Shown: positions 1 through 10,206 of the stretch, in pieces | Numbering within the stretch: the first letter of the stretch is position 1 | Layout: each line of letters starts with the position of its first letter | IMG/VR virus record: IMGVR_UViG_2698536672_000010 | Source of the DNA: a virus | Lineage: Duplodnaviria > Heunggongvirae > Uroviricota > Caudoviricetes | Direction: 5' to 3' (one strand) | Length of the DNA: 10,206 bases | Notes under the pieces: model-generated | Told to the model about the DNA's origin: nothing | Databases searched by the model: none | What the model saw: the letters and a program-made list of their open reading frames with translations, nothing else | Translations under genes and position numbers: made by a program

Positions 1-348
1 AGTTACCGGAGTTGGTCCATCGAATTCGGGCATGTCAGGACCTTTTCTGATAGCTTTAGCCAGCTCCAGCGGGTCATCGTAAAGCCAGTCGCCAGTTTGT
101 GGGTGATTTGCTTCTGCAAGCTGCGCAGCCCATTCAAGACCATCTTTTTTACCTTGGAGATAATCAAGTGGCAACTCTTCATGATTACTTGCAGGTTCGG
201 CACTATCAGCTTCGCGCCGCTTCTGTAGCTCTGCTGCCATTGCTCTCACGACTTCAACTGGTGCCCTTGCAGCAAACTCTATGTTGGTGATCAGCTCATT
301 AAGATATTGCTCGCCTGGATACTGTTTCTTATCGGTTATAGTGGTCAT
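1..348 (-). CDS. Hypothetical phage protein, 3' end beyond the window edge (absent from the supplied ORF track)
   Basis: ATG at 348-346 on the minus strand with AAGGAGAG Shine-Dalgarno 5 nt upstream. Translation MTTITDKKQYPGEQYLNELITNIEFAARAPVEVVRAMAAELQKRREADSAEP... stays open to position 1, so the track (which needs a stop) omitted it. Starts 1 nt after the stop of the gene at 350-1078. No recognisable domain. Confidence 0.5.
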   Translation of the reverse strand, partial: MTTITDKKQYPGEQYLNELITNIEFAARAPVEVVRAMAAELQKRREADSAEPASNHEELPLDYLQGKKDGLEWAAQLAEANHPQTGDWLYDDPLELAKAIRKGPDMPEFDGPTPVT

Positions 349-349
349 A

Positions 350-1078
350 TCACTCTCCTTTGATGCGAATGCCAGCTGCGCTTGCTGATTCTTCATATGC
401 GCGTTTAGCAGCGTTAAGGATTGCTGCCAGTGGCGTATAGCCGCCATCCATTCGGATTGTGTTGTGGATGCCAGCCATTGTGTCGCGCAATTTGCTGTGG
501 CTAGCAGACAGTTCTGCAATGCGCTTCTCTGCGGCTTCCAGCTTCTCGCGCATATCGTCAACGTACTCGACCAGAGATCCGCCAGCAGGAATTTCGCACT
601 CCTCGACCAGTTGGAAGTAGATATCAGCTGCGGCCCGTGTGTTGCTATGCCTAGCGTCGCCCATCTCACCTTCACGAAGAGCATCGCGTTCGGCGGTAAG
701 ATTGGCTATTTTGCTGTCTTTGCCTTCCAGCTCAACACGCAGCTTCCCTACCGTTAGCGCAATTTCCTCGTTCTCCTGGTCACGGCTTTTGATGTATTGC
801 TGGTTTCTTTCCCGTTCATCCAGCAGCGTCAGCACAGTAGCCGGACTGGCTGCGGCGATGAATTCAGCATTGGCCTGCTGTTCCATTTGGAAATCTTCAT
901 CGAAACCGCTTTCAGGATGCGCTCCTTCAATTCTGCAAATGGGAATATATCCAGCAGCCTCGCGATGAATTAGTGCATCATCACCATCAAATCGGCCCTC
1001 TCCATATTCGAGCGACCACACACCACACGTTGCTTTCTCTGCTATCTCACGCAGTGCCTGATAGTCAATCTTGCTCAC
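350..1078 (-). CDS. Ead/Ea22-like family prophage protein (putative)
   Basis: 242-aa ORF. N-terminus MSKIDYQALREIAEKATCGVW and the segment ANAEFIAAASPATVLTLLDE followed by a coiled-coil-like stretch match my recollection of Ead/Ea22-like proteins (not searched). Its ATG overlaps the stop of the upstream gene as ATGA. Confidence 0.5.
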   Translation of the reverse strand: MSKIDYQALREIAEKATCGVWSLEYGEGRFDGDDALIHREAAGYIPICRIEGAHPESGFDEDFQMEQQANAEFIAAASPATVLTLLDERERNQQYIKSRDQENEEIALTVGKLRVELEGKDSKIANLTAERDALREGEMGDARHSNTRAAADIYFQLVEECEIPAGGSLVEYVDDMREKLEAAEKRIAELSASHSKLRDTMAGIHNTIRMDGGYTPLAAILNAAKRAYEESASAAGIRIKGE

Positions 1079-1650
1079 TGGATGACTCCTTTACGAAGCA
1101 GTTCAGCAATACTTACGCATATCTCTGCGCCTCTAATCAGCCCCGGAACGTTCTTGTTTGGCCCAACTTCACCATCAACAAAATCAATCATCGCGTTACG
1201 AGCCATATCCACGCCCTGCGCCCGCACTTCAGCCAGGCATTTGCGAAACTCGGAAACGTACTGTTCGACGCTCATTCCCCAGCTAAGTGGACATTCATTG
1301 AATGTTTCGCCTTCGTGCTCTTCATCAGGTAGCTCTTTGGTAAAGAACTCACGTTCAATGGCGTGGAGTGTGTCAGCAAAACGACGTAAGTTACTCAAAC
1401 CTGTCGTAATGGAGAATTCAGGAGCATCACATCCGACGCCCATCTGCTGATAAACGGCGGTTTTGAAGGCCTTAAGCCCAGCATTCTCCGCTGCCAGCGC
1501 ATTAGCACGCACCAGTTGCACTTCCAGTTGCGTTGCCAAATCGCTGATCAGCTTTGCCACACTGCGCATATCAACGGCACCACATTCTGCGTTCAGTTCC
1601 GAAGCCATCTCATGCCCGGCGGCAACTAACCCTTTGATATTACTTTCCAT
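1075..1650 (-). CDS. Hypothetical phage protein
   Basis: 191-aa ORF with GAGGGT Shine-Dalgarno 5 nt upstream of the ATG at 1650. Stop overlaps the start of the downstream gene (ATGA). No domain recognised. Confidence 0.55.
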   Translation of the reverse strand: MESNIKGLVAAGHEMASELNAECGAVDMRSVAKLISDLATQLEVQLVRANALAAENAGLKAFKTAVYQQMGVGCDAPEFSITTGLSNLRRFADTLHAIEREFFTKELPDEEHEGETFNECPLSWGMSVEQYVSEFRKCLAEVRAQGVDMARNAMIDFVDGEVGPNKNVPGLIRGAEICVSIAELLRKGVIQ

Positions 1651-1711
1651 CTTTACCCTCGCTTATCCACATAACTTATTGATTACATTGATAACTAAAA
1701 AGATCGTCGAT

Positions 1712-2056
1712 TCAGAACTCTTCGATGTTCCAGCCGCCACCTGCTTTCTTTGGTTTAACCGTTACCCCGATGATTCGGAACGGATACTGATCTGCGGCGA
1801 CTTTGGTTTTCACCCTGGCGTCGTCGGTCCAGAAACCTTTCACTTCGTGCAGTTCCATCTCTCCGGTGGCGAGCATCACAGCGAAATCTGGCGTATAGAA
1901 CGTGTTGTCAGCTAACCGCAGCTTGATACCCTCGAATCGATACCAGGCGATTTCCCCTGCACGTTTACGCAGCTCAAGGTGCTGGCAATACGCAGATTCT
2001 GTTTTGTTCATCTGGCCTGTTTTGAGTCGACCAAGAGCCTGTATCTGTTTTCTCAT
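1712..2056 (-). CDS. Small phage protein with a PD-(D/E)xK-like nuclease motif (putative)
   Basis: 114-aa ORF with GAGGTAA Shine-Dalgarno 5 nt upstream of the ATG at 2056. Contains YTPDF ... GEMELHEVKG, a D...E-x-K arrangement typical of PD-(D/E)xK nucleases. First gene after the P terminator and a predicted promoter. Confidence 0.55.
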   Translation of the reverse strand: MRKQIQALGRLKTGQMNKTESAYCQHLELRKRAGEIAWYRFEGIKLRLADNTFYTPDFAVMLATGEMELHEVKGFWTDDARVKTKVAADQYPFRIIGVTVKPKKAGGGWNIEEF

Positions 2057-2059
2057 GAT

Positions 2060-2074
2060 TTACCTCTAAGGTAA
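2060..2074. promoter_or_regulatory. Operator-like palindrome A (TTACC-TCTAA-GGTAA), perfect arms
   Basis: Perfect 5-bp inverted arms with a 5-bp spacer. Sits at the predicted +1/leader of the 1712-2056 gene and overlaps its Shine-Dalgarno, so the right arm could partly be ribosome-binding sequence. Confidence 0.45.
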
Positions 2075-2102
2075 TTAAAAACCACATAAGACACGAAATC
2101 AA
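2074..2102 (-). promoter_or_regulatory. Putative sigma70 promoter for the leftward gene block starting at 2056
   Basis: On the minus strand: TTGATT (plus 2097-2102), 17-nt spacer, TTTAAT (plus 2074-2079). Flanked by palindrome B upstream and palindrome A at +1. Confidence 0.35.
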
Positions 2103-2120
2103 TAGATCTAAGAACATTTT

Positions 2121-2137
2121 GTTACCTATTGGGTAAC
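2121..2137. promoter_or_regulatory. Operator-like palindrome B (GTTACC-TATTG-GGTAAC), perfect 6-bp arms
   Basis: Perfect inverted repeat read directly from the sequence. Centre lies about 62 bp upstream of the predicted start of the promoter at 2074-2102. Confidence 0.5.
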
Positions 2138-2148
2138 TATTGAGGCGT

Positions 2149-2168
2149 AAAAAAATGCGCTATCGCGC
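2149..2168 (-). terminator. Putative intrinsic terminator ending the replication operon
   Basis: Minus-strand reading gives GCGC-GATA-GCGC hairpin followed by A and seven T (plus-strand A-run 2149-2155), directly after the P stop at 2174. Stem is only 4 bp, so strength is uncertain. Confidence 0.35.
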
Positions 2169-2173
2169 TGGTA

Positions 2174-2974
2174 TTACTTGATAAATCCTGCTGCCTTTCC
2201 TCGCCTGTATTCCTCCATCAGCCACTGCGCCGGTGTTATTCCCCCCAGGGTGGCGGCGTTAGGCATGCACCCGAAACTTCGCCCTGGTGGATGGTAAACG
2301 TCTCTCCCTGTGTCCGGAGGTGTACTCATGGGTTCTGGCTTTGCCTGTATGCTGATCACCGGATCGGGTATCTGCTGTCCGGAAGCCACCTTTTTCGCCC
2401 AATCATCGAGCAACCTGCGCGCGTGTTTCTCAACCTCAATCTCGCTAAGCTGGCGCTGATACATTGCACGGCGGGTATCACATACGACCCAGTACATAAC
2501 CGGATGCCGCCACGGGAATCTTTCGGGACCACCAGGATATAAACTTTTTTCCTTGCTGTACCGGTGAAACTCCGCCATCACATCGTCAATGGTGACGCCA
2601 AGAACCATCTTGCTGTCTTTACACCACTTGATGAATTGCCCTGGCGACGGCCAGAACGGAGACTCACTGGCGCGAGCGTGGCGCATACCAGCAGAAACCT
2701 GTTCACGGGTTCGGATCCCACCTTCGGCAAACGCAGCAATCCACTGCTGTTTTGCAGCAACTTCCTGCTCTGGCGTCTTCAGGTTGGTTACCACTGCCGC
2801 CGGAAACAGTTGTTTCAGCTGTTTGAAAAGGGCATCAACAAGCCTCTCTGCTGACATGTTCACCACATTGTCATTGTTGACGTACTGATGCTCATAACCT
2901 GACATGCGAGAAAGGGCTTCTCCGTCACGGTTTTGTATCGCGGTAAAAACGTTGTTCACAAGAAATCCTCCCAT
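2174..2974 (-). CDS. P: Replication protein P homologue (lambda P-like DnaB helicase loader)
   Basis: Aligns by eye with lambda P as I recall it: window LFKQLKQLFPAAVV...QQWIAAFAEGGIRTREQVSAGMRHARASESPFWPSPGQFIKWCKD vs lambda FSQLLATFPASLAN...RRQWVLAFRENGITTMEQVNAGMRVARRQNRPFLPSPGQFVAWCRE. Likely true start is GTG at 2959 (GGAGGA 6 nt upstream), overlapping the O-like stop as GTGA; 2974 is the longest-ORF ATG. Confidence 0.85.
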   Translation of the reverse strand: MGGFLVNNVFTAIQNRDGEALSRMSGYEHQYVNNDNVVNMSAERLVDALFKQLKQLFPAAVVTNLKTPEQEVAAKQQWIAAFAEGGIRTREQVSAGMRHARASESPFWPSPGQFIKWCKDSKMVLGVTIDDVMAEFHRYSKEKSLYPGGPERFPWRHPVMYWVVCDTRRAMYQRQLSEIEVEKHARRLLDDWAKKVASGQQIPDPVISIQAKPEPMSTPPDTGRDVYHPPGRSFGCMPNAATLGGITPAQWLMEEYRRGKAAGFIK

Positions 2975-3771
2975 GCTTCAGGGCTGTTCCAGTGCGGAAC
3001 GTTGTTATCAGGTAATGTTGATTGCTTCTGTCTGCTAATCTGCAGCCGCCTTGCCAGCTTCTGCTCCCACTGTGCCTGATGGTATGCCTTACCCTCAGCC
3101 ATCCAGTAAATTCTGAACTCTGCAAGTTCCTGTGCCGTTGGCAGACTGTCCAGGTAGATCCCCTGCAATGAGCTTTTCCGAAGAAAGTCATCTGATGGCT
3201 GCCATTGTTCATGCATGACAAATTTGCCTAATTGCCCTGGCCCACCAGGAGGAACAAAGTTATTCATCACGGCGTTGTTTGCGCCGGGGTCATGAGGCAC
3301 AGAATCCCCGCTTTTTGTCCTGCTCTCCCTCTCTTGGTTAAATGACTGGTTATATGACTGGTTCTGGATCCCGTTTTTGGGATCATTCAACATCCCGTTT
3401 TTGGGATCATTCAACATCCCGTTTTTGGGTATATTCCCATTTTCGGTAACATTACCGTTTTCGGGTTCATTACCCCCTTCCCGGTTGCCTTTAATGTTCC
3501 CGTTTTTGGTTATATTAAGAGAGAAAACCCGCACTCTTTTCGTCGCTCCCTTTCTCTCTCCGGTATCTGAAATAAGCCCCATTTTCATGAGCGATATAAG
3601 CCCGGCCTGCACGGTTTTTTTATTCAGGCAAGTGTCTTTAACGAGGCGTTCTATGCTGGGGTAGCAGAGGTTATATTCATCGGCTCTGTCAGCCATCGAG
3701 AGCAGTATGAGCTTTAATGACGAGCTACCTGGATCTGTCTCCCAGGCCCAATCTGTTGCATGTCTGCTCAT
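2956..3771 (-). CDS. Replication initiator, O-like (winged-helix N-terminus, Asn-rich repetitive linker, C-terminal domain)
   Basis: 271-aa ORF immediately upstream of and coupled to the P homologue. GGAG Shine-Dalgarno 8 nt upstream of the ATG at 3771. N-terminus LKLILLSMADRADEYNLCYPSIERLVKDTCLNKKTVQAGLISLMKMGLISDTG looks like a winged-helix DNA-binding domain. Central linker is encoded by the iteron-like repeats. C-terminal region could be DnaT-like (uncertain recollection). Confidence 0.65.
   Translation of the reverse strand: MSRHATDWAWETDPGSSSLKLILLSMADRADEYNLCYPSIERLVKDTCLNKKTVQAGLISLMKMGLISDTGERKGATKRVRVFSLNITKNGNIKGNREGGNEPENGNVTENGNIPKNGMLNDPKNGMLNDPKNGIQNQSYNQSFNQERESRTKSGDSVPHDPGANNAVMNNFVPPGGPGQLGKFVMHEQWQPSDDFLRKSSLQGIYLDSLPTAQELAEFRIYWMAEGKAYHQAQWEQKLARRLQISRQKQSTLPDNNVPHWNSPEAWEDFL
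3340..3515. repeat. Iteron-like direct-repeat array inside the O-like gene (candidate replication origin)
   Basis: Core CC(C)GTTTT(T/C)GG occurs six times: 3370, 3394, 3418, 3436 (CCCATTTTCGG), 3455 and 3499. The first two copies are a perfect 24-bp tandem (CCCGTTTTTGGGATCATTCAACAT at 3370-3393 and 3394-3417). TGACTGGTT is also duplicated at 3342 and 3355. The repeats are in frame and encode the PKNGMLND linker. Confidence 0.55.
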
Positions 3772-3786
3772 GATTAATCTCCGCTA

Positions 3787-3987
3787 TCAGCTTGAATGTT
3801 GTGGGGAGGAATTAATCATGATCTGCTTAATCTCTGCCCTGATGCGACGGTTTGATTCCATGGTGCACTCAACACAGTGTCCGTTGTAAACCCAGCGTTC
3901 ACTGTCATGTCCGTGCTTACATGGTTTTCCGGTGTAGTAGCGTTTAAGTCCGCGCTTTGCGGCATCAATACGTGTAATGATTTCCAT
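3787..3987 (-). CDS. Small zinc-binding protein (Cys/His cluster), unknown function, in the cII position
   Basis: Preferred start is the ATG at 3987 (MEIITRIDAAKRGLKRYYTGKPCKHGHDSERWVYNGHCVEC...), with AGGG upstream. The longest ORF extends to 4050 but lacks a ribosome-binding site. Motif C-K-H-G-H ... N-G-H-C-V-E-C suggests a zinc ribbon or minimal HNH-like fold. Confidence 0.45.
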   Translation of the reverse strand: MEIITRIDAAKRGLKRYYTGKPCKHGHDSERWVYNGHCVECTMESNRRIRAEIKQIMINSSPQHSS

Positions 3988-4067
3988 GGTAAGCCCTGTT
4001 ATTAGTATTGGGATTACGGTCATTTTGTGCTGACACAAAAAAAAGATCAACCAGATTTGGTTATTTA

Positions 4068-4082
4068 TTACCTTTGAGGTAC
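4068..4082. promoter_or_regulatory. Operator-like palindrome C (TTACC-TTTGA-GGTAC), one mismatch
   Basis: Same family as A/B. Centre about 60 bp upstream of a candidate minus-strand promoter (TTGATC at plus 4045-4050, 17-nt spacer, CAAAAT at plus 4022-4027) that would drive the zinc-binding gene. Confidence 0.35.
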
Positions 4083-4090
4083 GAATAGAT

Positions 4091-4115
4091 ATGAAAAGAC
4101 CGCCGGGTGGCGGTC
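4091..4115 (-). terminator. Putative intrinsic terminator after the Cro-like gene
   Basis: Perfect hairpin GACCGCC-GGGT-GGCGGTC at 4098-4115. On the minus strand it is followed by TTTTCAT (plus-strand AAAA at 4094-4097). The T-run is short, so it may be a partial terminator or attenuator. Confidence 0.45.
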
Positions 4116-4137
4116 TACAGAGGGTTGTAGCTGGATA

Positions 4138-4368
4138 TCATGAGTAGAAGAAGTATGCCAGTTCTGCTTTTGAGCGCAGCCATTGTCTTGTTTTACAGGC
4201 TTTAAAAAGCCCATTCATCAATACTTTACCTGGCATTTTGCGCTTACCTGTTAAGTGAGTCTGGATATAGTGACTCGTCGTTCCGGCTTCCTGTGCGAAG
4301 GCTTCACGCTCATCCGGAGTAAGTGCAAGCCAGTGCTTTTTGAAATCGAAATGTCCGTTATCGCTCAT
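4138..4368 (-). CDS. Cro-like small HTH DNA-binding protein
   Basis: 76-aa ORF transcribed divergently from the CI-like repressor. Segment TPDEREAFAQEAGTTSHYIQTHLTGKRK has the pattern of a Cro/YdaS-type helix-turn-helix. First gene of the leftward replication operon. Confidence 0.6.
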   Translation of the reverse strand: MSDNGHFDFKKHWLALTPDEREAFAQEAGTTSHYIQTHLTGKRKMPGKVLMNGLFKACKTRQWLRSKAELAYFFYS

Positions 4369-4404
4369 AGCTATTGCCTGATATTTATTTCAGATAATAA
4401 ATAT

Positions 4405-4467
4405 TCACCCATAAGGTAACAAAAATCAAGGATAGTTACCTATGAGGTGCATTTACCTGTTGGGTAA
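4405..4467. promoter_or_regulatory. Tripartite operator region between the Cro-like and CI-like genes (palindromes D, E, F) with divergent promoters
   Basis: D 4405-4419 TCACC-CATAA-GGTAA (1 mismatch). E 4436-4450 TTACC-TATGA-GGTGC (2 mismatches). F 4453-4467 TTACC-TGTTG-GGTAA (perfect). Candidate minus-strand -35 TTGATT at plus 4424-4429, with D in its spacer/-10 region. Candidate plus-strand -35 elements TTGCTT (4470) and TTGAAT (4480) lie just right of F. Confidence 0.5.
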
Positions 4468-4522
4468 TATTGCTTTAAATTGAATCATCTACTGATTCAT
4501 ATATGAGGCGATTTTCCAGAAA

Positions 4523-5107
4523 ATGAAAAGTATCCAGGACGTCCGCAGGCAAAATCTCAACGACTTGATCGACCGTGAATTCAATGGTGTTCAGACGCGG
4601 ATGGCAGAAAAACTTGGAACTCAGGCAAATCTGGTAAACCGCTGGGCTCTTGGCAAGAAGGTTATCGGCGACCAGGTTGCGCGAAAAATTGAAGCTGCCG
4701 CCAATAAACCCCGTAACTGGCTTGATATCGATCGCTCGCTTTCTCAGGAAGGTTTTCAGCCTGTCGGCCCAAGCGACATTGGTCAGCTGGCGGCTCACAA
4801 CCTGGAACGCTGGATGAGCGAAAGCCGCGACCTTTCAACACAGGGAAAACTTCACCGCGCATCCGGCGTCGCCCAGGTGACAATCAGCCGCCTGTTAAAC
4901 AATGAGGTCAGCGTTTCCATTTCCACCCTGGAGAATGTTGCATCCGCATTCGGGCGTCACGGCTATGAATTACTGATTCACCCGCACGACCCTGCGACTA
5001 TCAACTATGACCGCTCGCGCTACGCATTGTTACCCGAAACAGAGAAGGCAAAGATCGAAAGTTACATTGAATTTGTCATCAGCCAGAACGAAAAAAACAA
5101 ACAATAA
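4523..5107 (+). CDS. CI-like prophage repressor with two XRE-type HTH domains and no LexA-like peptidase domain
   Basis: 194-aa ORF. First HTH around GVQTRMAEKLGTQANLVNRWALGKK, second around GKLHRASGVAQVTISRLLNNEVSVSISTLENVASAFG. No S24 Ser/Lys dyad motif seen. Divergent from the Cro-like gene and followed by a strong terminator. Confidence 0.7.
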   Translation: MKSIQDVRRQNLNDLIDREFNGVQTRMAEKLGTQANLVNRWALGKKVIGDQVARKIEAAANKPRNWLDIDRSLSQEGFQPVGPSDIGQLAAHNLERWMSESRDLSTQGKLHRASGVAQVTISRLLNNEVSVSISTLENVASAFGRHGYELLIHPHDPATINYDRSRYALLPETEKAKIESYIEFVISQNEKNKQ

Positions 5108-5127
5108 AATCATATTTTTCAGTAAGT

Positions 5128-5153
5128 AAGCCGCCTCATGGCGGCTTTTTTAT
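5128..5153 (+). terminator. Rho-independent terminator after the repressor gene
   Basis: Hairpin AAGCCGCC-TCAT-GGCGGCTT at 5128-5147 followed by TTTTTTATT, located 21 nt after the repressor stop. Confidence 0.7.
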
Positions 5154-5164
5154 TGCCAGCAAGA

Positions 5165-5241
5165 TTACCTTATGGGTGATTTTTTTAACTCATATCTATT
5201 GACATCAAACCAGATACGCATAATCATTACCTCAACGGTAA
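5165..5241 (+). promoter_or_regulatory. Early-left (PL-like) promoter of the recombination operon, flanked by palindromes G and H
   Basis: G 5165-5179 TTACC-TTATG-GGTGA (1 mismatch). -35 TTGACA at 5199-5204. -10 is ambiguous: CATAAT at 5219-5224 (14-nt spacer) or AATCAT at 5222-5227 (17-nt spacer). H 5227-5241 TTACC-TCAAC-GGTAA (perfect) lies at the predicted +1. Confidence 0.45.
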
Positions 5242-5260
5242 CAGACCGAGGTAACAAATT

Positions 5261-5413
5261 ATGCAGTGGAAAATCATCAACGGTTGGTACTGCGTTACTG
5301 CATGCGGATTCATGAGCTGGAAGTTCCGCACCTTACAGGAAGGCATTAAGTGGGCTTTCGTCAGCAAAGAAGCTCGCGATGTGGCCAACGATAACGAGAT
5401 ATGGGAGGGCTGA
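5261..5413 (+). CDS. Small hypothetical protein (50 aa), first gene of the recombination operon; below the track length cutoff
   Basis: ATG at 5261 with GAGGT 9 nt upstream. Translation MQWKIINGWYCVTACGFMSWKFRTLQEGIKWAFVSKEARDVANDNEIWEG, stop TGA at 5411-5413, 2 nt before the next start. No family recognised. Confidence 0.35.
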   Translation: MQWKIINGWYCVTACGFMSWKFRTLQEGIKWAFVSKEARDVANDNEIWEG

Positions 5414-5415
5414 TA

Positions 5416-5715
5416 ATGAACGTTAATCAGCAGAAAAATCTTCAAAAAATCATGCAGGCATTTGACAAGGACTACCACCTGTCAGAACAGCTATATGACC
5501 GACAAGTTGAACTGATTGAGAGCATCCGACTTCATCAACTGTCATCAACTTTCGACGTTGTAACAGGCAAAGGCGTTCGTCAGGAAGTACTGGAGGCTGC
5601 TAAAGACAGCCCTGAGTTCGAAGAACTGATGGATGCCTATCGGCGAGAGGCAATGGCAATTATCGCCCGCTGGGATCTGGCGGATCAGCTTGATGGACAG
5701 AAGGACGCGGCATGA
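5416..5715 (+). CDS. Hypothetical protein (99 aa), coupled upstream of the exonuclease
   Basis: ATG at 5416 with GGGAGGG Shine-Dalgarno 6 nt upstream; the track's 5401 start lies inside that Shine-Dalgarno. Stop overlaps the exonuclease start as ATGA. Acidic C-terminus; no domain recognised. Confidence 0.55.
   Translation: MNVNQQKNLQKIMQAFDKDYHLSEQLYDRQVELIESIRLHQLSSTFDVVTGKGVRQEVLEAAKDSPEFEELMDAYRREAMAIIARWDLADQLDGQKDAA

Positions 5716-10206: not shown

Follow-up and report, generated by a model that had tools for sequence, protein, structure and literature searches.

The 117-bp gap between a lambda-P-like replication gene and a DUF1064 gene in an Escherichia prophage is probably a self-contained regulatory cassette, in which a terminator is followed by operators for the prophage repressor, Rep, that bracket a predicted early promoter, P_AB; the same cassette would stand at the PL-like promoter and, in decayed form, at P_C, the predicted promoter of the replication genes. 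Here the window denotes the whole 10,206-nucleotide stretch of DNA that was analysed, and positions 2057-2173 are exactly the gap from the stop of the lambda-P-like gene (2174) to the ATG of the DUF1064 gene (2056, minus strand). The first-pass annotation of this DNA had proposed that an operator pair, with one palindrome on the start site and one about 62 bp upstream, recurs at three predicted promoters. That observation is real and well beyond chance, and the regulatory reading built on it is largely right for two of the promoters and partly right for the third.

Results

Identity of the window

Identity between the window and the early regions of Escherichia phage phiV10 (97%) and its relatives is 96-98%; the window also matches hundreds of E. 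coli prophages whose integration site adjoins guaA, the copy in strain BCE049 being 99.8% identical. Judged by this identity, it is the early region of a phiV10/epsilon15-like prophage (genus Uetakevirus, epsilon15-like podoviruses). Its genes and regulatory features are listed in Table 1. For comparison we used the Enterobacter phages Tyrion and BUCT554, the Salmonella phages SPC32H and epsilon15, the Klebsiella phage BUCT711 and further metagenomic lineages; repressor identity to the Rep of the window is 42-100% among the named phages.

Table 1. Genes and predicted regulatory features of the window, in order of position
Feature	Position	Strand	Remarks
Eae- and Ead-like genes	1-1650	-	
DUF1064 gene	1712-2056	-	Pfam PF06356; opens the unit downstream of P_AB
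Operator A, TTACCTCTAAGGTAA	2060-2074 (centre 2067)		perfect palindrome; over predicted +1 and the DUF1064 Shine-Dalgarno sequence GAGG (2066-2063)
Predicted P_AB -10, TTTAAT	2074-2079	-	5/6; T, not A, at position 2
Degenerate M, tCTTATGTGG, in P_AB spacer	2081-2090	-	43.5 bp from centre of B; CCGTATATGG in Tyrion and L092
Predicted P_AB -35, TTGATT	2097-2102	-	19 bp downstream of B; register as PL TTGACA
Operator B, TTACCTATTGGGTAA	2122-2136 (centre 2129)		perfect palindrome; about -62 of predicted P_AB start
Weak intrinsic terminator after lambda-P-like gene	2149-2168	-	GCGC-GATA-GCGC hairpin (2168-2157), one A, T7 (2155-2149)
Lambda-P-like replication gene	2174-2974	-	Pfam PF06992, E 1.5e-56; closes the upstream unit
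DnaT-like initiator gene	2956-3771	-	
Zinc-ribbon gene	3787-3987	-	
Vestigial +1 operator of P_C, TGACCGTAATCCCAA	4008-4022	-	left half-site only
Predicted P_C (zinc-ribbon, DnaT-like and P genes)	4022-4050	-	TTGATC (4050-4045)-17-CAAAAT (4027-4022); start about 4015
Palindrome M, CCAAATCTGG on minus strand	4051-4060		abuts P_C -35, centre about -41; perfect CCATATATGG in Tyrion
Operator C, TTACCTTTGAGGTAC	4068-4082 (centre 4075)		one mismatch; about -60 of P_C
Intrinsic terminator after cro-like gene	4097-4116	-	fold -15 kcal/mol, z -5.0; annotated in phiV10
Cro-like small regulator	4138-4368	-	PHROG 35 'transcriptional repressor', E 6e-13
Operators between cro-like gene and rep	4405-4419, 4436-4450, 4453-4467		4436-4450 with two mismatches; centres 31 and 17 bp apart
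Repressor gene rep	4523-5107	+	194 aa
Strong terminator after rep	5128-5147	+	fold -21 kcal/mol, z -6.1; 18 bp before operator G
Operator G, TTACCTTATGGGTGA	5165-5179 (centre 5172)		one mismatch; -62 of PL
PL-like promoter, TTGACA-17-AATCAT	5199-5227	+	10/12 in consensus scan
Operator H, TTACCTCAACGGTAA	5227-5241 (centre 5234)		perfect palindrome; on +1 of PL
Leftward early operon	5261-8952	+	small ORFs, PD-(D/E)XK nuclease, RecT, AlpA-like, PerC-like, methyltransferase
Integrase gene	8956-10206	-	

A repeated palindrome in intergenic regulatory DNA

The palindrome TTACC-N5-GGTAA, whose 5+5 architecture is missed by a generic inverted-repeat search and was found by pattern search, occurs eight times in the window at one mismatch or fewer, against 0.18 matches expected and with none of 200 shuffles reaching eight. 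Seven of these matches lie in intergenic regulatory DNA, and the centres of A and B, like those of G and H, are 62 bp apart. The eighth (149-163) lies within a gene, carries two mismatches in a relative (L002), and is thus unconserved there and probably due to chance; together with in-gene matches at 1329-1343, 4244-4258 and 5750-5764, which are likewise weak or unconserved across lineages, it was set aside as a product of chance or coding constraint. The same palindrome as in A, B, G and H makes up the cluster of three operators that separates the cro-like gene from rep, and the member at 4405-4419 overlaps a PR-like promoter (4422-4394, minus strand). Because the palindrome clusters beside rep, where the operators of a repressor are expected, Rep is most likely the protein that binds it.

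Site A overlaps the Shine-Dalgarno sequence of the DUF1064 gene, so the palindromes could in principle be accidents or by-products of ribosome-binding sites, with GGTAA overlapping GAGG. The excess over expectation given above argues against chance, and the TTACC half of A lies outside the Shine-Dalgarno sequence yet is invariant; moreover, operator and Shine-Dalgarno sequence are separate in lineage L112, which rules out operator A as a mere by-product, and we give the explanation as a whole practically no weight.

In phiV10, SPC32H and epsilon15 the palindrome stands before almost every transcription unit, suggestive of a whole-genome regulon, and in phiV10 and SPC32H there are about 14 such sites, before nearly every operon. 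Among the units so preceded in the relatives are the terminase small subunit, the head genes, the ant/tail-fibre region, the lysis cassette and int.

Predicted terminator, promoter and operators in the 117-bp gap

The first-pass annotation placed A on the start, and B about 62 bp upstream, of a predicted promoter at 2102-2074 on the minus strand, and this was borne out: the register TTGATT-17-TTTAAT puts +1 at about 2067, midway through A, and the -10 and that operator overlap by one base, a T that ends the former and opens the latter. P_AB scores 9/12 against the consensus, with T6 present and A2 absent in the -10, and it is missing from the output of the consensus promoter scan owing to the T, rather than A, at -10 position 2. 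With the -10 register shifted by one, the hexamer reads TAAATT or TATATT in six of nine lineages; inspection by eye of both strands of 2057-2173 gave no better alternative promoter. The predicted start would leave a leader of only 11 nt, opening directly with the Shine-Dalgarno sequence, and because of this short leader and the poor -10, P_AB may be weak or dependent on another factor. The terminator upstream of B has a predicted RNA fold of -7.4 kcal/mol (z -1.67), and the phiV10 record annotates a terminator at the matching place. Since the fold is weak and the P_AB -10 is poor, read-through probably adds to downstream transcription and may even supply much of the transcription beyond the lambda-P-like gene.

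The arrangement of the gap is conserved. In nine lineages the DNA after the replication genes keeps the order weak terminator, B, 19 bp, TTGA, 17 bp, AT-rich -10, A and start codon. All four half-sites of A and B are invariant, as is TTGA at the -35 register of P_AB, while the 5-bp operator spacers and much of the DNA between A and B vary. A GCGC-N4-GCGC hairpin followed by T7 is present in eight of the nine, with a variable loop and whatever the upstream gene; L112 carries at this place a different GC-rich sequence with a T-run that is shorter and interrupted. Behind the same cassette, epsilon15, Tyrion and L112 have a RuvC-type resolvase gene in place of the DUF1064 gene.

These data bear on a reading without any promoter between B and A, in which the downstream genes would be served by read-through of the weak terminator and the palindromes would act as roadblocks to residual elongation in the manner of L5 stoperators. 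The poor -10, missed by the scan, the weakness of the hairpin and the scatter of the palindrome over the whole genome of relatives all agree with it. We nevertheless judge it improbable, as TTGA is invariant in nine lineages at the exact register of PL, with an AT-rich hexamer at the -10 place, as the sites are symmetric and intergenic, unlike stoperators, and as the T7 run is kept in nearly every lineage (L112 being the case noted above), which suggests that termination matters. The first-pass suggestion that the genes left of P form a unit regulated in its own right, rather than by simple read-through, is supported by the terminator in eight of nine lineages, the invariant TTGA and the terminator annotation in phiV10. 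From the sequence we conclude that the right arm would comprise three units, namely the cro-like gene, the replication genes, and the DUF1064 gene with the genes beyond it, each with a promoter predicted to be controlled by Rep.

Sequence diversity within about 80 near-identical prophages has a hotspot at the central bases of each of B and G and over about 10 bp upstream: at four consecutive positions it reaches 0.5 or more, whereas the mean over the window is 0.03. The spacer of B occurs in 26 distinct forms in 75 loci, against a median of two per 5-mer; the half-sites of B and G never vary among these prophages.

The same geometry at the PL-like promoter and beyond

PL was also said to carry the geometry of P_AB, with G and H as its sites, and the agreement is exact: the spacing is 62 bp and the register identical, consisting in both promoters of a 15-bp operator, 19 bp, TTGAnn, 17 bp and a hexamer that shares its last T with the downstream operator. 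At PL, TTGAC and -10 positions 2, 5 and 6 are invariant in eight lineages, which is the pattern expected for a real sigma-70 promoter.

The spacing of the pair was then surveyed more widely. Among repressor-anchored loci, counted as distinct pair sequences, it is 62 bp in 101, 61 bp in two and 63 bp in three; an unbiased scan of viral contigs that allowed 52-72 bp gave 62 bp in 101 and 63 bp in 15, with 61 bp in two and every other spacing in three or fewer. In species-representative genomes, 18 enterobacterial pairs have TTGA at the -35 register, spaced by 62 bp (15 pairs), 61 bp (two) or 63 bp (one), and come from Citrobacter, Klebsiella, Kluyvera, Buttiauxella, Erwinia, Scandinavium, Superficieibacter and others. 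Taken together, these comparisons support the view that the palindromes are putative regulator sites held in a fixed relation to promoters and kept across the phage genus. The scan of species-representative genomes also returned unrelated matches in Bacteroidota and Firmicutes.

The first-pass annotation had left open that class I activation, rather than repression by the pair, is the role of the upstream site. Rep or the cro-like protein, bound at -62, would then recruit RNA polymerase through the alpha C-terminal domain, and both the centre of B, close to the classical class I position (-61.5 for CRP), and the weak -10 of P_AB would suit such a role. The same palindrome, however, covers +1, which is a repressing position, and PL has the same upstream site yet combines a consensus TTGACA with invariant key bases in the -10, so that it needs no activator; there is likewise no evidence of activation by Rep. 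Activation from B is therefore very unlikely.

A decayed arrangement at P_C

For the third promoter the claim of an operator pair held in part. Operator C is indeed about 60 bp upstream of the promoter predicted for the zinc-binding gene, its centre being 60 bp from the start set by TTGATC-17-CAAAAT; in the window, however, C has no partner 62 bp downstream, and the +1 register of P_C holds only a vestigial half-site, so that full pairs stand at two promoters (A/B and G/H) and P_C has a single upstream site. TTGATC is identical in six of six lineages, with a spacer of 16-17 bp, and the -10 reads CAAAAT in five and AAAAAT in Tyrion. In BUCT554 the +1 operator is nearly intact (TTACCGTAATAGTAA) and the upstream one decayed, whereas in the other lineages the situation is reversed. 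Each lineage compared thus has a single good site at P_C, and because one good site suffices there in every lineage, operator pairs are not obligatory.

A second palindrome at the predicted promoters

A second palindrome, M (CCATATATGG), recurs at fixed promoter positions. At P_C it has at least eight of ten matches in six of six lineages, and in the spacers of P_AB and PL, where it is degenerate in the window, its distance to the centre of the operator upstream is 43.5 bp; in relatives it also precedes the -10 of the lysis, tail-fibre and head promoters, at a distance of 9-12 bp. Genome-wide, CCATATATGG at two mismatches or fewer is not significantly enriched, and its support is positional conservation, which suggests that a further regulator may also act at P_AB through M in the promoter spacer. 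For the conserved TGTGG block in this spacer, readings as a CRP site, a DnaA box or an IHF site each fitted poorly.

Rep and its characterised homologue

A phmmer search of the window's Rep against the PDB returned 5D50, the Rep of SPC32H, with an E-value of 4.1e-42 and residues 1-190 aligned, so that the homology spans the DNA-binding, middle and C-terminal tetramerisation regions. Pfam places an HTH_3 domain at residues 106-147 and, below the cutoff, an HTH-like YdaS_toxin match at residues 21-61; the same search found no peptidase family in Rep, and hence no S24 peptidase domain for RecA-dependent autocleavage. As for the small antirepressor gene, whose locus lies outside the window, the ant homologue of phiV10 and that of SPC32H each follow a CTGT-N8-ACAG LexA box. 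The lysis-lysogeny switch formed by Rep and Ant of SPC32H was reportedly described by Kim and Ryu in 2013 (J Virol) and by Kim et al. in 2016 (PNAS; PDB 5D50/5D4Z). Secondary sources describe SPC32H Rep as a tetramer that binds palindromic DNA with each DNA-binding pair formed across different dimers (PMC9638917); its C-terminal domain is likened to the Rco/p53 tetramerisation domain, of a type that loop-forming regulators carry, and how it represses is said to be something that 'has not been extensively characterized' (PMC9986798). By analogy, the Rep of the window would be a tetramer with two DNA-binding units. SPC32H shares with the window a repressor homologous over its full length and the palindrome, including 62-bp pairs at homologous places; it differs in that repressor identity is about 42% and its operator spacers are almost all A/T, whereas those of the window contain G/C.

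Discussion

We propose that the weak terminator would end the replication-gene unit and that P_AB, as an internal early promoter, would restart transcription, with Rep operators on either side of it: B would lie at about -62, and A would span +1 and reach the final base of the -10. PL would be an identical cassette built on G and H, and P_C a decayed version that keeps C at -60 but has no more than a half-site at +1. In a lysogen, Rep on these operators would directly silence each terminator-insulated unit. The downstream operator on +1 would block RNA polymerase by occlusion, and the upstream operator, six helical turns away on the same face, would most likely be held by the second DNA-binding pair of one Rep tetramer, which would stabilise binding and create a small loop or clamp around the promoter. 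Once Rep is inactivated, as by the antirepressor in relatives, each unit would fire from its own promoter, and because each has one, antitermination of the lambda N type would be unnecessary.

Rep binding at these sites, the transcription starts and looping are what we infer from the arrangement described. Repression through both sites is plausible because Rep is homologous to the SPC32H repressor, which secondary sources present as tetrameric (PMC9638917, PMC9986798), and a clamp formed by Rep is plausible on the same analogy. The 62 bp correspond to 5.9 helical turns (62/10.5), and this spacing is conserved, as looping needs; such fixed spacing is not proof of looping, because any promoter-relative function requires it too. 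Rep tetramers may, moreover, usually span neighbouring sites and not ones 62 bp apart, given that two operators in the cluster beside rep have centres only 17 bp from each other.

Rep might instead bind each site on its own and form no loop; A would then occlude the -10 and +1, and B, just past the terminator, would serve as a roadblock or insulator against transcription that escapes from the preceding unit, or would occlude the UP-element/alpha-CTD region. In favour of this, B, C and G each follow a terminator T-run by 12-18 bp, one site is enough at P_C in each lineage, and promoter-relative positioning would explain the conserved spacing equally well. A roadblock role for B is harder to accept, as PR is repressed in the lysogen and little transcription would reach B, and the exact 19-bp distance from site to -35, kept at PL and P_AB in all lineages, exceeds what a roadblock needs; independent binding in general sits poorly with a Rep homologue described as a tetramer with two DNA-binding pairs (PMC9638917). 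We regard independent binding as somewhat unlikely and retain the cassette in which Rep operators bracket the promoter. Its most far-reaching form, in which a Rep tetramer bridges -62 and +1 in a micro-loop of about 47 bp, this clamp replaces antitermination genus-wide, and a regulator reading CCATATATGG sets the order of early and late expression, with CCATATATGG sitting in the PL and P_AB spacers, at -41 of P_C and at late promoters, is put forward tentatively, as a combination that may well not hold in full.

If correct, the arrangement would give a concrete DNA target geometry for a structurally unusual phage repressor that pairs its DNA-binding domains across dimers, and would describe a lambda-like early region organised without N-type antitermination, as terminator-bounded units each with its own repressor-controlled promoter. 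The cassette is present in prophages of many enterobacterial genera, including the common E. coli prophages at guaA, and a correct promoter and operator map would help to predict induction and to engineer reporter phages of the phiV10 type.

Part of this map was already on record. The RefSeq entry of epsilon15 (NC_004775.2) annotates the equivalents of B, G and H as 'protein_bind: repressor, lysogeny', and it also marks a third site at PL and others that precede the genes for the terminase small subunit, head and tail fibre; it marks neither the counterpart of A nor the operators of the cluster beside rep, and it gives no promoter and no pair geometry. The identity of the palindrome as a repressor site is thus already known. 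Our full-text literature searches returned no accessible description of operator geometry in this genus, and the ZX5 paper gives predicted promoters only. As the operators of this phage group are already recognised in database annotation, the novelty is modest: we describe a well-documented new instance of an ordinary kind of phage control, which extends known phage repressor logic and introduces no new principle.

An oligomeric repressor acting through two in-phase operators that bracket a promoter is familiar from LacI at O1/O3, GalR at OE/OI, lambda CI (sites 5-6 turns apart) and Rco of pLS20, and the pairs A/B and G/H share this layout; compared with the loops of these tetrameric repressors, a loop here would be very short, with 47 bp between the site edges. 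Dispersed-operator prophage regulons are known for P1 C1, for CB of N15 and PY54 and for the stoperators bound by gp71 of mycobacteriophage L5, in all of which one repressor directly controls many separate units, as appears to be the case here. The L5 stoperators are asymmetric, orientation-dependent and located within transcribed DNA, whereas the sites described here are symmetric palindromes in intergenic promoter regions, and we therefore do not assign them to the L5 stoperator class.

Distribution of the predicted repressor operator

The predicted Rep repressor operator, TTACC-N5-GGTAA, was found ahead of almost all transcription units in the related phages phiV10 and SPC32H, including the terminase small subunit gene, the head operon, the ant/tail-spike region, the lysis cassette, and int. 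As these palindromes occupy homologous positions in the two genomes, and several already carry repressor-site annotation in the epsilon15 RefSeq record, the regulon of the repressor appears, from sequence, to be genome-wide. Upstream of int, a one-mismatch copy (ATACCTTTAAGGTAA) is kept in four lineages, with the spacer TTTAA in three of the four and TTTAG in Tyrion; it is still present in the integrated prophage and may be an int operator or part of attP. In SPC32H and epsilon15, PL carries a third operator, located 76 bp downstream of the site equivalent to operator H and adjoining the ribosome-binding site of the operon's first gene. In the window, where the PL leader is far shorter, a repeated GGTAAC half-site is all that is found (5241-5260).

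Beyond this phage group, TTACC-N5-GGTAA arrays with a different spacing flank or lie within TTGACA promoters, both in phage contigs and in the genomes of unrelated Gram-positive bacteria and mollicutes. This operator type may be common to a much wider repressor family.

Coordinates of operators, palindromes, repeats, and variable sites
Feature	Source	Position
Operator palindrome	phiV10 (L005)	87-119, 3252-3266, 20497-20511, 20877-20891, 24692-24706, 26870-26884
Operator palindrome	SPC32H (L006)	12-26, 3175-3189, 20013-20027, 24782-24796, 26960-26974
Int-upstream palindrome	lineage L001	10354-10368 (just right of window end; about 45-60 bp beyond int start codon)
Int-upstream palindrome	lineage L002	12279-12293
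Int-upstream palindrome	SPC32H (L003)	11154-11168
Int-upstream palindrome	lineage L004	12050-12064
Third PL operator	SPC32H (L003)	4586-4600
Third PL operator	epsilon15 (L088)	6793-6808
TTACC-N5-GGTAA arrays	viral contigs L114, L198	
TTACC-N5-GGTAA arrays	Firmicutes and Tenericutes genomes L262, L245, L218, L253, and others	
CCATATATGG	window	4051-4060 (P_C), 2081-2090 (P_AB), 5211-5220 (PL)
CCATATATGG	phiV10 (L005)	24738-24747, 20920-20929, 3307-3316
CCATATATGG	SPC32H (L006)	24828-24837, 34801-34810
LexA-type box CTGTATAAATACACAG	phiV10 (L005)	about 20825-20845
LexA-type box CTGTATAAACATACAG	SPC32H (L006)	about 19958-19978
Hotspot at B	window	2127-2130 (central bases), 2137-2146 (terminator-operator gap)
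Hotspot at G	window	5156-5164 (terminator-operator gap), 5170-5174 (central bases)
RecT gene, 5' half	window	6550-7100
DnaT-like gene repeats, overall	window	3335-3474
12-bp unit x2.4	window	3335-3363
24-bp unit x2.6 (100% matches)	window	3368-3429
18-bp unit x3.1	window	3419-3474

Variation and additional sequence elements

Comparison of approximately 80 prophages with 99-100% identical repressors revealed a hotspot in the central bases of upstream operators B and G and in the ~10 bp gap between terminator and operator, where multi-allelic sites are denser than anywhere else in the region. Twenty-six distinct B spacers occurred in 75 loci; the A and H spacers varied much less, and the operator half-sites did not vary among these prophages. 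The hotspot may reflect relaxed constraint, affinity tuning, or a mutational hotspot. The RecT gene showed dense biallelic variation in its 5' half, dividing otherwise near-identical prophages into two haplotype groups, which indicates a mosaic recombination segment.

Another palindrome, CCATATATGG, keeps a fixed place relative to promoters: it directly adjoins the -35 element of P_C (position about -41), lies within the P_AB and PL spacers with the upstream operator's centre 43.5 bp away, and precedes the -10 element by 9-12 bp in late promoters of relatives. No genome-wide enrichment was detected at up to two mismatches, so it is positional conservation alone that argues for this element.

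Beyond the window, a LexA-type box lies upstream of the antirepressor homologue in phiV10 and SPC32H, and would fit an antirepressor-mediated route to SOS induction in these phages and their relatives.

The DnaT-like initiator gene contains internal tandem repeats of three unit lengths that look like origin iterons, an arrangement resembling that of lambda O, with iteron-type repeats placed within the initiator gene.

Follow-up and report, generated by a model that had tools for sequence, protein, structure and literature searches.

Why does one 15-bp palindrome, TTACC-N5-GGTAA, recur between the genes of a temperate phage, and which protein reads it? The stretch analysed here (the window, 10,206 nt) is the early/immunity region of a phiV10/epsilon15-like temperate podophage (Uetakevirus), an E. 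coli prophage integrated beside guaA, and it is 97-98% identical to phiV10, phiv142-3, ZX5 and PAS61. The initial annotation had listed eight sites, A to H, as apparent operators of the immunity repressor ("dual-HTH CI-like or Cro-like protein"). A rescan finds all eight in the mismatch classes claimed, including the perfect sites at 2060-2074, 4453-4467 and 5227-5241. Site B is likewise perfect, but had been placed at 2121-2137, while the 15-bp motif occupies 2122-2136. The putative operators are as follows.

2060..2074, operator A, perfect, TTACCTCTAAGGTAA, downstream member of the B/A pair
2122..2136, operator B, perfect, TTACCTATTGGGTAA, upstream member of the B/A pair
4068..4082, operator C, one mismatch, minus strand GTACCTCAAAGGTAA, a lone site with one half degenerate
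4405..4419, operator D, one mismatch, TCACCCATAAGGTAA, spanning a PR-like promoter's spacer and part of its -35
4436..4450, operator E, two mismatches, TTACCTATGAGGTGC, the middle of a three-site operator
4453..4467, operator F, perfect, TTACCTGTTGGGTAA, the site closest to the repressor gene
5165..5179, operator G, one mismatch, TTACCTTATGGGTGA, upstream member of the PL pair
5227..5241, operator H, perfect, TTACCTCAACGGTAA, downstream member of the PL pair

The repeat is real and not a product of chance. Against dinucleotide-preserving shuffles of the window, four perfect sites were observed where 0.01 are expected; at one mismatch or fewer the figures are 8 and 0.18, and at two or fewer 12 and 2.6. 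No shuffle reached the observed count at any of these three levels. By our own gene model of the window, intergenic sequence makes up 7.2% of it, yet holds 7 of the 8 matches with at most one mismatch (binomial P = 7.5e-8). The claim that no site lies inside a gene calls for slight amendment: one 1-mismatch match (149-163) and three 2-mismatch matches (1329, 4244 and 5750) fall in coding sequence, in about the number that chance would give, and none of the four recurs in relatives. The central base of the palindrome is A or T in all eight sites and in 97% of 72 perfect sites from nine related genomes, and an independent repeat finder recovered the same palindrome family.

Conservation in related prophages is extensive, with the same motif in the same places in nine related genomes. 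Genomes with the motif at these positions include phiV10, phiv142-3, Tyrion, SPC32H and epsilon15, along with a prophage of Serratia ficaria and a further two contigs; among 5-N-5 palindromes sought de novo, this motif ranks first by frequency in the window and in each of three distant loci tested. The operator sequence is invariant across the phage family. Among 80 near-identical IMG/VR loci, the majority base reaches a fraction of 0.998-0.999 in half-site columns and 0.74-0.87 in spacer columns, figures taken from pairs with at most one mismatch per site (73-76 of the 80 loci passed), which slightly favours the half-sites. Of the 152 pairs in these loci, 149 are spaced at exactly 62 bp. A complete prophage that is 99.7% identical in the immunity region places 13 of its 16 sites in intergenic sequence (7.8% of the span, P = 1.7e-12); the intergenic and coding counts are 13 vs 5 in SPC32H and 14 vs 1 in phiv142-3, and all perfect sites of these two phages are intergenic. 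The motif also precedes terS, the portal operon, the antirepressor/tail-spike region, the lysis cassette and int in complete relatives.

The motif is already known as an annotated repressor-binding site in Salmonella phage epsilon15, and the finding is solid but ordinary. The epsilon15 record (NC_004775.2; Kropinski et al. 2007) carries protein_bind features labelled "repressor / lysogeny", possibly predictions only, on the same TTACC-N5-GGTAA, often extended to ATTACC..GGTAAT. These features cover the equivalents of G/H and A/B as well as late-gene regions. In both phages, sites follow the repressor gene and precede the early-left operon, a 62-bp pair precedes the gene next after the replication genes, and further sites lie at late operons; the repressor and the cro-like protein are homologous. 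At the early-left promoter of epsilon15, by contrast, the pair is followed 76 bp downstream by a third site, and the middle site of its D-E-F counterpart is perfect, while E in the window is degenerate. The three epsilon15 sites between the repressor and cro-like genes are present in its sequence without annotation in the record, and the record of phiV10, the closest curated relative, has no operator annotation.

The candidate reader of the sites is encoded amid them.

4523..5107, plus strand, repressor gene Rep, 194 aa, assigned by homology to SPC32H Rep and the ZX5 repressor
5128..5147, plus strand, Rho-independent terminator of the repressor gene, a terminator call also annotated in phiV10

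Rep is identical to the ZX5 repressor ORF21 at 193 of 194 positions, and overexpression of ORF21 eliminates free phage and lowers the mRNAs of holin and endolysin by over 99.9% (PMC9782041). Rep is also a full-length homologue of SPC32H Rep (PDB 5D50, E = 4e-42), the identity by domain being 53% (N-terminal), 31% (middle) and 49% (C-terminal segment), and it is only 43% identical to epsilon15 gp38. The DNA-binding domain at the N-terminus holds a conserved segment, N36-L-V-N-R-W41, kept as N-L-V/I-N/S-R-W in Reps as distant as 42% identity; the C-terminal segment (tetramerisation, Ant-binding) is conserved as well. According to two published accounts, SPC32H Rep is a tetramer that binds palindromic DNA and is disassembled by Ant, one tetramer being enough for repression in the words of this secondary source (PMC9638917), and it combines an N-terminal DNA-binding domain with a C-terminal tetramerisation fold that its authors link to DNA looping (PMC9986798).

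A domain search detects no Peptidase_S24 domain in Rep, and we rejected a CI-like repressor in favour of the Rep family. Pfam reads the middle domain as HTH_3; this supposed second HTH (residues 106-147) is instead the counterpart of Rep's middle dimerisation domain, the DNA-binding domain being the N-terminal one (PMC9986798). Of the original "dual-HTH CI-like" description, the immunity repressor stands, while the CI-like character and the second HTH do not. By homology, Rep is a member of a tetrameric, antirepressor-controlled family, predicted to be inactivated by an antirepressor rather than by self-cleavage. The homology of Rep and the "repressor" annotation of the same motif in epsilon15 together support the earlier prediction that the sites are immunity repressor operators. 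We regard the eight palindromes as predicted operators of Rep, the lysogeny repressor at 4523-5107, with a probability of about 0.88.

The promoter-like elements and remaining features around the sites show where a bound repressor would act.

5199..5227, plus strand, PL-like promoter for the early-left operon (recombination and other genes), from scanner and conservation
2074..2102, minus strand, putative sigma-70 promoter P_AB of the DUF1064/eae/ead operon
4022..4050, minus strand, putative promoter of small gene 3787-3987 and of the replication genes, read from sequence
4097..4116, minus strand, Rho-independent terminator of the cro-like gene, a terminator call also annotated in phiV10
4138..4368, minus strand, cro-like gene, 76 aa (phiV10 gp41, epsilon15 gp39), candidate second binder
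4394..4422, minus strand, PR-like promoter of the cro-like gene (-35 TTGTTA 4422-4417, -10 TATTAT 4399-4394), from the promoter scanner

The PL-like promoter (-35 TTGACA 5199-5204, 17-nt spacer, -10 AATCAT 5222-5227) matches 10 of 12 consensus positions and is conserved across relatives. Operator G, perfect in most relatives, lies 19 nt upstream of its -35, and operator H, 62 bp from G centre to centre, overlaps the final -10 base and the likely transcription start. P_AB, read directly from the sequence, has the layout of PL, kept across genomes: operator B sits 19 nt upstream of the -35 (TTGATT 2102-2097), followed by a 17-nt spacer, a -10-like TTTAAT (2079-2074) and operator A, 62 bp from B centre to centre. 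The -10 is a weak match because the usual A at position 2 is absent; the -35 hexamer shows no variation in 57 distinct sequences. Operator A overlaps the GAGG ribosome-binding site of the DUF1064 gene (ATG 2056, minus strand), together with the likely transcription start and the final -10-like base. It is kept throughout the nine related genomes and in those 73 of 80 IMG/VR loci that yielded the B/A pair. The common arrangement (operator, 19 nt, TTGAnn, 17 nt, -10 abutting the second operator) is present in each genome that has these pairs.

Operator C lies between the terminator of the cro-like gene, which divides that gene from the replication operon, and a promoter-like element whose -35 (TTGATC 4050-4045) begins 17 nt downstream and is followed by a 17-nt spacer and a -10, CAAAAT (4027-4022). 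This element matches 8 of 12 consensus positions, under the scanner threshold; neither it nor P_AB was called by the consensus promoter scanner, and the -10 elements of both are weak. Its GGTTGATC...CAAAAT is kept in most relatives compared. A counterpart of C is found in 6 of 8 genomes compared, with one half degenerate in 5 of these 6, and at the same offset in 55 of 80 IMG/VR loci. A/B and C thus adjoin promoter-like elements of other operons, as expected from the earlier view that the sites reach promoters outside the classical switch.

These positions bear on two other explanations. In each pair the upstream operator sits near -62, a classic class I activator position, and the motif precedes late operons in relatives, as would suit an activator site for another phage regulator, be it a PerC-like or AlpA-like protein of the window or the pre-terS regulator of relatives. 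Yet the partner operators overlie the -10 and the start of transcription and D overlies the PR core, which are places suited to repression; the sites cluster most densely to either side of the repressor gene, and both the annotation in epsilon15 and the phenotype of Rep overexpression favour Rep. An activator is very improbable. Alternatively, the palindromes might be hairpins or terminators in RNA, targets of methylation or restriction, sites for host factors, or chance: they could form 5-bp stems, and the phage encodes an MT-A70 methyltransferase (8099-8761). However, such stems are just 5 bp, A/T-rich and without a T-run, the actual terminators are separate G+C-rich hairpins, and Rfam gives no match for the palindromes. 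Several sites would not be transcribed, because they lie upstream of promoters; a methylation target would not shun coding sequence, and the shuffles and positional conservation exclude chance. We consider this group of explanations exceedingly improbable.

The remaining competitor concerns the three-site operator D-E-F between the repressor and cro-like genes. D and F occur in all 80 IMG/VR loci, always 48 bp apart, and the distance of E is 17 bp to F and 31 bp to D. Site E is not callable by its own sequence, because 2-mismatch matches are mostly due to chance; its support is the fixed position 17 bp from F and a counterpart that is perfect in epsilon15 and SPC32H. Operator F overlaps the -35 of a candidate promoter of the repressor gene itself (TTGGGT 4460-4465, 17 nt, AATCAT 4483-4488), a possible assignment.

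The cro-like protein could read the palindromes instead of or together with Rep, as do lambda Cro and CI. Its gene occupies the place of cro and diverges from the repressor gene across D-E-F, and its product matches phrog_35, "transcriptional repressor" (E = 5.6e-13). The segment EAGTTSHYIQTHLT, taken as the helix-turn-helix, is invariant in five aligned phages that all have the motif. An AF2 model has five helices, and its top fold matches are HTH domains (YdaS N-domain, 434 repressor DNA-binding domain, C-proteins); these matches are not significant, however (E >= 1), and Pfam and PDB contain no sequence match to the protein. Conservation alone does not decide which protein reads the sites, because the cro-like protein (76-100% identical across relatives) is at least as conserved as Rep. 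Other evidence argues against it: the epsilon15 annotators gave the sites to the repressor, Rep overexpression alone silences late genes that have the motif upstream (PMC9782041), and about 14 sites genome-wide, late operons included, are not expected of a Cro-type protein. Recognition of the whole set by the cro-like protein is therefore very improbable, and it is unlikely as the sole binder; that it shares the D-E-F sites with Rep is quite possible, at somewhat less than even odds.

With Rep as the reader, its paired N-terminal helix-turn-helix domains would contact both TTACC half-sites. At G/H and B/A, the operator at about +1, covering the -10 and the start of transcription, would block RNA polymerase, and the second, centred near -62 and exactly 62 bp away, would raise occupancy by binding cooperatively, plausibly through both DNA-binding units of a single Rep tetramer. 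Operator D would occlude the cro-like gene's promoter, E and F, at the putative promoter of the repressor gene itself, would probably mediate autoregulation, and the weak site C, after the terminator, may control or help control the replication operon. With the motif before the terS, portal, antirepressor/tail-spike, lysis and int units, Rep would silence each unit directly.

The lac repressor is a tetramer with two DNA-binding units whose operators O1 and O3 flank the promoter 92 bp apart. It is a functional analogy: the protein is unrelated, the 62-bp spacing in the window is shorter than 92 bp, and looping by Rep is conjecture. Similarly, the C1 repressor of phage P1 acts at many operators scattered over the phage genome, a single repressor with dispersed operators as proposed here, although the protein is unrelated. 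With lambda OR/OL, the window shares divergent repressor and cro-like genes with three palindromic sites between them, further sites at the early-left promoter beyond the repressor gene, and one site that occludes the cro-like promoter. Unlike in lambda, Rep is without an S24 self-cleavage domain, the early-left promoter is bracketed by two sites 62 bp apart rather than three adjacent ones, and further operators serve other operons and, among relatives, late genes. An N- or Q-type antiterminator is not evident; instead, terminators followed by separately operated promoter-like elements split the rightward genes.

A close mechanistic parallel is the Rep/Ant/LexA switch of SPC32H (PDB 5D50, 5D4Z; Kim & Ryu 2013, Kim et al. 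2016, as described in PMC9638917 and PMC9986798), which shares a full-length homologous Rep, the identical motif at matching places, and an Ant with a LexA box in the window's nearest complete relative; the Reps are 31-53% identical by domain. The Ant of phiv142-3 is 87% identical to that of SPC32H, and a LexA box and a Rep site lie in front of its gene. Induction would accordingly proceed through LexA-controlled Ant and not through self-cleavage of the repressor. The ant gene is located outside the present window, and the module is known here from relatives. The E. coli phages of the group also differ from SPC32H in encoding, in addition, a Bro-N "antirepressor".

Over most of its length, the window shares 97-98% identity with the Escherichia phages phiv142-3, phiV10, PAS61, and ZX5; over about half of its length or less, it shares approximately 79% identity with Enterobacter phage Tyrion and with the SPN1S/SPC32H group of Salmonella phages. 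These phages all belong to the genus Uetakevirus, the epsilon15-like temperate podophages. The window is organized as follows:

2056-1712: DUF1064 (resolvase-like) gene, then ea-type genes
3987-2174, minus strand: small gene, then DnaT/O-like and P-like replication genes
4097-4116: terminator after the cro-like gene
4138-4368, minus strand: cro-like gene, divergent from the repressor gene
4523-5107, plus strand: repressor gene, encoding Rep
5261-8952, plus strand: early-left operon with RecE-like, RecT, AlpA-like, PerC-like, and MT-A70 methylase genes
8956-10206, minus strand: integrase gene

The 1.3-kb immunity region (3980-5270) is found at ≥95% identity in 541 of 5,426 complete E. coli genomes, nearly always as a single chromosomal copy. 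Strain 04-00955 carries a complete 40-kb prophage that adjoins guaA, a location of integration also reported for ZX5. Positions 1-726 are unmatched in phiv142-3, the closest phage, with which the alignment starts at 726, and other relatives align from 1040-1490; such a divergent left end is typical of mosaicism in the ea-gene region. The RecE-like nuclease (5712-6533) and RecT (6530-7411) are encoded by separate overlapping genes in the window and in phiv142-3, and the phiV10 record instead gives one fused gene of 1,761 bp.

The palindrome TTACC-N5-GGTAA is strongly overrepresented in this region. Four perfect copies (starting at 2060, 2122, 4453, and 5227) compare with a mean of 0.01 in dinucleotide-preserving shuffles of the window, 8 matches with up to one mismatch compare with 0.18 expected, and 12 matches with up to two mismatches compare with 2.6 expected. 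The observed count was reached in no shuffle at any of the three thresholds. An independent repeat finder recovered the same palindrome family, and when all 5-N-5 palindromes were counted de novo, TTACC with a 5-nt spacer ranked first. All eight sites listed in the initial annotation are present, with the 15-bp motif of site B located at 2122-2136 and not at 2121-2137:

A, 2060-2074: perfect
B, 2122-2136: perfect
C, 4068-4082: one mismatch
D, 4405-4419: one mismatch
E, 4436-4450: two mismatches
F, 4453-4467: perfect
G, 5165-5179: one mismatch
H, 5227-5241: perfect

Under a gene model that combines the ORF list with the phiV10 and phiv142-3 annotations, intergenic sequence makes up 7.2% of the window and contains 7 of the 8 matches with at most one mismatch (P = 7.5e-8). 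The earlier statement that no sites were noticed inside genes overlooked four coding matches, one with a single mismatch (149-163) and three with two (1329, 4244, and 5750), which occur at chance level and are not repeated in related phages. Every one of the eight window sites has A or T at its center, as do 97% of 72 perfect sites, and the base flanking the half-sites is mostly A or T, which extends the motif to ATTACC..W..GGTAAT.

The motif is found at equivalent places in related prophages and in 80 IMG/VR loci. The complete genomes scanned carry 8 to 10 perfect sites per approximately 39-kb genome, all of them extragenic if the start codon of terS is placed appropriately. A pair of sites spaced 18 bp apart precedes the annotated terS start in epsilon15, SPC32H, Tyrion, and phiv142-3, and falls inside a longer annotated terS in phiV10 (87-119) and the 04-00955 RefSeq prophage (13967-13999), where the longer starts are probably over-extended. 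Other positions shared by the complete phages are those ahead of the portal operon, the lysis cassette, and int, the antirepressor/tail-spike region, the early-left promoter, the interval between the repressor and cro-like genes, a position past the cro-like terminator, and a pair past the replication genes. The layout of the window, with a repressor/cro-like triplet (17 bp, then 30 or 31 bp), two 62-bp pairs, and a weak site past the cro-like terminator, recurs in most of nine genomes and the 80 IMG/VR loci. The intergenic bias also holds across a full prophage, as 13 of the 16 matches with at most one mismatch in the complete 04-00955 prophage are intergenic (P = 1.7e-12), a full-prophage scan of the kind proposed in the initial annotation. 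Matches with two mismatches in this prophage are noise, with 21 in coding sequence versus 1 in intergenic sequence.

Sequence variation at these sites is unevenly distributed. Across the 80 IMG/VR contigs, the half-site columns are nearly invariant (majority fraction, 0.998-0.999; slightly biased by ascertainment, since at most one mismatch per site was required), and those of the 5-bp spacer rank with the most variable of the region (0.74-0.87). The Rep proteins of these contigs are at least 99% identical; the search used a diverse Rep alignment and gave no more distant loci. The motif is also unchanged beside distant Rep homologs of 52-59% identity, including that of a Serratia ficaria prophage. 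Fixed half-sites with a free spacer are the pattern that would be expected of a dimeric helix-turn-helix site touched only at its half-sites. Readings of the palindromes as RNA hairpins, methylation sites, or chance occurrences are excluded by the shuffles, the intergenic bias, the terminators, the conservation across 80 loci, and an Rfam scan of the window, which returned no matches. Within the window, G is an exact inverted copy of D (15 of 15 positions, mismatch and spacer included; 21 nt at 90% with flanks), and the G of most relatives has another spacer and forms a perfect palindrome. This identity could reflect an exchange between operator regions or a single base change.

The same motif is already annotated as a repressor-binding site in epsilon15. 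The epsilon15 record (NC_004775.2) contains protein_bind features labeled 'repressor / lysogeny' at 32479-94, 32554-70, and 32616-32, which together (32479-32632) sit between the repressor gene and the early-left operon, and a further feature at 35906-22, past the replication genes, is equivalent to B. Additional repressor features are placed before terS, before gp3, and between gp19 and the tail-fibre gene. These annotated sites read ATTACC-N5-GGTAAT, and the window sites fit them with 0 to 2 mismatches and the same A/T central base. The window shares with the epsilon15/SPC32H type its motif, a full-length Rep homolog, and gene-relative site positions. We consider the finding correct and well supported, with the palindromes very probably Rep operators, but it rediscovers a motif annotated in epsilon15 and belonging to a repressor family whose structure is solved and whose mode of induction has been described. 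In the immunity region of the phiV10 reference record, only terminators are annotated and no operators; RefSeq prophage copies label the repressor with a generic name ('helix-turn-helix domain-containing protein') and leave the operators unannotated. That phiV10-type annotations lack these operators may itself be new relative to the accessible literature. Another consensus, ATTACCWDWWNGGTAAT, had no match in the literature searched, and nothing here rests on it.

Rep (194 amino acids) matches the SPC32H repressor over residues 1-190 (PDB 5D50_A; phmmer, E = 4.1e-42), and PDB 5D4Z matches its C-terminal part. SPC32H Rep is described as a tetramer that binds palindromic sites with paired DNA-binding domains from different dimers, is taken apart by the tetrameric antirepressor Ant, and suffices for repression as a single tetramer (PMC9638917). 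It consists of an N-terminal DNA-binding domain, a middle dimerization domain, and a C-terminal p53-like tetramerization domain that also binds Ant and has a fold found in loop-forming regulators; its mechanism of repression "has not been extensively characterized" (PMC9986798). Only domains of the helix-turn-helix type (HTH_3, HTH_26, and a weak YdaS_toxin) are found by Pfam in Rep, with no Peptidase_S24 self-cleavage domain. The initial annotation had considered a CI-like repressor, which is contradicted by the missing S24 domain and by the full-length alignment to SPC32H Rep. The operators differ as well: lambda has tripartite operators only at the two early promoters on either side of its repressor gene, whereas the early-left promoter of the window has two sites 62 bp apart, and sites are also present at two other operons (A/B and C) and, in complete relatives, at late operons. 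The significant HTH_3 match covers Rep residues 106-147, which correspond to the middle domain of SPC32H Rep, and the N-terminal domain has only a subthreshold YdaS_toxin match (residues 21-61). Given the domain order of SPC32H Rep, the HTH_3 match therefore sits in the dimerization domain and not in the DNA-reading domain, and annotation by domain matches would misplace the latter. An N-terminal segment, NLVNRW, and a C-terminal segment are conserved in relatives, and we take NLVNRW to be the putative recognition helix.

The function of Rep as the immunity repressor is in line with its near identity (193 of 194 residues) to ORF21 of phage ZX5, whose overexpression abolished free phage and brought the transcripts for holin and endolysin down by over 99.9%, in a study that defined no operators (PMC9782041). 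This phenotype, the repressing positions of the sites, and the epsilon15 annotation argue against a sole binder other than Rep, so that exclusive binding by the cro-like protein, another phage regulator, or a host factor is unlikely. The cro-like protein (76 amino acids) may nevertheless share the sites with Rep, D-E-F in particular. It belongs by sequence match to a family of phage 'transcriptional repressor' proteins, its identity among relatives is 76-100% with an invariant presumed helix-turn-helix segment, and it is modeled with five helices; the best matches of a fold search are helix-turn-helix domains of which none is significant. Co-variation was assessed with Rep homologs down to 52% identity and three distant loci, in which altered recognition helices were sought. 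No operator change accompanies Rep divergence, and the motif is constant in all three distant loci, so the invariance of the operator leaves Rep and the cro-like protein inseparable by co-variation.

Two pairs of sites bracket promoter-like elements in the same manner:

Plus strand, early-left promoter: G (5165-5179), 19 nt, TTGACA (5199-5204), 17 nt, AATCAT (5222-5227), H (5227-5241)
Minus strand, DUF1064-operon promoter: B, 19 nt, TTGATT (2102-2097), 17 nt, TTTAAT (2079-2074) abutting A

G and H flank the best promoter match of the region, and the last T of AATCAT is the first base of H. A also overlaps the GAGG ribosome-binding site, 3 nt ahead of the DUF1064 ATG. The order of operator, -35, -10, and operator is maintained at both loci in every genome possessing the pairs, and the spacing is exactly 62 bp from center to center in 149 of 152 pairs, placing one operator near +1 and the other near -62. 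An operator near +1 would exclude or trap RNA polymerase, and a single Rep tetramer could hold both sites of a pair, one with each of its DNA-binding units. We assign a probability of roughly 0.4 to this model, in which a single tetramer spans both operators; it is consistent with the sufficiency of one tetramer and with the loop-associated C-terminal fold of SPC32H Rep. The 62-bp bracket offers a concrete, testable geometry for repression by an unusual tetrameric Rep. A short A/T tract directly past the upstream operator of each pair (5180-5186, TTTTTTT, at the early-left promoter; 2117-2120, AAAAT in minus-strand reading, at B/A; about -54 to -48) is present in every genome examined, and may act as an UP element or bend the DNA in a way that aids operator co-operation.

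The remaining sites lie around the repressor and cro-like genes, where D extends over the spacer and into the -35 of a PR-like promoter:

Minus strand, PR-like promoter of the cro-like gene: TTGTTA (4422-4417), TATTAT (4399-4394)

E and F are 17 bp apart beside the repressor gene, and the spacing of the triplet (17 bp, then 30 or 31 bp) is conserved in relatives. F overlaps what could be the -35 of a promoter for the repressor gene itself, a position that suggests autoregulation. A specific candidate for this promoter (TTGGGT, 17 nt, AATCAT) was rejected, being unconserved in Tyrion or SPC32H. Site C is weak; a matching site is present in 6 of the 8 genomes compared, with one degenerate half in 5 of these. 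It lies past the cro-like terminator, 17 nt upstream of a conserved TTGATC-17-CAAAAT element, and probably controls the replication operon. C has no partner 62 bp downstream in the window, and could co-operate with D-E-F, approximately 340-390 bp away. A plus-strand promoter ending at C, considered because the sequences flanking A and C resemble each other over 27 nt, lacks an acceptable -35, and we treat the similarity as an A/T-rich resemblance.

Terminators split the rightward genes into units, each with its own operator-bearing promoter-like element, and no N-type antiterminator was seen. This arrangement agrees with the earlier proposal that the palindromes extend to promoters outside the classical switch. 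Within the DnaT/O-like gene (2956-3771, minus strand), a direct repeat of 19-24 nt (TCCCGTTTTTGGGATCATT...) occurs five times at positions 3368-3516, with two of the copies being identical tandem 24-mers. The repeats encode a repeated NGMLNDPK segment and look like a lambda-style replication origin, with iterons within the initiator gene.

The operator half-sites, the NLVNRW segment, and the C-terminal Ant-binding segment are kept among Rep proteins down to approximately 43% identity, in phages of Escherichia, Salmonella, Enterobacter, and Serratia. This invariance makes genus-wide cross-immunity and cross-induction possible, such that a prophage of any member would repress every related phage entering its host and the Ant of any member would induce all. 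That a single tetramer clamps each early promoter at about -62 and +1 as a 62-bp microloop and that the genus also forms one immunity and induction group is, taken jointly, less likely than not. We found no description of the strict 62-bp geometry or of genus-wide cross-immunity in the accessible literature. The operators open no new kind of biology, and their practical value lies in annotation: the module is present without operator labels in the 541 E. coli genomes, and transfer of the epsilon15 assignment yields a promoter/operator map for a very common E. coli prophage, together with a compact repressor/operator pair of known protein structure.

The ant gene itself lies outside the window. 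The nearest complete relative, phiv142-3, encodes an Ant that is 87% identical to that of SPC32H and whose gene is preceded by a LexA box, TACTGTATAAATATACAGT, and one palindrome; the 04-00955 prophage has an 85-amino-acid gene at the equivalent position. Upstream of ant in phiv142-3 (4758-4860) and SPC32H (19936-20030), the palindrome is located approximately 45 bp farther upstream than the LexA box, and Rep may also damp its own antirepressor gene or the divergent tail-spike promoter.

What the first reader, a model, noticed from the sequence alone, without database searches (positions are those of the whole stretch)
3340..3515. Iteron-like repeat array inside the O-like gene: candidate origin
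Six copies of CC(C)GTTTT(T/C)GG, including a perfect 24-bp tandem duplication, lie inside the replication initiator gene and encode its Asn-rich linker (PKNGMLND x2). In phage lambda the origin is a set of iterons inside the O gene, bound by the O N-terminal domain. The same arrangement here, directly upstream of a clear P homologue, suggests the origin of this prophage.
Basis: partly seen in the sequence, partly recalled or inferred. Interest (0 to 1): 0.5.

Follow-up and report, generated by a model that had tools for sequence, protein, structure and literature searches.

The report
Probable phage origin inside initiator gene
A cluster of six short DNA repeats inside a prophage replication-initiator gene is very probably the phage's replication origin, built on the well-known phage lambda plan but with a different initiator protein family, so it is a sound but largely expected find.

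Summary
Six same-strand copies of CCGTTTTYGG lie at 3371-3509, against 1.4 expected in the whole window. They include a perfect 24-bp tandem and sit in the inter-domain linker of a 271-aa initiator gene (2956-3771, minus strand), directly upstream of a lambda P homologue. The window is about 98% identical to temperate phage phiV10.

The origin reading is well supported by comparison, though not by experiment.
- In 27 of 28 diverse homologues, from Gamma-, Beta-, Delta- and Alphaproteobacteria, the same N-terminal domain is followed at the same gene position by at least 4 related repeats.
- In 22 of those 27 the copies lie in more than one reading frame, so DNA rather than peptide is conserved.
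- Edwardsiella phage GF-2 is a natural hybrid. It joins this N-domain and repeats to the lambda O C-terminal domain (62% identity), which is the module swap expected of an origin.

The initiator is not a lambda O family member: it has HTH_36 and DnaT-like domains. No strongly AT-rich tract flanks the repeats. Instead there is a family-wide tandem 12-13-mer (GAAYC..TCA; 3335-3366) followed by a purine-rich run.

Verdict: a new member of a known kind, of moderate interest.

The parts
2956..3771 (-). Replication initiator gene (O-like by position; 271 aa) that contains the candidate origin
   Evidence: ORF list. Pfam HTH_36 at aa 18-67 and DnaT DNA-binding domain at aa 184-252. phrog_1032 'replication initiation protein', E 1e-108. 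No match to PF04492 or to lambda O.
3514..3771 (-). Coding region of the N-terminal winged-helix domain (aa 1-86), the presumed iteron-binding domain
3497..3512 (-). Iteron 1 (coding strand TAACCAAAAACGGGAA)
3452..3467 (-). Iteron 2 (AACCCGAAAACGGTAA), 45 nt from iteron 1
3434..3449 (-). Iteron 3 (TTACCGAAAATGGGAA), 18 nt spacing; the copy with one core mismatch
3416..3431 (-). Iteron 4 (TACCCAAAAACGGGAT), 18 nt spacing
3392..3407 (-). Iteron 5 (ATCCCAAAAACGGGAT, perfect 5-nt dyad arms), 24 nt spacing
   Evidence: This is the unit that expands and contracts in relatives.
3368..3383 (-). Iteron 6 (ATCCCAAAAACGGGAT, perfect dyad arms), 24 nt spacing; last copy before the 12-mers
3335..3366 (-). 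Tandem 12-mers directly 3' of the last iteron (coding strand CAG AACCAGTCATAT AACCAGTCATTT AACCA). Candidate unwinding or second recognition element.
   Evidence: TRF period 12, 2.4 copies; 3.4 copies in phiV10. Related tandem 12-13-mers RAAYC(N2-3)YCA sit at the same place in 22 of 28 homologues, about 15 times denser than elsewhere in the loci. AT fraction 0.62; stability z about 1-2. The function is inferred.
3311..3334 (-). Purine-rich run on the coding strand (AAGAGAGGGAGAGCAGGACAAAAAG). It includes a possible degenerate seventh iteron (ACAAAAAGCGG, + strand 3308-3318).
   Evidence: 80% purine on the coding strand, AT 0.46. Lambda shows similar strand asymmetry after its iterons (PMC5043065). 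The seventh copy was picked up at 2 mismatches and is weak.
3016..3222 (-). Coding region of the DnaT-like C-terminal domain (aa 184-252), the presumed partner-recruiting or ssDNA-binding domain
   Evidence: Pfam PF17948, E 1.2e-15. PDB DnaT chains 4ou6, 6aep and 9zbt at E about 1e-20.
2174..2974 (-). Lambda P homologue (helicase loader), overlapping the end of the initiator gene
   Evidence: Pfam PF06992, E 1.5e-56. phrog_109 P-like helicase loader. 31% identity to lambda P, E 2e-35.
4394..4422 (-). Candidate early rightward-type promoter upstream of the cro-like gene, small ORF, initiator and P. It would transcribe through the array.
   Evidence: Consensus scan only, 9 of 12 matches, and the number of sites is not above shuffles. 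It lies in the least stable AT-rich operator-like region 4380-4504. Weak.

Best explanation
The array at 3368-3512, together with the adjacent tandem 12-mers (3335-3366) and purine-rich run (3311-3334), is most likely the vegetative origin of replication of a phiV10-type temperate phage. It is embedded in the linker-coding part of the phage's own initiator gene.

Proposed mechanism:
1. The winged-helix N-terminal domain of the initiator binds the six iterons. Each iterons has CC(C)/GG(G) arms converging on an A-tract, and the two copies nearest the 12-mers are perfect ATCCC-AAAAAC-GGGAT dyads. This forms a multi-protein complex like the lambda O-some.
2. Helped by transcription through the gene and by supercoiling, this complex destabilises the flanking 12-mer and purine-rich segment.
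3. The DnaT-like C-terminal domain, with the P homologue, brings host DnaB to the opened DNA.

Shown here: the repeat anatomy, its DNA-level conservation and fixed position across the family, the modular co-inheritance with the N-domain, the fold class of that domain, and the P homologue. Inferred: binding, unwinding site, helicase recruitment and origin activity.
For: 1. Six clustered same-strand repeats, far above chance. A scan of the window finds a repeat family of this size only here.
2. The array starts 2 codons after the predicted winged-helix domain ends (aa 85) and ends before the DnaT-like domain. This matches the position of the four annotated lambda iterons inside O.
3. Twenty-seven of 28 homologous genes have at least 4 related repeats at gene nt 230-520. 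These come from E. coli, Edwardsiella, Vibrio, Acinetobacter, Burkholderia, Proteus, Pseudoalteromonas, Desulfovibrio, Methylotenera, Sphingobium and Zoogloeaceae, among others. At least 4 copies occur in 26 of 27 linker windows, against 7 of 233 control windows and 5 of 81 shuffles.
4. In 22 of the 27, the copies fall in more than one reading frame, with spacings of 17, 22 or 23 nt. In Bcep176 gp11 the same DNA is read in all three frames. Selection is therefore on DNA.
5. Module swapping. GF-2 has this N-domain, iterons and 12-mers fused to a C-terminal domain 62% identical to lambda O aa 156-299, and is followed by P. AP22 and Ab105-2phi have the same N-module followed by a DnaB-like helicase gene. 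TL-2011b keeps the DnaT-like C-domain and P but has another N-domain and different repeats.
6. The iteron grammar, inverted arms converging on an A-tract, matches lambda iterons (PMC5043065) and RepA_N iterons (PMC7145576).
7. The downstream gene is a P homologue.
8. Copy number varies in steps of whole units, as in lambdoid origins. There are 4-9 copies among 80 loci with a 99-100% identical N-domain, and up to eight PKNGMLND units in E. coli proteins. Lambda has four iterons and Stx phages six (PMC7466680).
Against: - There are no experimental data on replication or binding for this family in the literature I could search.
- No strongly AT-rich unwinding tract adjoins the iterons. AT is 0.57 over the 60 nt after the last iteron, against 0.68 in lambda, and the stability z-score there is only about 1-2. 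The least stable DNA in the window is intergenic.
- Dyad symmetry is perfect in only 2 of 6 copies, and family-wide arm complementarity is only partial.
- The N-domain shows no significant sequence similarity to the lambda O N-domain, and the fold match is generic winged helix.
- Because the repeats and the N-domain lie in one gene, their co-inheritance is partly a matter of physical linkage.
Confidence: 0.75

Rival explanations
1. The repeats are genuine binding sites for the initiator, but they serve autoregulation, copy control or exclusion by titration or handcuffing. Strand opening and helicase loading happen elsewhere, for example in the AT-rich intergenic region at 1651-1711.
For: There is no strong AT-rich tract next to the array. 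The 1662-1701 segment is among the least stable 40-mers of the window (z 3.3). It carries a perfect DnaA box (1663-1671) beside an IHF-consensus site (1672-1684).
Against: One DnaA box is what chance predicts for this window (expected 1.04). The family-wide conserved 12-13-mer element abuts the iterons rather than lying elsewhere. The N-domain, iterons and 12-mers move as one module between phages with quite different neighbouring genes, which fits a self-contained origin. In lambda and in iteron plasmids the same sites serve both initiation and control (PMC5043065).
Confidence: 0.13
2. The repeats are a by-product of a slippage-prone, low-complexity Asn/Gly/Pro-rich flexible linker. They are selected, if at all, at the peptide level and have no DNA-level function.
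For: In the window all six copies are in one reading frame, and every spacing is a multiple of 3. Indels among relatives are whole units that preserve the frame. The encoded segment is predicted to be disordered.
Against: In 22 of 27 homologues the related DNA motif is used in two or three reading frames and encodes unrelated peptides. The DNA core CC(C/G)AAA..GG persists across classes of Proteobacteria while linker peptides differ. The partial dyad symmetry has no meaning for a peptide.
Confidence: 0.05
3. The array acts at the RNA or transcription level, for example by attenuation, antisense termination or translational pausing that controls the initiator to P ratio.
For: Adjacent iterons form weak hairpin-plus-T-run terminator-like sites on the antisense (+) strand at 3378-3397 and 3402-3421.
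Against: The stems are only 6 bp with 3 GC pairs. No Rfam family matches. Homologues with other spacings and arms would not keep these hairpins. This idea does not explain the co-inheritance with a DNA-binding domain.
Confidence: 0.03

Closest known systems
Phage lambda origin (ori-lambda) inside gene O, with O and P
   Same: Direct repeats with internal inverted arms around an A-tract (lambda ATCCCTCAAAACGAGGGAT; here ATCCCAAAAACGGGAT). They lie in the linker-coding middle of the initiator gene, in the same order: N-domain, iterons, strand-asymmetric purine-rich DNA, C-domain. A P helicase-loader gene follows immediately. The array is transcribed from the early operon. Iteron number varies between relatives. 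The specificity module is exchangeable (PMC5043065, PMC7466680).
   Different: The initiator N-domain is Pfam HTH_36, not Phage_rep_O, with no significant sequence similarity. The C-domain is DnaT-like rather than lambda-O-like. There are six 16-bp iterons at 18, 24 and 45-nt spacing instead of four 19-bp ones. A conserved tandem 12-13-mer stands where lambda has a 40-bp AT-rich tract, and AT-richness is weak.
RepA_N plasmid and satellite replicons (pSK41, pTZ2162, Vibrio PLE RepA)
   Different: There is no Pfam RepA_N match, and the structural similarity is no better than to generic MarR, Crp or TFE winged helices. The setting here is a Gram-negative lambdoid early operon with a P loader.
Iteron plasmids (RK2, F, P1, pPS10) and oriC: initiator sites plus a DUE made of repeated 13-mers
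   Same: Multiple initiator sites are flanked on one side by short tandem repeats of about 12-13 nt. In RK2 and F, Rep binds one strand of the opened 13-mers (PMC5043065).
   Different: The 12-13-mers here are only moderately AT-rich (0.62). No DnaA box lies next to the array. The element lies inside a coding sequence.
E. coli primosomal protein DnaT
   Same: The C-terminal domain (aa 184-252) is homologous to the DnaT ssDNA-binding domain. Database names for this protein, such as 'primosomal protein I' and 'DnaT', derive from this.
   Different: DnaT has no winged-helix N-domain and no iterons, and it acts in PriA-dependent restart rather than at a specific origin. The annotation as 'primosomal protein' is therefore misleading for this gene.

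Membership tests
Lambda-type origin (iterons inside the initiator gene, O/P system) | At least four direct repeats with internal dyad symmetry in the inter-domain part of the initiator gene | tested here: met
   Six copies at 3368-3512, between the winged-helix domain (ends aa 85) and the DnaT-like domain (starts aa 184). CC/GG inner arms occur in all copies and perfect 5-nt arms in two.
Lambda-type origin (iterons inside the initiator gene, O/P system) | AT-rich, strand-asymmetric unwinding tract directly after the iterons | tested here: inconclusive
   The 12-mers have AT 0.62 and stability z of 1-2. The next 24 nt are 80% purine on the coding strand but only 46% AT. Lambda has AT 0.68 and purine 0.67 over 60 nt.
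Lambda-type origin (iterons inside the initiator gene, O/P system) | Initiator belongs to the lambda O family (Pfam Phage_rep_O, PF04492) | tested here: not met
   Lambda O hits PF04492 at E 6e-36, whereas the window protein hits HTH_36 and DnaT only. BLASTP against lambda O is not significant, and hhalign probability is 1.5%.
Lambda-type origin (iterons inside the initiator gene, O/P system) | Adjacent P-type helicase loader | tested here: met
   PF06992 at E 1.5e-56; 31% identity to lambda P.
Lambda-type origin (iterons inside the initiator gene, O/P system) | Origin specificity resides in an exchangeable module of N-domain plus iterons | tested here: met
   GF-2 hybrid with the lambda O C-domain. 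TL-2011b has another N-domain and other repeats but the same C-domain and P. AP22 and Ab105-2phi have the same N-module next to a helicase gene.
Lambda-type origin (iterons inside the initiator gene, O/P system) | The initiator binds the repeats, and the fragment replicates when initiator and loader are supplied in trans | not testable with these tools
   Requires EMSA or footprinting and a replication assay. No such data were found in the literature searched.
RepA_N replication initiators (PF06970) | N-terminal domain matches the RepA_N profile or its specific fold | tested here: not met
RepA_N replication initiators (PF06970) | Semi-palindromic direct repeats with arms converging on a poly-A tract | tested here: met
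   ATCCC-AAAAAC-GGGAT and its variants. The description of RepA_N iterons is from PMC7145576.
Iteron-plasmid or oriC-type origin with a 13-mer DUE | Tandem repeats of about 13 nt flanking the initiator sites | tested here: met
   12-bp x2.4 in the window. 12-13-mers RAAYC(N2-3)YCA occur in at least 2 copies in 22 of 28 homologues, directly after the last iteron.
Iteron-plasmid or oriC-type origin with a 13-mer DUE | Low helical stability of the repeats, and DnaA boxes nearby | tested here: not met
   Stability is only z 1-2. The only DnaA box of the window is about 1.7 kb away, at 1663-1671.

The most novel reading that the evidence does not exclude
The tandem 12-13-mer GAAYC(N2-3)TCA that directly follows the iterons may be a sequence-specific unwinding or helicase-loading element rather than a merely AT-rich one. 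It is more conserved than the iterons themselves, from E. coli to Desulfovibrio, Methylotenera, Sphingobium and Zoogloeaceae prophages. It is read in different frames, and it travels with the HTH_36 N-domain whatever the C-domain or loader. It could be recognised either by the initiator N-domain, as half-sites or as single strands (as Rep proteins do on plasmid 13-mers), or by a universal host replisome component. On that reading, this large and almost unstudied initiator family opens DNA by a rule different from lambda's AT-rich tract.
Probability: 0.3. Interest if true: 0.6.

Novelty: new member of a known kind. Interest (0 to 1): 0.4.

Why it matters
This module occurs in phiV10-type prophages of about 8% of complete E. 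coli genomes (422 of 5426), including O157 and other pathogenic lineages. Related modules are spread across Proteobacteria.

In databases the gene is named 'primosomal protein I', 'DnaT' or simply 'helix-turn-helix protein'. The phiV10 record as displayed lists no repeat or binding feature over it, whereas the lambda record lists its iterons.

Recognising the array as the probable origin has several uses:
- It corrects the functional reading of the gene.
- It gives a defined fragment of about 240 bp for building replicons or for origin-titration tools against these phages.
- It explains why this gene shows length polymorphism and truncated gene calls in assemblies.
- It offers many natural N-domain and iteron pairs for studying how winged-helix initiators read their sites.

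Conceptually it extends the lambda paradigm without overturning it.

Tried and rejected
- **Sequence homology to the lambda O N-domain.** BLASTP and hhalign were not significant, so I do not call the protein an O homologue.
- **A clean compensatory dyad-arm covariation argument.** Per-locus arm complementarity is only 0.4-0.9 and the best axis shifts between loci. I report only partial symmetry.
- **An AT-rich DUE.** The nearest-neighbour stability profile shows no strong minimum beside the array.
- **DnaA and IHF sites at the array.** None are present; the only DnaA box is at 1663-1671.
- **First database search with the N-domain alone.** It returned mostly truncated or frameshifted fragments.
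- **First IMG/VR scan.** It returned only near-identical loci. These were useful for copy number but not for diversity.
- **Literature.** Searches for phiV10 or epsilon15 origins, the motif string, non-lambdoid Stx replication regions and Weigel and Seitz-type reviews found no description of this origin. The phiV10 genome paper and Weaver et al. 2009 are not held, so prior description cannot be excluded.
- **Rfam.** No RNA family was found in the window.

Full report
**What is there**

The window is an early (immunity and replication) region about 98% identical to the temperate E. coli O157 podophage phiV10 (Uetakevirus) and its relatives.

On the minus strand, the order is:
- a cro-like gene (4138-4368);
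- a small ORF (3787-3990);
- a 271-aa initiator gene (2956-3771);
- a lambda P homologue (2174-2974; PF06992 at E 1.5e-56, and 31% identical to lambda P).

A divergent repressor gene lies at 4523-5107. RecT-type recombination genes and an integrase follow further along the window.

The initiator has an N-terminal Pfam HTH_36 domain and a C-terminal DnaT-like ssDNA-binding domain. It does not match the lambda O family.

**The observation**

CCGTTTTYGG occurs six times, five exact and one with a single mismatch. All copies are on the + strand, between 3371 and 3509. Shuffles of the whole window give a mean of 1.4, and only 1 of 200 reached six.

TRF finds a perfect 24-bp unit x2.6, an 18-bp unit x3.1 and, next to them, a 12-bp tandem x2.4 at 3335-3363.

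Read on the coding strand, the six 16-bp units are as follows.

| Iteron | Sequence | Distance from previous copy |
|---|---|---|
| 1 | TAACCAAAAACGGGAA | - |
| 2 | AACCCGAAAACGGTAA | 45 nt |
| 3 | TTACCGAAAATGGGAA | 18 nt |
| 4 | TACCCAAAAACGGGAT | 18 nt |
| 5 | ATCCCAAAAACGGGAT | 24 nt |
| 6 | ATCCCAAAAACGGGAT | 24 nt |

All six have CC..GG arms around an A-tract. The last two are perfect ATCCC/GGGAT dyads.

The array begins two codons after the end of the predicted winged-helix domain, whose strand 79-85 closes the fold (AlphaFold2 pLDDT 85). It encodes the disordered stretch TKNGN...PKNGMLNDPKNGMLNDPKNG.

**Is it DNA or peptide that matters?**

In the window all copies share one reading frame, so the window alone cannot decide. 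Relatives do decide it.

tblastn with the protein found N-domain homologues at 36-50% identity in six phages:
- Edwardsiella phage GF-2;
- Vibrio anguillarum phage Her;
- Acinetobacter phages AP22 and Ab105-2phi;
- Burkholderia phage Bcep176;
- E. coli PPompW phages.

A scan of one genome per species added 21 usable loci. These come from Proteus, Providencia, Ignatzschineria, Phaseolibacter, Vibrio, Marinobacterium, Wohlfahrtiimonas, Pseudoalteromonas, Superficieibacter, Desulfovibrio, Acinetobacter, Methylotenera, Sphingobium, Zoogloeaceae and others.

A de novo search for the largest 11-mer family (up to 2 mismatches) in gene nt 230-520 gave the results below.

| Sequence set | Windows or genes with at least 4 copies |
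|---|---|
| Homologous genes, including the window | 27 of 28 |
| Linker windows of the fetched loci | 26 of 27 |
| Other 290-nt windows of the same loci | 7 of 233 |
| Dinucleotide shuffles of the linkers | 5 of 81 |

The core is CC(C/G)AAA(A/T)(C/T)(G/T)GG in most Gammaproteobacteria. Lineage-specific variants include GTACCGAAATTGGTAC, AGTGCCAAAAGTGGCACT and AACCAGTCGGAAAA.

In 22 of the 27 arrays the copies lie in two or three reading frames, with spacings of 17, 22 or 23 nt. In Bcep176 gp11 the unit AACAGTCCCAAA is translated as TVPN, NSPN and KQSQK. The conserved object is therefore DNA.

**Module behaviour**

GF-2 gp62 has this N-domain (about 59% identical to the window's), five iterons (ATCCCAAAATTGGGAT) and the downstream 12-mers. 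It then continues with 144 residues that are 62% identical to lambda O aa 156-299 (E 2e-67), and a P gene follows. The joint falls exactly where ori-lambda ends in O.

This natural hybrid places [HTH_36 domain + repeats] in the slot occupied in lambda by [O N-domain + ori-lambda].

Other combinations support the same picture:
- TL-2011b and ZX5 keep the DnaT-like C-domain and P but carry another N-domain and different repeats (GTAACGC/GCGTTAC) at the equivalent place.
- AP22 and Ab105-2phi couple the N-module to a DnaB-like helicase gene.

This is the classical signature of an origin-recognition module joined to a partner-recruiting domain.

**A second element**

Directly after the last iteron, almost every family member has CAG followed by two to four tandem 12-13-nt units, RAAYC(N2-3)YCA. 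Examples:
- window: AACCAGTCATAT AACCAGTCATTT AACCA;
- Vibrio Her: GAACCAGTCATTA GAACCAGTCATA GAACCA, read in two frames;
- Zoogloeaceae: GAATCTATCAGT GAACCTATCAGT;
- Desulfovibrionaceae: four copies.

At least two copies occur in 22 of 28 loci. Density is 6.2 per kb in the zone against 0.42 per kb elsewhere. phiV10 has one more unit than the window.

A purine-rich or A-rich run follows. In the window it is AAGAGAGGGAGAGCAGGACAAAAAG, 80% purine. Lambda's post-iteron tract is similarly strand-asymmetric (PMC5043065).

This flank is only mildly unstable, with AT of 0.57-0.62 and z of about 1-2. The lambda criterion of an AT-rich tract is therefore not clearly met.

The 12-13-mers are my best candidate for the opening or loading site, by analogy with the 13-mers of oriC and RK2 (PMC5043065). 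This is inference.

**Copy number**

The region is present in 422 of 5426 complete E. coli genomes. Match lengths are 327-387 nt against the 351-nt query.

Among 80 IMG/VR loci with a 99-100% identical N-domain, the array has 4-9 copies. The commonest layout is the window's (45, 18, 18, 24, 24), and the variation comes mainly from gain or loss of 24-bp or 18-bp units.

E. coli proteins of 279, 287 and 311 aa carry 4, 5 and 8 PKNG(M/I) units, where the window has 3. The BP9 record lacks one unit.

Lambdoid origins likewise vary: lambda has four iterons and Stx phages six (PMC7466680).

**Mechanism proposed**

As in lambda (PMC5043065), early transcription passes through the gene and produces the initiator.
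1. The initiator's winged-helix domain occupies the iterons. Occupation would probably start with the two perfect copies nearest the 12-mers, because in lambda the two iterons next to the AT-rich tract suffice for unwinding (PMC7466680).
2. The resulting nucleoprotein complex, with supercoiling, opens the adjacent 12-mer and purine-rich DNA.
3. The DnaT-like domain and P deliver DnaB.

Only the anatomy, conservation, fold class and gene content are shown here. Binding, opening and loading are inferred.

**Rivals**

- *Binding sites used for control, with the real origin elsewhere.* The AT-rich intergenic 1651-1711 carries a perfect DnaA box and an adjacent IHF consensus. However, one DnaA box is what chance predicts, and nothing ties that region to the initiator module.
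- *A mere slippery linker.* This is contradicted by the multi-frame conservation.
- *An RNA-level role.* It rests only on weak antisense hairpins.

**Comparison and novelty**

Functionally this is a lambda-type origin embedded in the initiator gene.

By membership, the initiator is not lambda O (PF04492 not met) and not RepA_N (PF06970 not met). It nevertheless shares the iteron grammar of both, namely inverted arms converging on an A-tract (PMC7145576).

I found no description of this origin in the searchable literature. The phiV10 record as displayed shows no repeat or binding feature there. The phiV10 and epsilon15 genome papers and the main review of phage replication modules could not be read, so prior mention cannot be excluded.

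I rate it a new member of a known kind, with moderate interest (0.4). The cross-phylum 12-13-mer is the part most worth following up.

Noticed in passing
window 1651-1711: An AT-rich intergenic region (1662-1701 is among the least stable 40-mers of the window, z 3.3). It holds the only perfect DnaA box of the window (TTATCCACA, 1663-1671), abutting an IHF-consensus site (1672-1684, minus strand). A second IHF consensus lies at 1627-1639. This could be a late or nin-type promoter region or an auxiliary replication element. The number of boxes is not above chance.
   Followed up: partly
window 3335-3366; L007 about 1971-2010; L116, L112 and other loci: A tandem 12-13-mer RAAYC(N2-3)YCA directly after the iteron array is more widely conserved than the iterons themselves. 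It appears in Gamma-, Beta-, Delta- and Alphaproteobacterial prophages and is sometimes read in different frames. Its left part (RAACC) resembles the left arm of some iterons, so the units may be half-sites.
   Followed up: partly
window 3377-3664 (+): A 95-aa antisense ORF (MGSFNIPFLGSFNIPFLG...) runs across the repeat array. It is probably spurious. The YDC107_2 record annotates a 'putative membrane protein' under this region, likely this artefact.
   Followed up: no
window 3378-3421 (+): Neighbouring iterons form two weak hairpin-plus-T-run terminator-like sites on the antisense strand (TGGGATCATTCAACATCCCG TTTTT). They could block antisense transcription into the origin, or they may be incidental.
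   Followed up: no
proteins P0001-P0037; L020, L034, L035, L049: Many database entries for this gene are truncated or frameshifted fragments ending in or near the repeat array. One example is a 119-aa form with 48 member sequences. This suggests assembly or gene-calling problems, or real frameshift variants, caused by the repeats.
   Followed up: no
L002 (PP488543.1, 'Escherichia phage BP9', 138 kb Vequintavirus record): A 2.4-kb stretch 97% identical to this temperate-phage replication module sits near the end of a record for a lytic rV5-like phage. Possible explanations are a chimeric assembly, prophage contamination or a genuine acquisition.
   Followed up: no
L003 1740-2010 (TL-2011b initiator gene): The alternative initiator (different N-domain, same DnaT-like C-domain and P) carries its own repeats in the equivalent linker: GTAACGC..GCGTTAC palindromes and GTAACGC direct repeats, followed by GAGGAAGAGGAAGATATATATAAAA. 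This looks like a second origin type in the same phage group.
   Followed up: partly
window 8099-8761 and 5712-7411: An MT-A70-type DNA methyltransferase-like ORF, and a YqaJ-like exonuclease plus RecT pair. In phiV10 the recombination genes are annotated as a single RecE-RecT fusion, whereas here they are two ORFs overlapping by 4 nt.
   Followed up: no

Follow-up and report, generated by a model that had tools for sequence, protein, structure and literature searches.

The window, by which we mean the whole stretch of 10,206 nucleotides that was analysed, covers the early/lysogeny region of a podovirus prophage of the phiV10/epsilon15 type (Uetakevirus) and runs in reverse orientation relative to the phiV10 record. 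The immunity repressor gene rep (4523..5107, + strand; ORF call and homology) encodes 194 amino acids plus a stop codon. A divergent gene in the cro position (4138..4368, - strand) encodes a 76-aa homolog of phiV10 gp41 and epsilon15 gp39, which matches phrog_35 'transcriptional repressor' (E 5.6e-13). To the left of the cro-position gene were located, in order, Ead/Ea22-like, DUF1064, lambda-P-like replication and DnaT-like replication genes. To the right of rep were two small ORFs and genes for a PD-(D/E)XK exonuclease, RecT, AlpA, a PerC-like protein and an MT-A70 methylase, with a P4-type integrase on the - strand at the right end of the gene order. The same gene order was observed in phiV10, epsilon15 and SPC32H, and a near-identical prophage in E. 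coli 04-00955 is located at the 3' end of guaA. Among the complete E. coli genomes, the best match to the full length of the window reached 95% coverage with 97.7% identity. An earlier note on this DNA had placed the repressor in the CI position, which was borne out; the gene lies between divergent early promoters.

The product of rep has already been described. It differs at a single position (S187N) from phiV10 gp40, for which Perry et al. 2009 is reportedly the source paper, and shares 99.5% identity with the annotated repressors of ZX5 (ORF21), PAS61, phiv142-3, TL-2011b and others. The annotation of the repressor in the phiV10 record already mentions 'two helix-turn-helix motifs'. The rep region was found in 561 of 5,426 complete E. 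coli genomes, and homologs of rep are spread across Enterobacteriaceae. In the study of vB_EcoP_ZX5 by Li et al. 2022, overexpression of ORF21 abolished free phage and lowered the transcripts of endolysin and holin by over 99.9% (PMC9782041). One phage record, that of Escherichia phage BP9 (PP488543.1, 138 kb), carries a full-length Rep with 99.5% identity that is labelled 'antidote protein VapI'; this record may represent a chimeric assembly or an acquired fragment. The HigA/VapI-type antitoxin function implied by such a label was rejected on the basis of the synteny, the operators and the ZX5 data.

Profiles and a structural model divided the protein into consecutive modules. Residues 1-72 (4523..4738, + strand) constitute an N-terminal XRE/Cro-type HTH, whose role as the DNA-binding domain is taken from PMC9986798. 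They are followed by a flexible and little conserved linker (residues 73-88, 4739..4786, + strand; pLDDT about 46, 6% identity to the Rep of phage SPC32H) and by a second, HTH_3-like bundle (residues 89-152, 4787..4978, + strand) that shares homology with the middle dimerisation domain (MDD) of SPC32H Rep. A C-terminal tail (residues 153-194, 4979..5104, + strand) is homologous to the CAD/TetDloop of SPC32H Rep, a module for tetramerisation and Ant binding; the roles of the bundle and the tail are taken from the literature. Two stretches of the product matched HTH_3 in Pfam (E 1.2e-9, best at residues 106-147, with the canonical signature GVAQVTISRLLNNE in the middle domain). Residues 104-144 also matched HTH_26, and residues 21-61 gave a YdaS/Cro-type HTH match at E 3e-4, which is below the cutoff of that family. 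Residues 1-76 and 92-152 were matched separately by PHROG repressor families. In the AlphaFold2 model, which was built from an alignment containing 28 homologs and had a mean pLDDT of 78.7, two helical bundles (residues 4-59 and 85-151) are separated by a disordered linker (73-82), and the C-terminal segment (164-193) closes with a long helix at 172-193, the pLDDT of the tail being 55-78.

Searches of the rep product with Pfam, NCBIfam and PHROGs gave no S24 or LexA-type peptidase, and neither an Ala-Gly nor a Cys-Gly dipeptide occurs anywhere in its 194 residues. The description in the earlier note, two XRE-type HTH segments and no LexA/S24 motif, therefore agrees with Pfam, PHROGs, NCBIfam and the AlphaFold2 model. 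That note had overlooked the last ~40 residues, which conservation among relatives marks as a separate module; I160, Y162, D163, A168, L170, P171, K175, K177, S180 and F184 are invariant there in the aligned relatives. A recent internal duplication of the HTH domain was rejected, since BLASTP gave no in-register alignment between the N-terminal and the middle domains.

The Rep/Ant system of Salmonella phage SPC32H is reportedly the subject of Kim & Ryu 2013 (J Virol) and Kim et al. 2016 (PNAS), and PDB entries 5D4Z and 5D50 contain its Rep alone and together with the antirepressor Ant, respectively. The domain search and structure prediction for which the earlier note had called returned homology to this Rep instead of an S24 peptidase. 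Residues 1-190 of the rep product matched residues 2-197 of 5D50 chain A 'Repressor' at E 4.1e-42, and residues 89-190 matched 5D4Z (SPC32H Rep fragment 92-198) at E 4.2e-20 (phmmer, PDB). The same two entries were the best Foldseek matches of the AlphaFold2 model (for the 92-198 fragment, TM 0.78 with an rmsd of 3.1 A across 100 columns). Identity to SPC32H Rep is ~41% overall. By module, it is highest in the N-terminal domain (53%) and the tail (45%), lower in the middle domain (34%) and only 6% in the linker.

The TTACC-N5-GGTAA site named in the earlier note proved to be real. With at most one mismatch allowed, eight sites were found in the window against 0.18 expected, starting at positions 149, 2060, 2122, 4068, 4405, 4453, 5165 and 5227, and none of 200 shuffles reached eight. 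The rep/cro intergenic region contains three sites with spacings of 31 and 17 bp, an arrangement shared with SPC32H and epsilon15. They are the operator TCACCCATAAGGTAA (4405..4419, 1 mismatch), which overlaps the -35 and spacer of a leftward promoter-like site of the cro-position gene; the operator-like TTACCTATGAGGTGC (4436..4450, 2 mismatches), located where SPC32H and epsilon15 have their middle site; and the perfect operator TTACCTGTTGGGTAA (4453..4467), 56 bp upstream of the rep ATG. The PR-like promoter for the cro-position gene, TTGTTA-17-TATTAT (4394..4422, - strand), is purely a consensus-scan prediction. The same holds for the PL-like promoter TTGACA-17-AATCAT (5199..5227, + strand), which is predicted to drive a 50-aa ORF, a phrog_856 ORF, the exonuclease gene, recT and the genes that follow. 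The PL-like promoter is flanked by two operators at a distance of exactly 62 bp: TTACCTTATGGGTGA (5165..5179, 1 mismatch) lies upstream of the -35 of this rightward early promoter, and the perfect TTACCTCAACGGTAA (5227..5241) abuts its -10. An intrinsic-terminator-like hairpin with a T-run lies just 3' of rep (5128..5147, + strand), where phiV10 also has an annotated terminator.

The other sites were located away from this region. The operator-like TTACCTTTGAGGTAC (4068..4082, 1 mismatch) lies downstream of the terminator (4097-4116) of the cro-position gene, and the operator-like TTACCTTGGAGATAA (149..163) also has 1 mismatch. The perfect operator TTACCTCTAAGGTAA (2060..2074) is immediately upstream of the start of the DUF1064 gene (2056, - strand), and another perfect operator, TTACCTATTGGGTAA (2122..2136), follows at a distance of 62 bp; the stretch between these two, before the DUF1064 gene, is weaker promoter-like. 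Regions 2060-2136 and 5165-5241 represent two promoter-operator modules that can be aligned in register, with ATCTATTGA common to the -35 region. In the phiV10 genome, 14 such operators were found against 0.65 expected, and the same half-sites in the same arrangement as in the window were present in epsilon15 and SPC32H. The 62-bp operator spacing recurs in phiV10 and also in epsilon15 and SPC32H, whose Rep is only ~41% identical. One Rep tetramer would bridge each 62-bp operator pair, a distance of ~6 helical turns.

Between 4420 and 4522 the consensus scan detected no promoter on the + strand, so the rep promoter is probably weak or activated, and the nearest GAGG in 4468-4522 is 13 nt from the rep ATG. 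Considering both observations, transcription of rep may resemble that of lambda cI from PRM, its promoter being weak or activated and its Shine-Dalgarno sequence poor or missing.

The mechanism of SPC32H Rep is given here from secondary summaries and PDB entry names. According to PMC9986798, this protein consists of an N-terminal DNA-binding domain, the MDD and a C-terminal CAD, and the CAD serves both tetramer formation and binding of the antirepressor Ant. The tetramer binds DNA through its N-terminal domains and the dimer binds weakly, as summarised from Kim et al. 2016 in PMC9638917 and PMC9986798. PMC9638917 adds that the pairs of DNA-binding domains reading a palindrome come from different dimers, and that Ant, itself a tetramer, binds two Rep dimers and disrupts the tetramer of Rep.

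Full-length homology to the solved Rep, the three-module layout and the operators at divergent early promoters all match an SPC32H-type Rep. We therefore consider, with a probability of roughly 0.85, that the rep product is an ortholog of SPC32H Rep serving as repressor in a phiV10/epsilon15-type (Uetakevirus) prophage, and that it is composed of three modules, controlled by Ant and free of self-cleavage. SPC32H Rep/Ant, to which epsilon15 gp38 and gp19 are near-identical, resembles the system in full-length homology (E 4e-42), in the three modules, in the gene position between divergent early promoters, in the TTACC-N5-GGTAA arrangement including the 62-bp PL pair, and in the Ant of the relatives, which is 84-88% identical and likewise has a LexA box and an operator. 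It differs in that its Rep is ~41% identical with an unrelated linker, and in that a Bro-N::Ant gene has been added next to ant in the E. coli lineage. We infer that the rep product, despite the 41% identity, behaves as SPC32H Rep does. The basic N-terminal HTH of Rep would recognise the palindromic TTACC-N5-GGTAA operators, the second HTH-like bundle would act as the dimerisation domain, and the C-terminal tail would form tetramers and offer the docking site for Ant. The Rep tetramer would present two pairs of N-terminal domains and could thereby clamp the operator pairs around the early promoters. Upon DNA damage, cleavage of LexA would derepress the small ant gene outside the window, and Ant would then bind the C-terminal region of Rep and take the tetramer off the DNA, with Rep itself remaining uncut.

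No Ant homolog was found in the window by tblastn (best E-value 3.9), and no antirepressor domain was detected with Pfam in 15 window ORFs, a scan that excluded the integrase and the small ORF at 8638-8952; the earlier note had likewise seen no antirepressor gene there. A perfect LexA box (CTGT-N8-ACAG) is also absent from the window, and the six one-mismatch sites against 3.5 expected are at chance level. The antirepressor was found in relatives, where ant is located ~28 kb from rep, between tail genes and the tailspike gene, a map position that accounts for its absence from the window. In the near-identical prophage of E. coli 04-00955, ant encodes 85 aa between the tail and tailspike genes (locus L003, 34999-35256, - strand), and its product is 88% identical to 5D50 chain E 'Anti-repressor protein' (E 4.1e-47). 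This ant is preceded by the Rep operator TTACCTTTCAGGTAA and by a near-consensus LexA box, TACTGTATAAATATACAGT, whose end is 22 bp upstream of the ATG. Both elements are likewise located in front of ant in ZX5, phiV10, epsilon15 and SPC32H. Ant was present in 35 of the 36 phage records with a full-length Rep homolog, the only exception being the 138-kb record of Escherichia phage BP9 (PP488543.1), and among the complete E. coli genomes 561 carried rep and 529 carried ant. The prophage of the window thus presumably carries ant as well. The suggestion in the earlier note that induction may depend on an antirepressor is supported by the homology to SPC32H Rep/Ant and by the LexA-boxed ant of the relatives, and these data support that Rep would be switched off by a small, SOS-controlled antirepressor encoded outside the window.

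Relatives of this prophage respond to DNA damage. Mitomycin C increased the titre of ZX5 lysogens from about 1e7 to 1e9 PFU/mL (PMC9782041), and a DNA-damaging microcin gave 21- to 47-fold induction of prophages of the phiV10 species (bioRxiv 10.64898/2026.05.26.727859). SPC32H itself was placed by a review among the prophages in which LexA cleavage permits antirepressor synthesis (PMC7380047). Because ant is preceded by a LexA box and the relatives respond to mitomycin C and to the microcin, induction would still be SOS-dependent. The earlier proposal that induction proceeds without RecA-stimulated autocleavage is thus right as far as the repressor is concerned, which has no S24 domain; it does not extend to induction being independent of RecA and SOS, as ant is LexA-boxed. 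With ant under LexA, mitomycin C inducibility therefore cannot separate self-cleavage from an antirepressor mechanism.

Gene-context analysis around ant revealed a second protein related to Ant. Just downstream of ant lies a gene for a Bro-N protein (E. coli 04-00955, L003 34000-34686, - strand; ZX5 ORF4, L006 1078-1773, - strand), whose C-terminal domain (residues ~147-225) is homologous to the whole SPC32H Ant. This Ant-like domain is 40-42% identical to the stand-alone Ant, both belong to phrog_450, and the E. coli 04-00955 Bro-N protein matched 5D50 chain E at E 1.8e-13. The Ant-like C-terminal domain therefore means that these E. coli phages have two Ant-domain proteins. In phiV10, gp23 (L001 19646-20230, - strand) is truncated after only ~31 residues of the Ant-like domain. 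Directly past the stop codon of ant lies a perfect Rep operator, TTACCTTTGCGGTAA, which coincides in part with a promoter-like site (L003 34955-34996, - strand; L006 ~2040-2085, - strand), and a terminator-like hairpin lies between this operator and the Bro-N gene. The two operators flanking ant in phiV10 are 380 bp apart.

It is conceivable that the main inducer in the E. coli lineage is this Bro-N protein, the annotated anti-repressor of ZX5, and not the small SPC32H-type Ant. The 'anti-repressor' tested in the ZX5 study was indeed the Bro-N protein ORF4, not the small Ant, which was left as a 'hypothetical protein', and overexpression of ORF4 brought the prophage titre down from 1e9 to 1e6 and reduced rep transcripts by 75% (PMC9782041); the Ant-homologous domain is present in ORF4 as well as in the corresponding protein of the near-identical prophage. 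We nevertheless consider such a primary role unlikely, as the stand-alone Ant resembles the characterised protein much more closely (88% identity) and its gene directly follows the LexA box, whereas the Bro-N gene sits behind a terminator-like hairpin, is truncated in phiV10 and is absent from epsilon15 and SPC32H. The fusion and the small Ant are not mutually exclusive, and Bro-N::Ant may provide a second input. The Ant proteins of the E. coli and Salmonella phages (loci L002, L003 and L005) share 84-88% identity, and Rep is ~41% identical between them (window, L002 and L004) with the same operator half-sites. Cross-induction or cross-immunity between E. coli and Salmonella phages may therefore occur, considering that Ant and the half-sites are conserved at a Rep identity of ~41%. 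A tentative and rather doubtful extension is that phiV10-type phages of E. coli might have two antirepressor inputs, the unannotated LexA-controlled Ant of 85 aa and a Bro-N::Ant behind a promoter bearing a Rep operator, with possible cross-induction or cross-immunity across genera.

The earlier note had further proposed that a single Rep monomer with tandem HTH domains could read both arms of the TTACC-N5-GGTAA site. This idea draws on the Pfam match of the middle domain to HTH_3 with its canonical signature, and on the linker, whose ~16 flexible residues could span 10 bp. The half-sites, however, are identical inverted repeats, which call for two copies of one recognition module, yet the two HTH domains are dissimilar in register and differ in their helix-3 residues. 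The N-terminal domain is basic (pI 10.3), whereas the middle domain is neutral (pI 7.0). Helix 3 of the N-terminal domain (NLVNRW) is invariant, with N36, L37, R40 and W41 fixed in relatives that have the same half-site, and helix 3 of the middle domain varies among relatives that keep the same operator (QVTISRLL vs PATVNRIM). The second HTH is thus neither basic nor equipped with a conserved recognition helix, as DNA contact by a tandem-HTH protein would demand. In the crystal structures of SPC32H Rep, the homologous domain is the dimer interface, and the N-terminal domains of the tetramer bind DNA, according to PMC9986798 and PMC9638917. Taken together, these observations argue against the claim of the earlier note and make reading of both arms by one monomer highly improbable.

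That Rep has a cryptic self-cleavage or protease sensitivity (RecA-stimulated or by a host protease) with Ant as an accessory is extremely improbable, for although the DNA-damage inducibility of relatives, taken alone, is compatible with cleavage, Pfam, NCBIfam and PHROGs detected no S24 domain, the AG and CG dipeptides are lacking, modules homologous to SPC32H Rep cover all 194 residues, and the LexA-boxed ant explains the SOS inducibility.

The SPC32H-type reading places rep beside several known systems. Coliphage 186 Tum and the antirepressors of Salmonella Gifsy prophages follow the same logic, a likeness in working only, in which LexA represses the gene for a small protein and this protein inactivates a non-cleavable repressor (Lemire et al. 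2011, PMC3121763; PMC7380047). Lambda CI, P22 C2 and LexA, which combine an HTH with S24, share with Rep the genetic position, the XRE-type N-terminal domain and cooperative binding to multiple operators, whereas the rep product has no S24 domain, no cleavage-site dipeptide and another oligomerisation module. Rco of the Bacillus plasmid pLS20 also has an N-terminal XRE domain, is countered by an antirepressor (Rap), and carries a C-terminal p53-like tetramerisation domain (TetDloop) for DNA looping (PMC9986798). In contrast to Rep, Rco has no HTH-like dimerisation domain in the middle, and it belongs to an unrelated element in an unrelated host.

The mechanism family is known, and nothing in the outline is new. 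With the mechanism structurally solved in a relative, the significance of the assignment beyond annotation is small. The sources on phiV10 gp40 and ZX5 ORF21, which are essentially the same protein as the rep product, do not link it to the SPC32H Rep/Ant mechanism. Ant has no assigned Pfam or NCBIfam family and was mostly labelled 'hypothetical protein' in the E. coli genome and phage records examined, so automated pipelines keep missing the antirepressor and will go on reporting a 'repressor without cleavage domain, no antirepressor'. The sole experimental paper on the E. coli repressor gave the antirepressor role to the Bro-N protein, which carries an Ant-like domain (PMC9782041).

Two further features were observed among the neighbouring genes. 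The exonuclease (5712-6533) and RecT (6530-7411) are separate, overlapping ORFs both here and in ZX5, and the phiV10 annotation gives a single RecE-RecT fusion of 1761 bp (gp37). Inside the DnaT-like gene (2956-3771, - strand), tandem repeats were found at 3335-3474, with a 24-bp unit present in 2.6 copies at 100% identity; the gene also contains 12-bp and 18-bp arrays and encodes the repeated peptide PKNGMLND. These repeats are probably origin iterons, like those in the lambda O gene.

Follow-up and report, generated by a model that had tools for sequence, protein, structure and literature searches.

The second of two small genes that lead the recombination operon of an epsilon15/phiV10-type (Uetakevirus) E. 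coli prophage adjoining guaA probably encodes, as far as the comparison of sequence profiles allows one to judge, a very diverged relative of the RecBCD inhibitor Gam of phage lambda. The homology signal is statistical and does not reach family thresholds; the accompanying genomic association is observed directly. The first gene resembles nothing known at the sequence level and would have a separate function bound to the immunity region. We refer to the two genes as ORF-A and ORF-B and to the whole analyzed stretch of DNA, 10,206 nucleotides in length, as the window. Both are real genes, beyond chance, and they do not form one unit: ORF-A moves with the immunity region while ORF-B moves with recombinase modules.

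The locus is carried by 559 of 5,426 complete E. coli genomes (about 1 in 10). The coordinates and lengths of the two genes given in an earlier sequence-only reading of this DNA are borne out by the list of open reading frames of the window and by RefSeq, where both genes are annotated in an E. coli prophage 99.6% identical to the window. By tblastn each gene is found in 36 phage records, with an identical organism breakdown for the two. The annotated phage records and RefSeq genomes that we inspected either call the two genes hypothetical or give no annotation for them, and literature searches retrieved no functional work on either of them.

Organization of the early-left operon

The prophage repressor gene (4523..5107; plus strand, as are all genes described here) codes for a protein with two HTH domains (Pfam HTH_3, E 1.2e-9; weak YdaS) and is of the same type as epsilon15_p19. 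The ZX5 homologue of the window repressor carries the annotation 'repressor', and the RefSeq note on the epsilon15 repressor gene cites the SPC32H repressor structure 5D50. A terminator-like hairpin with a T-run (5128..5147, plus strand; an 8-bp stem with 6 G-C pairs, then TTTTATTG) presumably ends the repressor transcript, and just past it lies a PL-like sigma-70 promoter, TTGACA-17-AATCAT (5199..5227, plus strand; 10/12 matches), which is the best match between positions 4000 and 7800. The promoter is bracketed by two putative repressor operators to which no strand is assigned, TTACCTTATGGGTGA upstream of the -35 element (5165..5179) and TTACCTCAACGGTAA, which abuts the -10 element and has base 5227 in common with it (5227..5241). 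Both are copies of the palindrome TTACC-N5-GGTAA, which occurs at 8 sites in the window (with at most 1 mismatch) versus 0.18 expected, is kept upstream of ORF-A in 11 loci, and in the epsilon15 RefSeq record lies within an annotated repressor-binding site.

The operon downstream of this promoter contains ORF-A, ORF-B, an exonuclease gene, recT, an AlpA/Xis-like gene, PerC, a methyltransferase gene and DUF1382. The exonuclease (5712..6533) is a RecE-type PD-(D/E)XK enzyme (DUF3799; Pfam PF12684, E 1.1e-21) that also matches the C-terminal part of the NCBIfam exodeoxyribonuclease VIII model, under the cut-off of that model, and it is followed by a RecT-family annealase (6530..7411; Pfam PF03837, E 8e-32). 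No terminator was found inside the operon and it is therefore presumably co-transcribed. In a lysogen, the repressor would occupy both operators around the PL-like promoter, so that the operon should be silent, and infection or induction would switch it on. The layout agrees with the sequence-only reading, which had placed ORF-A and ORF-B first after a PL-like promoter, in the position of lambda kil/gam, and had seen no N-like arginine-rich antiterminator: there is none among the ORFs of the window, and P22 gp24 and lambda N used as queries gave no match in phiV10.

ORF-A, an orphan leader gene of the immunity region

ORF-A (5261..5413; 50 amino acids) is supported by the ORF call, by RefSeq and by homologues, among them epsilon15 gp37 and PhiV10p39, and its ribosome-binding site, as read from the sequence, is GAGGT at 5248-5252. 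Purifying selection acts on it as a coding gene. The pN/pS ratio is 0.21 in its own frame. Of the five remaining frames, four have ratios of about 1.4-2, and the antisense frame with which it has third positions in common has 0.47; variable third positions number 27 of 34, versus 13 and 14. We rejected the idea that the conservation comes from an RNA element or from an antisense gene: substitutions track the ORF-A frame, an Rfam scan gave no match, and the fold of the 5' region is unremarkable (z -1.9).

The protein was found only in Uetakevirus-type elements, and wherever it was found and the flank was captured, the repressor gene directly precedes it. Its family comprises just 44 clusters among 5.8 billion proteins; residues 1-34 are strongly conserved across genera. 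The PHROGs match, phrog_898, is a family of unknown function, scans of Pfam, NCBIfam and PADLOC returned nothing, and deep homologue searches with ORF-A, as with ORF-B, recovered only narrow enterobacterial families with no annotated relative.

By analogy with Kil and cIII of lambdoid phages, ORF-A might act on a conserved host target, a guess that we regard as doubtful. The more specific possibility that ORF-A is a Kil-like inhibitor of cell division or a cIII-like protease inhibitor standing ahead of a Gam-like gene, as in lambda, is doubtful to the same degree. It would fit the order of the genes, which parallels kil-gam of lambda and HK639 as well as two more distant loci where kilR (L009) or a cIII-like gene (L007) precedes an ORF-B homologue, the size of the protein (50 amino acids, near the 47 of Kil and 54 of cIII), and the strong conservation of its first 34 residues. 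However, ORF-A has no detectable similarity to Kil of lambda, P22 or HK75, KilR or cIII. Neither Kil, KilR (PF27398) nor cIII (PF02061) was matched by any of the 22 ORF-A members in Pfam at E <=10, and hmmsearch and hhalign comparisons with these proteins stayed at noise level. The travelling partner of ORF-A, moreover, is the repressor gene and not ORF-B, from which it is separated by inserted genes in some loci, and its AF2 model is unusable (pLDDT 54).

YdaF/DUF1391, YdaG, YdaE, Ral, Arf, Kil and cIII were all considered as relatives of ORF-A and no relation was seen. Weak matches to PF24184 occur in 5 of the 22 members (best E 0.0011), but a zinc-binding YdaE-like identity was rejected because the cysteines are not conserved: there are two only, C11 and C15, and both are substituted in some homologues. 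Nothing was found in favor of ORF-A as a nuclease inhibitor, a candidacy that had been put forward from its position.

Profile comparison of ORF-B with lambda Gam

ORF-B (5416..5715; 99 amino acids; epsilon15 gp36, PhiV10p38) starts 2 nt past the ORF-A stop behind the ribosome-binding site GGGAGGG (5403-5409); an upstream ATG would extend the frame to 5401..5715, but the start kept in relatives is at 5416. Its stop codon overlaps the ATG of the exonuclease gene (ATGA, 5712-5715), in keeping with the coupling proposed from the sequence alone. No match to ORF-B was found in Pfam, NCBIfam or PADLOC, and its PHROGs match, phrog_856, is of unknown function. Scanning viral contigs with three distant homologues brought in only two further loci, both of known type, and no internal repeat was found in the protein. 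RacC, whose gene precedes recE in the Rac prophage, proved unrelated to ORF-B, and the similarity of ORF-B to DUF1382/lambda orf63 is noise.

When a profile of ORF-B built from 15 diverse members (A6) was compared with 30 proteins from the early-left regions of lambda, P22 and Rac, the best match was lambda Gam. The three Gam proteins scored 18.2, 14.4 and 13.2 bits in colinear alignments that end at ORF-B residues 87-88 and Gam residues 90-91, the longest of them joining ORF-B 30-87 to Gam 32-90, while none of 15,000 composition-matched shuffles reached the Gam scores (best 12.2 bits). An hhalign comparison of A6 with an alignment of the three Gams was likewise colinear, with Prob 75%, P 2.5e-5 and a score of 31.8, a positive result that falls short of proof of homology; reversal lowered the score to 14.1, and the highest of 200 column shuffles was 21.3. 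In this comparison and in the HMMER alignments, ORF-B residues 31-87 (5506..5676, plus strand) correspond to GamS residues 33-90; the C-terminal half of ORF-B alone gives hhalign Prob 72%.

Searches in other directions lead to the same pair. The top match of the homologue P0185 among 24,736 Pfam models is Gam (PF06064; E 0.0042; 17.7 bits, where the gathering score is 25), with residues 31-94 aligned to model positions 33-96 of 98; P0185 is one of 15 members scanned, and the value is about 0.06 after correction. The ORF-B of the window itself has no match to PF06064 at the threshold of 25 bits. One family member matches phrog_259, 'gam-like' (E 0.016). In a set of 1,788 ORFs drawn from all six frames of 25 loci, the best non-family matches of the ORF-B profile are the three Gam ORFs, and, reciprocally, the best non-Gam match of the Gam profile is an ORF-B homologue (19.8 bits), above the HK639 protein annotated 'gam-like'. 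Three independently built Gam models, from Pfam, PHROG and our own analysis, give the same colinear register.

It is possible in principle that these matches reflect a chance likeness between short acidic helical proteins and that the function of ORF-B has nothing to do with Gam, but we consider this unlikely. All scores are indeed under curated thresholds. In an unbiased search of 177,635 PDB sequences Gam (5mbv_A) came second with an E-value of 0.31, not significant alone, and a coiled-coil segment of Lon outranked it. A less diverse ORF-B profile (A3), as well as plain tblastn of lambda Gam on phiV10, placed the Gam segment of the A6 alignments elsewhere in ORF-B, and therefore some noise from the helical pattern is present. 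Structure searches are also silent, and the top Foldseek match in the PDB, UvsY, is not significant (E 5.8, TM 0.36). The AF2 monomer model of ORF-B, which has low confidence (pLDDT 66), consists of helices only, and this is in favor of a Gam-like protein. Against chance stand the shuffled, reversed and decoy controls, which fall well under the real scores, the single colinear register given by all three Gam models, and the agreement with Gam in length, charge (99 amino acids and pI 4.70 for ORF-B versus 98 and 4.99 for GamS) and genomic position.

Thus, the view formed from the sequence alone, in which both proteins were unlike Gam, Kil and Abc, stands for ORF-A but has to be given up for ORF-B, whose C-terminal half is linked to lambda Gam by the profile methods among the remote-homology and structure searches that had been suggested; the structure searches were uninformative. 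Because of this link, ORF-B probably belongs, as a diverged form, to a known kind of nuclease inhibitor and not to an undescribed one, so that of the earlier proposal of undescribed nuclease inhibitors the inhibitor part is retained for ORF-B and the novelty is probably lost.

Genomic context and possible function of ORF-B

Homologues of ORF-B always directly precede a recombinase module of one type or another and are often translationally coupled to it. Depending on the locus, the genes directly downstream encode DUF3799 and RecT, a YqaJ-type exonuclease with another annealase (epsilon15), RecT alone, or AAA_24 (Sak4-like). In the more distant lambdoid loci mentioned above, the homologue follows kilR or the cIII-like gene and directly precedes the recombinase, so that the positional reading stands on firmer ground than it did from the sequence alone. 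This slot in the early-left operon is that of gam in lambda, SEN34, POCJ13 and HK639, and a canonical Gam ORF is absent from every ORF-B locus examined. The annotation of the complete phiV10 genome lists neither Gam nor Abc.

The constant neighborhood of recombination genes may also be read differently, namely that ORF-B is an accessory factor which, like P22 Arf or T4 UvsY, loads or stimulates the annealase or exonuclease and leaves host nucleases untouched. Arf occupies the same slot in P22, between kil and erf, and UvsY was the non-significant top structural match. However, at least four recombinase arrangements from different protein families adjoin ORF-B, which makes a specific recombinase partner unlikely; ORF-B has no similarity to Arf, and its sole sequence signal is to Gam. 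We therefore hold the accessory role to be quite unlikely.

If ORF-B is indeed a relative of Gam, this small, acidic, all-helical protein would probably form a dimer and would most likely bind the DNA-end site of host RecBCD, blocking the nuclease. The block would shield linear phage DNA and replication products, and DNA ends would then be left for the phage's own exonuclease and annealase. Only the C-terminal half of ORF-B carries the Gam signal, the N-terminal part having no similarity to Gam, where the corresponding part forms a helix that plugs the RecB channel (PMC5218532). This limited homology would also suit a protein that combines the Gam C-terminal domain with a different N-terminal half and is directed at another target, such as SbcCD or a defense system that senses DNA ends or DNA mimics. 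Gam itself is reportedly suggested in the literature to interact beyond RecBCD, for example with Kiwa. Still, the slot beside the recombinase is typical of RecBCD inhibitors and a search of phiV10 turned up no further inhibitor of RecBCD, and we regard a different target as decidedly unlikely. A broader proposal, to which we give rather little credence, is that ORF-A represents a novel class of small early protein tied to the Uetakevirus repressor region, with a host target in, for example, division, proteolysis or transcription, and that ORF-B is Gam-derived with an unrelated N-terminal half that confers another mode of RecBCD blocking or another target; the two would then make up a takeover pair absent from current anti-defense catalogues.

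Should ORF-B prove to be a Gam-type RecBCD inhibitor, it would account for the protection of linear DNA in epsilon15/phiV10-type phages, which are without a recognized inhibitor, and the Gam family would reach well past lambda-like sequences. These phages and prophages would be predicted to set off RecBCD-guarding defenses, for example retron Ec48 and P2 OLD. ORF-B would also be a natural counterpart of Gam that comes with a RecE/RecT module beside it, and may serve recombineering. ORF-A would lend itself to an inexpensive first test of function.

Comparison with known systems

Lambda Kil, Rac KilR and lambda cIII are, like ORF-A, early-left proteins of 40-75 amino acids encoded just before gam or recombination genes; unlike them, ORF-A is first after the promoter, is limited to Uetakevirus-type immunity regions and has no sequence similarity to them. 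Gp33 of HK75/HK446, proposed to be a new RecBCD inhibitor that triggers P2 OLD (bioRxiv 10.64898/2026.07.10.737580), is another uncharacterized small gene of a recombination locus, for which manipulation of RecBCD is proposed; in our comparison HK75 Gp33 was unrelated to ORF-A and ORF-B. By eye, Gp33 (56 amino acids) looks Arf-like, with a common SDEEFI motif.

Like Abc2, Abc1 and Arf of P22, ORF-B is encoded by a small accessory gene flanking the annealase gene in the early-left operon. Abc2 (97 amino acids) acts on RecBCD and is reported to modify and not to block it (PMC9836394). Abc2 of P22 and HK75 scored 0.3-2.0 bits against the ORF-B profile, that is, no sequence similarity, and abc1 and abc2 lie downstream of erf in P22, whereas ORF-B lies upstream of the recombinase.

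The closest reference is lambda Gam itself, represented by GamS (PF06064; structures 2UUZ/2UV1, and 5MBV with RecBCD). Gam is reported to lower the MIC of quinolones about four-fold (PMC5218532). ORF-B differs from it in scoring under the Pfam gathering threshold, in having an N-terminal third that is not recognizably related to that of Gam, where it is the helix inserted into RecB, in lacking a long isoform equivalent to GamL, and in standing mostly beside RecE/RecT-type modules and not Exo/Bet. Like Gam, ORF-B is a protein of about 98-99 amino acids with an acidic pI and a predicted all-helical fold, about 57 of its C-terminal residues are colinear with Gam in the hhalign comparison, and its gene is located immediately upstream of exonuclease and annealase genes in a repressor-controlled early-left operon.

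The early-left region of an epsilon15/phiV10-type prophage

The window comprises the immunity and early-left part of an E. coli prophage of the epsilon15/phiV10 type (Uetakevirus), with guaA adjoining the integration site. A 701-bp query around the two ORFs considered here gave 562 matching records and found the locus in 559 of the 5,426 complete E. coli genomes; the top match (99.6%) shows the full prophage from the capsid genes to guaA. On the plus strand, the gene of a two-HTH repressor (4523-5107) is followed by a terminator-like hairpin (5128-5147), a PL-like sigma-70 promoter (5199-5227), the 50-aa ORF-A (5261-5413), the 99-aa ORF-B (5416-5715), a DUF3799/RecE-type exonuclease (5712-6533), RecT (6530-7411), an AlpA-like gene (7461-7709), a PerC-like gene (7819-8118 as a scanned ORF; RefSeq start 7867), an MT-A70 methyltransferase (8099-8761 as a scanned ORF; RefSeq start 8111) and DUF1382 (8758-8952); the integrase (8956-10206) lies on the opposite strand. 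The Cro-like gene (4138-4368) and the replication genes are transcribed in the direction opposite to this operon. The layout matches that of lambda, where the PRM-cI transcript is followed by a terminator and then by PL. The AlpA-like gene is separated from the PerC-like one by a 38-aa ORF (7706-7822) with a hydrophobic segment (WYLFLASVSAWLYLLALIF), whose equivalents in epsilon15 (gp32) and phiV10 (p35) are annotated as membrane protein. The DUF1382 gene is a homologue of orf63 from the lambda exo-xis region, and relatives carry a homologue of lambda orf60a (DUF1317; 7689-7847 in the compared locus L003 and 7899-8078 in phage Tyrion, L004); thus, beyond recombination too, the early-left operon has small modules in common with lambda.

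Both ORFs stand where the sequence-only reading had placed them, with the same RefSeq coordinates in a near-identical prophage, and its claim that they are the first genes after a PL-like promoter is sound. TTGACA-17-AATCAT (5199-5227) is the top sigma-70 match of the region, and the palindrome TTACC-N5-GGTAA occurs in the window in 8 copies with at most one mismatch (149-163, 2060-2074, 2122-2136, 4068-4082, 4405-4419, 4453-4467, 5165-5179 and 5227-5241) against 0.18 expected. The copies at 5165-5179 and 5227-5241 flank the promoter on both sides and two further copies fall in the interval from the Cro-like gene to the repressor gene, a PR/PRM-like region. The palindrome is also present upstream of ORF-A in 11 related loci, and in epsilon15 it lies inside the repressor-binding site annotated in RefSeq. 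Putative control of the PL-like promoter by the repressor, whose binding to the palindromes we infer, is thus a sound assignment. The remaining sites (2060-2136, upstream of a DUF1064 gene, 4068 and 149) lie outside these two regions and therefore the repressor may control more than two promoters. As read from the sequence, the ORF-A ribosome-binding site is GAGGT, 8 nt before the ATG, GGGAGGG precedes the ORF-B ATG, which lies 2 nt after the ORF-A stop, and the stop of ORF-B shares an ATGA (5712-5715) with the start of the exonuclease. The ORF-B start at 5416 is conserved, several relatives having a GTG at this position, and the in-frame ATG at 5401 is not kept in relatives.

Coding status and distribution of the two ORFs

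ORF-A was tested for coding because it is short enough to arise by chance. Across 11 loci from several genera, its first 33 codons gave pS of 0.64 and pN of 0.14 (ratio 0.21), while pN/pS was about 1.4 to 2 in four of the five other frames and 0.47 in the antisense frame whose third positions coincide with those of ORF-A. In the first 34 codons, the third position varies 27 times, the first 13 times and the second 14 times. Purifying selection acts on ORF-A, which is a protein-coding gene. In phage Tyrion, a 70-aa gene (gp39, L004 4751-4963, minus strand) is annotated antisense to the ORF-A position and ORF-A is omitted; this is probably a mis-annotation, since the cross-genus substitution pattern supports the ORF-A frame.

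Neither ORF has a match in Pfam, NCBIfam or PADLOC, PHROGs lists both as of unknown function (ORF-A as phrog_898, ORF-B as phrog_856), and literature searches found no paper assigning a function to either. Both families are narrow: ORF-A has 44 clusters among 5.8 billion proteins, and for ORF-B a set of 1.84 billion proteins yielded 34 representatives at the 50% identity level; at 90% identity the ORF-B family comprises 290 clusters. By tblastn each ORF is found in 36 phage records with an identical organism breakdown, all of them epsilon15/phiV10-like phages of Escherichia, Salmonella, Klebsiella and Enterobacter. The named sources are nearly all Enterobacterales, except for one Pedobacter record, which may be contamination.

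ORF-B and lambda Gam

Profiles of both families were compared with a set of 30 proteins encoded in the early-left regions of lambda, P22 and Rac, including Gam, Kil, cIII, Ea10, Ral, N, Abc1, Abc2, Arf, RacC, YdaE/F/G and KilR. The top match of the ORF-B profile was lambda Gam, the inhibitor of the host nuclease RecBCD. Scores of 18.2, 14.4 and 13.2 bits were obtained for the Gams (98 aa) of SEN34, POCJ13 and lambda (GamS), respectively, and the best of 15,000 shuffled Gam sequences reached 12.2 bits. The alignments are colinear, the longest (SEN34 Gam) placing ORF-B residues 30-87 on Gam residues 32-90 in proteins of 99 and 98 aa; ORF-B and GamS are both acidic (pI 4.70 and 4.99). When the ORF-B alignment was compared with the three Gams by hhalign, the probability was 75%, P 2.5e-5 and the score 31.8, against 14.1 for the reversed Gam alignment and at most 21.3 (mean 11.1) for 200 column-shuffled ones. 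The similarity is reciprocal: among 1,788 six-frame ORFs of 25 phage loci, precisely the three Gam ORFs topped the non-family matches of the ORF-B profile (17.6, 14.4 and 12.3 bits; next 7.9), and the top non-Gam match of a three-sequence Gam profile was an ORF-B homologue (19.8 bits), ahead of the HK639 'gam-like' protein (17.5 bits), with the window ORF-B at 11.7 bits and the rest of the list filled by other ORF-B family members. In the same set, canonical Gam is absent from every ORF-B locus, and the complete phiV10 genome contains no annotated Gam or Abc gene. For one ORF-B homologue from a guaA-integrated element (P0185), Pfam Gam is the top among 24,736 models (E 0.0042; residues 31-94 aligned to positions 33-96 of 98) at 17.7 bits, which is under the 25-bit threshold. 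Another library, PHROGs, has an entry annotated 'gam-like' that is matched by one ORF-B family member with E 0.016, and Gam (5mbv_A) ranks second of 177,635 distinct PDB sequences with an E of 0.31 that alone is not significant.

The Gam signal is confined to the C-terminal half of ORF-B, which alone gives a probability of 72% and P 3.4e-5; the N-terminal half has only a weak, off-register match. [quoted passage not shown] With a less diverse profile and with plain tblastn, the same Gam segment was aligned to ORF-B residues 10-43, so helical pattern noise is present; ORF-B contains no internal repeat that would explain this alternative register. The AF2 model of ORF-B is all-helical and of modest confidence (pLDDT 66, pTM 0.46), and structure searches speak neither for nor against the Gam link, given the poor monomer model and the extended dimeric form of Gam. 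Similarity of ORF-B to DUF1382/lambda orf63 was at noise level.

Homology of ORF-B to Gam is likely, and the odds lean modestly towards a Gam-like function, i.e., a block of RecBCD. Since ORF-B falls under the curated Gam family threshold, it is not filed as a Gam member and is best described as a probable Gam variant that no library searched recognises. The sequence-only reading had put both ORFs in the kil/gam slot of lambda as candidates for undescribed host-nuclease inhibition or an anti-defence function. This reading is supported in part. Its positional argument was right, but in ORF-B the slot probably holds a Gam-like inhibitor that had gone unrecognised rather than an undescribed one, and ORF-A stays an orphan. 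The remote homology searches that it proposed yielded the sub-threshold Gam signal for ORF-B and no match for ORF-A.

Separate genomic associations

That ORF-A and ORF-B can occur apart is seen from the most distant ORF-B homologues. One lambdoid contig, which has an S24 repressor together with O/P replication genes, carries a 126-aa gene, kilR, an ORF-B homologue, a DUF3799 exonuclease and RecT in this order, and ORF-A is absent from it, kilR directly preceding the ORF-B homologue. On other contigs, the ORF-B homologue is followed by a YqaJ-type exonuclease, directly overlaps the RecT start, or lies between a cIII-like gene and an AAA_24 (Sak4-like) protein. Within Uetakevirus-type elements two cassettes are found behind ORF-B, DUF3799 with RecT (window 5712-7411) versus a pair of a YqaJ-type exonuclease and a RecT-like protein of 340 aa (L002 5300-7231, L091, L094 and L010; gp35, which is YqaJ-type, and gp34 in epsilon15). 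They share no BLAST-level similarity, and their occurrence behind the same ORF-A/ORF-B pair is a clear case of module swapping. As ORF-B accompanies recombinase modules whatever their kind, its target is more likely in the host than a specific phage partner. ORF-A was found only in elements with the repressor type of the window, where, whenever this flank was included, no other gene lies between it and the repressor gene. Thus, ORF-A travels with the immunity region and ORF-B with recombinase modules.

In several elements ORF-A and ORF-B, or ORF-B and the exonuclease, are separated by a phrog_1376 gene (~330 aa) or by smaller genes. The phrog_1376 gene (320-350 aa) separates ORF-A from ORF-B in L098 (1603-2628), L099 (4980-5993), L100 (5034-5993), L101 (264-1244), L110 (5147-6139) and L113 (3947-4993); it has no Pfam match and its function label is unknown. 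As the slot accepts cargo, this gene is possibly an anti-defence or moron gene. Extra small ORFs lie between ORF-B and the exonuclease in L004 (5300-5437, 45 aa) and L093 (5300-5590, 96 aa) and just upstream of ORF-B in L110 (6148-6321, 57 aa), all three having no family assignment. In an E. coli variant (P0025, 143 aa), the first 82 residues of ORF-B are fused to the RecT C-terminus; apparently, a deletion in a decaying prophage took out the exonuclease and most of RecT. The exonuclease and RecT are two genes with overlapping stop and start in the window and most relatives, and RefSeq gives them as one fused 586-aa gene in phiV10 (p37, L109 29722-31482), which reflects a true fusion or else a frameshift introduced in sequencing.

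Candidate roles of ORF-A

The first 34 residues of ORF-A (MQWKIINGWYCVTACGLMSWKFRTLxEgIxWAF) are more conserved across genera than the neighbouring repressor and ORF-B, and the last 15 are variable. One 59-aa variant (P0139) has a nine-residue in-frame duplication (WYCVTACGF) within the conserved core. The AF2 model is unusable (pLDDT 54), a hand calculation of Kyte-Doolittle hydropathy gave too little hydrophobicity for a membrane span, and a zinc site is unlikely because the two cysteines are not invariant among homologues. The ORF-A profile matched none of the 30 early-left proteins; assignments as Kil, KilR, cIII, Arf, Ral or YdaE/F/G were considered and no similarity was found. ORF-A is placed like kil and cIII of lambdoid phages, before a Gam-like gene. 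This position and the tight conservation would fit action on a conserved host target, a guess of low probability; given the strict link to the repressor region, a regulatory role is equally plausible.

Proposed mechanism and comparison with known systems

Upon infection or induction, the repressor would leave its operators and the operon would be transcribed; in SPC32H and ZX5, which are related phages, an antirepressor takes part in repressor release (epsilon15 RefSeq note; PMC9782041). Every step after transcription is one that we infer. ORF-A would be translated first, and translation of ORF-B, the exonuclease and RecT would be coupled, as each stop overlaps the next start or lies a short gap away from it. 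As a probable dimer, acidic and helical, ORF-B would then occupy the DNA-end binding site of RecBCD, and the block would protect injected and replicating linear DNA and pass its ends to the phage exonuclease and annealase. The locus is common, and the prediction for ORF-B can be tested at little cost and is relevant to defences that guard RecBCD and to recombineering; most likely, a known family would be extended.

Recombination loci were recently described as a reservoir of RecBCD inhibitors, with OLD toxicity as a ready assay, and HK75 Gp33 was proposed as a new inhibitor of this kind (bioRxiv 10.64898/2026.07.10.737580). HK75 Gp33 is a small recombination-locus protein unrelated to ORF-B, as are Abc2, Abc1 and Arf of P22. 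In its predicted working mode, ORF-B is closest to lambda Gam, of which it is probably a distant relative.
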